DNA of 55,582 bases, filler included, from Sphacelaria rigidula (taxonomy: Eukaryota): the NCBI GenBank assembly GCA_964200075.2. It is 5 parts of 5 records of this genome, joined end to end, with 100 filler letters (N's around TTAATTAATTAA, not from the genome) between each part and the next. Parts side by side here need not be neighbours in the genome. Positions count along the whole stretch, not along the records: positions 1 to 11,037 come from CAXNAA020005495.1; 4 more parts are not named here. One strand, written 5' to 3'. A model generated the notes under the pieces. It saw only the letters and a list, made by a program, of their open reading frames with translations. It was not told the DNA's origin and made no database searches. The translations under genes and the position numbers were made by a program. Numbering within the stretch: position 1 is the first letter of the stretch; each line of letters begins with the position of its first letter. This document shows, piece after piece, positions 1 to 55,582 of this stretch.

Positions 1-452
1 TCCTACCGCCAAAGCAGAAACGGTGTTTTTTTGCCATCTAACGCACCACAGATCGTGCCCCCCCCTCCCCCCCCCCCCCCCCCCCCGGATGCCACTGCTG
101 CTATTATACACACACGGGCTCCCCGCCCGCCCGCCCGCCCGCCGTTCCCCCCCGCTTTTGCACGCAATTAAATGAAGAAAATAAACGCCCAAAATTATGA
201 CACATATCCCCGAACAATACCGCGCATACCCCATGTCAATGCAAAATAAATGTGGGGTCTCCTCGCGCCGCGATCTCACGAGTATATTTCTCCTCGTGTT
301 CTGTTCTTCCGGAGCATGTTCGCGCGCGAAGCAAAATCATCAAAACGGGAATTTCCGCGGCATCTCTTTTTTTGTTTGAAAGTTTCCACGGGATTTTTTC
401 TCTCGTTTGCAAAACACAACACAAATAAACCGAAGAGGTGATGCTCGCGATA

Positions 453-3400
453 TCACGCTGCCCACGCTTCCAGCAAACGGTCCATGTGCCTCAGTAGCTT
501 CCGGCGCACCGGCATAGACCGTCGGTACAACTCCAACTGTCCAGCTTGGTACTCTTTGCGTCCTTCCTCTGTCTCAACGCGCACAGGACTCGGATCCCAA
601 GACGCGCTAGGCAGCCCCCCCACTTTCCCCCCGCCCCTGCCGTCGTAGGCGGACTTGCCGTAGGCCGAGAGATCATAGGGTGATGCCCGCATGTCCTGTT
701 CAGGAGGCGAGATGGAGGAAGAAATGTCATCTATGAACAATGTCTGCACAAACAACTGAACAACCAGCACTGAAAAAAAGCTTCAGTTTGGAAATGGGTC
801 TCAACCCCAACGCAGCGTTTTCTCCAATCAGAAAACTTATATTTCCCGATGATATTTTTTGTTGGCCTAATACCCCTCATTTATTTCGTCAAATTATTCT
901 TTATAATTTTTATTTGTCGCACTTTGAACCCCTCCCCTTCCTCGGGACGAGTCCATGGTCTCAATGGATCAGCCCATCTCTCCCCGGTACACGCCTGTGC
1001 TCCGTCTCGAAAGGGATGCGTGGTCAATGGTCAAATGACTAAGGCAAGCAACAAATGAGTACGCCCCCCCCCCGGTACACGCCTTGCACTTTGGTCTCGC
1101 GGGTTGGGTCAGCACTCCCCCACCCCATCAACTCACGCCAAACAAACTCAGCCAAATAGTTCGTTTACTCCCGTTCTCGCGCTTTCTGCGGTGGAAGTCA
1201 GACACAACGAATAAAAACGCAACGCATCGGGAATCGAACCCGCGTTCTCTCCACCCTAGTGACGACTGTCGGACCACCTCAACCACGTGGAAATCATTTT
1301 CAGCGCCTTTTACCGACTCTGTAAGCCCACAGCGCTGGATGAAAGAGTCATTTCGCCCTGATGTTGGGGTGATGAATTAAACGGTCTTCGCTCAGCGCTG
1401 TGGGCTTACCGAGTCGCTGAAAGGTGCAAAAACAATGTCCACGCGATCGAAGGGTATCAGGTCGACAAGCAACTCATTGGGCATAGATGTTTGTAGTATA
1501 GAGAAAACACTGTGTTGGGGTTGAGACTCGTTTCAAGACGTGAACTTCTTCTGCAGTTCCGACAGATACTGGCCGGCAGCGATACTGTATATCTCAGTTA
1601 CGGGGTCACCTGTGGTTTGTCAATCAATGTCTGCTTCAAGGCAGTAGTCTACATACAACTTTGTTGTTCCAAAGTTCGGCAATAGACTCCTAAGCGTCAC
1701 GAGTGTCCAGCAACGTAACTAGTCTCTCATCACACTACATAAGGCCAGTACAGGCTGGTTTGCGCTTTCGATCCAAACTTCACCCATCCGCAAATGTCCA
1801 TGCCGGTTCTTGGAGTCAGGCCGTTTCTTACTCTTGTCTTCGCGGGGGGAGCGTATTCTCCTCTTTTGGAACATTTGATATGGTTTTCGGGTCTCGATCG
1901 GGGGATATCACCCATCACTTGTCTTGGACACTTCTGCGTCACCCCACCGATAATAGTCTAGCCCACTTTTCCGATTAGCTTGGCTCTGAGGGTGTCGAGA
2001 ATGGCCCCTGAACAAAAACACAGCTGTACAAAAAATTACCGTGTCTGCAAGTGTTTTCAAGGTAATTCCTGTTTGGGAGCTACAAACCGCGTTCAAATGT
2101 CCCACGAGTGAAAATTACGCTCCCAAAAAACACGAGCTGTAAAAAACGATCCAAGACTCTGAAAATTTGCACACGTACATTATGCGACAATTCGCAACTT
2201 GAAAGGAACAGCCTTTTTTTTCCCCTTCGCTGGTTATTGAGGGTCCCAGGATACTGGGGAATAACATGCCCTTCTTCGTCCGCCGGAACTCGGCGAAAAA
2301 AATCGAAAAATCCGATTCCTTGAAAGTTTCGAAATGTCTTCTAGTATGCGTGTGCAAATTTTCAATTTTTTAGAGTCTTCATCCGAGAATCAGTGTTAAC
2401 ATTTGAACCTTTGTGCGATAAAGTGGGCTTGAAAGGTACAAATTCCTCTCTACTCCGTTGTACTATTGAAAATGTTATTTCCGGGTACGTTCAACGTTGA
2501 AACGACCCCATTTTGCTTCTTTTTTTCACAAGTTAGTCAACGGCACTTCGTACTACTGTACGTGATGTTCAATGGACTACCCCGGGAGTAAAATTGACTA
2601 TCGTTACTTCTAGGCATTCCCAAGATTCTTCACGCGAATACCCCCAGAAGCCGGTAAAGGGCGGAGAAAATTCGAAGGATCTTGCAATGATTTTTCTTCT
2701 CGTTGAAGCGTCAATACCCACCGAGCTGCCAAGTTTGAGGGCGGTCGGAGCTCCCCTACGACAGGTATGAGAAAAATCGTCGGAAGCCTTTCTGGACCTT
2801 TGGTGCATATCACAATTAGGAATCCGACGACGCCAAATCCCCACATCACCAAAATTACATGGTTTGGGGTATCATTCGATCCCATGGGACCCGTTCTCAA
2901 CTTTATTTTCTTCAATTAGGTTCCCGAGCTGATGACGGTTACTGCAGTGTAAAGTATGTGGAGATTAGGTAGACGTCAAGCGGGCATGTTAAATTTCAGA
3001 ACAATTTCAAGGCCTCTAATTGGTCTCGGTACCTTTTCGCCTTTCGTTCGCCGTCAGCGCCACCGCTATGGCCTTGAACAAAAATCCGGCTATGTCACTC
3101 TCTTCAGTTATCCATGGCGATCGGTGTGATGCCATGCATGCAAGAATCAGGTGGGTGTCGCGGAAGGAACTTACTGATTCATGAATTCGGGGTCGACGGC
3201 GTGAAGCAGCCTGGAACAAGCATATTTCATCATATGGTCCCCAGGAAAGAACTCCTTCTATTTTTGTAACTCAAGCTCAGTTTGGGTGCTACGTCTCGTC
3301 TGACTGGTGGCAGCGCTCCTGTCCGTCAAAACCCCTCACAATAGTAGTGCACATAACCATTTCTCCACAATCCAGGAACATATCTAGCAACACGAGAGTT

Positions 3401-6143
3401 CGAGTACTCGATACTCAACTTCAGTTCAGAGATCGGACCATGTGTTGACAGCTCAATTCCTTGGACGCACACGGGTAAAGCAACAACCCCCTTCCTTCCA
3501 TATTTTATACGCGAGAACAAAGACGTAGGGTGCGGTGCCAAAAAAAAAAACGCAATACTGTACCTCTTCCCTCAAACTTCAGGACGTGGAAAATTGGATA
3601 CACCAGAAGGTTTGCAAGGCAATTCGACAATACTGCGTCGTGCACCGGTTTCCCGGGGCACAAAAATCATGGCCATGTACGTACATATGTGCGGGGTAGT
3701 GGCGGTAATGCAACAATTCAATCCACTACCCCACCCAAATCCAGGTATTTTCCCCCCCTTCAAATCTGTGTTTTACAACCCTTCATATACTCGAGATGAG
3801 TCCGTGCAGTAGTCTCGAGGAAGCTATCAAGCCGTCTCTCACCCCGTGGTACCTGCCTGATATTTTTCAATCGGAGAACGGATAATGACGAATCTTGCAC
3901 CTCGTCCGCTGTCGTCACAAATTTGTTCGCCATCTCCAAGTTGTGTTTCTTGGCTCATGTTTTGCTCCCCTTCCTGGGCTGCCCCTCTTTTTTTTTTTTT
4001 CTTTTCTTTTTCCCCCCCGCCCCCCCCCCCCGCCCCATGCCCCTGTCTTTGCTTGTTTTCATTCGAGTTTAGTCGCGTCAGTTGCTCATGTCTCGCTCGT
4101 GCAGACCTAGAGGGTGAGAACATTTTGTTTCAGATAGTGCCCTACCCAAATAGCTGAGTTCCAACCTTTTTTATACGGGTTCTTGCTTTTTTGAGGGGCT
4201 TCTTGTTTTACAAGTCCTCGAAGGGGCCTGTTCGGTGGGCTTTTCGGGACGGAATCTTTTCATGTTTTTGTTCTAGTTTCCAGTTTTTTCTCGTTCAATC
4301 GTTTTTTTCTTCTCTTCCGTTTTTTCTCCCTCTCATTTTTCTTCAACGGGTGTGTTCCGCTTTTGTTTACCTTTAGGTACTTCTACGTTATGATCACGGA
4401 TGGGTGCCTCTCGTGGATAATGATCAGTTCACGTGAGACAATCAATGAATATCACAGTAGCGTGTTTCTCGTCTTCCTGTTTCTCCACGATTTCTTACCA
4501 TTTCCCCCTTCCTCGAGTTGTCTTGAACCATTGTTTCCACGACTGAATTTGTAACAGATAATTTCATGCGCTGCAGCCAATCAAATAACGTATCAATCAA
4601 TCAAGCAAGCAAGCAAGCGAACGGCTGCTACACTATAAAGCGACGGCGACGCACAAACGTGGAGACACTATTTCCACTCTCCGACACATCATCTATAATA
4701 GTCAGAGTTGCACAAATTGGAATAGGACGAGTTACCTCTCCCTTTCCTGCTTGTTTCCTTTTTTCCTCATTCTTGTTTGGTTTGTCTCACTTCTTTCCTC
4801 AGCGTACTTGGTGCGTTTGTTTTATCTTGTTGTCTCTCCAATGTTTCTTCTTCAGCGAGCGTTTCCGTTTTGTTCACCTTGGATTCGTCCGTCTTGTGGA
4901 CGATGACCACGGCTGGGTCCCTCTTGTGGATAATGATCAGTTATTGTGCGACAATCAGTCAATCAACGAGCCAATCAAATCAATATAGGTGAGCAATGCT
5001 ACGGTAGGGGTTGTACTTTTTGTTTCTGGGGCTCTCCTTGTAGGAGCACAAATATATGGGGTGTTACTGTGCAGCCCAAAGCCCCGGGGACCAGACTCCC
5101 AGAAACAAGGCGTTTGCACGCAGGGGCCTTTTCGTGACTGGGATTCATTCTCAGTCTTTTTCAAGAGAAAATGATGCCGATGATCAAAACGACCAGTGCA
5201 ACACCCCGAGCAGCCCCGAGAAACTTTTCGCTGAAGAAGTGCAACCCCTACCGTAGCATCACTCAGGTCCCGAGGGAGAGATGGGTCGATCTCGTGAGGC
5301 CGCAGACTCGTCCAGAGCAAGGCGAAATGACGAAAACCCATACAATAAATCAATACAAAATATACATCTATCACAAGACAACACCATGACTCAGGAAAGC
5401 CAAGTACACAGCACTATAGTACACACCCCGCCACGAAAAAATACGAAGTATATTGAAGGGCCAGTCGGTTCTCACATGTTAGCTTGCGATACTGCACGAC
5501 TCGGGGTTCACGTTTGTGGCGTATGTTGCACATCATACCAAAATTCAACCTAATGGTCGACGAGGGAAAGGGTATCTCGAGATGAAAAACAAAAAAGGCA
5601 AGCACCGCAGAAGGAAGGTGGATAACTAAAAAACAAACAGAAAAAAAAAAAAAATCCTGTGCTGGCCTTCCTCCTGTGTGACCCCGGCTGGTGCGCCCAC
5701 ATATACCGAAAGGTGTAGACCGGCGTCCAGAATAGATGGGACGACAACACACACATAGACACCAATGTCACATATTTCAAACTCTCGGGCTGAAAAGCTC
5801 CAGAAATAGTGCTACTGTACCCATCAGGATGGGTTGACCTGCGGAAAAAGTCCAAAAGCTGCACGAGTAAAACCCGATCTGTTTGTTCACTACAGCTTGA
5901 AAACACCGAGACAGCGCATTCTGTAACGCTCGAGCTTCAAGCACACTATACACAATGTTCAAAGCGGCACCTACCAGCATCCGACAGGAGACCGCCAACT
6001 CGAGGGCATCAATCATGCTCTCCGACGGCAACGTGGGCCACATGTGCAGCGCCCACTTGAAAAGATCCATATTCGCATGGACGCACCCGGGCTGGTCATG
6101 TTCCGATTGAGTGTCCCTCGAGAGGGACATAGAATTCAGAGGC
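453..6143 (-). CDS. Partial gene (last two exons) of a bacterial-type uncharacterised family commonly annotated '3-methyladenine DNA glycosylase' in Actinobacteria
   Basis: Exons 6143-5975 (tcacag| ... CTG|gtagg) and 695-453 (aacag|GAC ... TGA) splice in phase 0 across a 5.3-kb intron to give PLNSMSLSRDTQSEHDQPGCVHANMDLFKWAL...LELAVSCRML/DMRASPYDL...EGRKEYQAGQ. QPGCxHANMDLxKW and LDMRASPYDL are the motifs I recognise from that family. Upstream exons not found. Confidence 0.8.
905..1290 (-). mobile_element. tRNA-derived SINE, family A
   Basis: Minus strand begins with A-box-like TGGTTGAGGTGG and B-box GGTTCGATTCC; body colinear with the copy at 29260-29570; ends GGTTCAAAGTGCGAC plus an A-rich tail. 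Confidence 0.75.
998..1069 (+). mobile_element. ~70-nt poly(C)-tailed short retroposon, copy 1 (inside SINE-A)
   Basis: tgctccgtctcgaaagggatgcg...gcaacaaatgagtacg(C)n flanked by a 15-bp direct repeat ccccggtacacgcct (982-996 and 1070-1084); absent from the other SINE-A copy. Confidence 0.8.
2091..2409. repeat. Degenerate foldback (inverted repeat) element
   Basis: gttcaaatgt/acatttgaac, aagactct/agagtctt and gaaaatttgcacacg/cgtgtgcaaattttc are nested inverted pairs. Confidence 0.5.
4845..4985 (+). mobile_element. 3' end of a non-LTR retroelement with (AATC)n-type tail
   Basis: ttcttcagcgag...gaccacggctgg...atcagttattgtgcgacaatcagtcaatcaa; related copies at ~4363-4447, ~15710-15830, ~20596-20660 (minus), ~25860-25920 (minus). 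Confidence 0.55.
4991..5264. mobile_element. MITE with GAG termini and 4-bp TSD (Sola2-like)
   Basis: TIR gagcaatgctacggtaggggttg / caacccctaccgtagcatcactc; TSD AGGT on both sides. Confidence 0.85.
5553..5760 (+). mobile_element. SINE family B, 5'-truncated copy
   Basis: Colinear with 14616-14812 (ggtcgacgagg...gcagaaggaaggtgga...ggccttcctcctg...gacaacacacac) and with the minus-strand copy at ~48490-48790. Confidence 0.65.
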
Positions 6144-6914
6144 CTGTGACATGAAGATGGACGGAGGGGAGCAAATACGCGGAAAACACCGAGTGCCTGA
6201 AGAAACACGTACCGTAGATTGTGACCGCGTATGCGACCAGGACGTACTTCACCTCCCCATGAATGACACCCCCGATGAATAAGTTTCAAGGGTCGGACGA
6301 ACTAATGATTCATCTGGGAACTGCTTGATTTTAGTGTAGTTGATTCATACCGTACGAATCAATCCTCCGGCTTTGTTTTCAGCGTTGCAACCCAGGTACG
6401 CGCAGCCCAGGCGCGTGGAATGGCGCAAAAATTGCGTGGAGACCGTTTTGACAAGCGGTCAACTTTTTTTCTTTTCTTTTTTGAAAAATCAGGCCTGAAA
6501 ATTCGTGGATTTGGTGGTTCGAACCGGCGATGATTCGTCCGAACCGTGATCAGTTTAAAGCTATGTTTTGGCGTCATATCGGACACGTGTAATAGTACTA
6601 CAAGAATTTCGGCGGCTTCGCCGCCACGATCAGTCGATCGACAGCCAAGATACATGAGCACCGGTGACAGCTGTATGCGTTGCGTCATAGCAAAGGTCAT
6701 GGTTTGGGGGAAGGGGCCGTAGCTGCTCACTAGCTGAGCATGTGCGTGACGATTAAATTTTGAAAGTCATGCCAATTCCAAAAATGAACATTTTTCCCCA
6801 TTCGTAGTCCGAAGAGGAAGAACATAGGTGTCTAGTTCACAGGGACACATGCAAAGGCTTGACACTTGATAAGCAACCCAACTCTATCAAAGGTGAACCT
6901 CTAGAACTCATCGG

Positions 6915-9030
6915 CCCCGATAAAACAAAAACACACAGGTCGAGCCTTAGCTGCTCATCACCTGAGCTGTTCGCTACCTTGCATAAATCTGTTCAGAATT
7001 CAATGTGAAATGATCATTTGTGTGAGACGCGCGAGACCTGGCGATGACTGCACGCGTTGCGATGCGGCACTCAACATGATGTCTACTCATTTTTCAGTGA
7101 AAATGATGCCGGTTCCACAAATGAGCATCCATCACAGGTGAGCCTAGGGAACGTACTACCACCGCAAAAACAAAAAACACACAGCTCGAGCCGTAGCTGC
7201 TCATCACCTGAGCTGTGCGTGAGTTTGCATCACTCTCATCAGAATTCATTGAGGAACGGTGATGTGTGTGAGCCCCGCACGAACCGGGGAAAATTGAGTG
7301 CGTTGCGCCCAATACCTGAGCACGGTCTTCATCGTCCTCGTATAGATCTGTTCAGAATCCAATGACAAACGACCCGGAAAATGATTCCGATTCAGTTCTC
7401 GCAAGGTTCCGAGGCGTCGAGAGAGGAAATGCATTAAACGAAACACATCGCAACGTCATAACGCCCTGACACCACGTAGAACACAGTCCGAAAGGCAATT
7501 GTACTCCAGACCCAAGCAGACGCAAAACGCACGCTCATGTCCAGCGAAACGCAAGAAAAGAGGTGTCGGCGAAAAATTGCATTCTAAAATCAGGCAAAGA
7601 CTCACACATCTAAACACGGTCGAGGTGTTCGGTTCAGAGCGGTACAATGATTGATTTCGTGTCTTTTGACTGTCAAATAAATAGGACGCCGATTCTGTAT
7701 CTTCAAGTGAAATCGATGCCGATTCCACCGAGGAGCGGTCGAGACGGATGATGGTACCCCTGACGGTCGAAGAACTAAGGCGTAGACAGGAAATGCATGG
7801 CAATCCAAGTCCTAATGCCATGTGTAACAGTCTTAACCCTTAAACCACGATGCGGGTAGTCCATGTGGATTACGCATACTTTTTCAAGTGAAATTGATGC
7901 TGCTGATCCAGAAGGTGACCTACCCTCGTGGTCAAGGGGTTAAGGTCATGCAGGACGCAGTGCAGAAAGCAAACGTACTCTACGCCCAACCAAAAACAGA
8001 ACGCACACTCATGTCCGGCGAAATGTAAGCGAAGAGGTATCAACGAAAACGTGTACTTTAAAACCAAGTAAAAACGAAACATCATAGTTGATTTCTTGTC
8101 TTCTCATTGTCATTTAAAAATGATGCCAACTCAACAGAAGAGAAAGTACAGACCTGACTGGAAACAGAAAACGCATCATGTTTAGCCGTGCAGTAGATGG
8201 ATAGTCCTGGGCTACAGTACGAAAAAAAAGGACATGGTTTGCGCGCGAACCGGTGATAATTGCGTTCGTTGCGCAGTGGCACAGGTCATACTTCGGAGAA
8301 ACGCCATAGCTGCTCATCAGCTGTGCAGGTTGTTCTGCCTTAGAGCTAGACCGCGAGGGTAGGTCATTTGATCATGCAATGATTTTTGAAGTGAAACTGA
8401 TGCTGATTCCACAGACTATTCATTGTCGCGGTCAAACAGTTACCATGTCGCGCAAATCTGTTCATCTTCCAATGCGAAAAAAAGAGGCCGTTGTTTTTTA
8501 GCACCTCATGATTCAAAAATTGCATGTACGGTAGAGTAGCAACAGCAGGTGCAACAGCAGTCCGGAGAGAGTAATGAGGAAGTACGGTCAAGACGATGCT
8601 ACATGCGGGCAAGATCACAACATGCTCGAAGTGTGCCACGAAAAGTGAACGGAGAGCCATAGTACACTGCCGTTTCGCCCAGTTGCGATTTAGCTGTTCA
8701 AGTGAGCATGATGCCGGTTCAATTTTCAAGTGAAAACGATGCCGGTTCCACGAGTGAACATGGTCTGTGTGCGTCGAGAGGTGGCATCTCGGACGCCCAA
8801 AGGGTCCACCGACACAACACCGAGGAAATCCATCAAAAGGAACGCATCGCAGCGTTTAAACGCCATGCAGGACACAGCGCGGGAAGCGTATGCACTCAAA
8901 ACCCAAGCAGAAACGGAACGCACCGTGATGTCCAGGAAACTGCAAGCGAAGAGACTGAGATGTATAATCAGCTCAAACGTGAAATCTAAATTCTACTTCG
9001 TGGTAGATAACAAATGCCGGCTTCTGGGAG
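6915..9030 (+). repeat. Patchwork of degenerate direct repeats with a recurring AAGTGAAAwTGATGCCGrTTCCAC motif
   Basis: Motif near 7091, 7702, 7881, 8111, 8384, 8697 and 8722; longer units repeated at ~6921/7167 and ~7470/7950/8868. Confidence 0.6.
7837..7939. mobile_element. piggyBac-like mini-MITE
   Basis: TTAA|cccttaaaccacga ... tcgtggtcaagggg|TTAA; same family as 48847-48944; a degenerate copy at ~8345-8440. Confidence 0.75.
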
Positions 9031-9346
9031 CTTCAAAGAACGAAATGCCCCCGAAAGATAAGTACTCTGAGACCACGTGAAGAAATACAGCAAAAATGCA
9101 CCTGTCCGCAGGGCTTCAAAATGAGCCGAAACGTAACCTGTATATTATGTACAAGATTTTTGGCGCTTCGCGCCACCGCTCAATGGAGCGTTTCCCAAGG
9201 CAAAGGGTGATTAGTGTTGCTACCGGCATCAGCCGTCGCCCACATGGAGAAGTGCTGAGAGGCGAAGATATAATTCACAGATGAATCTCGTGACACGAAG
9301 ATATTATTCAGAGATGACTCTTTCTCTTCTTTTTTTTGCCTCTTTG

Positions 9347-9725
9347 GACTTTCAAACATCGTCGACGACGATAAAACCCGACCGAAAAAGAATCGAAACC
9401 AGGCAGAAGACACTGGTCCTGCACAACTAAAATGATAACCGTGAAGCTCCACCCATTCTCCGTCTTAGAAATCCACGCGAAATGAACGTAGTTGACCTTC
9501 AAAAAACAACAAAACCCGAACGATATCAAGAATCGAAACGAGGCAGGAGACACTGATCGTATAGAACCAGAGAATAATCGTCAACCTCCAGCCATTCTCC
9601 GTCTGAGATATCTGCCCAAAATGAACTCATTTCAACCTTCAAACATAGACAAAACTCGACCGAAAATAAATAGTCTCAGCGACGCACAAGACACTGATCC
9701 TGCAGAACCAAGGATTACCCATGAA
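9347..9725 (+). repeat. Tandem repeat, ~2.6 units of ~140-147 bp
   Basis: Units start near 9347, 9494 and 9634 (gaccttcaaa...aaaacccga...aagaatcgaaac...agacactg...ccattctccgtct...aaatgaac). Confidence 0.7.
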
Positions 9726-11037
9726 GGAATATGACAGCATCGACAATATGAAGAAGAAAAGTAGAAATCACTGTTGCCCGTCGATGAGACGATGTATAAG
9801 ACCGTATTTTATGGTAACGAATCTCGACTTTTTGGGACAGGAACTCAAATTCGCGAACTCAAAATCAGGGGGATCATTTTACAGGAGAGACGGTATCATA
9901 GATTTGTGACAGTTCTGTACACAGACGGACATTTTCTGCACGAGTGTGGTATTGCGTACTCGTGCATGAAGCCGAAGAGCAGGCAGGCAGTGAATAATCC
10001 TTCGAGTACAGTGTCACACCGTGGTACCCTAGGGTAATAAAACGCAGTACACTCCATTATCACAGTGCATGATTATACCGTGTGGTAGTACATGATGATG
10101 GCACAGTCGGTATTGCGAAAACAGTGAACAATCAGTGCGCGAGAAGAGTTCAGTAGTGCAGTGCGATACATCACCCTGCAACGACAGCGACAACAGACTA
10201 GGAGAGTACAGTACCGTTCGTTATAGTGATACATATGGCAGCGCAGTGCAGCATAAAATAGTGCCATCGTCACAGGGTATGGCATCAACACTTATTATCC
10301 ACTTGCCAAACCCCGTGCGAAGCTACTGCAGCAGCTGGCGCGGGTAGGCACGGACTCCGTTGTTACGAGGCTGTATTCTGCTGCAGTTTCAAAAATATCA
10401 AACGCCTCGCACTCTACCATTGCACGTCAGTGCACGTACGTCACCTCCTCAGAATCGGGGGGAGTGGCGATCTCGGAACGATTTGCCCCGATTGTTCCGA
10501 AGAGTGGGAGGATATGGTTCCGAGATCGTGAAACCCCGACTTTTTCTTCCTCGATGTTGAAAACAGTCGAGATTGGTGATTGGCATACAAGATGGTCTAA
10601 CACCCTGTGAAGAAGTAATGGACCACAAAACGGAACTACAAATAAAAAAGAACTAGCGAAGCAATAGGCTGAACTTAGGTGATCCTGTCGCCTCAACCCA
10701 GGCTTTATCTTGGTCTGCAGTTCACAGCGATATGCTCAAATCGGGCTGATTCGGGAAACTTGGGAAGTTGCGTGACATGCGTTTGTACCTTACGGCTGGC
10801 CCAGCTCGTACGTAACTAGACGAAACGGTAGGTACCCCCCCCACTCATGCTTGGAGTAGGATTAAAAAGCGGTTTCACCCGCGGGGAGGGAGAAACGACG
10901 ATCGGGAATACAGCAGTCCATTGTTTCTGCGTTTGATCGATGCACTCTTGTGTTCAGGCGCATCGCAGTTGGTGTGTAACCGGTCAAAAGGATAGATATA
11001 CACACGGGTGTCCGTGTGATCATATTCGGGGAGGGGG

Positions 11038-11137
11038 NNNNNNNNNNNNNNNNNNNNNNNNNNNNNNNNNNNNNNNNNNNNTTAATTAATTAANNNNNNN
11101 NNNNNNNNNNNNNNNNNNNNNNNNNNNNNNNNNNNNN
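11038..11137. other. Artificial contig-joining spacer
   Basis: 44 N + TTAATTAATTAA (stops in all six frames) + 44 N. Confidence 0.98.
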
Positions 11138-11594
11138 CATTACACAAGAACCTCTTACATATCTTATCCCCGTCCTGTTTCGCCGTCTCTGGCCACCATC
11201 TATCTTCTAAGGCGGGGGAGGGGGGGAAGATTTTAAACAGCTGCGCCACCCCATGACTACTAAAAACGTTTGGGATCTTCCACGACAGAAGAGTGTTTAC
11301 ACGCGAATAAGCAAGCCCAAGCACACATGGATTACACGTACGACGCAAGATTGGCATCCTTTGCACCGCACAAAAATTGGCTGTGAGGCAAATTTATACG
11401 TTTGATTTGCGCTGTACAAAACCACTGTACGGGTGAAAAGCGGCACGCGTGACTCTTGCCGTGCAAACCACGTGAGGGCATAGGGTACGATTAATCACAG
11501 ACGGGAAATGCGCCCGTTTGGCTCGTGACACGCAAATAATAACAATAGCAAAACGCGAGCATAAAGCGTGCGGTACGAATCCTAGATGAAAGTA

Positions 11595-11780
11595 TACTTT
11601 CTCTGTCTGTCCCATAAGTCGGGGAACATATGCTCGTGCGACCCCTTAAACGTGTCCGATTTGATTGTCGTTTTTTTTGTTCTTGACTCTTTTGTTTTAG
11701 TAAAAATCCTTTTTTTTTGTTTTGCTGGTGATGCTTGAACCATGCGGCCGAACGACCGAAAAACATACAGTCGGCCCATG
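11595..11780. mobile_element. Partial Stowaway-like (Tc1/mariner) MITE arm
   Basis: tactttctctgtctgtcccataagt...gcttgaaccatgcggccgaacg matches the arm of the element at 30642-31163. Confidence 0.55.
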
Positions 11781-13379
11781 AATGACCGTACTTCGCCCCT
11801 TCCTCAGGATAGAGAAAGTATCGGAATAGCCAGCGCAACTTCCAACGCAATCGCAATGCGACGCCCCAATGGTATCTCGCCGCCCTTGGGGGTACGTCCA
11901 TCGTTCGTGTTGTCTGTGGGATGAGCTTTGGGCGGTAAACACAAATGCTGATGAAAATTTTCATAACAATTTCAAAAAAATGTACCAAAATGAGTATATT
12001 TTGACGTCATTATTAGTATTGATAACTACCCATTTTTCTCCTCATCGGCGTTGTTTGCGCTTTATCTCTTCAGCAAACCCAACCTGAGGATGGTCGTCAA
12101 CGCTGGAATACCGAAACGATTAAACGCCCCTAAGTTCCCAGGCTTACCGGACAGGGGAAGTGTGACGTGTACGGTTCGTCCGGGACGGATCATGGACGGA
12201 AAACAGCAGAAACGACGAAATAGATTTTCGATCCAGGTAGAAATCCTACATGCAAATGTGACGACGGCATCAATATGATCGACTGATTTTGCTCTGTTTA
12301 CACGGCAGCGGGAGAAACGTCGTGTTGGACCACTTCATTTTTGCTCGTTGATAACAGTGCCTGCTGTTTTTTTAACACATCGGACGGACCAGCTCACGGT
12401 TCGTCCGCATGAATCACTAGGACGAATCGACCACGCCATTCGTATGGAAATTGTTAGGTATATGCTCGTCATTATCACGTAAATAACGGGAATAGATCAT
12501 GGGTACACAGGTCTCGTCAGTCGTTCGTGCCGCACGAGTCAGGCGAGCAATCTTCTCCACGGCCACATGTACAACACGGATCATACACGCATTTCGCCAG
12601 ACGTGATTCGTATCGCAAGCATTGCGCACGTTTCCTCACCAGCAGTCTTTTCGTACAACACAAGTGAAACGTACATGTTGCAAAACCTGCACAGCTTATG
12701 CTGTCCACTCGTTTGTATCAATTGCTTACAATTCCTCAGCTGAGGGTTGCACTCGATGTTGAATCTTTCCCCGTTTCCCTTTTGGCAAAGCAACCAAGAA
12801 GTAGGCAATGTGTGGACTCCATGACTTGTGTCATAAATTGACTCGAAGGTTTGTCCGCAAAACATGTCCATGTATCGGAGTATATCTTTTTGTGGGCTTC
12901 ATGGTGTTTCCACAGCTGCAGTTCCGCCGCAATTCGACCCAGGCATGGATGGTTTATAGCTCCCATTTCGTCGCCAACGCTACGAGATTTCGGCGTCACA
13001 ACTGCTGCCGCCGTCTCTACTACCAAGGTCAAGGCTTCACCCCCGACCTGTATCCAGTCGGGGTGACAACCATAACCATTCCACACAGAAAGTGGTCCAG
13101 GAATGATAATATCTTCACGTTCAAACATGAAGGCCATCCCGTACTCGCGTCAGACCTCCCCCTCCCCTCCCCTGGACAGTGAGAGGTTGTGATATTTCTC
13201 CGGCACGCGACCGTGAGAAAGGACGTTTTGGCTTTCGGCGATCGCTCTGTCGAGAACAAGGTTCAATCTCTCGACCACGCGGCATACCAAATCTCAGCGC
13301 TACGCGTGCACGACGCAAGTGCCACTCAACCACCCCCACTTCCACCCAGCGTACAAGTCATTGTACCGATATCGCTCAC

Positions 13380-16300
13380 CGACTCTGCATCCGCAGTCGC
13401 CTCAATCTTCACGTTCCCGCCCTCGATGTCCCACAGTCGCCATTCTAAACCGCCGAGTGACATCGTTGAGCCCGACGGATAGTCAGCGCTGACAGCAGGT
13501 CCTTTGGCACTTTTCTGCGCTCCTGCTGCGTGCGGGTGTTCGTCGCTGGAAGCGATCAAGTCGTTCCAGTAGTTCCGTGACAATATCATCTCCCCCGCTG
13601 TACCGTCGTCCATAGAGGACGCTAAGTCCTGCAGCACGTCAACGATGCATTGTTCGATTGGTTGATTGCTTGCTTGCTTGCTTGCTTGAATGGTTGATTG
13701 AATGGTTGATTGGTCCATTGAATGGTTGGTTGATCGAATGGTTGATTGATTGGTTGGTTGATTGGTTGATTGGTTGATTGACCGGTTGGTTGGTTGATTG
13801 AATGGTTGGTTGATCGAATGGCTGATTGATTGATTGGTTGATTAATTGATCGAATGGCTGATTGATTAATTGATTGATTGAATGGCTGATTGGTTGAACT
13901 GTTGAATGTTTGTTTGAATGGTTGATTGATATAATAGTTGATTGATTGAATGGTTGATTGATATAATAGTTGATTGATTGAATGGTTGATTGACTTATTG
14001 ACTACATTAACGGATCCCCTCGCGGGATTTCAGCCGTGTTCACGAGACTACATGCCACGCGTGAAAGAGAACGGCAAGGTATTGTCTATGATTGTCCCAT
14101 TCACGTTACTAACGGCATTCTACACGCGTTACTATTCATCATGTATTCGAAAAATGGCTATCATACCCACGTGCCCGTGATTTTCCCGGCCGGTTAACTC
14201 GCTTTTTAGTTGGAGAAATTCTATTTTACACGAAAGTGAATAGTTCGTCATAGCTTCATTCATTGTCGCCCCGTCCTTCTACCTCATCACTGCACTAGGT
14301 GTCCGTGCTGTGCTTGTCGATGCTGCAGGCATTCTCGCAGGGCTCTTTGGTTTGGAGTAACCCTTTGCATTGCCGACATGGTCATCCTACGACAATTACG
14401 CTCTGAGTGCTGTGAGTGAGCACCTCAGACTAATGCCTTGAGAAATGGTAACTTATCGTGTGTCCTGGGATCCCCTTTGATTTGGGATTTTCTATCCATG
14501 TGCATATCTGCTCAATGATTTACTCGTTTGCACAAGCGATCTGGGATTTTTTTTCGCACAATGCTTAACAGTGGAGAGCGACTATGTCGTGAGTACACAA
14601 AAGTTGACTCATTACGGTCGACGAGGAAAAGGGAGTGCTGAACCCCTCTCGCGATTAAAAACAAAGGCAAGGACGCAGAAGGAAGGTGGAGAACTAGAAA
14701 AAGAAAGCTGCTGTCTTGGCCTTCCTCCTGGGTGACCCCGGTTGGTGCGCTCACATATCCCGAAAGGTGCAGCCCGGCGTCCACAATAGATGGGGCGACA
14801 ACGCACACACAACAACGGACAACCTCGGCATGTGTAGTCCCTCGTTTGCAACGAGGTATGGCAAATTACCGAAAGAGAACAAACGCACTCTTCAGTTCGT
14901 CATGCATGCTGTCCTCTCACAACTGAAGATGGTACTAGCGTGGTCTGCAACCCTTGCTGACTCCAAGCGGAGGAGAGTGAAGGTGATCCCCTTGACCTTC
15001 TGGTGACAGATTCTTCCGTACGTTTGTCAGAAAGTACAATCTACACCCATCCTTGCCCAACGCACTCCTGATAATTTGTAGCCAGCACGCCCCCTCCCCC
15101 CCCCGAACGCATCCACAGGCGACAGGTGACAGGCCTTTCCTGACCATTGAGCACTGAGCGTAAACAAGCAGTGATGGTAGACAACAAGCTGGTGTGACAG
15201 GCGTTCTACAGCATATTTTCTGGAATCACCGTAATCTAGACGGATACTTCCACCAGAAAGTGCAAGCTGTTCTGCAGACAGCCGTTTCCCTTTGGCCCAG
15301 CTTTTTCCGCCCCAGGGATTTTGTCGGGTGGCCCGACGCTGTATGGGGCTCACCGAAAATGGCGCCCCCGCCGCGACATATTGCCAGCCCTCGTATGGTC
15401 CTCCCACCGTGTACAGCTCCAGGTTGCCAACGCCGAGCGCGATGTGCAAATGCAACACATGACCCTGCAAGGACAAATACACAGTACTTGCAGGTCAAGT
15501 CGCGGATCGGTTTGTGCCGAGCGGGCACACCGGCAGATTGTCTCTACGTTGGTTAGTGACAAAAACATCCTCATTAAAAGGAGAACAATTGAACAAAGTT
15601 TTCTTTTTCTCTTCCTTTTTTAATTCAATATATATATATTCTTTTCTTTTTCTTTATGTACGTCTCAGTGTACTATGTCGTTCTGTTCTGCTTATCCTGT
15701 TTTTTTATTTTTCTTCAGCGAGTGTTTCAGTTGTTGTTTTGCCTTGGGTACGTCTATCATGTGACCACGACTGGATCATGACTACCTGGGGGGTCAGTTA
15801 AAGTGCAACAGCCAATCAAATCAATCAAAGAGACGGTGAGCGGGTCAATACGTCTTGAAACACACGGTGAATTTTCTGAACATGAAAAAAAAACATTTTT
15901 CTCTTCCCCCTCTGTACCGTCCTTTTGCGAATAAGCAGTCTTGAACACCCTGACTTTTGACGCCGAAGTCTGTGTTTTTCCCTCCTGGGTGTGCCTTTCG
16001 GAACAGCGCTGCGCAGCATGTTTTTCCTCAACGCTACTATCACGACATAATATGCACTCAATCTCCATAAATAAGATTACTCTGCCCTCACGTGTCCTGG
16101 TTCGACGCCCGACCGTTCTACCGCATCATGTTGCTCACCTGCGCAGCTCGGATGTACCAGGTTTCGTATCCGAGAACGCGGTTGGCTCGAGACAACAGAG
16201 CAGTGCTACGGTAGGGGTTGCGCTTTTTCTTACCGAAAACGTATTTCTCGGGGGCTGCTTGGGGTGTTGGACGGATCATTTTGAGAATCGGCGCCAATTT

Positions 16301-19300
16301 TACTTGAAAAGGACTGAAAATGATGTCGATTCACAAAAAGGCCCCTGCGTGCAAACACCATATTTCTGAGAGTCCGGTCCCCGGAGATTTGGGTTGTACA
16401 GTAAGCTCCATATATTTGGGCTCCATCACAAAAGAGACCCAGAGACAAAAAGTGCAACCCCTACCGTAGCATTGTTAAACACCACCCTCATTCCCCCCTC
16501 GAGAGGTTGTTATCGCGTCCAATGCGTCAATCTCTCGAGAGCGGGCGGTCAATGTCTAGTGCTGCGGTTGGGGCGCACAAAATATTCATCAGGTTTGAAT
16601 GGTTGGGAGCTCCTTATCCCATCCAAGAAATTACATGCTTGCAAAATATGTGAGAGATACGCCACGGCTAGCGCTTCAATGGACTACGGTAGGAATATCT
16701 CGAATGGATTTTAAAACGGGAACGCTCTGGCCCATACTCTTGTGTGCCTTCTAGGTTGAGGAGCCCAATTCATGGGAAACATGCGGGCCCAACCGTGCAA
16801 CCTTCCCCGTGGCATGACTCCCCAACGATAAAAACTGCTAAGGTATGCGAACATCAGCATCTCGAATGCGCACCATTGAGTTCCCATGGGTTCCTTATTA
16901 GACCCGTGACAATATACGATTTAGGATGGCAACGTATGGATGGTGATCATAATGTGACTAATGCCGAGATACCCCCCCCACAAAAAGTGCACCGCCGCCG
17001 TCCAACAAACTGGCTGCGATCCTACTATTGGGCTCGTTTTCAGCAATTGCGCCCACACGAGAGGCGTGTAGCAGTTCGAAATCAGCTGAGACGCCCAAAT
17101 AAGTCGCGTCGTGCAGCGCGAGTCCAGCTCTAACGGCATTTATCACCATCGCCCCCGTGCACGTTTTTAGCCGGTTCGGGGGGGGGGGCTATCTCGGCAG
17201 CAGTCATGTGTGCCTATTGTAAAGAATGACCTGAGTCAACGAACACTTCAACACGTCGCTTCGTTCCGTGGTTTCAGGGATACACGGCCAATCGTCTTGT
17301 AGCTCAAGGCATGCACAAGGTGAAGCTCGCCTCCTTCCGCTTCCGTTCGCCTGAGTTCCTACCCGCCCCAGTATCCGACCCGTGACCCTCCGACTGCAAA
17401 GTAGCCTACTGTAGGGCGAACATGTTATTGACAACATTTTTATGGGAGATTCGTGTGTGAATGCTCGTGTGGGGAAAGTGCCCAACGCGAGCAGCCGATT
17501 TTCGAACTTGAGGATGGGGCTTCTCATTAAAGATGATAACCCGGAAAGTCATCTTCGTATCTACGTCAAGTGTTCGAGATATGGTTGCATTCCTTCACCT
17601 GCTGGTATATATGTACGACTACTACGCACCATATAAACTTCGATTCCGACAACCGAACGTTTGGGGTCCTGGGTGAAAAACAATGCATTCGCCACCAGTA
17701 GGGGAAGGAATGAAACCATACTTTGCAGAATTGGTGCGGATACACGAAGTTTTTTTGTAATTTCCCGGGTTATCATCTCGTACCAGAAGCCCCATCCTCG
17801 ATTTTGAAAATCGGCTGTTTCCGGCGCACGCATTCGAAGACGTTCGAGATTTTGGGGGTTCCACACTCCCTACCAGAATTTTAGTTCCATCCAGCCTTTT
17901 GATACACAGGGCGCTGACCAAAGCTGCCCTTAGCAAGAGGCTGGTATCGACGACGCTCTTCATCCGGTGCTCACCTGCCACTCAAAGATATGTTCGTCAC
18001 GGAAGCGCATCACCATCACGGAAATAGGAGTCATGCTACGATAGGGGGGGTGGGGTGTTCGATTCCACGAGCAAAAGAACTTATAGGTGCGTCAGTTGAC
18101 CGAACACGCTCGCGTCGTCCTTGTTTCTGGGTAAAAGCGATGTCAAACAGTATGAATGAGCGCTATAAATCGGAAGCAAGCGCATTCGAACTACCGTTGC
18201 TGCTATCAACGATGATGGCATGTGGAATTTCGCGGAACAAAACGGCCCGGAATACCCCCCCTCTATCGTAGCATGACTCAAGGTTAGAGGAAACGCTTGA
18301 GCGATGAGCGAATGCACACCGGACGTTAGTGCGGGAACGGACGGCCAGGTTTTAGACAGTAGTGCCGAATCGAGTTGCAATGCTGTAGAAAAGACCCTAG
18401 TAACGGGTTTTAATTTCCGTATTTCTTTTATCCACTTCCATCCATTTTAATCCTCTTTTATCCATGTTTTATCCATATTTCATCCATGTTTCGTCCATAT
18501 TTTCATCACAAAAGAGGCGAATTGGATGAAAACAAAAAGCATTGTAATAATGGCCGTAAGTCGCAAACACCAAGTTTCTGCGGCATCTGTTGTCATTGTT
18601 GCTTCATTAGCATCCCCATATCCTCGAAATTCAAGGCGCTTCAAGGGTCCCTCATTTGCGTGGAAAGAACGAGCTCGGTATGGCGCATGAAATTGGCGGG
18701 ACCGTGGATAAAAGGTGCGTGTAGCGGATGATATGTACTGCAGCAGACAGGCGCCTTCCATGGACTCATTTCTACCGGTATGCCTACCTCTTAGCTGCGT
18801 ACTACAGCAGAGGCATCTTACGGCGCTGCCGTGTACAATCGAAACGTTACTCGTCTGCACGGAAATTGAGGTCATACTTCGCATATATATAGTGAAAGAC
18901 TGTGCATACGACTGTTTACATGTGGATGCTGAATATTCACGTCATCGCGAGCTTTCCACGGACGGCTGGTCATCGTAGAGCGAAAAGCTCGAGGAAAAGT
19001 AAACGTGGAGTTGATACATTTCCCAATTTGATGTCGCCGGGGTAATGCGGAGTATCCCTCCGGTTTTCGAGGGTGGCAGCCGGGGGAGGGGGGGGGGGGG
19101 GGGGGGGGGGGATATTGAACGTGTTTGGGAAAAAGAAGAAAAAAAGCGTTTTCCCGGCTGTACAATAGTGCCATGAGTAGTATAACAACCTAAACCTCGA
19201 CCATGATGACTGGGATCGGTTAGGTTGATCAAGAGCATCGGACCTGGCGCTTTATAGTGGTAAGACCTACCTCCGACGAGCAACTAACACATACGTCGTT

Positions 19301-21148
19301 ACAGGGAGATCGTAGAGACGGCACTCATTTTCGGGTCTTACTACTTCTCGGTCCCCGGAGTTTGGAATTAAACGTTAATTAAAGTGGACCTTGGAAACCG
19401 AACAACCCTAAAAACTAAAAACTTCGAATCGGAAACATAGAATCCAGACGCTGATCACTACAGCATATAAAATATCCGAACGGCACTAGCACAGGAAGGA
19501 AACAAGAGCCACTTTCGCCGAAAACAACCGGAAATGTCCGAGTCGCACGCACCTGTGAACGCGACTATTAGCGCATCCCCGGCGAGACGAAGGATGTCGC
19601 CACCATGATCCGTGATTGTGGTCATCAGTTGCTGATGCGTGAGCGAGATAGCCGAAAGGGACCCCGATGGGCGCGACCGGATGTTGTTCGTTTTCACGGC
19701 AGATGTTTCGTACGACAAAAGGCAAAGGTACAGAGTACTAAACTGCCGATCAGATCAGGTTATGGCGATACACCCAGCATGATCGAGCGAAGTTGGTTAG
19801 ACCTCGATGCTGCGGAGTGGGGCTTAGGGCGGATGAAGCCGTTTGTGCTGCCAGCTGTATGCAATGCATATTTGCTCACGATGCTGATGCTGCCGGCTCA
19901 TTCCACAGTCATGTACAACACCCGACGATTCACACATCATGGGCGCCACGCAACAGAAAATATCTCTAGAGCTATACTGCACGTATTTCCCTTCGATTTA
20001 CCGATTTGGAATAGTTGAACACGCATGACGCGGTAGTGGAGATCAAATAGGAAACATTCCCCTACTTTAGGGCCATTCATACGGAATGCGGAGTTATGAT
20101 GCTTACATCTGATTTTCGTACTGTATTGACCCGAAGACCTGGGGTCACTGTTCAAGTTTCCTCGTTTTTTTTAGGGAGTGCCAAGTGCACATGACCAACA
20201 ATCTTCTCTTATAAGTGCAAAAGACGGAAGGTGTCTTCCACTCGTCCTACCGATATCGCGCAAACAGGGCTAATTTTCCAATCATTGTGTCTGCGGTTTG
20301 TGGTGAGTATTTGGTGCGTCAGAGAAACCCGAGAGGTACCCGAGGCTTTCCGTGTTTCCGCTACCGAACGGAATGACCCTTGAACGTGATCGTTTAAGAA
20401 AGAGAGCTCCGTTCTAGTGCGCTGGAGTAGAATCATCACGATTTCCCTTTACCACTCACTCTCCAGGGCTACACGACCATTCTCATCAGAGAAACAAGTG
20501 ACTGCCGGATACGGTAGCCGTCTTTCTTCATCATGGCGCTCTGACGAGCTATCAACCATGGTGATGAAAGTATATTCGAAAGTATCACAGATATATTGAT
20601 TGATTGATTGATCGATTGATTGTCGCACTTTAACTGACCCCCAAGGGGTCCAGCCGTGGTCTCAAGAAAAACGGGATTCAAACACGCTTTAAGGAAAAAC
20701 AAAAAAGGAACAGAAAACAATAGGAAAAGGAAAAAAAAAGAGGAAATAAAGAGGGGTCAAACAGAACGACATAGCAGACTAAGTCGTGACAAAAAAAGAG
20801 TAACAAACATCCAACACAAGCAAAGCGCAGAAAGAAATGGCCGACCTAAAGCAAGAAAGAGGAATGTGTATATATATATATATATATATAACTCCAAGGG
20901 TGAGGGTAGAGAAATGGTAACCTGCATCTCTTGTACCGACGGCGGCGCATCGCCGGTGGACGCTCTGCTCACGTTGAAAAACACGTTGAGCACCACCTGG
21001 AGTTGCTCCGCGCCGAAGCCCGCCTGGCCTTCCTCCGTCGTCTCCAGGCGTAGCAATCTGGCCGACATCATCGTGCTCGTGTATGACTTTGCCAGCTCAC
21101 CGCTTTCTTCACGGTCGAGCGCATCGCCGCCGGTACCACTTGATTTTT
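13380..21148 (-). CDS. Partial gene: class III nucleotidyl cyclase, soluble adenylyl cyclase (ADCY10/sAC)-like C1 domain
   Basis: Phase-compatible GT-AG exons ~21148-20973, 19631-19553, 17974-17874, 15464-15354 and 13628-13380 give GAEQLQVVLNVFFN/QLMTTITDHGGDILRLAGDALIVAFTG/...RAALVSALCIKRLDGTKIL/GHVLHLHIALGVGNLELYTVGG...WQYVAAGAPFS/DLASSMDDGTAGEMILSRNYW, the motif order of the sAC C1 domain. The acceptor of the first listed exon is approximate. Confidence 0.8.
13655..13995. repeat. Compound (GCTT)n/(GATT/GGTT)n microsatellite
   Basis: Direct reading of tetranucleotide arrays in the intron upstream of the 13628 acceptor. Confidence 0.9.
14536..14812 (+). mobile_element. SINE family B copy
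   Basis: cgatctgggatttt...gagcgactatgtc...ggtcgacgagg...cttcctcctgggtgacccc...acaacgcacacac; colinear with the 5553 and 48490 copies. Confidence 0.65.
16198..16477. mobile_element. MITE with GAG termini and 4-bp TSD (same family as 4991, opposite orientation)
   Basis: TIR gagcagtgctacggtaggggttgc / gcaacccctaccgtagcattgtta; TSD AACA. Confidence 0.85.
16956..17205. mobile_element. MITE with GAC termini and 4-bp TSD
   Basis: TIR gactaatgccgagatacccc / ggggctatctcggcagcagtc; TSD ATGT. Confidence 0.8.
17459..17835. repeat. Long degenerate foldback element
   Basis: cagccgattttc...gaggatggggcttct...gatgataacccgg...cttcgt...tatggtt...attccttc mirrored in 17694-17817. Confidence 0.7.
18028..18279. 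mobile_element. MITE, GAGTCATGCTACGATAG TIR family
   Basis: Perfect 17-bp TIR gagtcatgctacgatag / ctatcgtagcatgactc; interior colinear with 25346-25602; TSD not preserved. Confidence 0.8.
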
Positions 21149-21765
21149 CTTTTGTGGGCAAAAAGGTACGAAGCGAGTGTAAGTGGATGGATGGCAGGAT
21201 AGGGCGAGAGATGGAGGGATCTAGAGACGTTGCATACATAAACCAGTAAGCGCCAGATACGTCATAACTACACATTCTCTGCAAAATCGGGCATGTGGCC
21301 ACTTGCTTGTAGGGTAGCTGAGGTAGTTCTACTTCCATCAGATGTCCCCTTGTATTGGCGGTGTTGAGTCCTGAGGTGTGCACATACCTCCATTTCCCAG
21401 CTAGTACAACGTTGTTCCTACGTTTGTGTGCTTCATAGGTACTAGAGTCACGGATACGAGGAGTACGACCAACCGTGCACCACGGGAAATCGGTAAACAT
21501 GTTAGGGCCCGGGAATGGTCGTATAGACCGACGCGGCGATACGTTCTATCGTCGGCTGTAGTCTCGCCCGTAAGCATCAATACCCGCAAATTGACAAATA
21601 CACGACGATCCAGTCCACGCCTGATCAATCATCAGTTCCTCGAGAGATATTATTTGACCCGACGGTCGTTGATACAGGGTGTCCGCTTCGCTCTATATTC
21701 GGTAACATGATACAATTCCTTCCGATATGGATCATTCCCGATTCCGAGTACCCCGGAGGGCAGCG

Positions 21766-22061
21766 GACACTTTCTACGATAGCCCTTCCCCCAAACGAAA
21801 CCAGCCTGTCAATGGTTAAAAGGCCAAGGCGAGCAACAAATGGGTACACCCCCCAAACCAGCCCAAACCCGTCTCGAAAAAATGGCCATATAGCACCTGA
21901 TGTTCGGTTTCAGGCCGCATGAAGTCCCTCATGTGGTCGACATTTGCGAAAATGAACCCAAGCGTTGGAATTCCCAGCTGCTCGTTGTGCCCGTCTTTTT
22001 TCAATTCGATTTGCGTGTAGATTTTGCATCCCCAAACCAGCCACTTTAGGTGTGTGTGTGT

Positions 22062-22092
<31 letters not shown>

Positions 22093-22096
22093 GGGG
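21766..22096. mobile_element. MITE, GACACTTTCTACGATAG family (right end degraded by a (TG)n/G run)
   Basis: Colinear with 47125-47381 and 33057-33274 (ccaaaccagcccaaa...gcctgatgtt...gaacccaagcgt...aattcccagct). Confidence 0.7.
21807..21853 (+). mobile_element. Poly(C)-tailed short retroposon, 5'-truncated copy inside a MITE C-run
   Basis: gtcaatggttaaaaggccaaggcgagcaacaaatgggtacacccccc flanked by an imperfect duplication of cccccaaa(c)cagcc. Confidence 0.6.
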
Positions 22097-22174
22097 TTAA
22101 TGAGAAAGGAAAATGGAGACTTCTTTTTTTGTACCCGTCCTGTTGGGTGCGGGGAGATAAAATTCTCGGGAGAG

Positions 22175-22274
22175 NNNNNNNNNNNNNNNNNNNNNNNNNN
22201 NNNNNNNNNNNNNNNNNNTTAATTAATTAANNNNNNNNNNNNNNNNNNNNNNNNNNNNNNNNNNNNNNNNNNNN
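22175..22274. other. Artificial contig-joining spacer
   Basis: N44-TTAATTAATTAA-N44. Confidence 0.98.
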
Positions 22275-22461
22275 TGCATCCCGCTAAGATTATTCGGCCC
22301 GAGGCCTACTGATTATCCTACATTTGGATGATAACCTACAATGATTTGCTTTGTTCTGCGGTATCGCCACTTCCAGAGACAGCCACGGCTTTTACACTGC
22401 CTCATGGGTGTCTAACCAGAATGCAAGATAATCAGTAGGCTTCGGCTGGTTGTGTGTGTGT

Positions 22462-22534
22462 GGGGGGGCGTACTCATTTGTTGCTTGCCTTAGTCATTTG
22501 ACCATTGACCACGCATCCCTTTCGAGACGGAGCA
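22462..22534 (-). mobile_element. Poly(C)-tailed short retroposon copy
   Basis: Reverse complement essentially identical to 998-1069; lies between two G runs and abuts a lone MITE TIR (ggggctatcgtaaaaagtgtc, 22537-22561). Confidence 0.8.
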
Positions 22535-23290
22535 AAGGGGGGGGCTATCGTAAAAAGTGTCGCCTGTGCAGTCAGTCGTGATGAACAGCGTTGACTTTCA
22601 GCTGCCTCCCGTTGCCCACGAGGTGACGCCTCCGCCATGACCACTACGCCATTTTCCAAACAAAGAGCATGAGACGAAGGTCCATGGCAAGGCTCTCTCA
22701 TAAAAAAACAGCAGTTCTCCCCGGCCTCCTGGGTACATGTCTAGCTTTACGGAAAGCAAATCGATTTCTTTAGTGCTATGTGTATGAACAGGAAAATGGA
22801 TGGGATGTAGGGTACACCGCTTCACGCAGGCTCTGGTTTGGCAGAAACGCACACACTAAATGGACTTGAAGAATGGCTGGCGTACCGAAATCTTGTGTGA
22901 GCTCACTGAATGAGTGAAAAAAATTACGCTTCCTTTTTGAGTCAATCGTCTATCATCTTCACGACTTCTCACGAGGAGCTACCGCAGGGTACATTTTTTT
23001 TCATCAGGTCCCTTATCGGCTCAAATGAGCGCTACGGAAGTTTTGTCTCCATCGTTGGTAGGGCATGAATTCGCCAGAGAATGAGATAAGGTACAGCAAA
23101 TGAATGCCCTGTAAAACGTGGCGGACGGCATGCCTGAGGATAACGCGTAGGTCAGGTTTTGTCGGCCATATCGATGAATTGGTGATATTTTGAAAGGTCA
23201 AGAGAACACCGTTCAGTTAACGTCCGTGGGATGCTTGGTTCTGCGATCGCCTTGTTGATTCGCCGCCGGGCAGACGACAGTAATCCAAAG

Positions 23291-24862
23291 GTTTGCGAGG
23301 ATGGCAATATGGAGGCCCAAGTGGCAGCGGCTGCGCGTAATACCTGTCGTTATCCAGAGGGTGGTCCGTGGACACCTCGCGAGGTACCGTGTGATCAGGA
23401 ATTGTTATCAGGCATGTACACATACGTCGGTGCTTCAGCTTCAATATTTCTCACGGACTGCGGCGGAATTTCCTCCACCCGGCGAGCTGTGTAGATCATG
23501 AATCCGAGGCGTTCAACAACACGTTCTGCGCTGTGTATGCGCATTTGTTTTTCAGTAAATAGCTGATGGGCCGGATTTCATATTGGCAATAAGCGAGACC
23601 TCTAAGCATCTTCTTTCGTATTCCTGTACTGTACACTTTGTACAGTAGGAATGTGCACATGCACCGTTGGGTAGGCTCCCTACCTTTGCCTTAATATTTT
23701 CCAACGCTTAGTATCTCGCGTTGATCACCACGAATGCAATGAAGACATGCAGGCAAGGGAACGGTCTACGGCAACAAGTTTTCGCCCCCGCCCTACCTTC
23801 GTACCGTGCAAAAAACGGTGGACGCCGATTGCGTTCCCTTTTCACAGGCAACACGTCCGTCGCTTACGGAACGACCGCTATAGAGCTCTGGAGGTGTCCA
23901 TGGGGAAGGCGGTACCGTTTCAGGTGGCGTGGAGAGGTTTCCAGGGTAGGAGGGCACTGCGACGGCTGCGAGACGAGAAGGAAGAGGAGTGGCACGCCGC
24001 TGTGATGTTGCAGCGGGTGTGGTACCGGTAAGGGTCCACATCCCCCCCCCCCCCAAATATTGATGCAAGTCACTTGTCAAACTCGAGTCATGCCACAGGA
24101 TACGGTCGAGCTTTTGGCTGGAAGTTGATCTACGCTCGACGACGACGTCAATGGCCCCTAAATTCGAGGGCAGACTACAGGTGCACACAAATGGCGTGGG
24201 ACGCGCCGGAATGTTTTTGTTACTCTCAGTCGCACCTACTGCGTGTAACAGTACTCTCTCGGGCGAGGCAGTGCTGGCTTCCACTTCATCACTTCGGGAG
24301 AAGAGGTCGCACGGAAGACGTTACTCCTCTCTCGTCCTCTCCGTCGTAAGTGTTGCTCGTGGCTGGCCGGTAGTTCGAGCGATGTTTCCCAGCTGGGTTG
24401 CCTGTTCATCTTCTTTCTGGGCTCCTTCTCATTCCCCCTCCCGTCGTGTTCTGCTTTCTTCCCCTTTCTTGTGTTCCTTTCGCTGATTCCTTTCTGTGTT
24501 CCCTTCTTGTTCTGCTTCTTTCTCTTGTTTCCTTTCTTTTCTTGTTTGTTGTACGGTCTCCCCGTATGAAGCCATGCGGCAGAGGGCTCTTCGGTTTGTT
24601 TTCTCTGGACCGGCACTCAATCTTGGCCTGAGGCCGCTCTCGTAATCCTGGTTTCTTGATTTTCCTTCACCTTCTTGTGCCCCTTCTTTTGGTCAGCTTG
24701 CTCTGTTTGTTCTCGATTCTCTCGTTCATGTTACCCCCGCACTCGATTCCCCGTCAGCGAGTGTTTCCGTCCACTATACTTTGAGCGAGTCTGACTTGTT
24801 GTGTCCGCGGCTGGATTCATTGTGGCTACTGTACGCCAATTTGCAGCAATCGAGCGAGCAAT

Positions 24863-24933
<71 letters not shown>

Positions 24934-27900
24934 CGGACCAACCAACCAATGGACCAATGAACCAACGAATGAATGAGTCAATGGATCAATCAATCAAGCG
25001 GTAAATGTACCAACGTTTCCGCTGCCAGTCCTTCGCGCTGCTGTATCGTGTATTTCTGGTGCTATCTCTGTGTTCTCCCTTTTTCTTGTACATAATCGAA
25101 GTTGGCGGCTTGCAATATGTTCAAGGTATTGGAGCTGTCACGGAATGCGATCGAATAGACCCCGTGATGGTCGCTCTCACGTGCCAATGTTTCGTGTCCC
25201 TCGTACGGTATAGGCGGATGGGTCAGTTTCCGGCGTTTGTGCTGGTGTGTTGTCTTCGGGCGATGGACAAAATCGATGAGGATGAGGCCAGAGCGGCCAG
25301 ACTTTGGGACCTCAGTTTAAGGGCAAGGCAGATCCAGGTACGTTGGACTCATGCTACGATAGGGGGGGGGGGTGGGGGTTCGATTCCACGAAAAAAGGGG
25401 CACATAGGTGCGATAAACGACCTAACACGATCGCCATGCGCTTGTATTTGGGTATAAGCAGTATGGAGTTGTGTGAATGAGCGTTATTTATCGGGAGCAA
25501 GCGCGTTCGAACAGCCGTTGCTGCTTTTAACGACGATTGAAGCATAAACTTCGTGGAAGAAAACGGCCCAAAATACCTCCCTACCCTATCGTAGCATGAC
25601 TCGCTGGGTGTAGCTCCGACACCGTACTTGAGGTTTCACATGGTGAAACTCTTTAGGCGAGAAGAACATGCAAAAACAACCGATCTGCTTCGAGATGGTG
25701 TAGGCTCGAGTAGGAAGTCGGTGGGTTTCACATTAGCTGGGCCAGGTTTCATCTCGACGTGACTTGAGATACTGGTGTAGGCGTGGGTGACAAGGATTGT
25801 GGCGGGTCTTCAGCATTGACAGTCGCATTTAAACCGATCCCCCCCAGGGATTCAGGTGGGGTCACATGATGGACGTACCGAAGACGAAACAAAATTGAGA
25901 CACTCGCTGAAGAAATAGAGAAGAAAACGGAAAACAAGACAACAGAGTAGACTAAGAAAAAAAGGTATGCCGCGAGAAAAAAAGAAAAGATATGGCCGGT
26001 CTCTGTCACCCGGCTGCGATGGAAAAAGGCCTCGGGCAGAATCACACTCATGCCCAGTCGTAGGAAGCTAAAGATAGACTTGATGATGATGCAAGGGACA
26101 ACTCGACAGGGTGTAGATAGTAGCTCATGGTTGATACAATAGTGCATGGCATATATGATAGGGTATGGATATATATATATATATTTATATAGTAGTGCAT
26201 GATTCATGTAACACTGCACAGTCTACATAATTCTGCGTGCTTTAAATAATACTGCAGAGTTTCGCAAGTAGCGCAGGATTCAGGTTTCAGCAGGCAAAAC
26301 ACAGGTGTTGAACAGTTTCAAATAGTGCATGATTGAGCGAGACGAAACTTAAAAGCAATGGATGATAAACGTCAGATCCAGGTGTTGTAGATGGTGACTA
26401 TATCTTGAGGTGGCGAAACACCCATAGCGTACCACCGACATGTTATCGTAGGGGGTTTGGTGTTGCTTAGTTGGCTAGTCTCGACAGCGCTGCGCTCACA
26501 TGCGTATCCCGTCGGGAAAATCTTCACCACCCACTCTCTTGGGACAAGATATGAAGTACCTGCCCTGTGCGCTACAGTCAGGACGTTGAACTTCTGTTGT
26601 GTTGAGAGTGTTCACTTTGTTCATGTCGATGAAAGTACCACTTGCGCAACCATCAATGACCGCCGGCAGTTGCCGTACCGGAGGAGATACCGCTCCACGC
26701 GGAAGAACGCAGCGATGATGGTGCAACGATGGTGGAGGAAGCACACATCTATACAGTTGGTGGCCAGGTATTTTCCAAGGATAATGAAGCATAGAAGTAA
26801 CGTGGTTGTACGTACAGTAGTGGGCTGTCAAACTATTCAGCGGATTTTGGGGTTTTCCTCGCGTACTACTCTTCGATAAAACTCGAAATTGCTAGCGTCA
26901 GTAGATTTTGGTACAATAAACAGATCATACTCGCAACACAGTGCCCAAGTCAGTGCTAGATGGTGTTATCCGGCGAAACGAGTAAATACCCCGTTCATCA
27001 GGAGGGTGTTATTGACCGTGAAACACAGTTTTTCGGCCCTAGTGCAATGAGTAGGCAGAATTTCAAAAAATGAAACGGAACATGTTTTTGGAATATGATC
27101 GGGACAAGCTTGATTGACCGAAAGTACCGAAGAGTAAGAATCTGGGCTGAAACGTCGCAGGACCCCCGATGACCGGTCAGCCCGTAAGTCATTCAATATT
27201 GAGTGCAGATGATTTTTTTTCTGGGAATGTGGAGCGGATACAAATATCTTCAGATCTCCAGTGTGATAGGCGGTGGCAAGCGAAAAGAGCCCAAGAAAAT
27301 CGTCAATTATGAAGAAATCACAAAATGCCTCGAAGTGAATAGTTAGACCACCCACTACTGTATCATCATCGGAAGAGGGAAAGTTAAGGGAGGGCACTCG
27401 CACGAATTAGATGCGGACTTCTCTCCTGAAATGGTAGCTTGAAAAAACGTGGATGCGTAGTAACGAGATAATTATGTGATAACCATGCCACCCTTATTAA
27501 ACTAAAGGTTCAACGGGAATATTATACCGGTCGGTGGGGAAGACCAGCCAGGGCGTACGTACGTACGTACTTCATGGGTCCACGAGTTTGTTTCGGACAT
27601 AATCTATCAGTTCTTCAGTGGTGAAATCGCTTACATATTTTTGGGGTACTCTTGTGCCGACGGGGGATTACCTAGGCAAGTTTTGATATTGTTTGACCAG
27701 GTGAGCCGGTATTCTGAATCCACATTATCGGGTGATGGTCGAAAACTAGATTCACGGTAATAACGACAATACAAACGTACCGAAAATCTTCGAAAAAAAA
27801 AAAAAAAACAGGAAGCGCGTGCAGAGATGGGCCGGGAGGAAGCTACGGTGCTGGATGAAATGCTGCATGAAAAGGAAGCACAAAGCGTCCCGAGCGATTG

Positions 27901-30900
27901 CCTTCCGTTGGCTCAAATCCCGACCCGGAAGACTGCTACGGCATCTGCAGGTGCGTAGATGCTCAGTATCGGTGCCAATGACCAAATGTCGTTGTTGCCT
28001 CATCCTTAGGTTCGTCAAGCGTAGAGGCTAGTTTACCGGCGTTGGGCTATAAATGTCCATGGTTGACACAATTTTACAAGTATCGCTACCCCTACCCCTA
28101 AAACCCCGACCAAACGCGATCCGAGGACCCTCGGGCAAGGGCGGTACATAGTATTCCGTAGGCAACGTGCGGCCTTGGTCGACCTCAAATCGGCGCCTGC
28201 GGCCCCGATTTCAACAAGAACGCGTCCTGCGCACGCGAGGAGCACACGGGACTGTCAGCCCTCAGGCGCAGGGTCCTTTGTTGTTGTTGTTGTTGTTGTT
28301 GTTGTCTTCACATTAAAAACCGTTCCGATATCTGCGCGGTACATTCGTACTGGGCATCTGATGCGGACGCCTTCCGTGGTCACAGGCTAGCTACCTCTAA
28401 CAAGGTATGAGAAAAAAAAAAGACCTAGAGTATACCTAACAAAACGCGATACAAGCAAAACAGGGATACCTAATAAAGAAGAGTTCTTTGGTATACCAAA
28501 ATGTGTGAAAGTGTGCCGTTAAGCGATGCCATCTGACTTGGGCATCGCGTGCGTCGCAGTAGATCAGCATCGTTTGCGTGGCCATGACATTGCGTCACAA
28601 GTGTTCACTGTCCGCAATTTTCGCTGCCGTTCGTTGTACTTTTTTTTCCGTCTGTGGTTTGGGGCCGGGGCGTCCAATGCTTAGTCATGTACAATTTCAC
28701 CAGGAGAACATGTATTATATGTGTATAGCTATGCGTGTTGTGTGCGCAGTTTGAATTACGTCTGCCCGACACCTACAAATGGTTTTACGTGTCGGTACCA
28801 ACAACAATGGCTTCAAGGATGTTGTCGCCGCCGACCTACTATATCATTCGGATATAATCGCCGTACGCCGCATAATGCTACACAATGGATGTCATTGGGT
28901 CTGATGGTTCGATTCCCGGCAGCTGTATTCAGTGTTGTTCACGAGTATCTGATTTCCGCTATTGAAAATACGAGGGCGTGAGTAGAAAAATGAATTTATT
29001 TGGCGACTTTCGACGCATATGCGGGGTCGCTGATCCAAATCCGCGATACTAGATTGTAAGGCGTGTACTGCTGGGGGAGGTATATATATATACATATATA
29101 TCCATATTTATATATATCACCCTGGGCAATATATGGTCAATAGATTCAATAGACCAAAAATGCACCGGATTATCTATAGATCTACTGCATCTATTGACGA
29201 TCGACAATAGTTGCAATAATAGGGCTATACTTAACCCGGTACAATTCTTGAGCCGCCGCGCCCCGATGGTGTAATGGCCCGACTGTCGCCATCAGGGTGA
29301 AGAGAGCTAGGGTTCGACTGCCGATGCGTTGAGTTTTTTCTTCGTAAATTCTGATTTCCACCGTGGAAGGCGTGAGAACGTGAGTAAACAAAGTCGTCGA
29401 CTGAGTTGGTTTGGCGTGAGTTGACGCGGTGCGGGAGTGCTGATAGTCATGACCCAATCCGCTAGACCAAAATACAAGACGTGTACCTGAGGACAGACGG
29501 GTCGATCCCTTGAGACCACGGACTCAGCCCAAGGAAGGGGAGGGGTTCAAAGTGCGACTAAAAAAAAAGAAGTTCTGGTCCATTGCATGTATTGACCATG
29601 TACTGTCCAGGGTGTGATATACTATAATACGTGGGAGGACCGCGTGCTTTGAGGACCGCGCTGTGGCTTGAAACACCTCACGATCGACGTTTTCCAAAAC
29701 CAGTTGGGCTATTGCCTGGAGGGACCACGCCCCTAACCCTAACCCCAACCCTAACCCCAACCCTAACCCTAACCCTAACCATAGGGATGTTCAAACTCCG
29801 ATCCGGTCCTCTAAGCGCGCGGTCCTCTCATGCATTACAATACTTCCTCTTGGCCATAAGTGAAGCCCGTTATGATTACACGGACTCTTAACCGTGTCCG
29901 ATGCCGCAGCTGATAATATTTTTGAATTCTTCGGTGTTTTTCGAGTTGAATGCCATATTTGTTTTCGGTACACACCACCCTGCATGCACTAACGGCCGAA
30001 TGAAACAATCGGCCTAAAAAAGGCCGTATTTAGCTCCTTTTCCAGGGGCTAAAAAGTGTCGAAAAAAAGAAACCTTCCGCAGCGCAGCGGCCTTTGTTAG
30101 GGTAAGAAGTGACGGCCGCCCACTACGAGTCTTGTTTGAGAGGTCGAGCTCCCCGGTTTCGTCGATCTGAGCTTTGCACTCAGACCGATCTTTTCTAGGG
30201 TAGCACGACCAACACCAAAACGCTCCATGGGGCTTAGAACGCCCTTTAGCACCCTTATTTTGCCTGGCGGAATGGCCAACGCTATCCCTACCACCATGGC
30301 ATCACGTTTGCCCAACGATAGCTCGGCGCCCCGTTTACGTCTCCGGGGGGTGTTCATCGTGGTCGCGGGGGGGTGGTGGGCGTTCAAACGTCGATGATAA
30401 CCTCAATTCTCAAAATATTCTCGAAAATATTCTCAAAATGATAACAAAACGGCCAAAATTCCCAGTTTCTGACCCACTACTGCTCAGTTAGTACGACACG
30501 TTTTCTTTTTTAATGAGCATGGCCACATCTATAGCCTTTCAACAAACTTGACTATAGCATGGTCGGCAACTCGGTTGGCGAGATAAGATCTGACGCCCAT
30601 AACCGACTTTACTTATGGCACAAAGGAAGCATATACATATACTTCCTCTGTGCCATAAGTAAAGGTACCTAAATTTGTACGGGCCCTTAACGATGTCCAA
30701 TCTCTTTATTTTTTATTCATGAACTCTACGGTGTTTCTTGGGTTAAGAAAATGTGTTTAAAATTTGCAGCTCGTGCTTGAACCATGCCGCCGAACGGCTG
30801 CAAAAAAAGTAGTCGGCTCCAAAATGGCCTCTTTTTGCCCCTTTCCGGGGGGAAAAAATTGTCGGACAAAATATTTTTGAATCGTTTTCATCGCCCCCGC

Positions 30901-31650
30901 CTTCACTGGAGCTTGCTGCCAGGACGTCCCACGCGATTAAAAAAAATAACGACACGTTTTTTCCTCTCGGAAAGAGGCAAAAAACGGCCATTTTTGGGCC
31001 GACTACTTTTTTTGTAGCCGTTCGGCGGCATGGTTCAAGCACGAGCTGCAAATTTTAAACACATTTTCTTGATCCATAAAACACCGTAGAGTTCATGAAA
31101 AAAATCGGACATCGTTAAGGGTCCGTACAAATTCAGGCACCTTTACTTATGGGACAGAGGAAGTATAGATTGATCGATCCCTTGAGACCATGAACTCGTC
31201 CTGAGGAAGGGGAGATGTCGGAGGTGTGCCATAAATGCACGCTTTATCACACACACGTGCCCACATACAAATCACGCCGCAAAAAGCCCTCGCGAGAGAG
31301 AAGTGCAGCATCACAACATGAGGTCGTGATCGTACTTTAGGTGTTATTTTTCATTTTTCACACAGCGTGGGTGCCTACGTTCTCGCTTTTGCACTTACCA
31401 CGATGAGGAGTGCACAAGGATCGGCTACATTCGGAGCTGGCTACGGCTGCCAGCCTACCACTTTTAGATGCTCATGTATACTGGCGTTGACTGCTTCTTC
31501 CACTGTCGACATATACCTATCTTGTAGGAGTGCCAGGAGAGAGAGGAGAAGCTGTGGTGGGAGCAATGGCGGGAACGTCGACAGGGCGCAGCCTCTCGGC
31601 TACAAGCTGTTTTCAGGGGAGAACGAGTGCGAAGGATGCTCCGTGCAGAG
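23291..31650 (+). CDS. Partial gene: multi-IQ-motif (calmodulin-binding) protein
   Basis: Six phase-compatible GT-AG exons: 23291-23383, 23848-24027, 25214-25337, 26670-26767, 27812-27950, 31528-31650. IQ-type motifs IQRVVRGHLAR, FQVAWRGFQGR, LQRVWYRR, VQRWWRKH, LQAVFRGERVR. Confidence 0.8.
24852..25000. repeat. (GCAA)n microsatellite grading into (CCAA/TCAA)n
   Basis: Direct reading. Confidence 0.9.
25346..25602. mobile_element. MITE, GAGTCATGCTACGATAG TIR family
   Basis: TIR gactcatgctacgataggg / ccctatcgtagcatgactc; TSD GTTG/GCTG; starts at intron position +9 after the exon ending at 25337. Confidence 0.8.
29116..29616. mobile_element. Foldback element (family of 47430-47602) with a SINE inserted in its right arm
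   Basis: caccctgggcaatatatggtcaata...caatagacca / tggtccattgcatgtattgaccatgtactgtccagggtg; palindromic centre ctattgacgatcgacaatag. Confidence 0.7.
29260..29570 (+). mobile_element. tRNA-derived SINE, family A, full length
   Basis: Head gccccgatggtgtaatgg (A box), ggttcgactgcc (B-box-like), body shared with 905-1290, tail gtgcgact(A)n; a 3' fragment also at ~31170-31232. Confidence 0.75.
29622..29840. mobile_element. TA-flanked MITE carrying internal telomeric (CCCTAA)n repeats
   Basis: TIR taatacgtgggaggaccgcgtgctttgaggaccg / cggtcctctaagcgcgcggtcctctcatgcatta; CCCTAA/CCCCAA array at ~29731-29780. Confidence 0.65.
29843..30629. mobile_element. Stowaway-like (Tc1/mariner) non-autonomous element
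   Basis: TA|cttcctcttggccataagtgaag ... ctttacttatggcacaaaggaag|CA. Confidence 0.6.
30642..31163. mobile_element. Stowaway-like long-palindrome MITE
   Basis: TA|cttcctctgtgccataagtaaagg ... cctttacttatgggacagaggaag|TA; arms of ~220 bp are near-complementary. Confidence 0.85.
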
Positions 31651-32312
31651 GTGCTGCCTTTTGTACTTCCTCCTCGAGGCACATCAAAGAATCCTTTAAC
31701 CACGAAATCCATTCGATCATATCAATGATGAATACTGTGTAGGACATGTGTGCCAGGCGTTTCGAGAGGTGAATCGCTGTCTCAATCGCGGGTGCAACAA
31801 GGGTCCATTGATGGGAAATATTCGACTCTTATATCGTGACACGGTCAACTTACGGTCTTGTCGGCAGTTTGCTGAGTTGTCGTCGATTTCTTGGGCTTAC
31901 ATTATGCTGTGGTTCATTTTGTTGAGGTGTCCTCGTTTTGTCATTTTCCAGAAGCAAAATGTAATATACATACAAATATATATATCGATTGAATGGCCAA
32001 TACCGTTCGTTCGCCGTCAAACCTTTGAAGTGCAAGGTAAACGTCATCACTGCAGTACAGGCCCAAATGAATCAAGTTCTGACAACTGTAATAATGCAGA
32101 TTCGATCGATTTTTCAATAATGCTTCCGCGCATCCCGTGTTACCCACATATTTGCTTTCACAAATAGTGCATCATACGGTGCGGGTTCCATTTTTGCAAG
32201 GTGCTTCAGTGCAAGCAAACGTTGGCTGCTTGAGAGTGGTACCCTGCATTATTGTGCACTTACCCCACCTTTGAGGTGGTACCGCCTGAAGGAGGACTCA
32301 CTGGGCGATGGC

Positions 32313-32569
32313 GAGCAATGCTACGGTAGGGGTACACTTCTTTCGCAAAATATTGTCTAGTTCAGGGGCTCCTAGCGATTCTAGGTGCACAAGAACATGG
32401 GTCAGGGCGTCCCCGTTTGCGAATTCATTCGGGATATCCCCAGCACATTGGAGTAATAATCCTGGCGTACTTTCACATATTTTCATAAGTGGTGCTTTGC
32501 ATAAGATTAAGGGCTCCTAACAACCCTAACCTCAGAAAATATTTGTGCACCCCTACCGTAGCATCACTC
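32313..32569. mobile_element. MITE with GAG termini and 4-bp TSD, interior different from 4991
   Basis: TIR gagcaatgctacggtaggggtacac / gtgcacccctaccgtagcatcactc; TSD TGGC. Confidence 0.85.
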
Positions 32570-33056
32570 TGGCCTGGTTGCAGGACCGACCAGATTCTAG
32601 GAGTCGCTCTCATCTAGACCCGAATCAAGACATAGTGACAGTGCATGACAACACCATTACTGCAGCGGCAGACAAACGCCATTACTACAGGTCATGTGTC
32701 CAAGCCTGCAGGCAACGTATACGTACGCAACGCCAGAACAGCGCTCTGCCGCGGTAGTGTACGCAGGTTCAGAATTCATCCCACGGTAGGACTTGCACGA
32801 GTCGGCCCAGAACGTTCTGAATCATCAGGGGTTGCTCAAATGAGGAGCTACACAAGGGTATGGTCGATCACGGCGATCTCGTTTCCAAGTCTTATTGGGG
32901 ACACCCCTCGCCCATGGGAATGCTAATCGTGGCGTGCTTTCACGTATTTCGTGAAATGCATTTTGGTTGAGACCGGAGGCTCCTGGCAATTTGCATCTCA
33001 AAAAAATATTTGTGCGCTCTTACCGGAGCCCCACTCCTGGTGTGTATAATAGGGAG

Positions 33057-33311
33057 GGCACTTTCAACGATAGCCCCCCACCCCCCAAAACCAGCCCAAA
33101 GTGTCACGAAAAAAATAGTCCTATAGCGCCTGATGTTTGGGTTCGGGCTGCATAAAGCGCCTCATATGGGCGACATTGGCGAGAACGAACCCAAGCGTGG
33201 GAATTCTCAGCTTTCGATTTATGTGAAAATTTTGCCTCCCAAAACCAGGCACGTTTTTTTTTGGGGGGGGGGGGTACTCATATGTTGCTCGCCTTAGTCG
33301 TTCGACCATTG
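33057..33311. mobile_element. GACACTTTCTACGATAG-family MITE with a poly(C)-tailed retroposon (33263-33311, minus) in its right G-run
   Basis: Colinear with 47125-47381 up to the G run, then gtactcatatgttgctcgccttagtcgttcgaccattg to the contig end. Confidence 0.7.
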
Positions 33312-33411
33312 NNNNNNNNNNNNNNNNNNNNNNNNNNNNNNNNNNNNNNNNNNNNTTAATTAATTAANNNNNNNNNNNNNNNNNNNNNNNNNNNNNNNNN
33401 NNNNNNNNNNN
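33312..33411. other. Artificial contig-joining spacer
   Basis: N44-TTAATTAATTAA-N44. Confidence 0.98.
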
Positions 33412-34400
33412 GTTCGACTTCAACACCTTATCCGACGACGACTTAGCAGAGCTTGCACCTTGGGTTACAGTTCTCACATCGTTATACACCCATGCCCATT
33501 CACCCACTTTCCACACCGGACGGTTGTTTACTGCATCATCCAAAACGCGGTTTGCCTTAGCTACATTTGCTGCGTTGATCAAGTTCTGCTCCCGTACCAC
33601 CTTGTATGCAAGACGAAGACGATTACTAACAGACATATGATACTCCATAATATCCCGATCCAAACTCTGATTATCATCAGGGGGTTTACTGTCGAACACT
33701 GTCAATGGCAGCCTGGGCATACGACCAATATGAACTTCATTGGGGGCCAAGCCTGTGGCGGTATTGACGGAGTTGTTGTAGTTCATTTGGACAAGGGGTG
33801 AGTGCAGGTCCCAGTCCGTTTGTCGCTCATTGGTCACGGTGGCAAGCATTTGCGCCATCGTGTGATTAACTCGTTCGGTCCCACCGTTTGTGGACGGATG
33901 GTATGAACTAGTAAAAATACTATGGGTACCCAGGAGATTACTGATCGCAGCAGAAAGTTTCCCGGCAAAATGTGGGCCGTTATCGGATAACAAACGTTTG
34001 GGGACACCCCACTGAGGGATGTATGTGTGCGCAGGGACGTTGGCAGTCCCTTCTGCACTGTAGTTGGCCTGCGAAACAGCATTCATCACAGCATGTCGAC
34101 TGAACCGATCCGTAAACAACAACATGTACTCGTTACCACTATCAGTGAGAAGCAGGGGGCCAAAGTAGTCCCATGAACCTATTTCACCAGGCCCATTGGG
34201 GAAGGGCATAGAGATTACTGGCCATCTAACTGTTTGACGCGAAGTTTTGCGTGCTTGGCAAAGAAGACACCACCAAACCCACCAACGCACACATTGATCC
34301 ATACAAATCCACCAAAAAAAACGCTAAAGCATCTGGGAGGTCCTAGCGACGCCCAGATGTGTGGATGCTTGTGAGTGGCATTCATGGAGAACCCATGGAC
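33412..34400 (-). pseudogene. Integrase (HHCC zinc finger and DDE core), truncated by the contig end
   Basis: LHECHSQASTHLG...CLLCQARK, then D..D..E core in ORF 33364-34302; a TAG at ~34324 interrupts the zinc finger. Confidence 0.9.
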
Positions 34401-35723
34401 GCAGAAGCATCGGAACATGAATACGTACGGGGGCATAACCCAACAAACGGGCGTGACTACTTGTAGGTTTCCCTCCAGGAGGTTTCGTGGGGGGCCGGTG
34501 AACTAAAAGAACAATGCCATCATCATCCGTATAAAGTTTACGCGATAGTTCAGTAACTTCATCCTGTGTGGGGGCTGGGTGGGGCCCTACTGGCAAAAGG
34601 AACTCAGTTTCTGGAAAGGGGGAGGGGTATCCTTTGGATAGATAATGTATAGCTGCTCTACAAGCAGATTCAGCTTGCTGTTCCCGGGCCCAATCGGCGT
34701 GAGAAAAGAAGGTCAGTTCCTTGAATACACTGTGGGAGGGGTTGTCCAAAACGCAGGGGATCGAATTGCTGTGGGATGGACACGAGGCGTTATTTGGATC
34801 AAGGTCAGAGGGGGTGGTCAGTGTATTCTCAAACGGAACGTTCACCTCTATTCCCACGTTTTGGAGGGTGTCGGATGGTGTGGTACCGGAGGTGGTACCA
34901 TCACGGGGTGGAGGAGGCACAGTCGAGGTATCGACTATGGTGGGCAGAGGTGGTTTGGAAGGTGTCGATTTTCTGGGGGCCTTGCGCCGTGGAGGTAACG
35001 GGGGCGCAAGGAGGCTATCGGGGACTGGAATGGGGTCAGGGATTGGGAGGTTGGGGCCGGCTGCTGCCAGGGCGGCAGCCGTTTCCGCGGCCCGGCGTCC
35101 GCGGGTCCGGCTCGAGATGAGGTTTCGGAATTGAACCGGGAGGACGCAGTCAGTAGAAACTTGTTCTACAGTGCAAACCATCCGATGACCAGACGCACGA
35201 AATCGACCATACCTGCCGGTGGTTGCACGAATTTCACTCCTAATTGAACACGACGATCGTGGGGCTAAACTGCCCAATACAGAAGCGTGAGCCGAAGGCG
35301 TCAGCTTGGTTGCAACAAGTGCCGAGTCGTGGTCCAGTGAGAGTGGTGTATAGAGTCCGCGATGACCATTTGTGCTTATGAAATATACAATGTCTTCGGT
35401 GGGGTCTGTGATGCGACCCAAGGCGGAGTTGTCGATGAGTTGGGCTGGTAAGGGCAAGCGTGACAGGAAGTCGGCGTTTGCGTTCTGGGGACCTGTGCGG
35501 TACTTCAGCGTGAAGCTGTAGGAAGTCAGGGTTTCAAACCAGCGTTGAACCCGGGCGTTGTGTTCCGCCATTTTGGCGAGGTTTTCTAAAGACTTATGAT
35601 CTGTATGACTCACAAACGGGAGGTCATACAAATATTGCCGGAGTCGGCGCACTCCCCAAACAATTGCACCGGCTTCTTGTTCCATAACGGACCAGTTCTG
35701 TTCGTTTGGGTAGGTGGTTCGGC

Positions 35724-36659
35724 TCAGTATACAATGGGGCGAACACTAGCATCGTCTTGTTCCTGTTCCAGTGTGCAGCCAAACCCAATTTTCGAAGAAT
35801 CCGTGTGCAGTCGGAACGGACGGGAGCCATTTTCAGCAGCTGACCAGTGTGGAAAAACCAAAATTGGTGGCTTTGACAATGTGTCGAGCTGCTCTTGTAC
35901 AATTTTTTCCATTGCCGACGTGAACACGAATTTCACCCTCTTCTGGAGGAGGGTGGTGAGAGGGATTAGAGCTTGGGCTAACATTGGCAGATATTGACGG
36001 TAGTAACTCAAACCACCGAGTAAAGAGCGCAGTCGAGAGACATCGCGTGGCATGGGCATCTCTCCACGTGCGGCAACTTTGTCGAGGTTGAGGCTACGAT
36101 CTTCAGGGCTGATACAATGGCCTAGGAACTCGATGCGCGTGGCTCCAATACGGGATTTAGATGGGACGAGCTTCAAATTGTGTTGTTCAAAACGAGCAAA
36201 GAAGGACGCCAAATGTTCGACGTGTTCAGCAGGTGTACTGCTATGAACCATCGCATCGTCGAGGTATATGCGGCATTTGGACAGTCCATCAATGACGCGA
36301 AACATCACACGTTAAAACGCTCCTGGGGCGCCGGCGGCACCTTGTGGAGTGACCAGCCACTCATATAGACCTGACAGGGTGCAAAATGCCGTCACCTCGA
36401 TAGAGTGCGGATCGATCACCAGTTGGTGGTAACCGGACTGCATGTCGAAGTTCGAAAAAACTTTGCCCCCCCCGAGGGAGTCGATGATTTCATCTATCCG
36501 GGGAAGAGGTAGACGTGCGATTTTGGTGACTGCGTTCAACCAATGATGATTAGCGGGCAGTCGGATTTTACCATTCTTCTTCCGGACGACTGCCAAAGGC
36601 GAGGCCCACGGAGGCGTTGAGTGCCGTATTAACCCGGCGGACAAGTATTCGTCGAGCAT
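35724..36659 (-). pseudogene. Reverse transcriptase and start of RNase H, interrupted by stops
   Basis: ORFs 36312-36659 and 35724-36308 are in the same frame, separated by a TAA; YLDD catalytic motif. Confidence 0.9.
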
Positions 36660-39600
36660 TACTTAAACTTTACCCGCTAAAAGAGGGTTTGTACGGTACG
36701 GACGCACGGCGATAGGTGTCGTACCATCAGGAATGTAGATTTTGAACGGTATAGTGTTGCAGCGGCCTAAATCTGTCGACGATTTGGAAAACGGTTCACA
36801 GTATCGTATCAAGATGGGGTACAACCGATCAATCACAGGGGATGTCCAACCCTCACCAGATAAATGAAACGCAATGTGTCTCAAATGGGGGGGAATTTCA
36901 TCCCATAATCGTTGACAACTAACACGTTGCTCTGGCGAGAATGTATCTAGTAAGGCAGTCGGAGGGTTTGTGGCAGGCGTACCAGTCGATTCGTCTACAA
37001 CCATGGGGTCAGTCTTGTCGAACGAAGTGGAACCGTTTGTCTCTAAGCTGTCTCATGATGTTTGCGGTGGCACCTTCAGACATACATTCGATAAGGCTGC
37101 CCGTAGGAGGGGTGCTTGAGCAAAACCCAACAACTGACCAGGGAGGACATCGAGACATGCAGAGGACCTGAGAGGAATGGATTGCCGACCCTCATGGACA
37201 AATACACCGGTCTGATCAAAGGGGGGAATACTGTCTGGGGTTTGGTTGGGATTGGTTAAGTCGACCAAGTACTGTCCAGTGAGGGCGGGGATCCGTTCCG
37301 TCTCACAAGATTCACATGGATGTGTTGAGGTTCACGGGACAGAGAGACGACGTGGTCTCCAACATAATACAGTCGAAAAGCATCACCTGTTTGTGTTGGG
37401 TCATCGACATGGGCCTGAGCTCCTGAATCAGCGTCGTGATGTCCCAATTTTAATCTGCCTGTCAGTGGTCGGTGCAAAACAGGTGAGTTTGTCGTGTATT
37501 TATGTGTGGAAAAACACAGCCAGCTATCACGTCCTAAGAGAACATCAACCGACATGGAACCATCGGGCACAATGACTTACCACACAGCCGATCGTGCTGT
37601 GGGATCCGTGTCATTGAAGAATTGCACACTGAGTCATACTGATTGATCAACCGTAAGGGGAGTGGAGGCACCAAACCCGCCAAAAACACGAGGGGGAACA
37701 GTAGAAAGGCAATGTTTGTCTGCTGCTCCAGCGTTCATCATGTGTTGCCAGCAGCTGGCTGTGATGAAAGTTTATGGCGAGCCAGTGTCGGGCAGGGCAA
37801 CGGCCATCAAAGGGCGTATTGCATGCACTCCACTATGTACACCTATTCGGGTTGTGGAGGAGGCATCATCCATGAGTGCAGTTCCACTTACCAAGTCCGA
37901 TCCAAGTTCCGACAAATCAATTATTGATCTGCAGCCACATGTGTTATTGGGCAATGGTACTAAAATAGGCTCGAGATTGATCCTCCGGAACGAATGTGTG
38001 TTTCCGGAGGGTCGTCGTGGCACGGGGGGTTTTGTAGGGCATATGGTGCAGTAGACGAAAGTTAGATTTCGTATACAGTCAGGGATGGACGGTGCCTAGG
38101 AAAGGAAGTGAATGTGGATGTTTGCAATAATCGTTTGAAGCTATGAGAAACAGGGGAGAAACCGTCCTGATTGGACTGCAATTTTGACGGCACAGCCGGG
38201 TTTTGTCCGGCGCCATGAGACATACATGCAGGGCGTAGCGGGTTTACTGTCCCAACAGTTGTCAACGCTACTTTATTCCTCAACATAGATTCCGAGGGGT
38301 GGGCAGGAAGCGGTGCTGATCTGTTCGGGATCTGGGAAACACCGATCTGTTCTACGGCAAGGCCTTCATCCGCTGTGCCTGGCACCCGGGCACCTTCTTG
38401 GTGGGCGGATGCAGCGGCAACTACAGGTTTATTTACAGTGTCATCCGGTAGAGCCTTCTCCTGGTGTTGCGTATAGAGCACGCTAGAGCCGGCTGTTCCA
38501 GGGGTTTTGGGAAAGTTGGCAAGGTCAGTCCGTTCGTGGCTACACGCGTGGCGCTTGGTCGGCACTGTCGCTTGGGGTTCCTTCCCAACCCGCTGAGCTA
38601 CGGAAAGCAAGGGTTCGGTACTGGCGCACGTAGTGCACGAAAAATTACGCTCACCAAATAAAAGGGGACCGGGCACACGCGGAATTTCGCACGCATGTGT
38701 TACCGGGTTCGACTGGACTCCTGAGTCCTTCTTGGGACTGGGGAGTCTCTGTAAACGTTTCATCCTACGATGAACGGTCGTAGGGGTGACAGCTACCGTA
38801 TCAGAAGATGTTCCTGCTTCTAAGGCGGTAGGCGCCACGCTACACGACTGCCGATTCCGCGGGGCGATCAGATCCAACTGGCATTGCTTACTACCACTCG
38901 GAAATACAATTGGGTTATCAGATCCAGTATGAAAACAGTGGGGTTGGTCATTGCGCATTTGGGAGTCATGCAATGTTGCACGGGACTGTGCTGTCATGGA
39001 ACTCGTCATGACAGAACGGTCAACGCTAGCGTACCCACACCACAAGCGAGAACCCACGCTGGCCGATGAGGATTTTGTTAAGTGGTGATGGTGCACTGGC
39101 TGAGTGAAAGAAAATACATTGCCGCGGGTTGTTGTTGAGGGTTGTTGGGACCCGACTGTGGACCTGTGGTCGCAATGGGGTTTGAAGTAGAAGTGTTATC
39201 AAAATGTAAAGAGGGTGACGGCGAAGTGTTACAAGCGGTCACACACGTAGAGGTTCCCCGTCGGTGATTTGGAAACGCGGGGTGTTGTGCGTTTCCCAAA
39301 CACCGTCAGGTGGTAAGTTTGGCATCGGTAGTATTGTGGGTTCCATTCTGGCGGGCTGTGTTCGGGGCAGTAGATGTGTTTGTTGGGGGCTAGGCGTACT
39401 AGTGTTTATCGACACTCACGTCCCTGTAAATACGTCCTGCAACGACGCTCTCATCAACATCACAACGTTCTGGTTTGTTTGTTCATCACTCGTCTCACTA
39501 CGCGTGGTTGATTTGTGCGGTCGGTCACCACTGTCTGTAGGGAGTGCACTGTCCTTCGTGACATCGTGCTCCGATGAAGTCGAGGGGCGGTTGATATCAG

Positions 39601-40249
39601 AAATGGCTTGTACCCGTGCGCAATTGCGCGAGATCGTTAACGTAGAGATGCGGGGTTGAAAAGTGAACGCTTCGTCGCAGGAGACAGCACAGTTGTTGAG
39701 GACTGCGCCGGAGCGAACAAAAATAAAAGAAATACAGTGGCAGGGTACTGTCGACAGTTTTCGATCGACATGTAGGCCCGCGCACTCCGCACGTGTAGTG
39801 GTCTATCACCTTTTTTATCAGGTGCAGACGAAAGGGGAAAATGTTTATATATATATATATGTCGAAGGCACACAACAAACCGTATGTGTGTGTGTTGAAA
39901 TAAATTGTAACAGCGAGAGACAAGAAAACGAAGGTTGTCACAATCAACATACAGTGTCTGTCACCAGCGCAAGAGCGCATTAACAAACTTGCATGCCACG
40001 AAGGAATAGACGTGTGGGATGCAGCGAACAGCAACGTCAAACCGCTCAGTTCTATTTTGAGAACACGTTGAGGACGAAAAACAAAATAACTACCGGATGC
40101 CGTGTGTCTAGAGGCAATACCACCGCAGTTGGCGATACTTATTACAGTCCCGCGTAGTTCGCGGAAAATCGCCGAGTCGGGGGTCGATGGCGTGTCATCG
40201 TGAAGGTGAACAGTCAATAAATGTACAACCGCAACGGTAATACAAATAT

Positions 40250-41109
40250 GCAGTGCAGTACAACAGCAGCGTACAAAGCCCAGACAGCAAAATGAGCTTT
40301 GCGTGGGGTAGCCGAGGGTCGGGTCAATGGTGCTGTACCGACGTCAATTCGTTCGTATTACACGAAGAACACCCGACACCCGCTATATCCGCGCCGTGTT
40401 CATATCTACAATGCAATATAGATGATTTCGTTCAGATAGTGCAGCAGTAACAACGTATGCACACCACGGTACATCGCCGTCCGCAACACATTGCCCGCCG
40501 AGACCGTTTGGAACTCAGACGGTACTAGAGAGATGGTGTGGACGAGTTGTCCATACCGGAGTCCACGAAATGGACTGGATGAACACAGGACCTTGGCAAG
40601 AGGGTGGTATGTAGTGTTATCACGGATGTTCGGTTCACATACGTTGTACAGGGTGGGGTCGGATGATGTACAGTCAACACCCAGGTTGGGCACAAAAAAA
40701 GTGTGCTGCACGGTGAGCATATCTTGAGACAGCAAGAGACGGTCAACACTAGCTACTGAAGAAGAAAAGGCCGACGGTACATGCGGCGGGGTGGGTGTAG
40801 CGAAAAGGGATGCACGCTGACACAGTGCCGGTGGTGGTAGAAAAGAGTTGGTAGTCGGTAATGTACGGCCAGCTCATGTGGGAAAGATATAACGGGGGCA
40901 GGCCAGTCACGGTATCAATTGGACTCTAAATGATGAATCGCATCCGCTACAGAGTAGATGGGTGTCATTACTGGGGCGGGTGCCACAGAGAGGCAGCGGG
41001 GACGAGCAGGGGAGGATGGTGGGGGGCCAAGTGCTATTGCTCCAGTACATTCGCGTCGGAGTCGGCGCAGGGTACGAGCGTCTAGTGTATCAGAGGCACT
41101 TGAACTCAT
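40250..41109 (-). pseudogene. Possible degenerate ORF upstream of pol, no recognisable Gag motif
   Basis: ATG at 41109 (MSSSASDTLDARTLRRLRRE) and protein-like fragments (40406-40735) broken by stops/frameshifts. Confidence 0.35.
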
Positions 41110-43784
41110 GTTGTCAGGGATACATAACAGAGCAACGGCTACATACAGCTAGACGGTGAACAAAAAAAATAGATGCGCATGCAAGGCACACAGTGGTATT
41201 GTAGTACACACGACAGCTCCGCAGTCCGAACACAACGCATCTCAAAATAAAGTACAGCAGAGGCAGTGCGGGAGCTCCAACTGTGATGTGATAAGGGTGA
41301 AGCACCTTGGGAAGGGTGTAATGGTGTTCACCACGATTGTTCCAGGTTCAGACCTCAGTGTACGTTGTTTGTTTACTCAGCTCAGCAGCGCGGGCTGACC
41401 ACAGTCGCTATCATGTATTTCACACAAGGAGACAGCAAGCAAATACAGACCAGAATAGCACCCTTTTATCACGCAATTGATTGCATCCAACTTCATCTAC
41501 AGAACAGGGAGATACAAGACAAACCGAAACAAGCCGAAACCCCAATCAATAAAACACACCAGACAAAACAGCAGCCCGACTACTGCTCTTATCTCTGGGA
41601 CTCACTTTCTCGCGGTTTGTATATACTCCAATGAGAAAACTGGTGGATCGCAGCCAAAAACCGGATATGAAAAGAGAGTGACACTCGTTGGGGCTGCTTA
41701 CAGCTTCAAACGTGTTTCGCCGCTTCCTAATCATCATAAACTGAGGCCAAACCATAAAATCCAAGAGCCGATCTCCTCAATTCATGCATTGGTTGGGCCA
41801 CCACCTTTTTCGAATTCAAATACAACATCCTCTCCGTAGAACGTCAACCTCAAGGGGCAGCCAATTCTCCGCTATTTGAATATGAAAATGTCCATCATTC
41901 AATGTCATATTTGCCAAAGACCATGGCTACGTCTTGCCGTCACATCATCTCACACTAGCCTCCAATGGGTAAAGCAATCGCAGGAGAACGCAGTGAAACG
42001 AGGTTGCTTTACCCACACATTCCATTCCCCCACACCACAGAAATATAAAAAAAAAACACCACAATAAAAAGAAAATGTGAGACGTTAAAGGGAGTACTGT
42101 GACAGGGACTTAAAGGGCGACACGATAACTTGAAAAAAAATCCGAAGGGTGTGAAAAACCCAAGAATCGACAACCCTCGAAAAAATAGCGCCGGAAGCTA
42201 CGAAATATTCGGGAATCCAGGACAAATCCTCCATAAGAGCTGGAGCAGCGAAAAAAACAAGCCGGTAGTCCATCCGCTACAAAAGCTTGATATAATGCTT
42301 AACTGCTATCATGCGAAGAGGAAATCATGTCCAATACACGTCCAGTTCCGTTGTGAGAGTTTTTTCAAGCAGCCCGCCAAGGCGTTTCACAGTACCGGGG
42401 AAGCACAAACGATCGTACACTTCTTTCATCAGTAGAACCCAACAGTGTTGAATGCTCAAGCGGGAAAACAAAATCGCTGAGCGGAAGACAACGGGAACCA
42501 AAATCAACATGCAGCCGTGATGCAACATGATGCACCAACGTGACGATGAAGGGCGGCCCATCGAATTGAAAAGGTGCCCGTATCGTCCCACAAAGCGTCA
42601 ACGAATAACACTCAACCGTAGGAGATAAATCCAAGGCGGGTAATCCGATGCGTTCGTGGTGAACCACGGCAAGTATACAGAAAGAGGGGCCGATGCGGTC
42701 CGCTCTTAGATACATGCCCGTTCAGACGAGAAAATCGAAAGGGTGTGCATACAAACGGAAGGATAAACTCCCGCCGAGCACATCAACACGATAATTCGCC
42801 AGCAATAACCTTACAACAAAAACGAACCACCGTATTGATTTCCGAAGTGGCGGACCGGATGTACGACCTCGAGACTGCGAAAAACAAAACGATTTGTTTT
42901 TTTTGGCGGACTAGTGTAGGGGGGAATATAGCCGAGCAACGGAACTGAACATAATCCAAGAGAAAAGAAATATCCCCGAACATGGGACACCTGATACAGC
43001 GAGCAATTACAAAGAATTTGCGACGGTACTCAAGAAGAGGGCTTGTTGGACATGCAACACATAACCCGGTCATCGAAAACCAACGTGAGTCCAACGGTAT
43101 TAAGCTATCCAAAACAATTAAAAAACACAAAATAAAGAAAAAACTAGAGGGGAAACGAATAACAGGGTACGCCGAAAGAACCAGTCCGTTGGAGAGGTTG
43201 ATGGCGTACGTGGTTCGGCAATCGCACACACCGAGTATTTGCCCCGGAAAGGGGTTGGTACGGGGCGTGCTGAAGAATACCAACGGTGTGCGTTGGCCGC
43301 CTCCGAATACAAACAAAAGAAAAATTAAAGATAAAAACAAGGAAAACAGGTGATCATGCAAGGAAGGAAGAAGGGGAAACAGGACAGAACAAAAAAAGAA
43401 CAGAAAACAAAAAAGCTAACAAAAACAAGAAAAAGAGAACAAAAGCTTCATACAGGAACAGGCATACGCGGCAACGATTCACTACAGAACACAGACATAC
43501 GCGGCTACTGGGTACTGCCGAGGGAAACGTGAGCAACCGGGCTACACGGGTTTCAAGAAAACGAGACCACGAGAGGACAAGGGGAAGCAGGGGGAAATTA
43601 AAAAAAAAACACGACGAGACCAGGGGGACAACGATTGGCGGTAAGGAAAAACGCAGACAACCGACTCACAACGGTACGTGAGAAAACGACACCAACGACA
43701 AGACAAAAACAAGGGGGGGGGGGATTTCAAAGAACACGAATAAATCGGAAGGGACGAAATTCGCTATCAAGATTATTCCGTGTC

Positions 43785-44447
43785 CTACGCCGTGTCGGGG
43801 TTACGCAAGACAGCTGTGTCGATGTCCCCTTTGTCGTGTCGTTGCAGGCACCAAGATCCTCGGCGAGCGGTCGGCATCTCGATTTAGTAATCGTCGTGGA
43901 GACGGATCTTGAGAGGACCCGGATCATCGAGGAAGCGGATGTAGTAGGAATCATCCGCCTCGGGATCTATCAAATGAATCTTCCCCAGCCACCACCGCAA
44001 ATCCATAGCCCTGTACCAAAAATATGCACCTTTCGGCAAACGTTTCTTCGAAAAAGAGCGCAGGTATTGCGAACGAGAAATGAGACTATAGCCCGAAATG
44101 ACAAAGCGTGCCGAGTGTTCTCGGGCCAGTTCACGAGCTGCCGCGCCTTTTCGCATAGACCGATATCGTTTGTTCAACGGGCGGTGTTGGACGACATCTC
44201 CGACCCAATATAAAAGTATCTCTCTTCGAAAATGACGCAAATCCTCCTCCCGTTCCCACGTAACACGCATGAGACCTTTCCAGTGAGTCTGATACATAAC
44301 CGCAATTTTACCGCCGCGACCGCGAACTAATTGGTGGCCCGAGATGCGATCTACCACTACACGTTCAAGAGGACCGTCAGCGTCTTCAACCGTCATGTGG
44401 TACGGTGGGGATTTTGCCGCATACCTGGTGAGCACATACTGACTGAG
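43785..44447 (-). pseudogene. Integrase C-terminal region with chromodomain and a further beta-rich module
   Basis: VVVDRISGHQLVRGRGGKIAVMYQTHWKGLMRVTWEREEDL fits the chromodomain pattern; the frame continues past the TAA at 43884 as IEMPTARRGSWCLQRH...RNPDTA. Confidence 0.75.
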
Positions 44448-44547
44448 NNNNNNNNNNNNNNNNNNNNNNNNNNNNNNNNNNNNNNNNNNNNTTAATTAAT
44501 TAANNNNNNNNNNNNNNNNNNNNNNNNNNNNNNNNNNNNNNNNNNNN
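44448..44547. other. Artificial contig-joining spacer
   Basis: N44-TTAATTAATTAA-N44. Confidence 0.98.
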
Positions 44548-44594
<47 letters not shown>

Positions 44595-44685
44595 GGGGGG
44601 GGGGGGGGGTGGGGTTTTGGGTACTCATTTGTTGCTTGCCTGAGTCGTTTGACCATCGACCACGCATCCCTCTCGAGACGGAGCA
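44548..44685 (-). mobile_element. Poly(C)-tailed short retroposon with a long tail running to the contig end
   Basis: More than 60 nt of G-rich run followed by gtactcatttgttgcttgcctgagtcgtttgaccatcgaccacgcatccctctcgagacggagca. Confidence 0.8.
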
Positions 44686-45883
44686 TTGTCTAAGCAGAGG
44701 GGAGGGGGGGGGGAACTGATAACACGATCATGATGAATCAATCATGGCAATTGAGAGAATTCTCGAAGATCAAACCGTTTGATGGCGAGGCGCTGTACAG
44801 TAGTAGTTAATGTGAGATCCCTATGCCTTGAATCTTGGATGACGAATTTAAATGGTCTACGTGTAACGTTTGCAAGCAGATACCACCCAAAAAGAGCTCA
44901 AGAGCAGGCAGGGGTTGTTGATAAGCACAACCTCGAAGCTCAGATCGCTTCTGTTTTCTTTTTCTTTTCCATCGGTTAACCTTGTTATCCAGACCCGCGG
45001 TCGATCGCTAGAAAACCCGCAGCACACAACAAAGCCAACACATACACTCCTTCTTCGATGGGGGGCAGGCCACTGCTCGAAAAATGACCTCATAACCTAT
45101 TTTGTTGGAAAATGGCAAGAATTAGTCCGCACGGGAACGCTGAGTCAGAGGTGAACCCCTCCACCGTGCGCTGCTGTATTTAGGTCTCCACAAATAGCCC
45201 TGACCTCGACGCAGAAAAGTCCATCAAGGATATGTTATGTAGGTCAGATTCTCAGAAAAATCAAAGATATTAAAAATACAATTCAGGGCAATAGTACCCG
45301 GCGATCCTGTTTTCTGCAGGCTTGAGTGAAAAAATTGAACCGAAATATATATTTCTTCACTAGAGGACATCTCATCAGACGATGAAAACATTATTTCCGC
45401 AGGAATACCAACGTCCATACCCTTCACAGACCCCCCCCCCCCCCCCCCACCCACAAAGAAATAAACGAACAAGCAGTGGTACGAGACTTACCCCGGACCA
45501 TCATACACTCACAGGAGGCGGCCCTGTTTTATACGAACACAGCGTGTGCGATCCCATTATGAGATAAAATTCTTGCTATAAGCGCCGTGTAGGGGAGGGA
45601 ATCATGAGGCTTGAGTGAAAAGGCAGCATCTGAATGAAGTATGACCTGAAAAAAGTACCGTCGTGTCCCCCACTTTTAAGGTCATGCTTCATTCAGGTCC
45701 CACTTGGTGGCGATGGAAATCGGCTTGCACTACTATTCGTACCCCCGAAGGTGGAACTCAAGGCGGCAACATTTTGCTTGCACTCTATCGTATTCAAGTG
45801 CGCCCCCCATATATATGCTATGCGTTTTGACGCCACCAGGATGCTTTGGATAGGGAGTACACACAAAGCACATATATACAGAC

Positions 45884-48800
45884 CTTGATGCTCATCTGCC
45901 AAGCGTTCCCGAAGGTGGCGTGGATGAGCGATACGGCTGTCGCCCAGCACGTCTGCGCCAGTAGCGGCTGCTTGATTCTGTGGAGAATGACACTCGTCGG
46001 TAGTGTCCGCACGTTATGCAACCATGCTGCAGAAGAATACCGCTCGGCTGCACAGGCGACATGCAACATGCGGGAACGATGGGGGGCGATAGGGGAGCGA
46101 CAGGGGGGGGGGGGAAGGGGGTGCACTCATTCGTTGCTTGCCTTAATCGTTTCACCATCGACCACGCGTCCCTTTCGAGACGGAGCACCGTTCCTACTCC
46201 TAATTGAGACACCTTCAACATTCCGGCGCTCATTACATTTCTTCCATACATGACACAAAAACATTTTTACATATCTTATCCCCGCCCTGTTATGCCGTCT
46301 GTGGCGACCATCTATCTCCTAGCATTGCCATCGTTTTCTCCCTACTGTCTAATGCATCAAACGATTCCGTGCCATCTTCGTTCACGTCCCTCATTTCCCC
46401 CTCGAGCACGTCCTGTTCCTCCTTGCATAGTCCACATTCTGCCATTATCTGACTTCTGCTCTTTGTTGCTTTGCCACAGGGGCAAGTCTGTGCATTTACT
46501 TCCTCCTCCTCTCGATTACTCGTGGGCGATGGGGGGAGGGGCTTTTTATCCACTCACGTTTACTCTATGAAGAATAAAGAAGACAAACAAAAGCATCTTG
46601 CGAGGTGCAGCAGGGGTGACTGTGCTACCCCCATTTTGTCCCCAATACTACAGGGGATGCCCACCGTGGGTGCTGTATGGAGCCATATTACTTAGAGGTG
46701 GATGCCAACGACCAGGTTTAATTGACTTGCGTTTGTGTACAACCCCCCAGGATACTACCACAAGATCCCGTTGATTTTTTACCGACAAAATCTCGACTGT
46801 AAACTTCGAAGCAACGGAGTTTTTGGAGATGTTGCTTCTGCCGGCGCTTGAGGATGAGATGTAGGCTGGCTATTCGGATCGCCCGCCCGAGATGGCTGAC
46901 GTATACTTCGATAAATCTACGGAGACCGCGCGTTGGGTTTGATGAGGAAAGGGTTAGGGCAGGATTGGCGGCTGGGGTCGGGGACGGAGTCCGTCGATGT
47001 TGGAGCGGGCAAGAAGGGTGGGGGGGATCACATGGCCATAAAGAATTATACTCCAGTTTTTTTCGGCTGTCTTCAACCGTAGTTGGGTGTATGCCGCCCA
47101 TGTATGATACATGCGAGTAGCGTCGACACTTTCTACGATGGCCTCCCCCCCAAACCAGCCCAAAAGTTTCAAAAGAAAAATGGACACACAGCGCCTGATG
47201 TTTGGGTTCAGGCTGGATGAAGCACCTGATATGGGCGACATTGGCGAGAACGAACCCAAGCGTGGGAATTCCCAGCTGCTCGTTGTGCTTGGCTTTTCCC
47301 ATTTCGATTGACGTTAAGATTTCTCCTCCCAAAACCAGGCACTTTTGGGGAGGAGGGGGGGGGGCTATCGTAGAGAGGGTCCTTCTCAGGGTGAACATAT
47401 CTTCCCGTCGGGGGATGCTGTCAAAATTGCACACCTTGGACAATACATGGTCAAAAGATGCAATAGACAAGAAACGTACTGTATGAGGTATAGGCCTATT
47501 GCGACTATTGCCGGCCGAAAATAGTCGCAATAGGCCTATACCTCATACAGTACGTTTTTTTCTGTCTATTGCAACTATTGACCATATTTTGTCCAAAGTG
47601 TGGAAACTGTCTGAACTCCAAAGCGCGTCGCGATCGCGTCGGTCGAATCGTAGATTCAAACAGGCAAAAACGCAAATAGCATCGAATCCCAGATCCGGTT
47701 TTGTCCACAGCGAATATTGCACCAAGGCGAAGGCACCAAGTACGTGTTGTTTTTCGATATTTCGGCAGCGAGTGCGTGTTGTTTTGTTCAGTGTTGTAAA
47801 CGGCGGCACAGCGGTAATTCCCAATCCATCAGGCAGTGCGTACAAAGTACAGTGCCAGCATTTCTCCGTCCAGTATAGTACTACACTGTTATACTACGCA
47901 AGTGTTATCTCTGCTGAATATCGATGATGACCAACAATCCCGACGCCATCCCGCCTGCTCAAGCCTCCACGTGTCGAAAATGCAATACGCACTGTATCAG
48001 GGGAACTCCGACCCCGATCCACAGACCATAAATGTGACTAAAATTTTATATAATTCATAATAATATAATTAATTAATTGATTGATTGATTAAAGATTAAT
48101 TGAGGATGGATGGTTGGACGGTTGGATGGATTTTTATTTTTGGACAAGGGAAGGACAATCAGGACAATATAATGGGACAAAATTGTAGTTTCCCCCGCCC
48201 AAAGAAGACAGACATGCATAGTGCTCTGTTCACCAAATGACACACTGGACAACGGATGAGATTTTCATCACTGCGTAAAGTATGGAATCTATTGTTCATT
48301 GCATGAGACGAAGTAGTCAATACCGTACGCAGTACACTTTTCGACGACGTAATCTACCGTCGTTATCCAGGATGTGCACCAAATATCCCGCTTATGGTGA
48401 CGTGCTACTATTTACAAGCAAAAAAGAGTTACGTGTGTGTGTATTGTCATCCCATCTATCTTACACTCTAGTCTAATATATCTTATCTTCCGGCATATTC
48501 AGGCGCATCAAGGCGGGGTCACCGTGGTCACACAGGAGGAAACGCAGTTTTTCTTTTCATTATGTTCACGTCTGTTTCGTTCTTGTCCCCCACCTTCCTT
48601 GCGCGGTGTTTGCCTCCGTTTGTTATGGCGAGAAGGATTCAGCGGTCCATTATCCTCGTTGCCCGTTGAATTGATTTGTTGGCTTCCCATGACATAGTCG
48701 CTCTTCAACTTCTGTTGGGCATAGTGTGAGAAAAATCCCAGATCGTGCGACTTACCCAAGATTCGAACCAACGTTCCAACCAGCACTATATCGGTATTCC

Positions 48801-51800
48801 GATACGGCACCATGTCGCTTTTCCGATACGAGCTGGGCCAAATTAACCCTTAGACGGCGAGATTAGTCTTTCTGGATCATGCATACTTTTTTTCACTTGA
48901 AATTGATGCCGATTCAACAGAAGACTAACCTCGCGGTCTAAGGGTTAACAGCGGCTAAAAGTGGCCCACACCACAGCTCTCCCAGTTTCCCGAATGAACC
49001 CGATGTAAGCTCATCACTGTGAACTGCAGACCCACGTGATGACAAAGGACTGGGTCGCTGTTCGATTGGCGTCGTATTGCCGATGATGTTATTCTACTGC
49101 ATAGAGTACGGGGCGCGTCCGATATCGTTGGGCGATAGCGTGTCGCAGTGCGTTTTTTTTGTTAATGCCGTGAGTTCATGTTAGCAATCACCCCCCACTG
49201 GGTATATGTGGGATGAAGCAGCGTCACGCAAAACGTTATAACGTTGCACGCACGGTCCAATTCAACGACTCTTGAGCTGAAATTCACGAAGATCTTCTGC
49301 ACCCAGGGAAATGATACATCCCGGGAGCAGCTGCAGATCCGCTCTTTTTTTCCCTGGACTTTTGAAATTATTATCTAGTTTCTACTGGAATTTCAGATCC
49401 CATAACTTTTTTTTTTTTTTCCTTTGCTGCTCTCGTTGTGTTCTGCATGTCGATCATAATAAGCTGCTGTTAAAATTTCAGCGTCCAACTCCTGATTTTA
49501 CGCCGTGCGTCGCCTGAGCGAGAAAACTGCTCACTGTTGGTTTGCCCAGCTCGTATGTATTTGCAGGGGAGCAACCAATGTCCATTTGAAACTCGTGAGC
49601 GTCAGACCTCATTTCGGATCACATCTTCGGCGTCTCTTCTTCCACGCCGATAATTCGACACCCGACCCTTTTCACAAGTTACTCGTACCTCGGTTCTGTG
49701 TACTATTAATAGTACTACCGTCTCTCGATGACAACATACGAGGTACTGTACAGCATTCGTGTTCCATGGGTTGCCAACCTCCTACACGCGTTGGTGTAAT
49801 ATGTAATAGCCTCATCAGAGGAACCGTTTTCGAGACATTTTGAAGTGGTCCGGTTCATTTACTCGTACAGCGTCCATCTATGTGATGTGGGTGCCCGAGG
49901 ACTTCACCCTGGGTGTTGCCCAGTCAGTGATTAGTCGTTCCTCGGATGGTCTTGACTTCTCTTCTTATGGTGTACAGTCTGTAGTAGTCAGCATTTCGGG
50001 TACAAAAGGCAACACACGCCCCTTCACCGGTTGAGCTTCAGTGCGCGAAACGTGTGTGCTCCCCCGTCCACCGCCAACCTCTTCCAAATCGTTTTATTTA
50101 ATTGCCCGCAGAAATATTTGATGGGACAAACACTGACACTGACACTACGACAGAAAACTTTGATGAGAGGGTAGACGAGGCAGTGACAGCACAACAGCAC
50201 AACAGGACATACACACACACCGACCGGAGTTACTTTTACCGCGCATGTTGAATACTCGAACACAGGGTGAGCTGTGAAGCACCGCCTTGCTGAAAGGAGC
50301 AACGGTAGCATCCTAGTCTACCCCCCCCCCCCGTCCCCCTCCTTACCCACCGAACCCCCAACCGCAAAAAAATGGGGTTACACGGCGGGCCAACATTTGT
50401 CAACGGTTGCAGGTGTTCATGAGAAGAGAAAGCTACGATGCTACAACAGTGCTGCAAGGTGCTCGACCAGAGCTCACGTCAAGAGGGGCAGAGAGAAGCA
50501 CGTCTCACGCCAGACGAGTTCCGCAAGAGACAGAAGAAGCCAGAACGTGCCATGGTGCAGTGGAATGTAGTGCAGTGCAGTACAGACAGTACAATACAGG
50601 ACAGTAACACCAACGGCTGATGCGCACCAGGGTATGGTCCTTGCTCCTTCCTTCCAATGGCGGCACAAATTACCGCCCCTCTTCTGTGAATCGGTGATTC
50701 GGTTTCTGCCTTGTGGATTGTGGATAGTGTATTTTGTACATCGATATATGTACTGGTCGGTGAGAAAAAAGGGAGTTGGCATTGCGCGAGAGACATACAT
50801 CGCACGCACGAGAAAAATATGAGTATCTGTTCCGCGGTACATATGCTACACGGGGTATAGACCTCAAGACGAGAAGAACATGTGTAAACGACCAATACAG
50901 CTGTCAGTGCTTTGGGGGCAGACCACGCAGCCGGTGTGTATGCATCTGATCCAGGTACTGGAGTACTCTGTTGCAGTTACGACCTGTGAGATTTTTCTGT
51001 GACAGCCTGTTGATCGTTCAACTGTCGAAGACCATCCTGAATTTTCTCGACCATTACTCGATGACGCCAACGACTAAAACTGCCAACGCTTGTACTATCG
51101 ACATAATCTTTTTGACGTCCAAGTCTATGACAACAAGGTGAAGCTTTCCCACTTTCCGCTCTCGAGGAATGTTTAGCTGTGACACCATGAAGTGTTCATC
51201 AAGGGAGGGTGTTATACACAGAACCTCAGTGCGACTCTCTGTTCTCCTAACCGTACATCACTCATCGAGCATACCTTGCGGGATTGTGAGCGTCCTTCCC
51301 TCGTAGCCGCTCCGGAATGTCACCTCGTCGTGCGCACGCCCTGCGGGAGGGTGCGCCGTAAGTTTATCCCACATACCTGCGGTCCATTTTCGTTTCTTAT
51401 CTGAGGAGCTGGTCGGCGTACCACCGGTGCCTCCCCGCTTTGACGCACTGGTGGTTGACTCGTCGCGCTTCCTGAATAACGGATTCAAGGACAGTCCAAG
51501 TCCCATGTTTAGGTTGTTGGTGGTGCAACCGCTGCTGCTCCGACATTTCCTGGTGTCTTTTTTTATCGCAGCTGGGAGGAGACTGCTACTGGAGGCCGCT
51601 ACTACTTCTGATGCTGTTGATGGTGGTGTAGATTGATAGCCCGTGGCTTGGGGAGTGAAGCTCGACGAGATGACCCATGCGTCTGATCGGTCTACGGCAA
51701 ACGGGCACACGACCGCGAGCACGACGACGCAGAAACCGAACCTCGTGATTCCGCCCCGACCTGAAGTACAGCTACAAATAAGTTGCCTGTTGATGTTGCT

Positions 51801-51842
51801 GTTGTTACAGCAGATGCGCCGTCGTCTTGCAGAGTCCTTCAT
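45884..51842 (-). CDS. Partial gene: bestrophin-like anion channel (UPF0187/VCCN/BST family) with bipartite plastid presequence
   Basis: Exon 1 51842-51377 (hydrophobic FGFCVVVLAVVCPFAV, DA|WV cleavage-like site, Ser/Thr-rich transit; GCA G|gtatgt) joins exon 2 46047-45884 (tgtgcag|CC) in phase 1: KWTAAERYSSAAWLHNVRTLPTSVILHRIKQPLLAQTCWATAVSLIH...MSIK, resembling the N-terminus of algal VCCN/BST-like proteins. The diagnostic LLVFRTN exon is not on this contig. Confidence 0.65.
46103..46187 (-). mobile_element. Poly(C)-tailed short retroposon copy (intronic, near the 46047 acceptor)
   Basis: G run + tgcactcattcgttgcttgccttaatcgtttcaccatcgaccacgcgtccctttcgagacggagca; no clear TSD. Confidence 0.75.
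47125..47381. mobile_element. Complete GACACTTTCTACGATAG-family MITE
   Basis: TIR gacactttctacgatggcctcccc / ggggctatcgtagagagggtc; TSD CGTC/CTTC. Confidence 0.8.
47430..47602. mobile_element. Near-perfect palindromic foldback element
   Basis: Inner arms aaacgtactgtatgaggtataggcctattgcgactatt / aatagtcgcaataggcctatacctcatacagtacgttt are exact complements; outer cacaccttggacaa / ttgtccaaagtgtg. Confidence 0.85.
48490..48790 (-). mobile_element. SINE family B with B-box head
   Basis: Minus strand ggttcgaatc, then cgatctgggattttt...gagcgactatgtc...ttcctcctgtgtgacc shared with the 14536 and 5553 copies. Confidence 0.6.
48847..48944. mobile_element. piggyBac-like mini-MITE
   Basis: TTAA|cccttagacggcgagattagtctt ... 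aagactaacctcgcggtctaaggg|TTAA (24-bp TIR, 2 mismatches). Confidence 0.85.
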
Positions 51843-52466
51843 ATCTCAGGGCTGATATTGATAGAGTACAACAGGTTGCTGACGCTTGAGGTTGAGATTT
51901 GGTAGGCGGAGTTGGCAGCACGGTCGTTGTGCACTGTACCGCAACCGTCCTGCCTGTTAGTGTCGACGCGTCGACGCGCACGCAGAGCGCAGTCTCGAAA
52001 GCACAAAGTGGATGTGTGATTCGAAATGTGTCACCTAAATTGACCAATCACACACATGCGGGGTCAATATATATTTGAATCAAGTAATTGATTTTATCCC
52101 CTTGTAGATCAACATCCCTTTCAAGGTTATTGAAAACTTCTTCGACTTTCTCTGATCCGAAGTCAATCGGGATAACACGGGTTTGATATATTCTGATATC
52201 AGGCCATTTCTCCGACTTCTTCAGGGTTGACGCTTGATATCAGGATATATGAAGGAGGTAACGGCCCGACTACCGACGCGGGGGAATGTCCTCCGTATCA
52301 TATCCGTCATAACCTTTCTTTGGAGCATCTAACACCCAACGCGTTCACTGTCAAACAGCAAAATATAAACTGCCACACCAGTAGCACTGCTCAAGCAAGC
52401 TTATTCCCTTCCATCACTAGCCCACTACTACCACAGAGATCGAAGCCTCTTCTACGGTTCATCATC

Positions 52467-53487
52467 ATGGCTACTTCTGGAAATGACGCTACCCAAGGCC
52501 TGCAGATCATCACCCTTGCAGCTGGTGGGTTGATAGGGCCGTCCAGGGTAGTGCACGGTACAGAACGCTGACAGCAGAGTACAGCCATTTCGATACAGCA
52601 CAGTACAGTAGTGCAACACAGCAGAATGTCTACGACAGTGCCATGTACATGGCTGTGTTGTCGATGTTACTGCTGTGGATGTATGTTTTCTTGTTGCTTG
52701 TGAATGCTGTCGTGTCGTAACGGTTTTACATTCACTTTACGCCAGCGCTTGATGACTCCACTTCGCGTTTCGCTTCATTCAGTTCAAGATTGCGCCGGTT
52801 TATGGATGTCATGGTCTGCGCCCGTTCAACATGTCACGTAACCTCAAAAAAGTCAGGCAGAACGTTCCATGCGCTTCGCGAAGAGTGTACGTACATTACG
52901 TCGTATCGTAGGTCATCGATTATCTTACCCGGGGTGATGTGCAAAGATCCGAACCTCGATTTTCTCCACAGACGGCCGCTCTACTCTGCCTTTCGACCTC
53001 GTTCACCGAAAGATCTCGGGGACACATTTTCGACGACATTCGTAGTTGCGTTCGGTGACGTGATCGGCGCAGTTGAAGGCAATATCGAGATAACTTTCTC
53101 ACCCCGCACAGCGCATAACACCTCGTTGGAGGGCACCATTGGATCTGTATCTTGCCTTGGAACTGATACCTCATATCTCACCCGAGGCTGAACGTGACTG
53201 ATGGGCCCTCAAGACTGGACGCGAAGTACTGTATATTTTAGTCATTTTGAGTCAGATGATGCCTGCTAATGCGGATGCTTGCGGCATTCGCTTAATTTCA
53301 AAATACAACTGCATGCTTCAGCAGTCGAAGGCTCAGCCCACCGTGCACTTTACTCGAACGATGCATTTTTTTGTGATGCACAGGATGTTTCTGGTGCGTA
53401 GAGGCCGTCTACCAGCGCGTTGTGGGTGTCTCAAGCGTGGAGAGCGGCTACATGGGAGGAAGCGTGGCCAATCCATCTTACGGACAG
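52467..53487 (+). CDS. msrA: Partial gene: peptide methionine sulfoxide reductase A
   Basis: Exons 52467-52524 (GCT G|gtgggt) and 53384-53487 (tgcacag|GA ... CAG|gtagg) give [54 protein letters not shown], with the GCFWC active-site and SGYxGG/NPxY motifs. Confidence 0.92.
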
Positions 53488-53822
53488 GTAGGTACCGAAG
53501 AACAATTTCTTGGCGAACAATCGCGAGGAGGTGATGGATCTTCCACAGATTCGAGCCCGGAACCTTGTGACCACCATGCAATTAGATTGCACTGTAGCCT
53601 CTGCCAGACGATGGCTACAACACTCGACAATTTCACCAGTGTGAAGTGGTGATGGATCATGTGCACAAATGTGGCATTTTCCCCCCTGTACAGAGGACTA
53701 CAGTAGTCCCCACAGCAATGGGTTCTTCGTAGTACTCCGGCGAAACAAGTAAAGGATATCCAAGAAAAAAAGACGCGATATTATCAGCCTCCCTTTTGGT
53801 CCTGTTTCAGTATTTCTGTAGT

Positions 53823-54163
53823 ACGAAATGAACTCGCACTCTTCCGTGTTTCAATTCTTTAAATCAAATTATTATTTTTTCGATCTTATCACGCGTCGGA
53901 CGAGTCATCACTCGTCGAAACGAGTGCCCTCGTTGATGTTTTTTGAAAACACAACGAGCATGACCCGAGTACTCGCCCTATCAATTTTTCCACAACGAGC
54001 AATGACTCGAGTGTCCGAGGACCTCCAAAAACGGCCAACGAGCAGCCCAACGAGCGCGAGTGCCATGAGTCATACTCGTACTCGTCCGAGGTATGAGTTT
54101 TTACATTAAATTTTCTTGCCCTCGCTCTACTCGATTTTTTTTCAAGGGAGTGCTTCTATTCGT
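53823..54163. repeat. Degenerate inverted-repeat element rich in ACGAG/CTCGT motifs
   Basis: Many cgag/ctcg subrepeats; ends acgaa...gcactctt / aagggagtgc...ttcgt are loosely complementary. Confidence 0.4.
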
Positions 54164-55582
54164 TTAGTCAGTGTTATTCCTTTTCGATAGTATTGAGGCT
54201 GTGTTGTTGAAGGTTAGACGCCAAGAAAACCCGCACCTCGCTTGTGATGACGCCGAAACTTGGAGAACGTGTTGATCAGTACTACAGCAAGGTGTCGGAG
54301 CCTCAGCCGTGGCTGCACAAGGCTCTGATGGCCCGATCTGCATTGAAACGGTGGATACCATTCTCATCAGATTCTTTGTTTTTTTACCACCTCCTGTCTC
54401 ATGACGAATATAATGTGTACAATTTCGGTCAGGCTCGCAGACCGCACGGATCCTTCAGGCGTCATCGTTAATCTTCGCCCAGTTGGGGATGATCGCTCGC
54501 AGAAAACTAGAAAATAAACAGCATGTAGGCCCCACCATATATGCGAAGGTTCAGGCTGAACGTTTGCCGGTCTGAAAAGCTCGAACCGTCAAGGTTAAGC
54601 CTATCTCACGCGACCGCTGCGTTCTGCCATGCACCCTGATCCACGTACCCGACAAGTGGGCAAAATGCCCGCACAGACAGCTGCGATGCTAGTGGATACA
54701 CGATCCTGGCAGTCCGGCAGCCGGCAAAATAGTTATGGTAGTGCCCCTCTGGCGATATCAACTTGCAGTGCACTGCTGCAGAGTTCACAGGTGAATATTT
54801 TGGCAATTGCCTCAAACGCAGTTCGCCCAGATGTAGTGGATTTTTCCACCATCCCACCGCGCCAGATTATATGTAAAAATGTATCAGATCCTGCATTGTG
54901 TTGAAATGTCCCAACCCCTGGACGACAGTCAGTACGAACACGGTCTTATAAGTGTACTGCACACAGTATAGAATATATTGCCGACTGTAATTTGTGTAAT
55001 ACTCGTACCTCATGTTGGTAAGTGCAACGCCACACTTCGAGACAACAACTGTGTGTAAAATTTTCCAGGATATCAAATGCTACAGGCGGCTTTCGCGCCA
55101 TAGCAACTGTGTTACCATACATCTTCGCCCAAGATGCAGGCAGCCATGACAGCAGCAGAGGCGGCCTTTCACTCCTGCGTGCGGAACCTGGGGCAAACGC
55201 ACGCTGTAGCTACAACACGGAGAGCTTTACAAAATGATATCCCGCGTGTACGTTGACCGCAGATACAAGCGGTTGCGTGCACGATGTGGCAAACTGCATA
55301 GGACAGCGCGAAATCAATGCAGAACAGTTGTAGGCTGAGGATGTGGCGTTCTGTGGTGTGCTTTGTAACTCTGCACCCTGCCTCTGTGCAGTGAGCAGGT
55401 AGTACCGCCGAAGGCATAACGTCGCGGTTGGTACGCAGTGTCGAACACGTAGCAGCAAACAGCATATTTCATGTACAACATACGAGGATGTGTGTTTCAA
55501 GGCCGATGCGCACAGAGTGGGACCCGCATCTAGAGAACCCTGCGCCAACTTGCCCTGTTCTAGTGGATACATGAATATTTTC

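Follow-up and report, generated by a model that had tools for sequence, protein, structure and literature searches.

In L1 and Alu retroposition, the tail nucleotide (A) is also the nucleotide with which the target site duplication (TSD) starts, and the A tail is added enzymatically. Retroposons with a C in this role are known among the RTE-X LINEs, a group treated as a clade, with no further defining features given, in the sections of PMC5753468 and PMC10294476 used here. The closest described elements come from Ectocarpus sp. 7, for which the sections of a curated library used here (PMC12477816) list RTEX-1_Ec32 as 'single EN-RT ORF; (C)n 3'' with a C-rich TSD and RTEX-2_Ec32 as having '(C)n termini/TSD', while RTEX-1b is present as 3,007 copies totaling 1,059,065 bp against a 5,511-bp consensus. 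Two nonautonomous elements, RTEX-N1_Ec32 (607 bp) and RTEX-N2_Ec32 (188 bp), carry the last 60 to 100 bp of the LINE (the last 60 bp in RTEX-N1) and have C-rich TSDs. The RTE elements of Ectocarpus end in (CAA)n, and its CRE elements end in (CA)n and have the RT-EN order (PMC12477816).

The repeat analyzed here was detected in a window of 55,582 nucleotides, consisting of five contigs joined by N spacers, of which the first is C5495 of a 244-Mb, 27,214-contig eukaryotic assembly. The original prediction was of a C-tailed retroposon of ∼70 nt that formed a separate SINE-like element, was mobilized by an unidentified LINE and belonged to an undescribed type. TSDs starting with C and a C/G-run target were confirmed, but a separate element was not supported, as the sequence is the end of a LINE ORF2; the mobilizing LINE is abundant in the genome, and the 65-mer is its own ORF2 end. 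Nor is C-tailed retroposition undescribed: the Ectocarpus library, published in 2025 (PMC12477816, sections used here), contains RTE-X LINEs that have (C)n ends and C-rich TSDs, and C-for-A retroposition is therefore real but not new. The repeat is probably the extreme 3′ end of a C-tailed RTE-X-type LINE, with the copies of ∼65 nt arising by repeated, independent 5′ truncations at a hotspot. The original prediction had taken the commonest truncation product of this LINE for a separate, undescribed SINE.

The LINE, which we describe as being of autonomous type (one ORF with an APE endonuclease, an RT and a CCHC knuckle), exhibited a single APE-RT ORF, a (C)n terminus and a C-rich variable-length TSD. 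Given the (CAA)n and (CA)n termini of Ectocarpus RTE and CRE elements in the library sections used, these features place it with RTE-X, a label resting on features and precedent and not on a tree. Like RTEX-1_Ec32 and RTEX-2_Ec32, as partially described, it has a single EN-RT ORF, a (C)n 3′ end, C-rich TSDs and thousands of mostly truncated copies. It differs from them in residing in another genome and in its RT, for which the closest named relatives of the L163 copy were unnamed Ectocarpus proteins and the best full-coverage match was 61% identical. The comparison was with descriptions, and the sections used mention neither a hotspot at 59 to 71 nt nor an ORF extending to 5 nt before the tail. 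A noncoding partner of ∼500 nt with the same 3′ module, family B, is a direct parallel to RTEX-N1_Ec32 and RTEX-N2_Ec32; those elements have their own 5′ heads, whereas the 65-mer has none and is purely LINE coding sequence. Stringent LINE/SINE pairs (RTE with TTG repeats, UnaL2 and SART1) similarly have a common 3′ end with a predicted stem-loop recognition signal, and their terminal repeat is implicated in template slippage (PMC3747384, sections used here). In contrast to these pairs, this LINE has a homopolymeric C tail, and its signal is located over the last 20 codons rather than in the 3′UTR. The match between the tail nucleotide and the start of the TSD resembles L1/Alu poly(A) priming (PMC3747384, in part), but the clade is different and the C run is presumably read from the DNA of the master itself.

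BLAST of the window with positions 982 to 1084 as the query detected six copies with 85 to 99% identity, at the predicted places on four of the five contigs. All six had a C run at the 3′ end, those of copies 4 and 5 being near or at contig ends. The relevant features are as follows.

907 to 1276, plus strand: host interspersed repeat split by copy 1, with an uninserted paralogue at 29275 to 29567 on the minus strand (self-BLAST)
982 to 996, plus strand: left TSD of copy 1, 15 bp, first four bases C (window comparison)
997 to 1063, plus strand: copy 1 element, the last 66 to 67 nt of the LINE, predicted to fold alone as a closed three-helix module
999 to 1058, plus strand: last 19 codons of ORF2 and TGA (1056 to 1058), leaving a 3′UTR of only 1059 to 1063 (from 19/19 identity to the C terminus of protein P0001)
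1064 to 1069, plus strand: C tail of copy 1, six C past the duplicated target
1070 to 1084, plus strand: right TSD of copy 1
11138 to 11209, minus strand: ORF2 fragment of the LINE (amino acids 1297 to 1320), truncated by the contig start ahead of the 65-mer and additional to the six predicted copies
21808 to 21854, plus strand: copy 2, ∼40 nt, 5′ truncated, within a MITE-like repeat at its C-run end
22275 to 22413, minus strand: piece of family B
22462 to 22534, minus strand: copy 3, 65-mer and C run, in a C run of the same type of MITE-like terminal repeat as copy 2, with a TSD that is only C rich
33263 to 33311, minus strand: copy 4, located in the terminal C run of a MITE-like repeat, with the 5′ side lost at a contig end
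44548 to 44685, minus strand: copy 5, 65-mer at 44621 to 44685 with a long C run truncated at the contig start
46103 to 46523, minus strand: copy 6, 5′-truncated LINE of ∼420 nt, ORF2 amino acids 1230 to 1359 (CCHC-knuckle region to stop) and C run

Copy 1 has the predicted 15-bp TSD beginning with four C. Four C precede the element and ten follow it, four of the ten belonging to the TSD; G997 is either base −1 of the LINE or a chance match. The paralogue of the host repeat, proposed as an empty site, does indeed have no insertion, but its sequence has diverged at the site; cleaner empty sites of this repeat were found at loci L064 and L022. Sequence runs of organism A contained the host repeat in abundance, and neither of the two further organisms compared had it. 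Its segment at 1225 to 1260 resembles a tRNA B box by eye, ARAGORN gave no hits, and a palindrome (1286 to 1443) adjoins the repeat. Copy 2 is flanked by a 9-bp duplication (21798 to 21806 and 21855 to 21863). The MITE-like repeat (∼230 to 330 bp, TIRs with a C/G run) occurs at ∼21765 to 22090, 22535 to 22560, 33059 to 33274 and 47127 to 47358 and often serves as a target for the LINE, both in copies 2 to 4 and at several loci elsewhere in the genome. Other repeats in the window include a degraded LTR retrotransposon (33412 to ∼40000, minus strand) with RT, RNase H and integrase in Gypsy order by Pfam, long palindromic (foldback) repeats at 30638 to 31167 and 47427 to 47605 (self-BLAST), and a long degenerate microsatellite (13326 to 14029, minus strand) of short A/C/T-rich units with low-complexity ORFs.

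Genome-wide searches detected 2,446 exact matches to the 5′ 26-mer and 4,150 to the 3′ 20-mer, with none for the reversed controls, giving a minimum of 4,150 genomic copies for the family. A minority of the first-sampled copies continued 5′ into common sequence identifiable as LINE ORF2, with an RT core, a CCHC knuckle and a stop codon inside the 65-mer. Translation of positions 999 to 1055 matched the last 19 residues of P0001, an intact 1,360-amino-acid endonuclease/RT protein, at every residue. Judged by its sequence, the 65-mer is coding, comprising the last ∼20 codons of the LINE, the stop codon, a 5-nt 3′UTR and the C run. RT-encoding LINEs with the same 3′ end were present: locus L156 matched P0001 from residue 1 to residue 1360, with frameshifts, and had the 65-mer as its 3′ end, and the 65-mer and C run were found in 7 of the 11 loci obtained by an ORF2 protein search (L142 to L152). 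Near-full-length broken LINE copies in the genome finish with the 65-mer. Pfam detected Exo_endo_phos and RVT_1 in P0001, with the endonuclease N terminal to the RT, and RVT_1 in L163, L153 and L150, but no match in the C-terminal pieces of ORF2. A 305-amino-acid RT stretch of L163 matched Pfam RVT_1 and L1/R2 proteins in the PDB, and its best relatives were intact single-ORF EN-RT proteins of 1,360 amino acids (73% identical) and 1,328 amino acids (68%). The C termini of P0001, P0002, P0003, P0004 and P0006 carry an identical or similar peptide across the RNA module, indicating that the overlap between the ORF end and the 3′ signal is conserved across these relatives. An intact young master was not seen: of 13,415 candidates, 34 were scored, and every long match among them had stops or frameshifts. 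This absence must be treated with caution as young repeats collapse in this assembly.

These findings also bear on other classes of element. A SINE with a small-RNA head (tRNA, 5S or 7SL) was rejected, as neither ARAGORN nor Rfam gave a hit and the whole body is the LINE ORF2 end. Penelope-like elements and Chlamys have a GIY-YIG endonuclease and a hammerhead-bearing pLTR; here, the upstream sequence is an APE-RT ORF2 and no ribozyme match was found in Rfam, a result that also leaves a ribozyme as the maker of the 5′ end unsupported. An Ectocarpus CRE or RTE does not fit, as the endonuclease precedes the RT and the tail is C. A fragment of a known TIR DNA transposon was considered and dismissed because of the one-sided tail, the TSDs of 8 to 20 nt and the 5′ truncation; copies 2 to 4 sit inside the MITE-like repeat and are not part of it.

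Insertion was examined using the first 100 listed matches to the 3′ motif, of which 13 near contig ends were left out and 87 were analyzed. Among the 74 copies with both flanks usable, an exact TSD (8 to 20 nt with at least two non-C bases) was detected in 24, compared to a mean of 2.5 and a maximum of 6 in 30 shuffles with mismatched flanks. The first base was C in 22 of these 24 TSDs, as had been predicted. TSDs are therefore of variable length and far more frequent than in the control, although exact ones of at least 8 nt were confined to these 24 of 74 copies; many of the others had C-rich duplications too degenerate to be counted by the exact test. A CCCC was present within 30 nt upstream in 54 of the 74 copies, compared to 9% of 5,452 background windows, and copies were nested in C runs of the MITE-like repeat (copies 2 to 4), of family B and of other copies.

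It is highly improbable that the C runs are simply a pre-existing target or the product of later slippage, with an RNA lacking a C tail and an element that merely prefers C/G runs. C runs are common and unstable in this genome, and a comparison of 22 of 50 short copies, those having a TSD with a non-C core, found that the downstream run exceeded the upstream run in 11 copies, equaled it in 3 and fell short of it in 8, so that half exhibited no gain. Against this explanation, CCCC was found no more than 12 nt downstream in 66 of the 74 copies, and clean cases (copy 1, L113, L102, L037 and L068) gained 3 to 11 C, with increases from upstream to downstream of 4 to 10 in copy 1 and of 3 to 14, 3 to 11 and 3 to 7 elsewhere. 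The C run is therefore not always pre-existing flank, the clean cases adding C past the target, even if the 11 copies with no longer downstream run show no such gain. The uneven gain fits priming within a G run with slippage, and later slippage may also contribute. LINE-type target-primed insertion at C/G runs is supported, as are the C-starting variable TSDs and, in the clean cases, the addition of C. The steps of target-primed reverse transcription are established, and by analogy the LINE protein would bind the last ∼66 nt of its own RNA and nick a C/G run on its G-rich strand, pairing between the RNA's C run and the nicked G run would prime cDNA synthesis, and a second nick 8 to 20 bp away would generate the TSD.

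The 5′ ends were mapped in 74 of the 87 copies, 13 being dropped (9 at contig ends or N gaps and 4 with internal duplications or indels). Eleven copies ended at 27 to 58 nt, 48 of the other 63 ended at 59 to 71 nt and 15 were longer, up to >800 nt. The stop rate per base was 0.4% at 27 to 58 nt, 9.4% at 59 to 71 nt and 0.4 to 0.9% beyond, and thus 10 to 20 times higher in the 59- to 71-nt zone than elsewhere. In the worst case, with the 13 dropped copies and the 13 left-out places all taken as long, 48 of 89 (54%) would still stop in this zone. The mode was 65 to 66 nt, with a sharp upper edge. A fixed 5′ start common to all copies was therefore not observed, and copy 6, supposed to start at TGCTCC, runs on to ∼46523 as ORF2; a SINE with its own fixed 5′ end was rejected on the basis of this staggered peak inside a continuum. 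The continuum from 27 to >800 nt favors truncation, while the sharp upper edge resembles run-off from a short RNA and weighs against it. In the literature searched, which lay outside Repbase, Dfam and subscription papers, no description of a comparable hotspot was found. Two sequence runs from other organisms, X5 (organism B) and X11 (organism D), matched only 997 to 1073 of the compared stretch; their loose ends were LINE type at 997 and C run at 998 to 1000, indicating that short copies of the same length also exist in other organisms.

Fold predictions suggested a basis for this hotspot. In the 66-mer alone, the first six bases pair with the last six around two hairpins, with a predicted probability for this closing helix of 0.95 to 0.99, as opposed to 0.00 in the LINE context, where the first six bases are instead predicted to pair with the six bases just upstream (−6.4 kcal/mol; probability, 0.89 to 0.94). 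Over the final 130 nt of the LINE (family A) RNA, the predicted opening cost is highest, at 5.5 kcal/mol, 57 to 61 nt from the end, and family B has no such peak. Homology between family B and the LINE begins exactly at the first base of the module, and the family B majority sequence predicts the same helices, differing mainly in loops or by one compatible change. Family B has no LINE-type hairpin, and none of its 21 copies reaching the module base stopped there. The position of the stop zone on the hairpin, with family B as a natural control, suggests that the hotspot is tied to the hairpin. We propose that a longer LINE RNA would be repeatedly and independently 5′ truncated 59 to 66 nt from its end at this LINE-specific hairpin, through either stalling of the RT or cutting or trimming of the RNA. 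The mode lies ∼6 nt beyond the stall point expected at the hairpin base, which weighs against a simple stall and leaves a precut RNA as plausible as a stall. Support for the fold consists of two family majorities predicting the same helices: single-sequence z-scores were unremarkable (−1.5 to +1.2), and RNAalifold detected no pairs in 38 family A and B copies, for which the MAFFT alignment was misaligned in the 5′ part, making this outcome neutral for the fold. No G-quadruplex was predicted upstream. Family B copies (22275 to 22413, minus strand; L170, L171, L154, L186 and L025) end in the 3′ module and a C run. Several begin ∼290 to 316 nt from the end, perhaps at a truncation hotspot of their own, although the aligner under-extends some of them. 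ARAGORN detected no tRNA head in 10 family B copies.

The sharp upper edge at 65 to 66 nt could also be explained if, the LINE origin notwithstanding, many short copies derived from a discrete RNA of ∼66 nt, released from any transcript by cutting or trimming at the hairpin. Transcripts running through short copies would be included, so that short copies would beget short copies as a promoterless mini-SINE, and loss of the six upstream bases would flip the predicted fold to the closed module that family B also forms. We regard this as unlikely. In its favor are the edge itself, the predicted switch of the closing helix, the start of family A/B homology exactly at the module base, and the existence of 617 near-identical copies with T at position 39, for which an intact master was not seen. 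On the other side, short and long copies alike include both position-39 variants, no base is diagnostic of the short ones, T39 is the state in intact ORFs, and short copies have no transduced upstream flank in common (0 to 9 extra nt). Furthermore, the upstream half of the hairpin, itself a prediction, is absent from short loci, and another way of setting the 5′ end would be needed there. A short master specific to T39 was first suggested by genome-wide pattern counts, in which long copies numbered 47 per 617 for T39 and 292 per 1,186 for C39. In 21 of 30 young long loci, however, the element was interrupted by a contig end or a gap, making this contrast unreliable and similarly biasing the lower divergence of short than of long copies seen in one comparison. 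The 3′-anchored sample exhibited the hotspot in both variants (T, 14/18; C, 34/45), further weakening the T39 master; the assembly also hides young long copies from any test for a short master.

A truncated or deleted nonautonomous master of ∼150 to 300 nt, RTEX-N like, might instead have produced the young copies, with the hotspot unchanged. This is quite improbable. The young LINE lineage concerned (L203 to L232; 54 exact motif matches) is marked by a tandem duplication of 21 nt, in frame and ∼120 nt from the 3′ end, and has smaller 5′-end pile-ups near 82 to 90 and 115 to 122 nt. Its 30 loci have at most ∼240 nt of LINE sequence in common, no intact ORF was seen among the scored matches, and such partners exist in Ectocarpus (PMC12477816, sections used here). 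However, the duplication preserves the frame, the lineage continues 5′ as ordinary ORF2, there was no sign of a foreign 5′ head, and long repeats that are young are collapsed in this assembly of 27,214 contigs. The near-identical young T39 copies among 30 loci ended at or below 122 nt, a point against independent truncation of LINE RNA. Independent truncation of the LINE at the hotspot is thus the preferred explanation for the short copies.

For annotation, such copies risk being miscalled as a separate SINE, and they also seed and lengthen C homopolymers. The sharp hotspot makes the setting of LINE 5′ ends testable, as RT stalling versus precut RNA. There is a small chance that the 66-nt LINE end is itself a promoterless, self-propagating mini-retroposon, in which hairpin processing frees the module, which then adopts the fold that the LINE protein would also recognize in family B; if so, it would be a headless SINE of just 66 nt, built entirely from coding sequence, and would delimit the smallest cis signal used by an RTE-X LINE. 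The 66-nt module, delimited by thousands of natural truncations, common to a noncoding partner and nearly unchanged in other organisms, is a candidate for the minimal RTE-X RNA signal.
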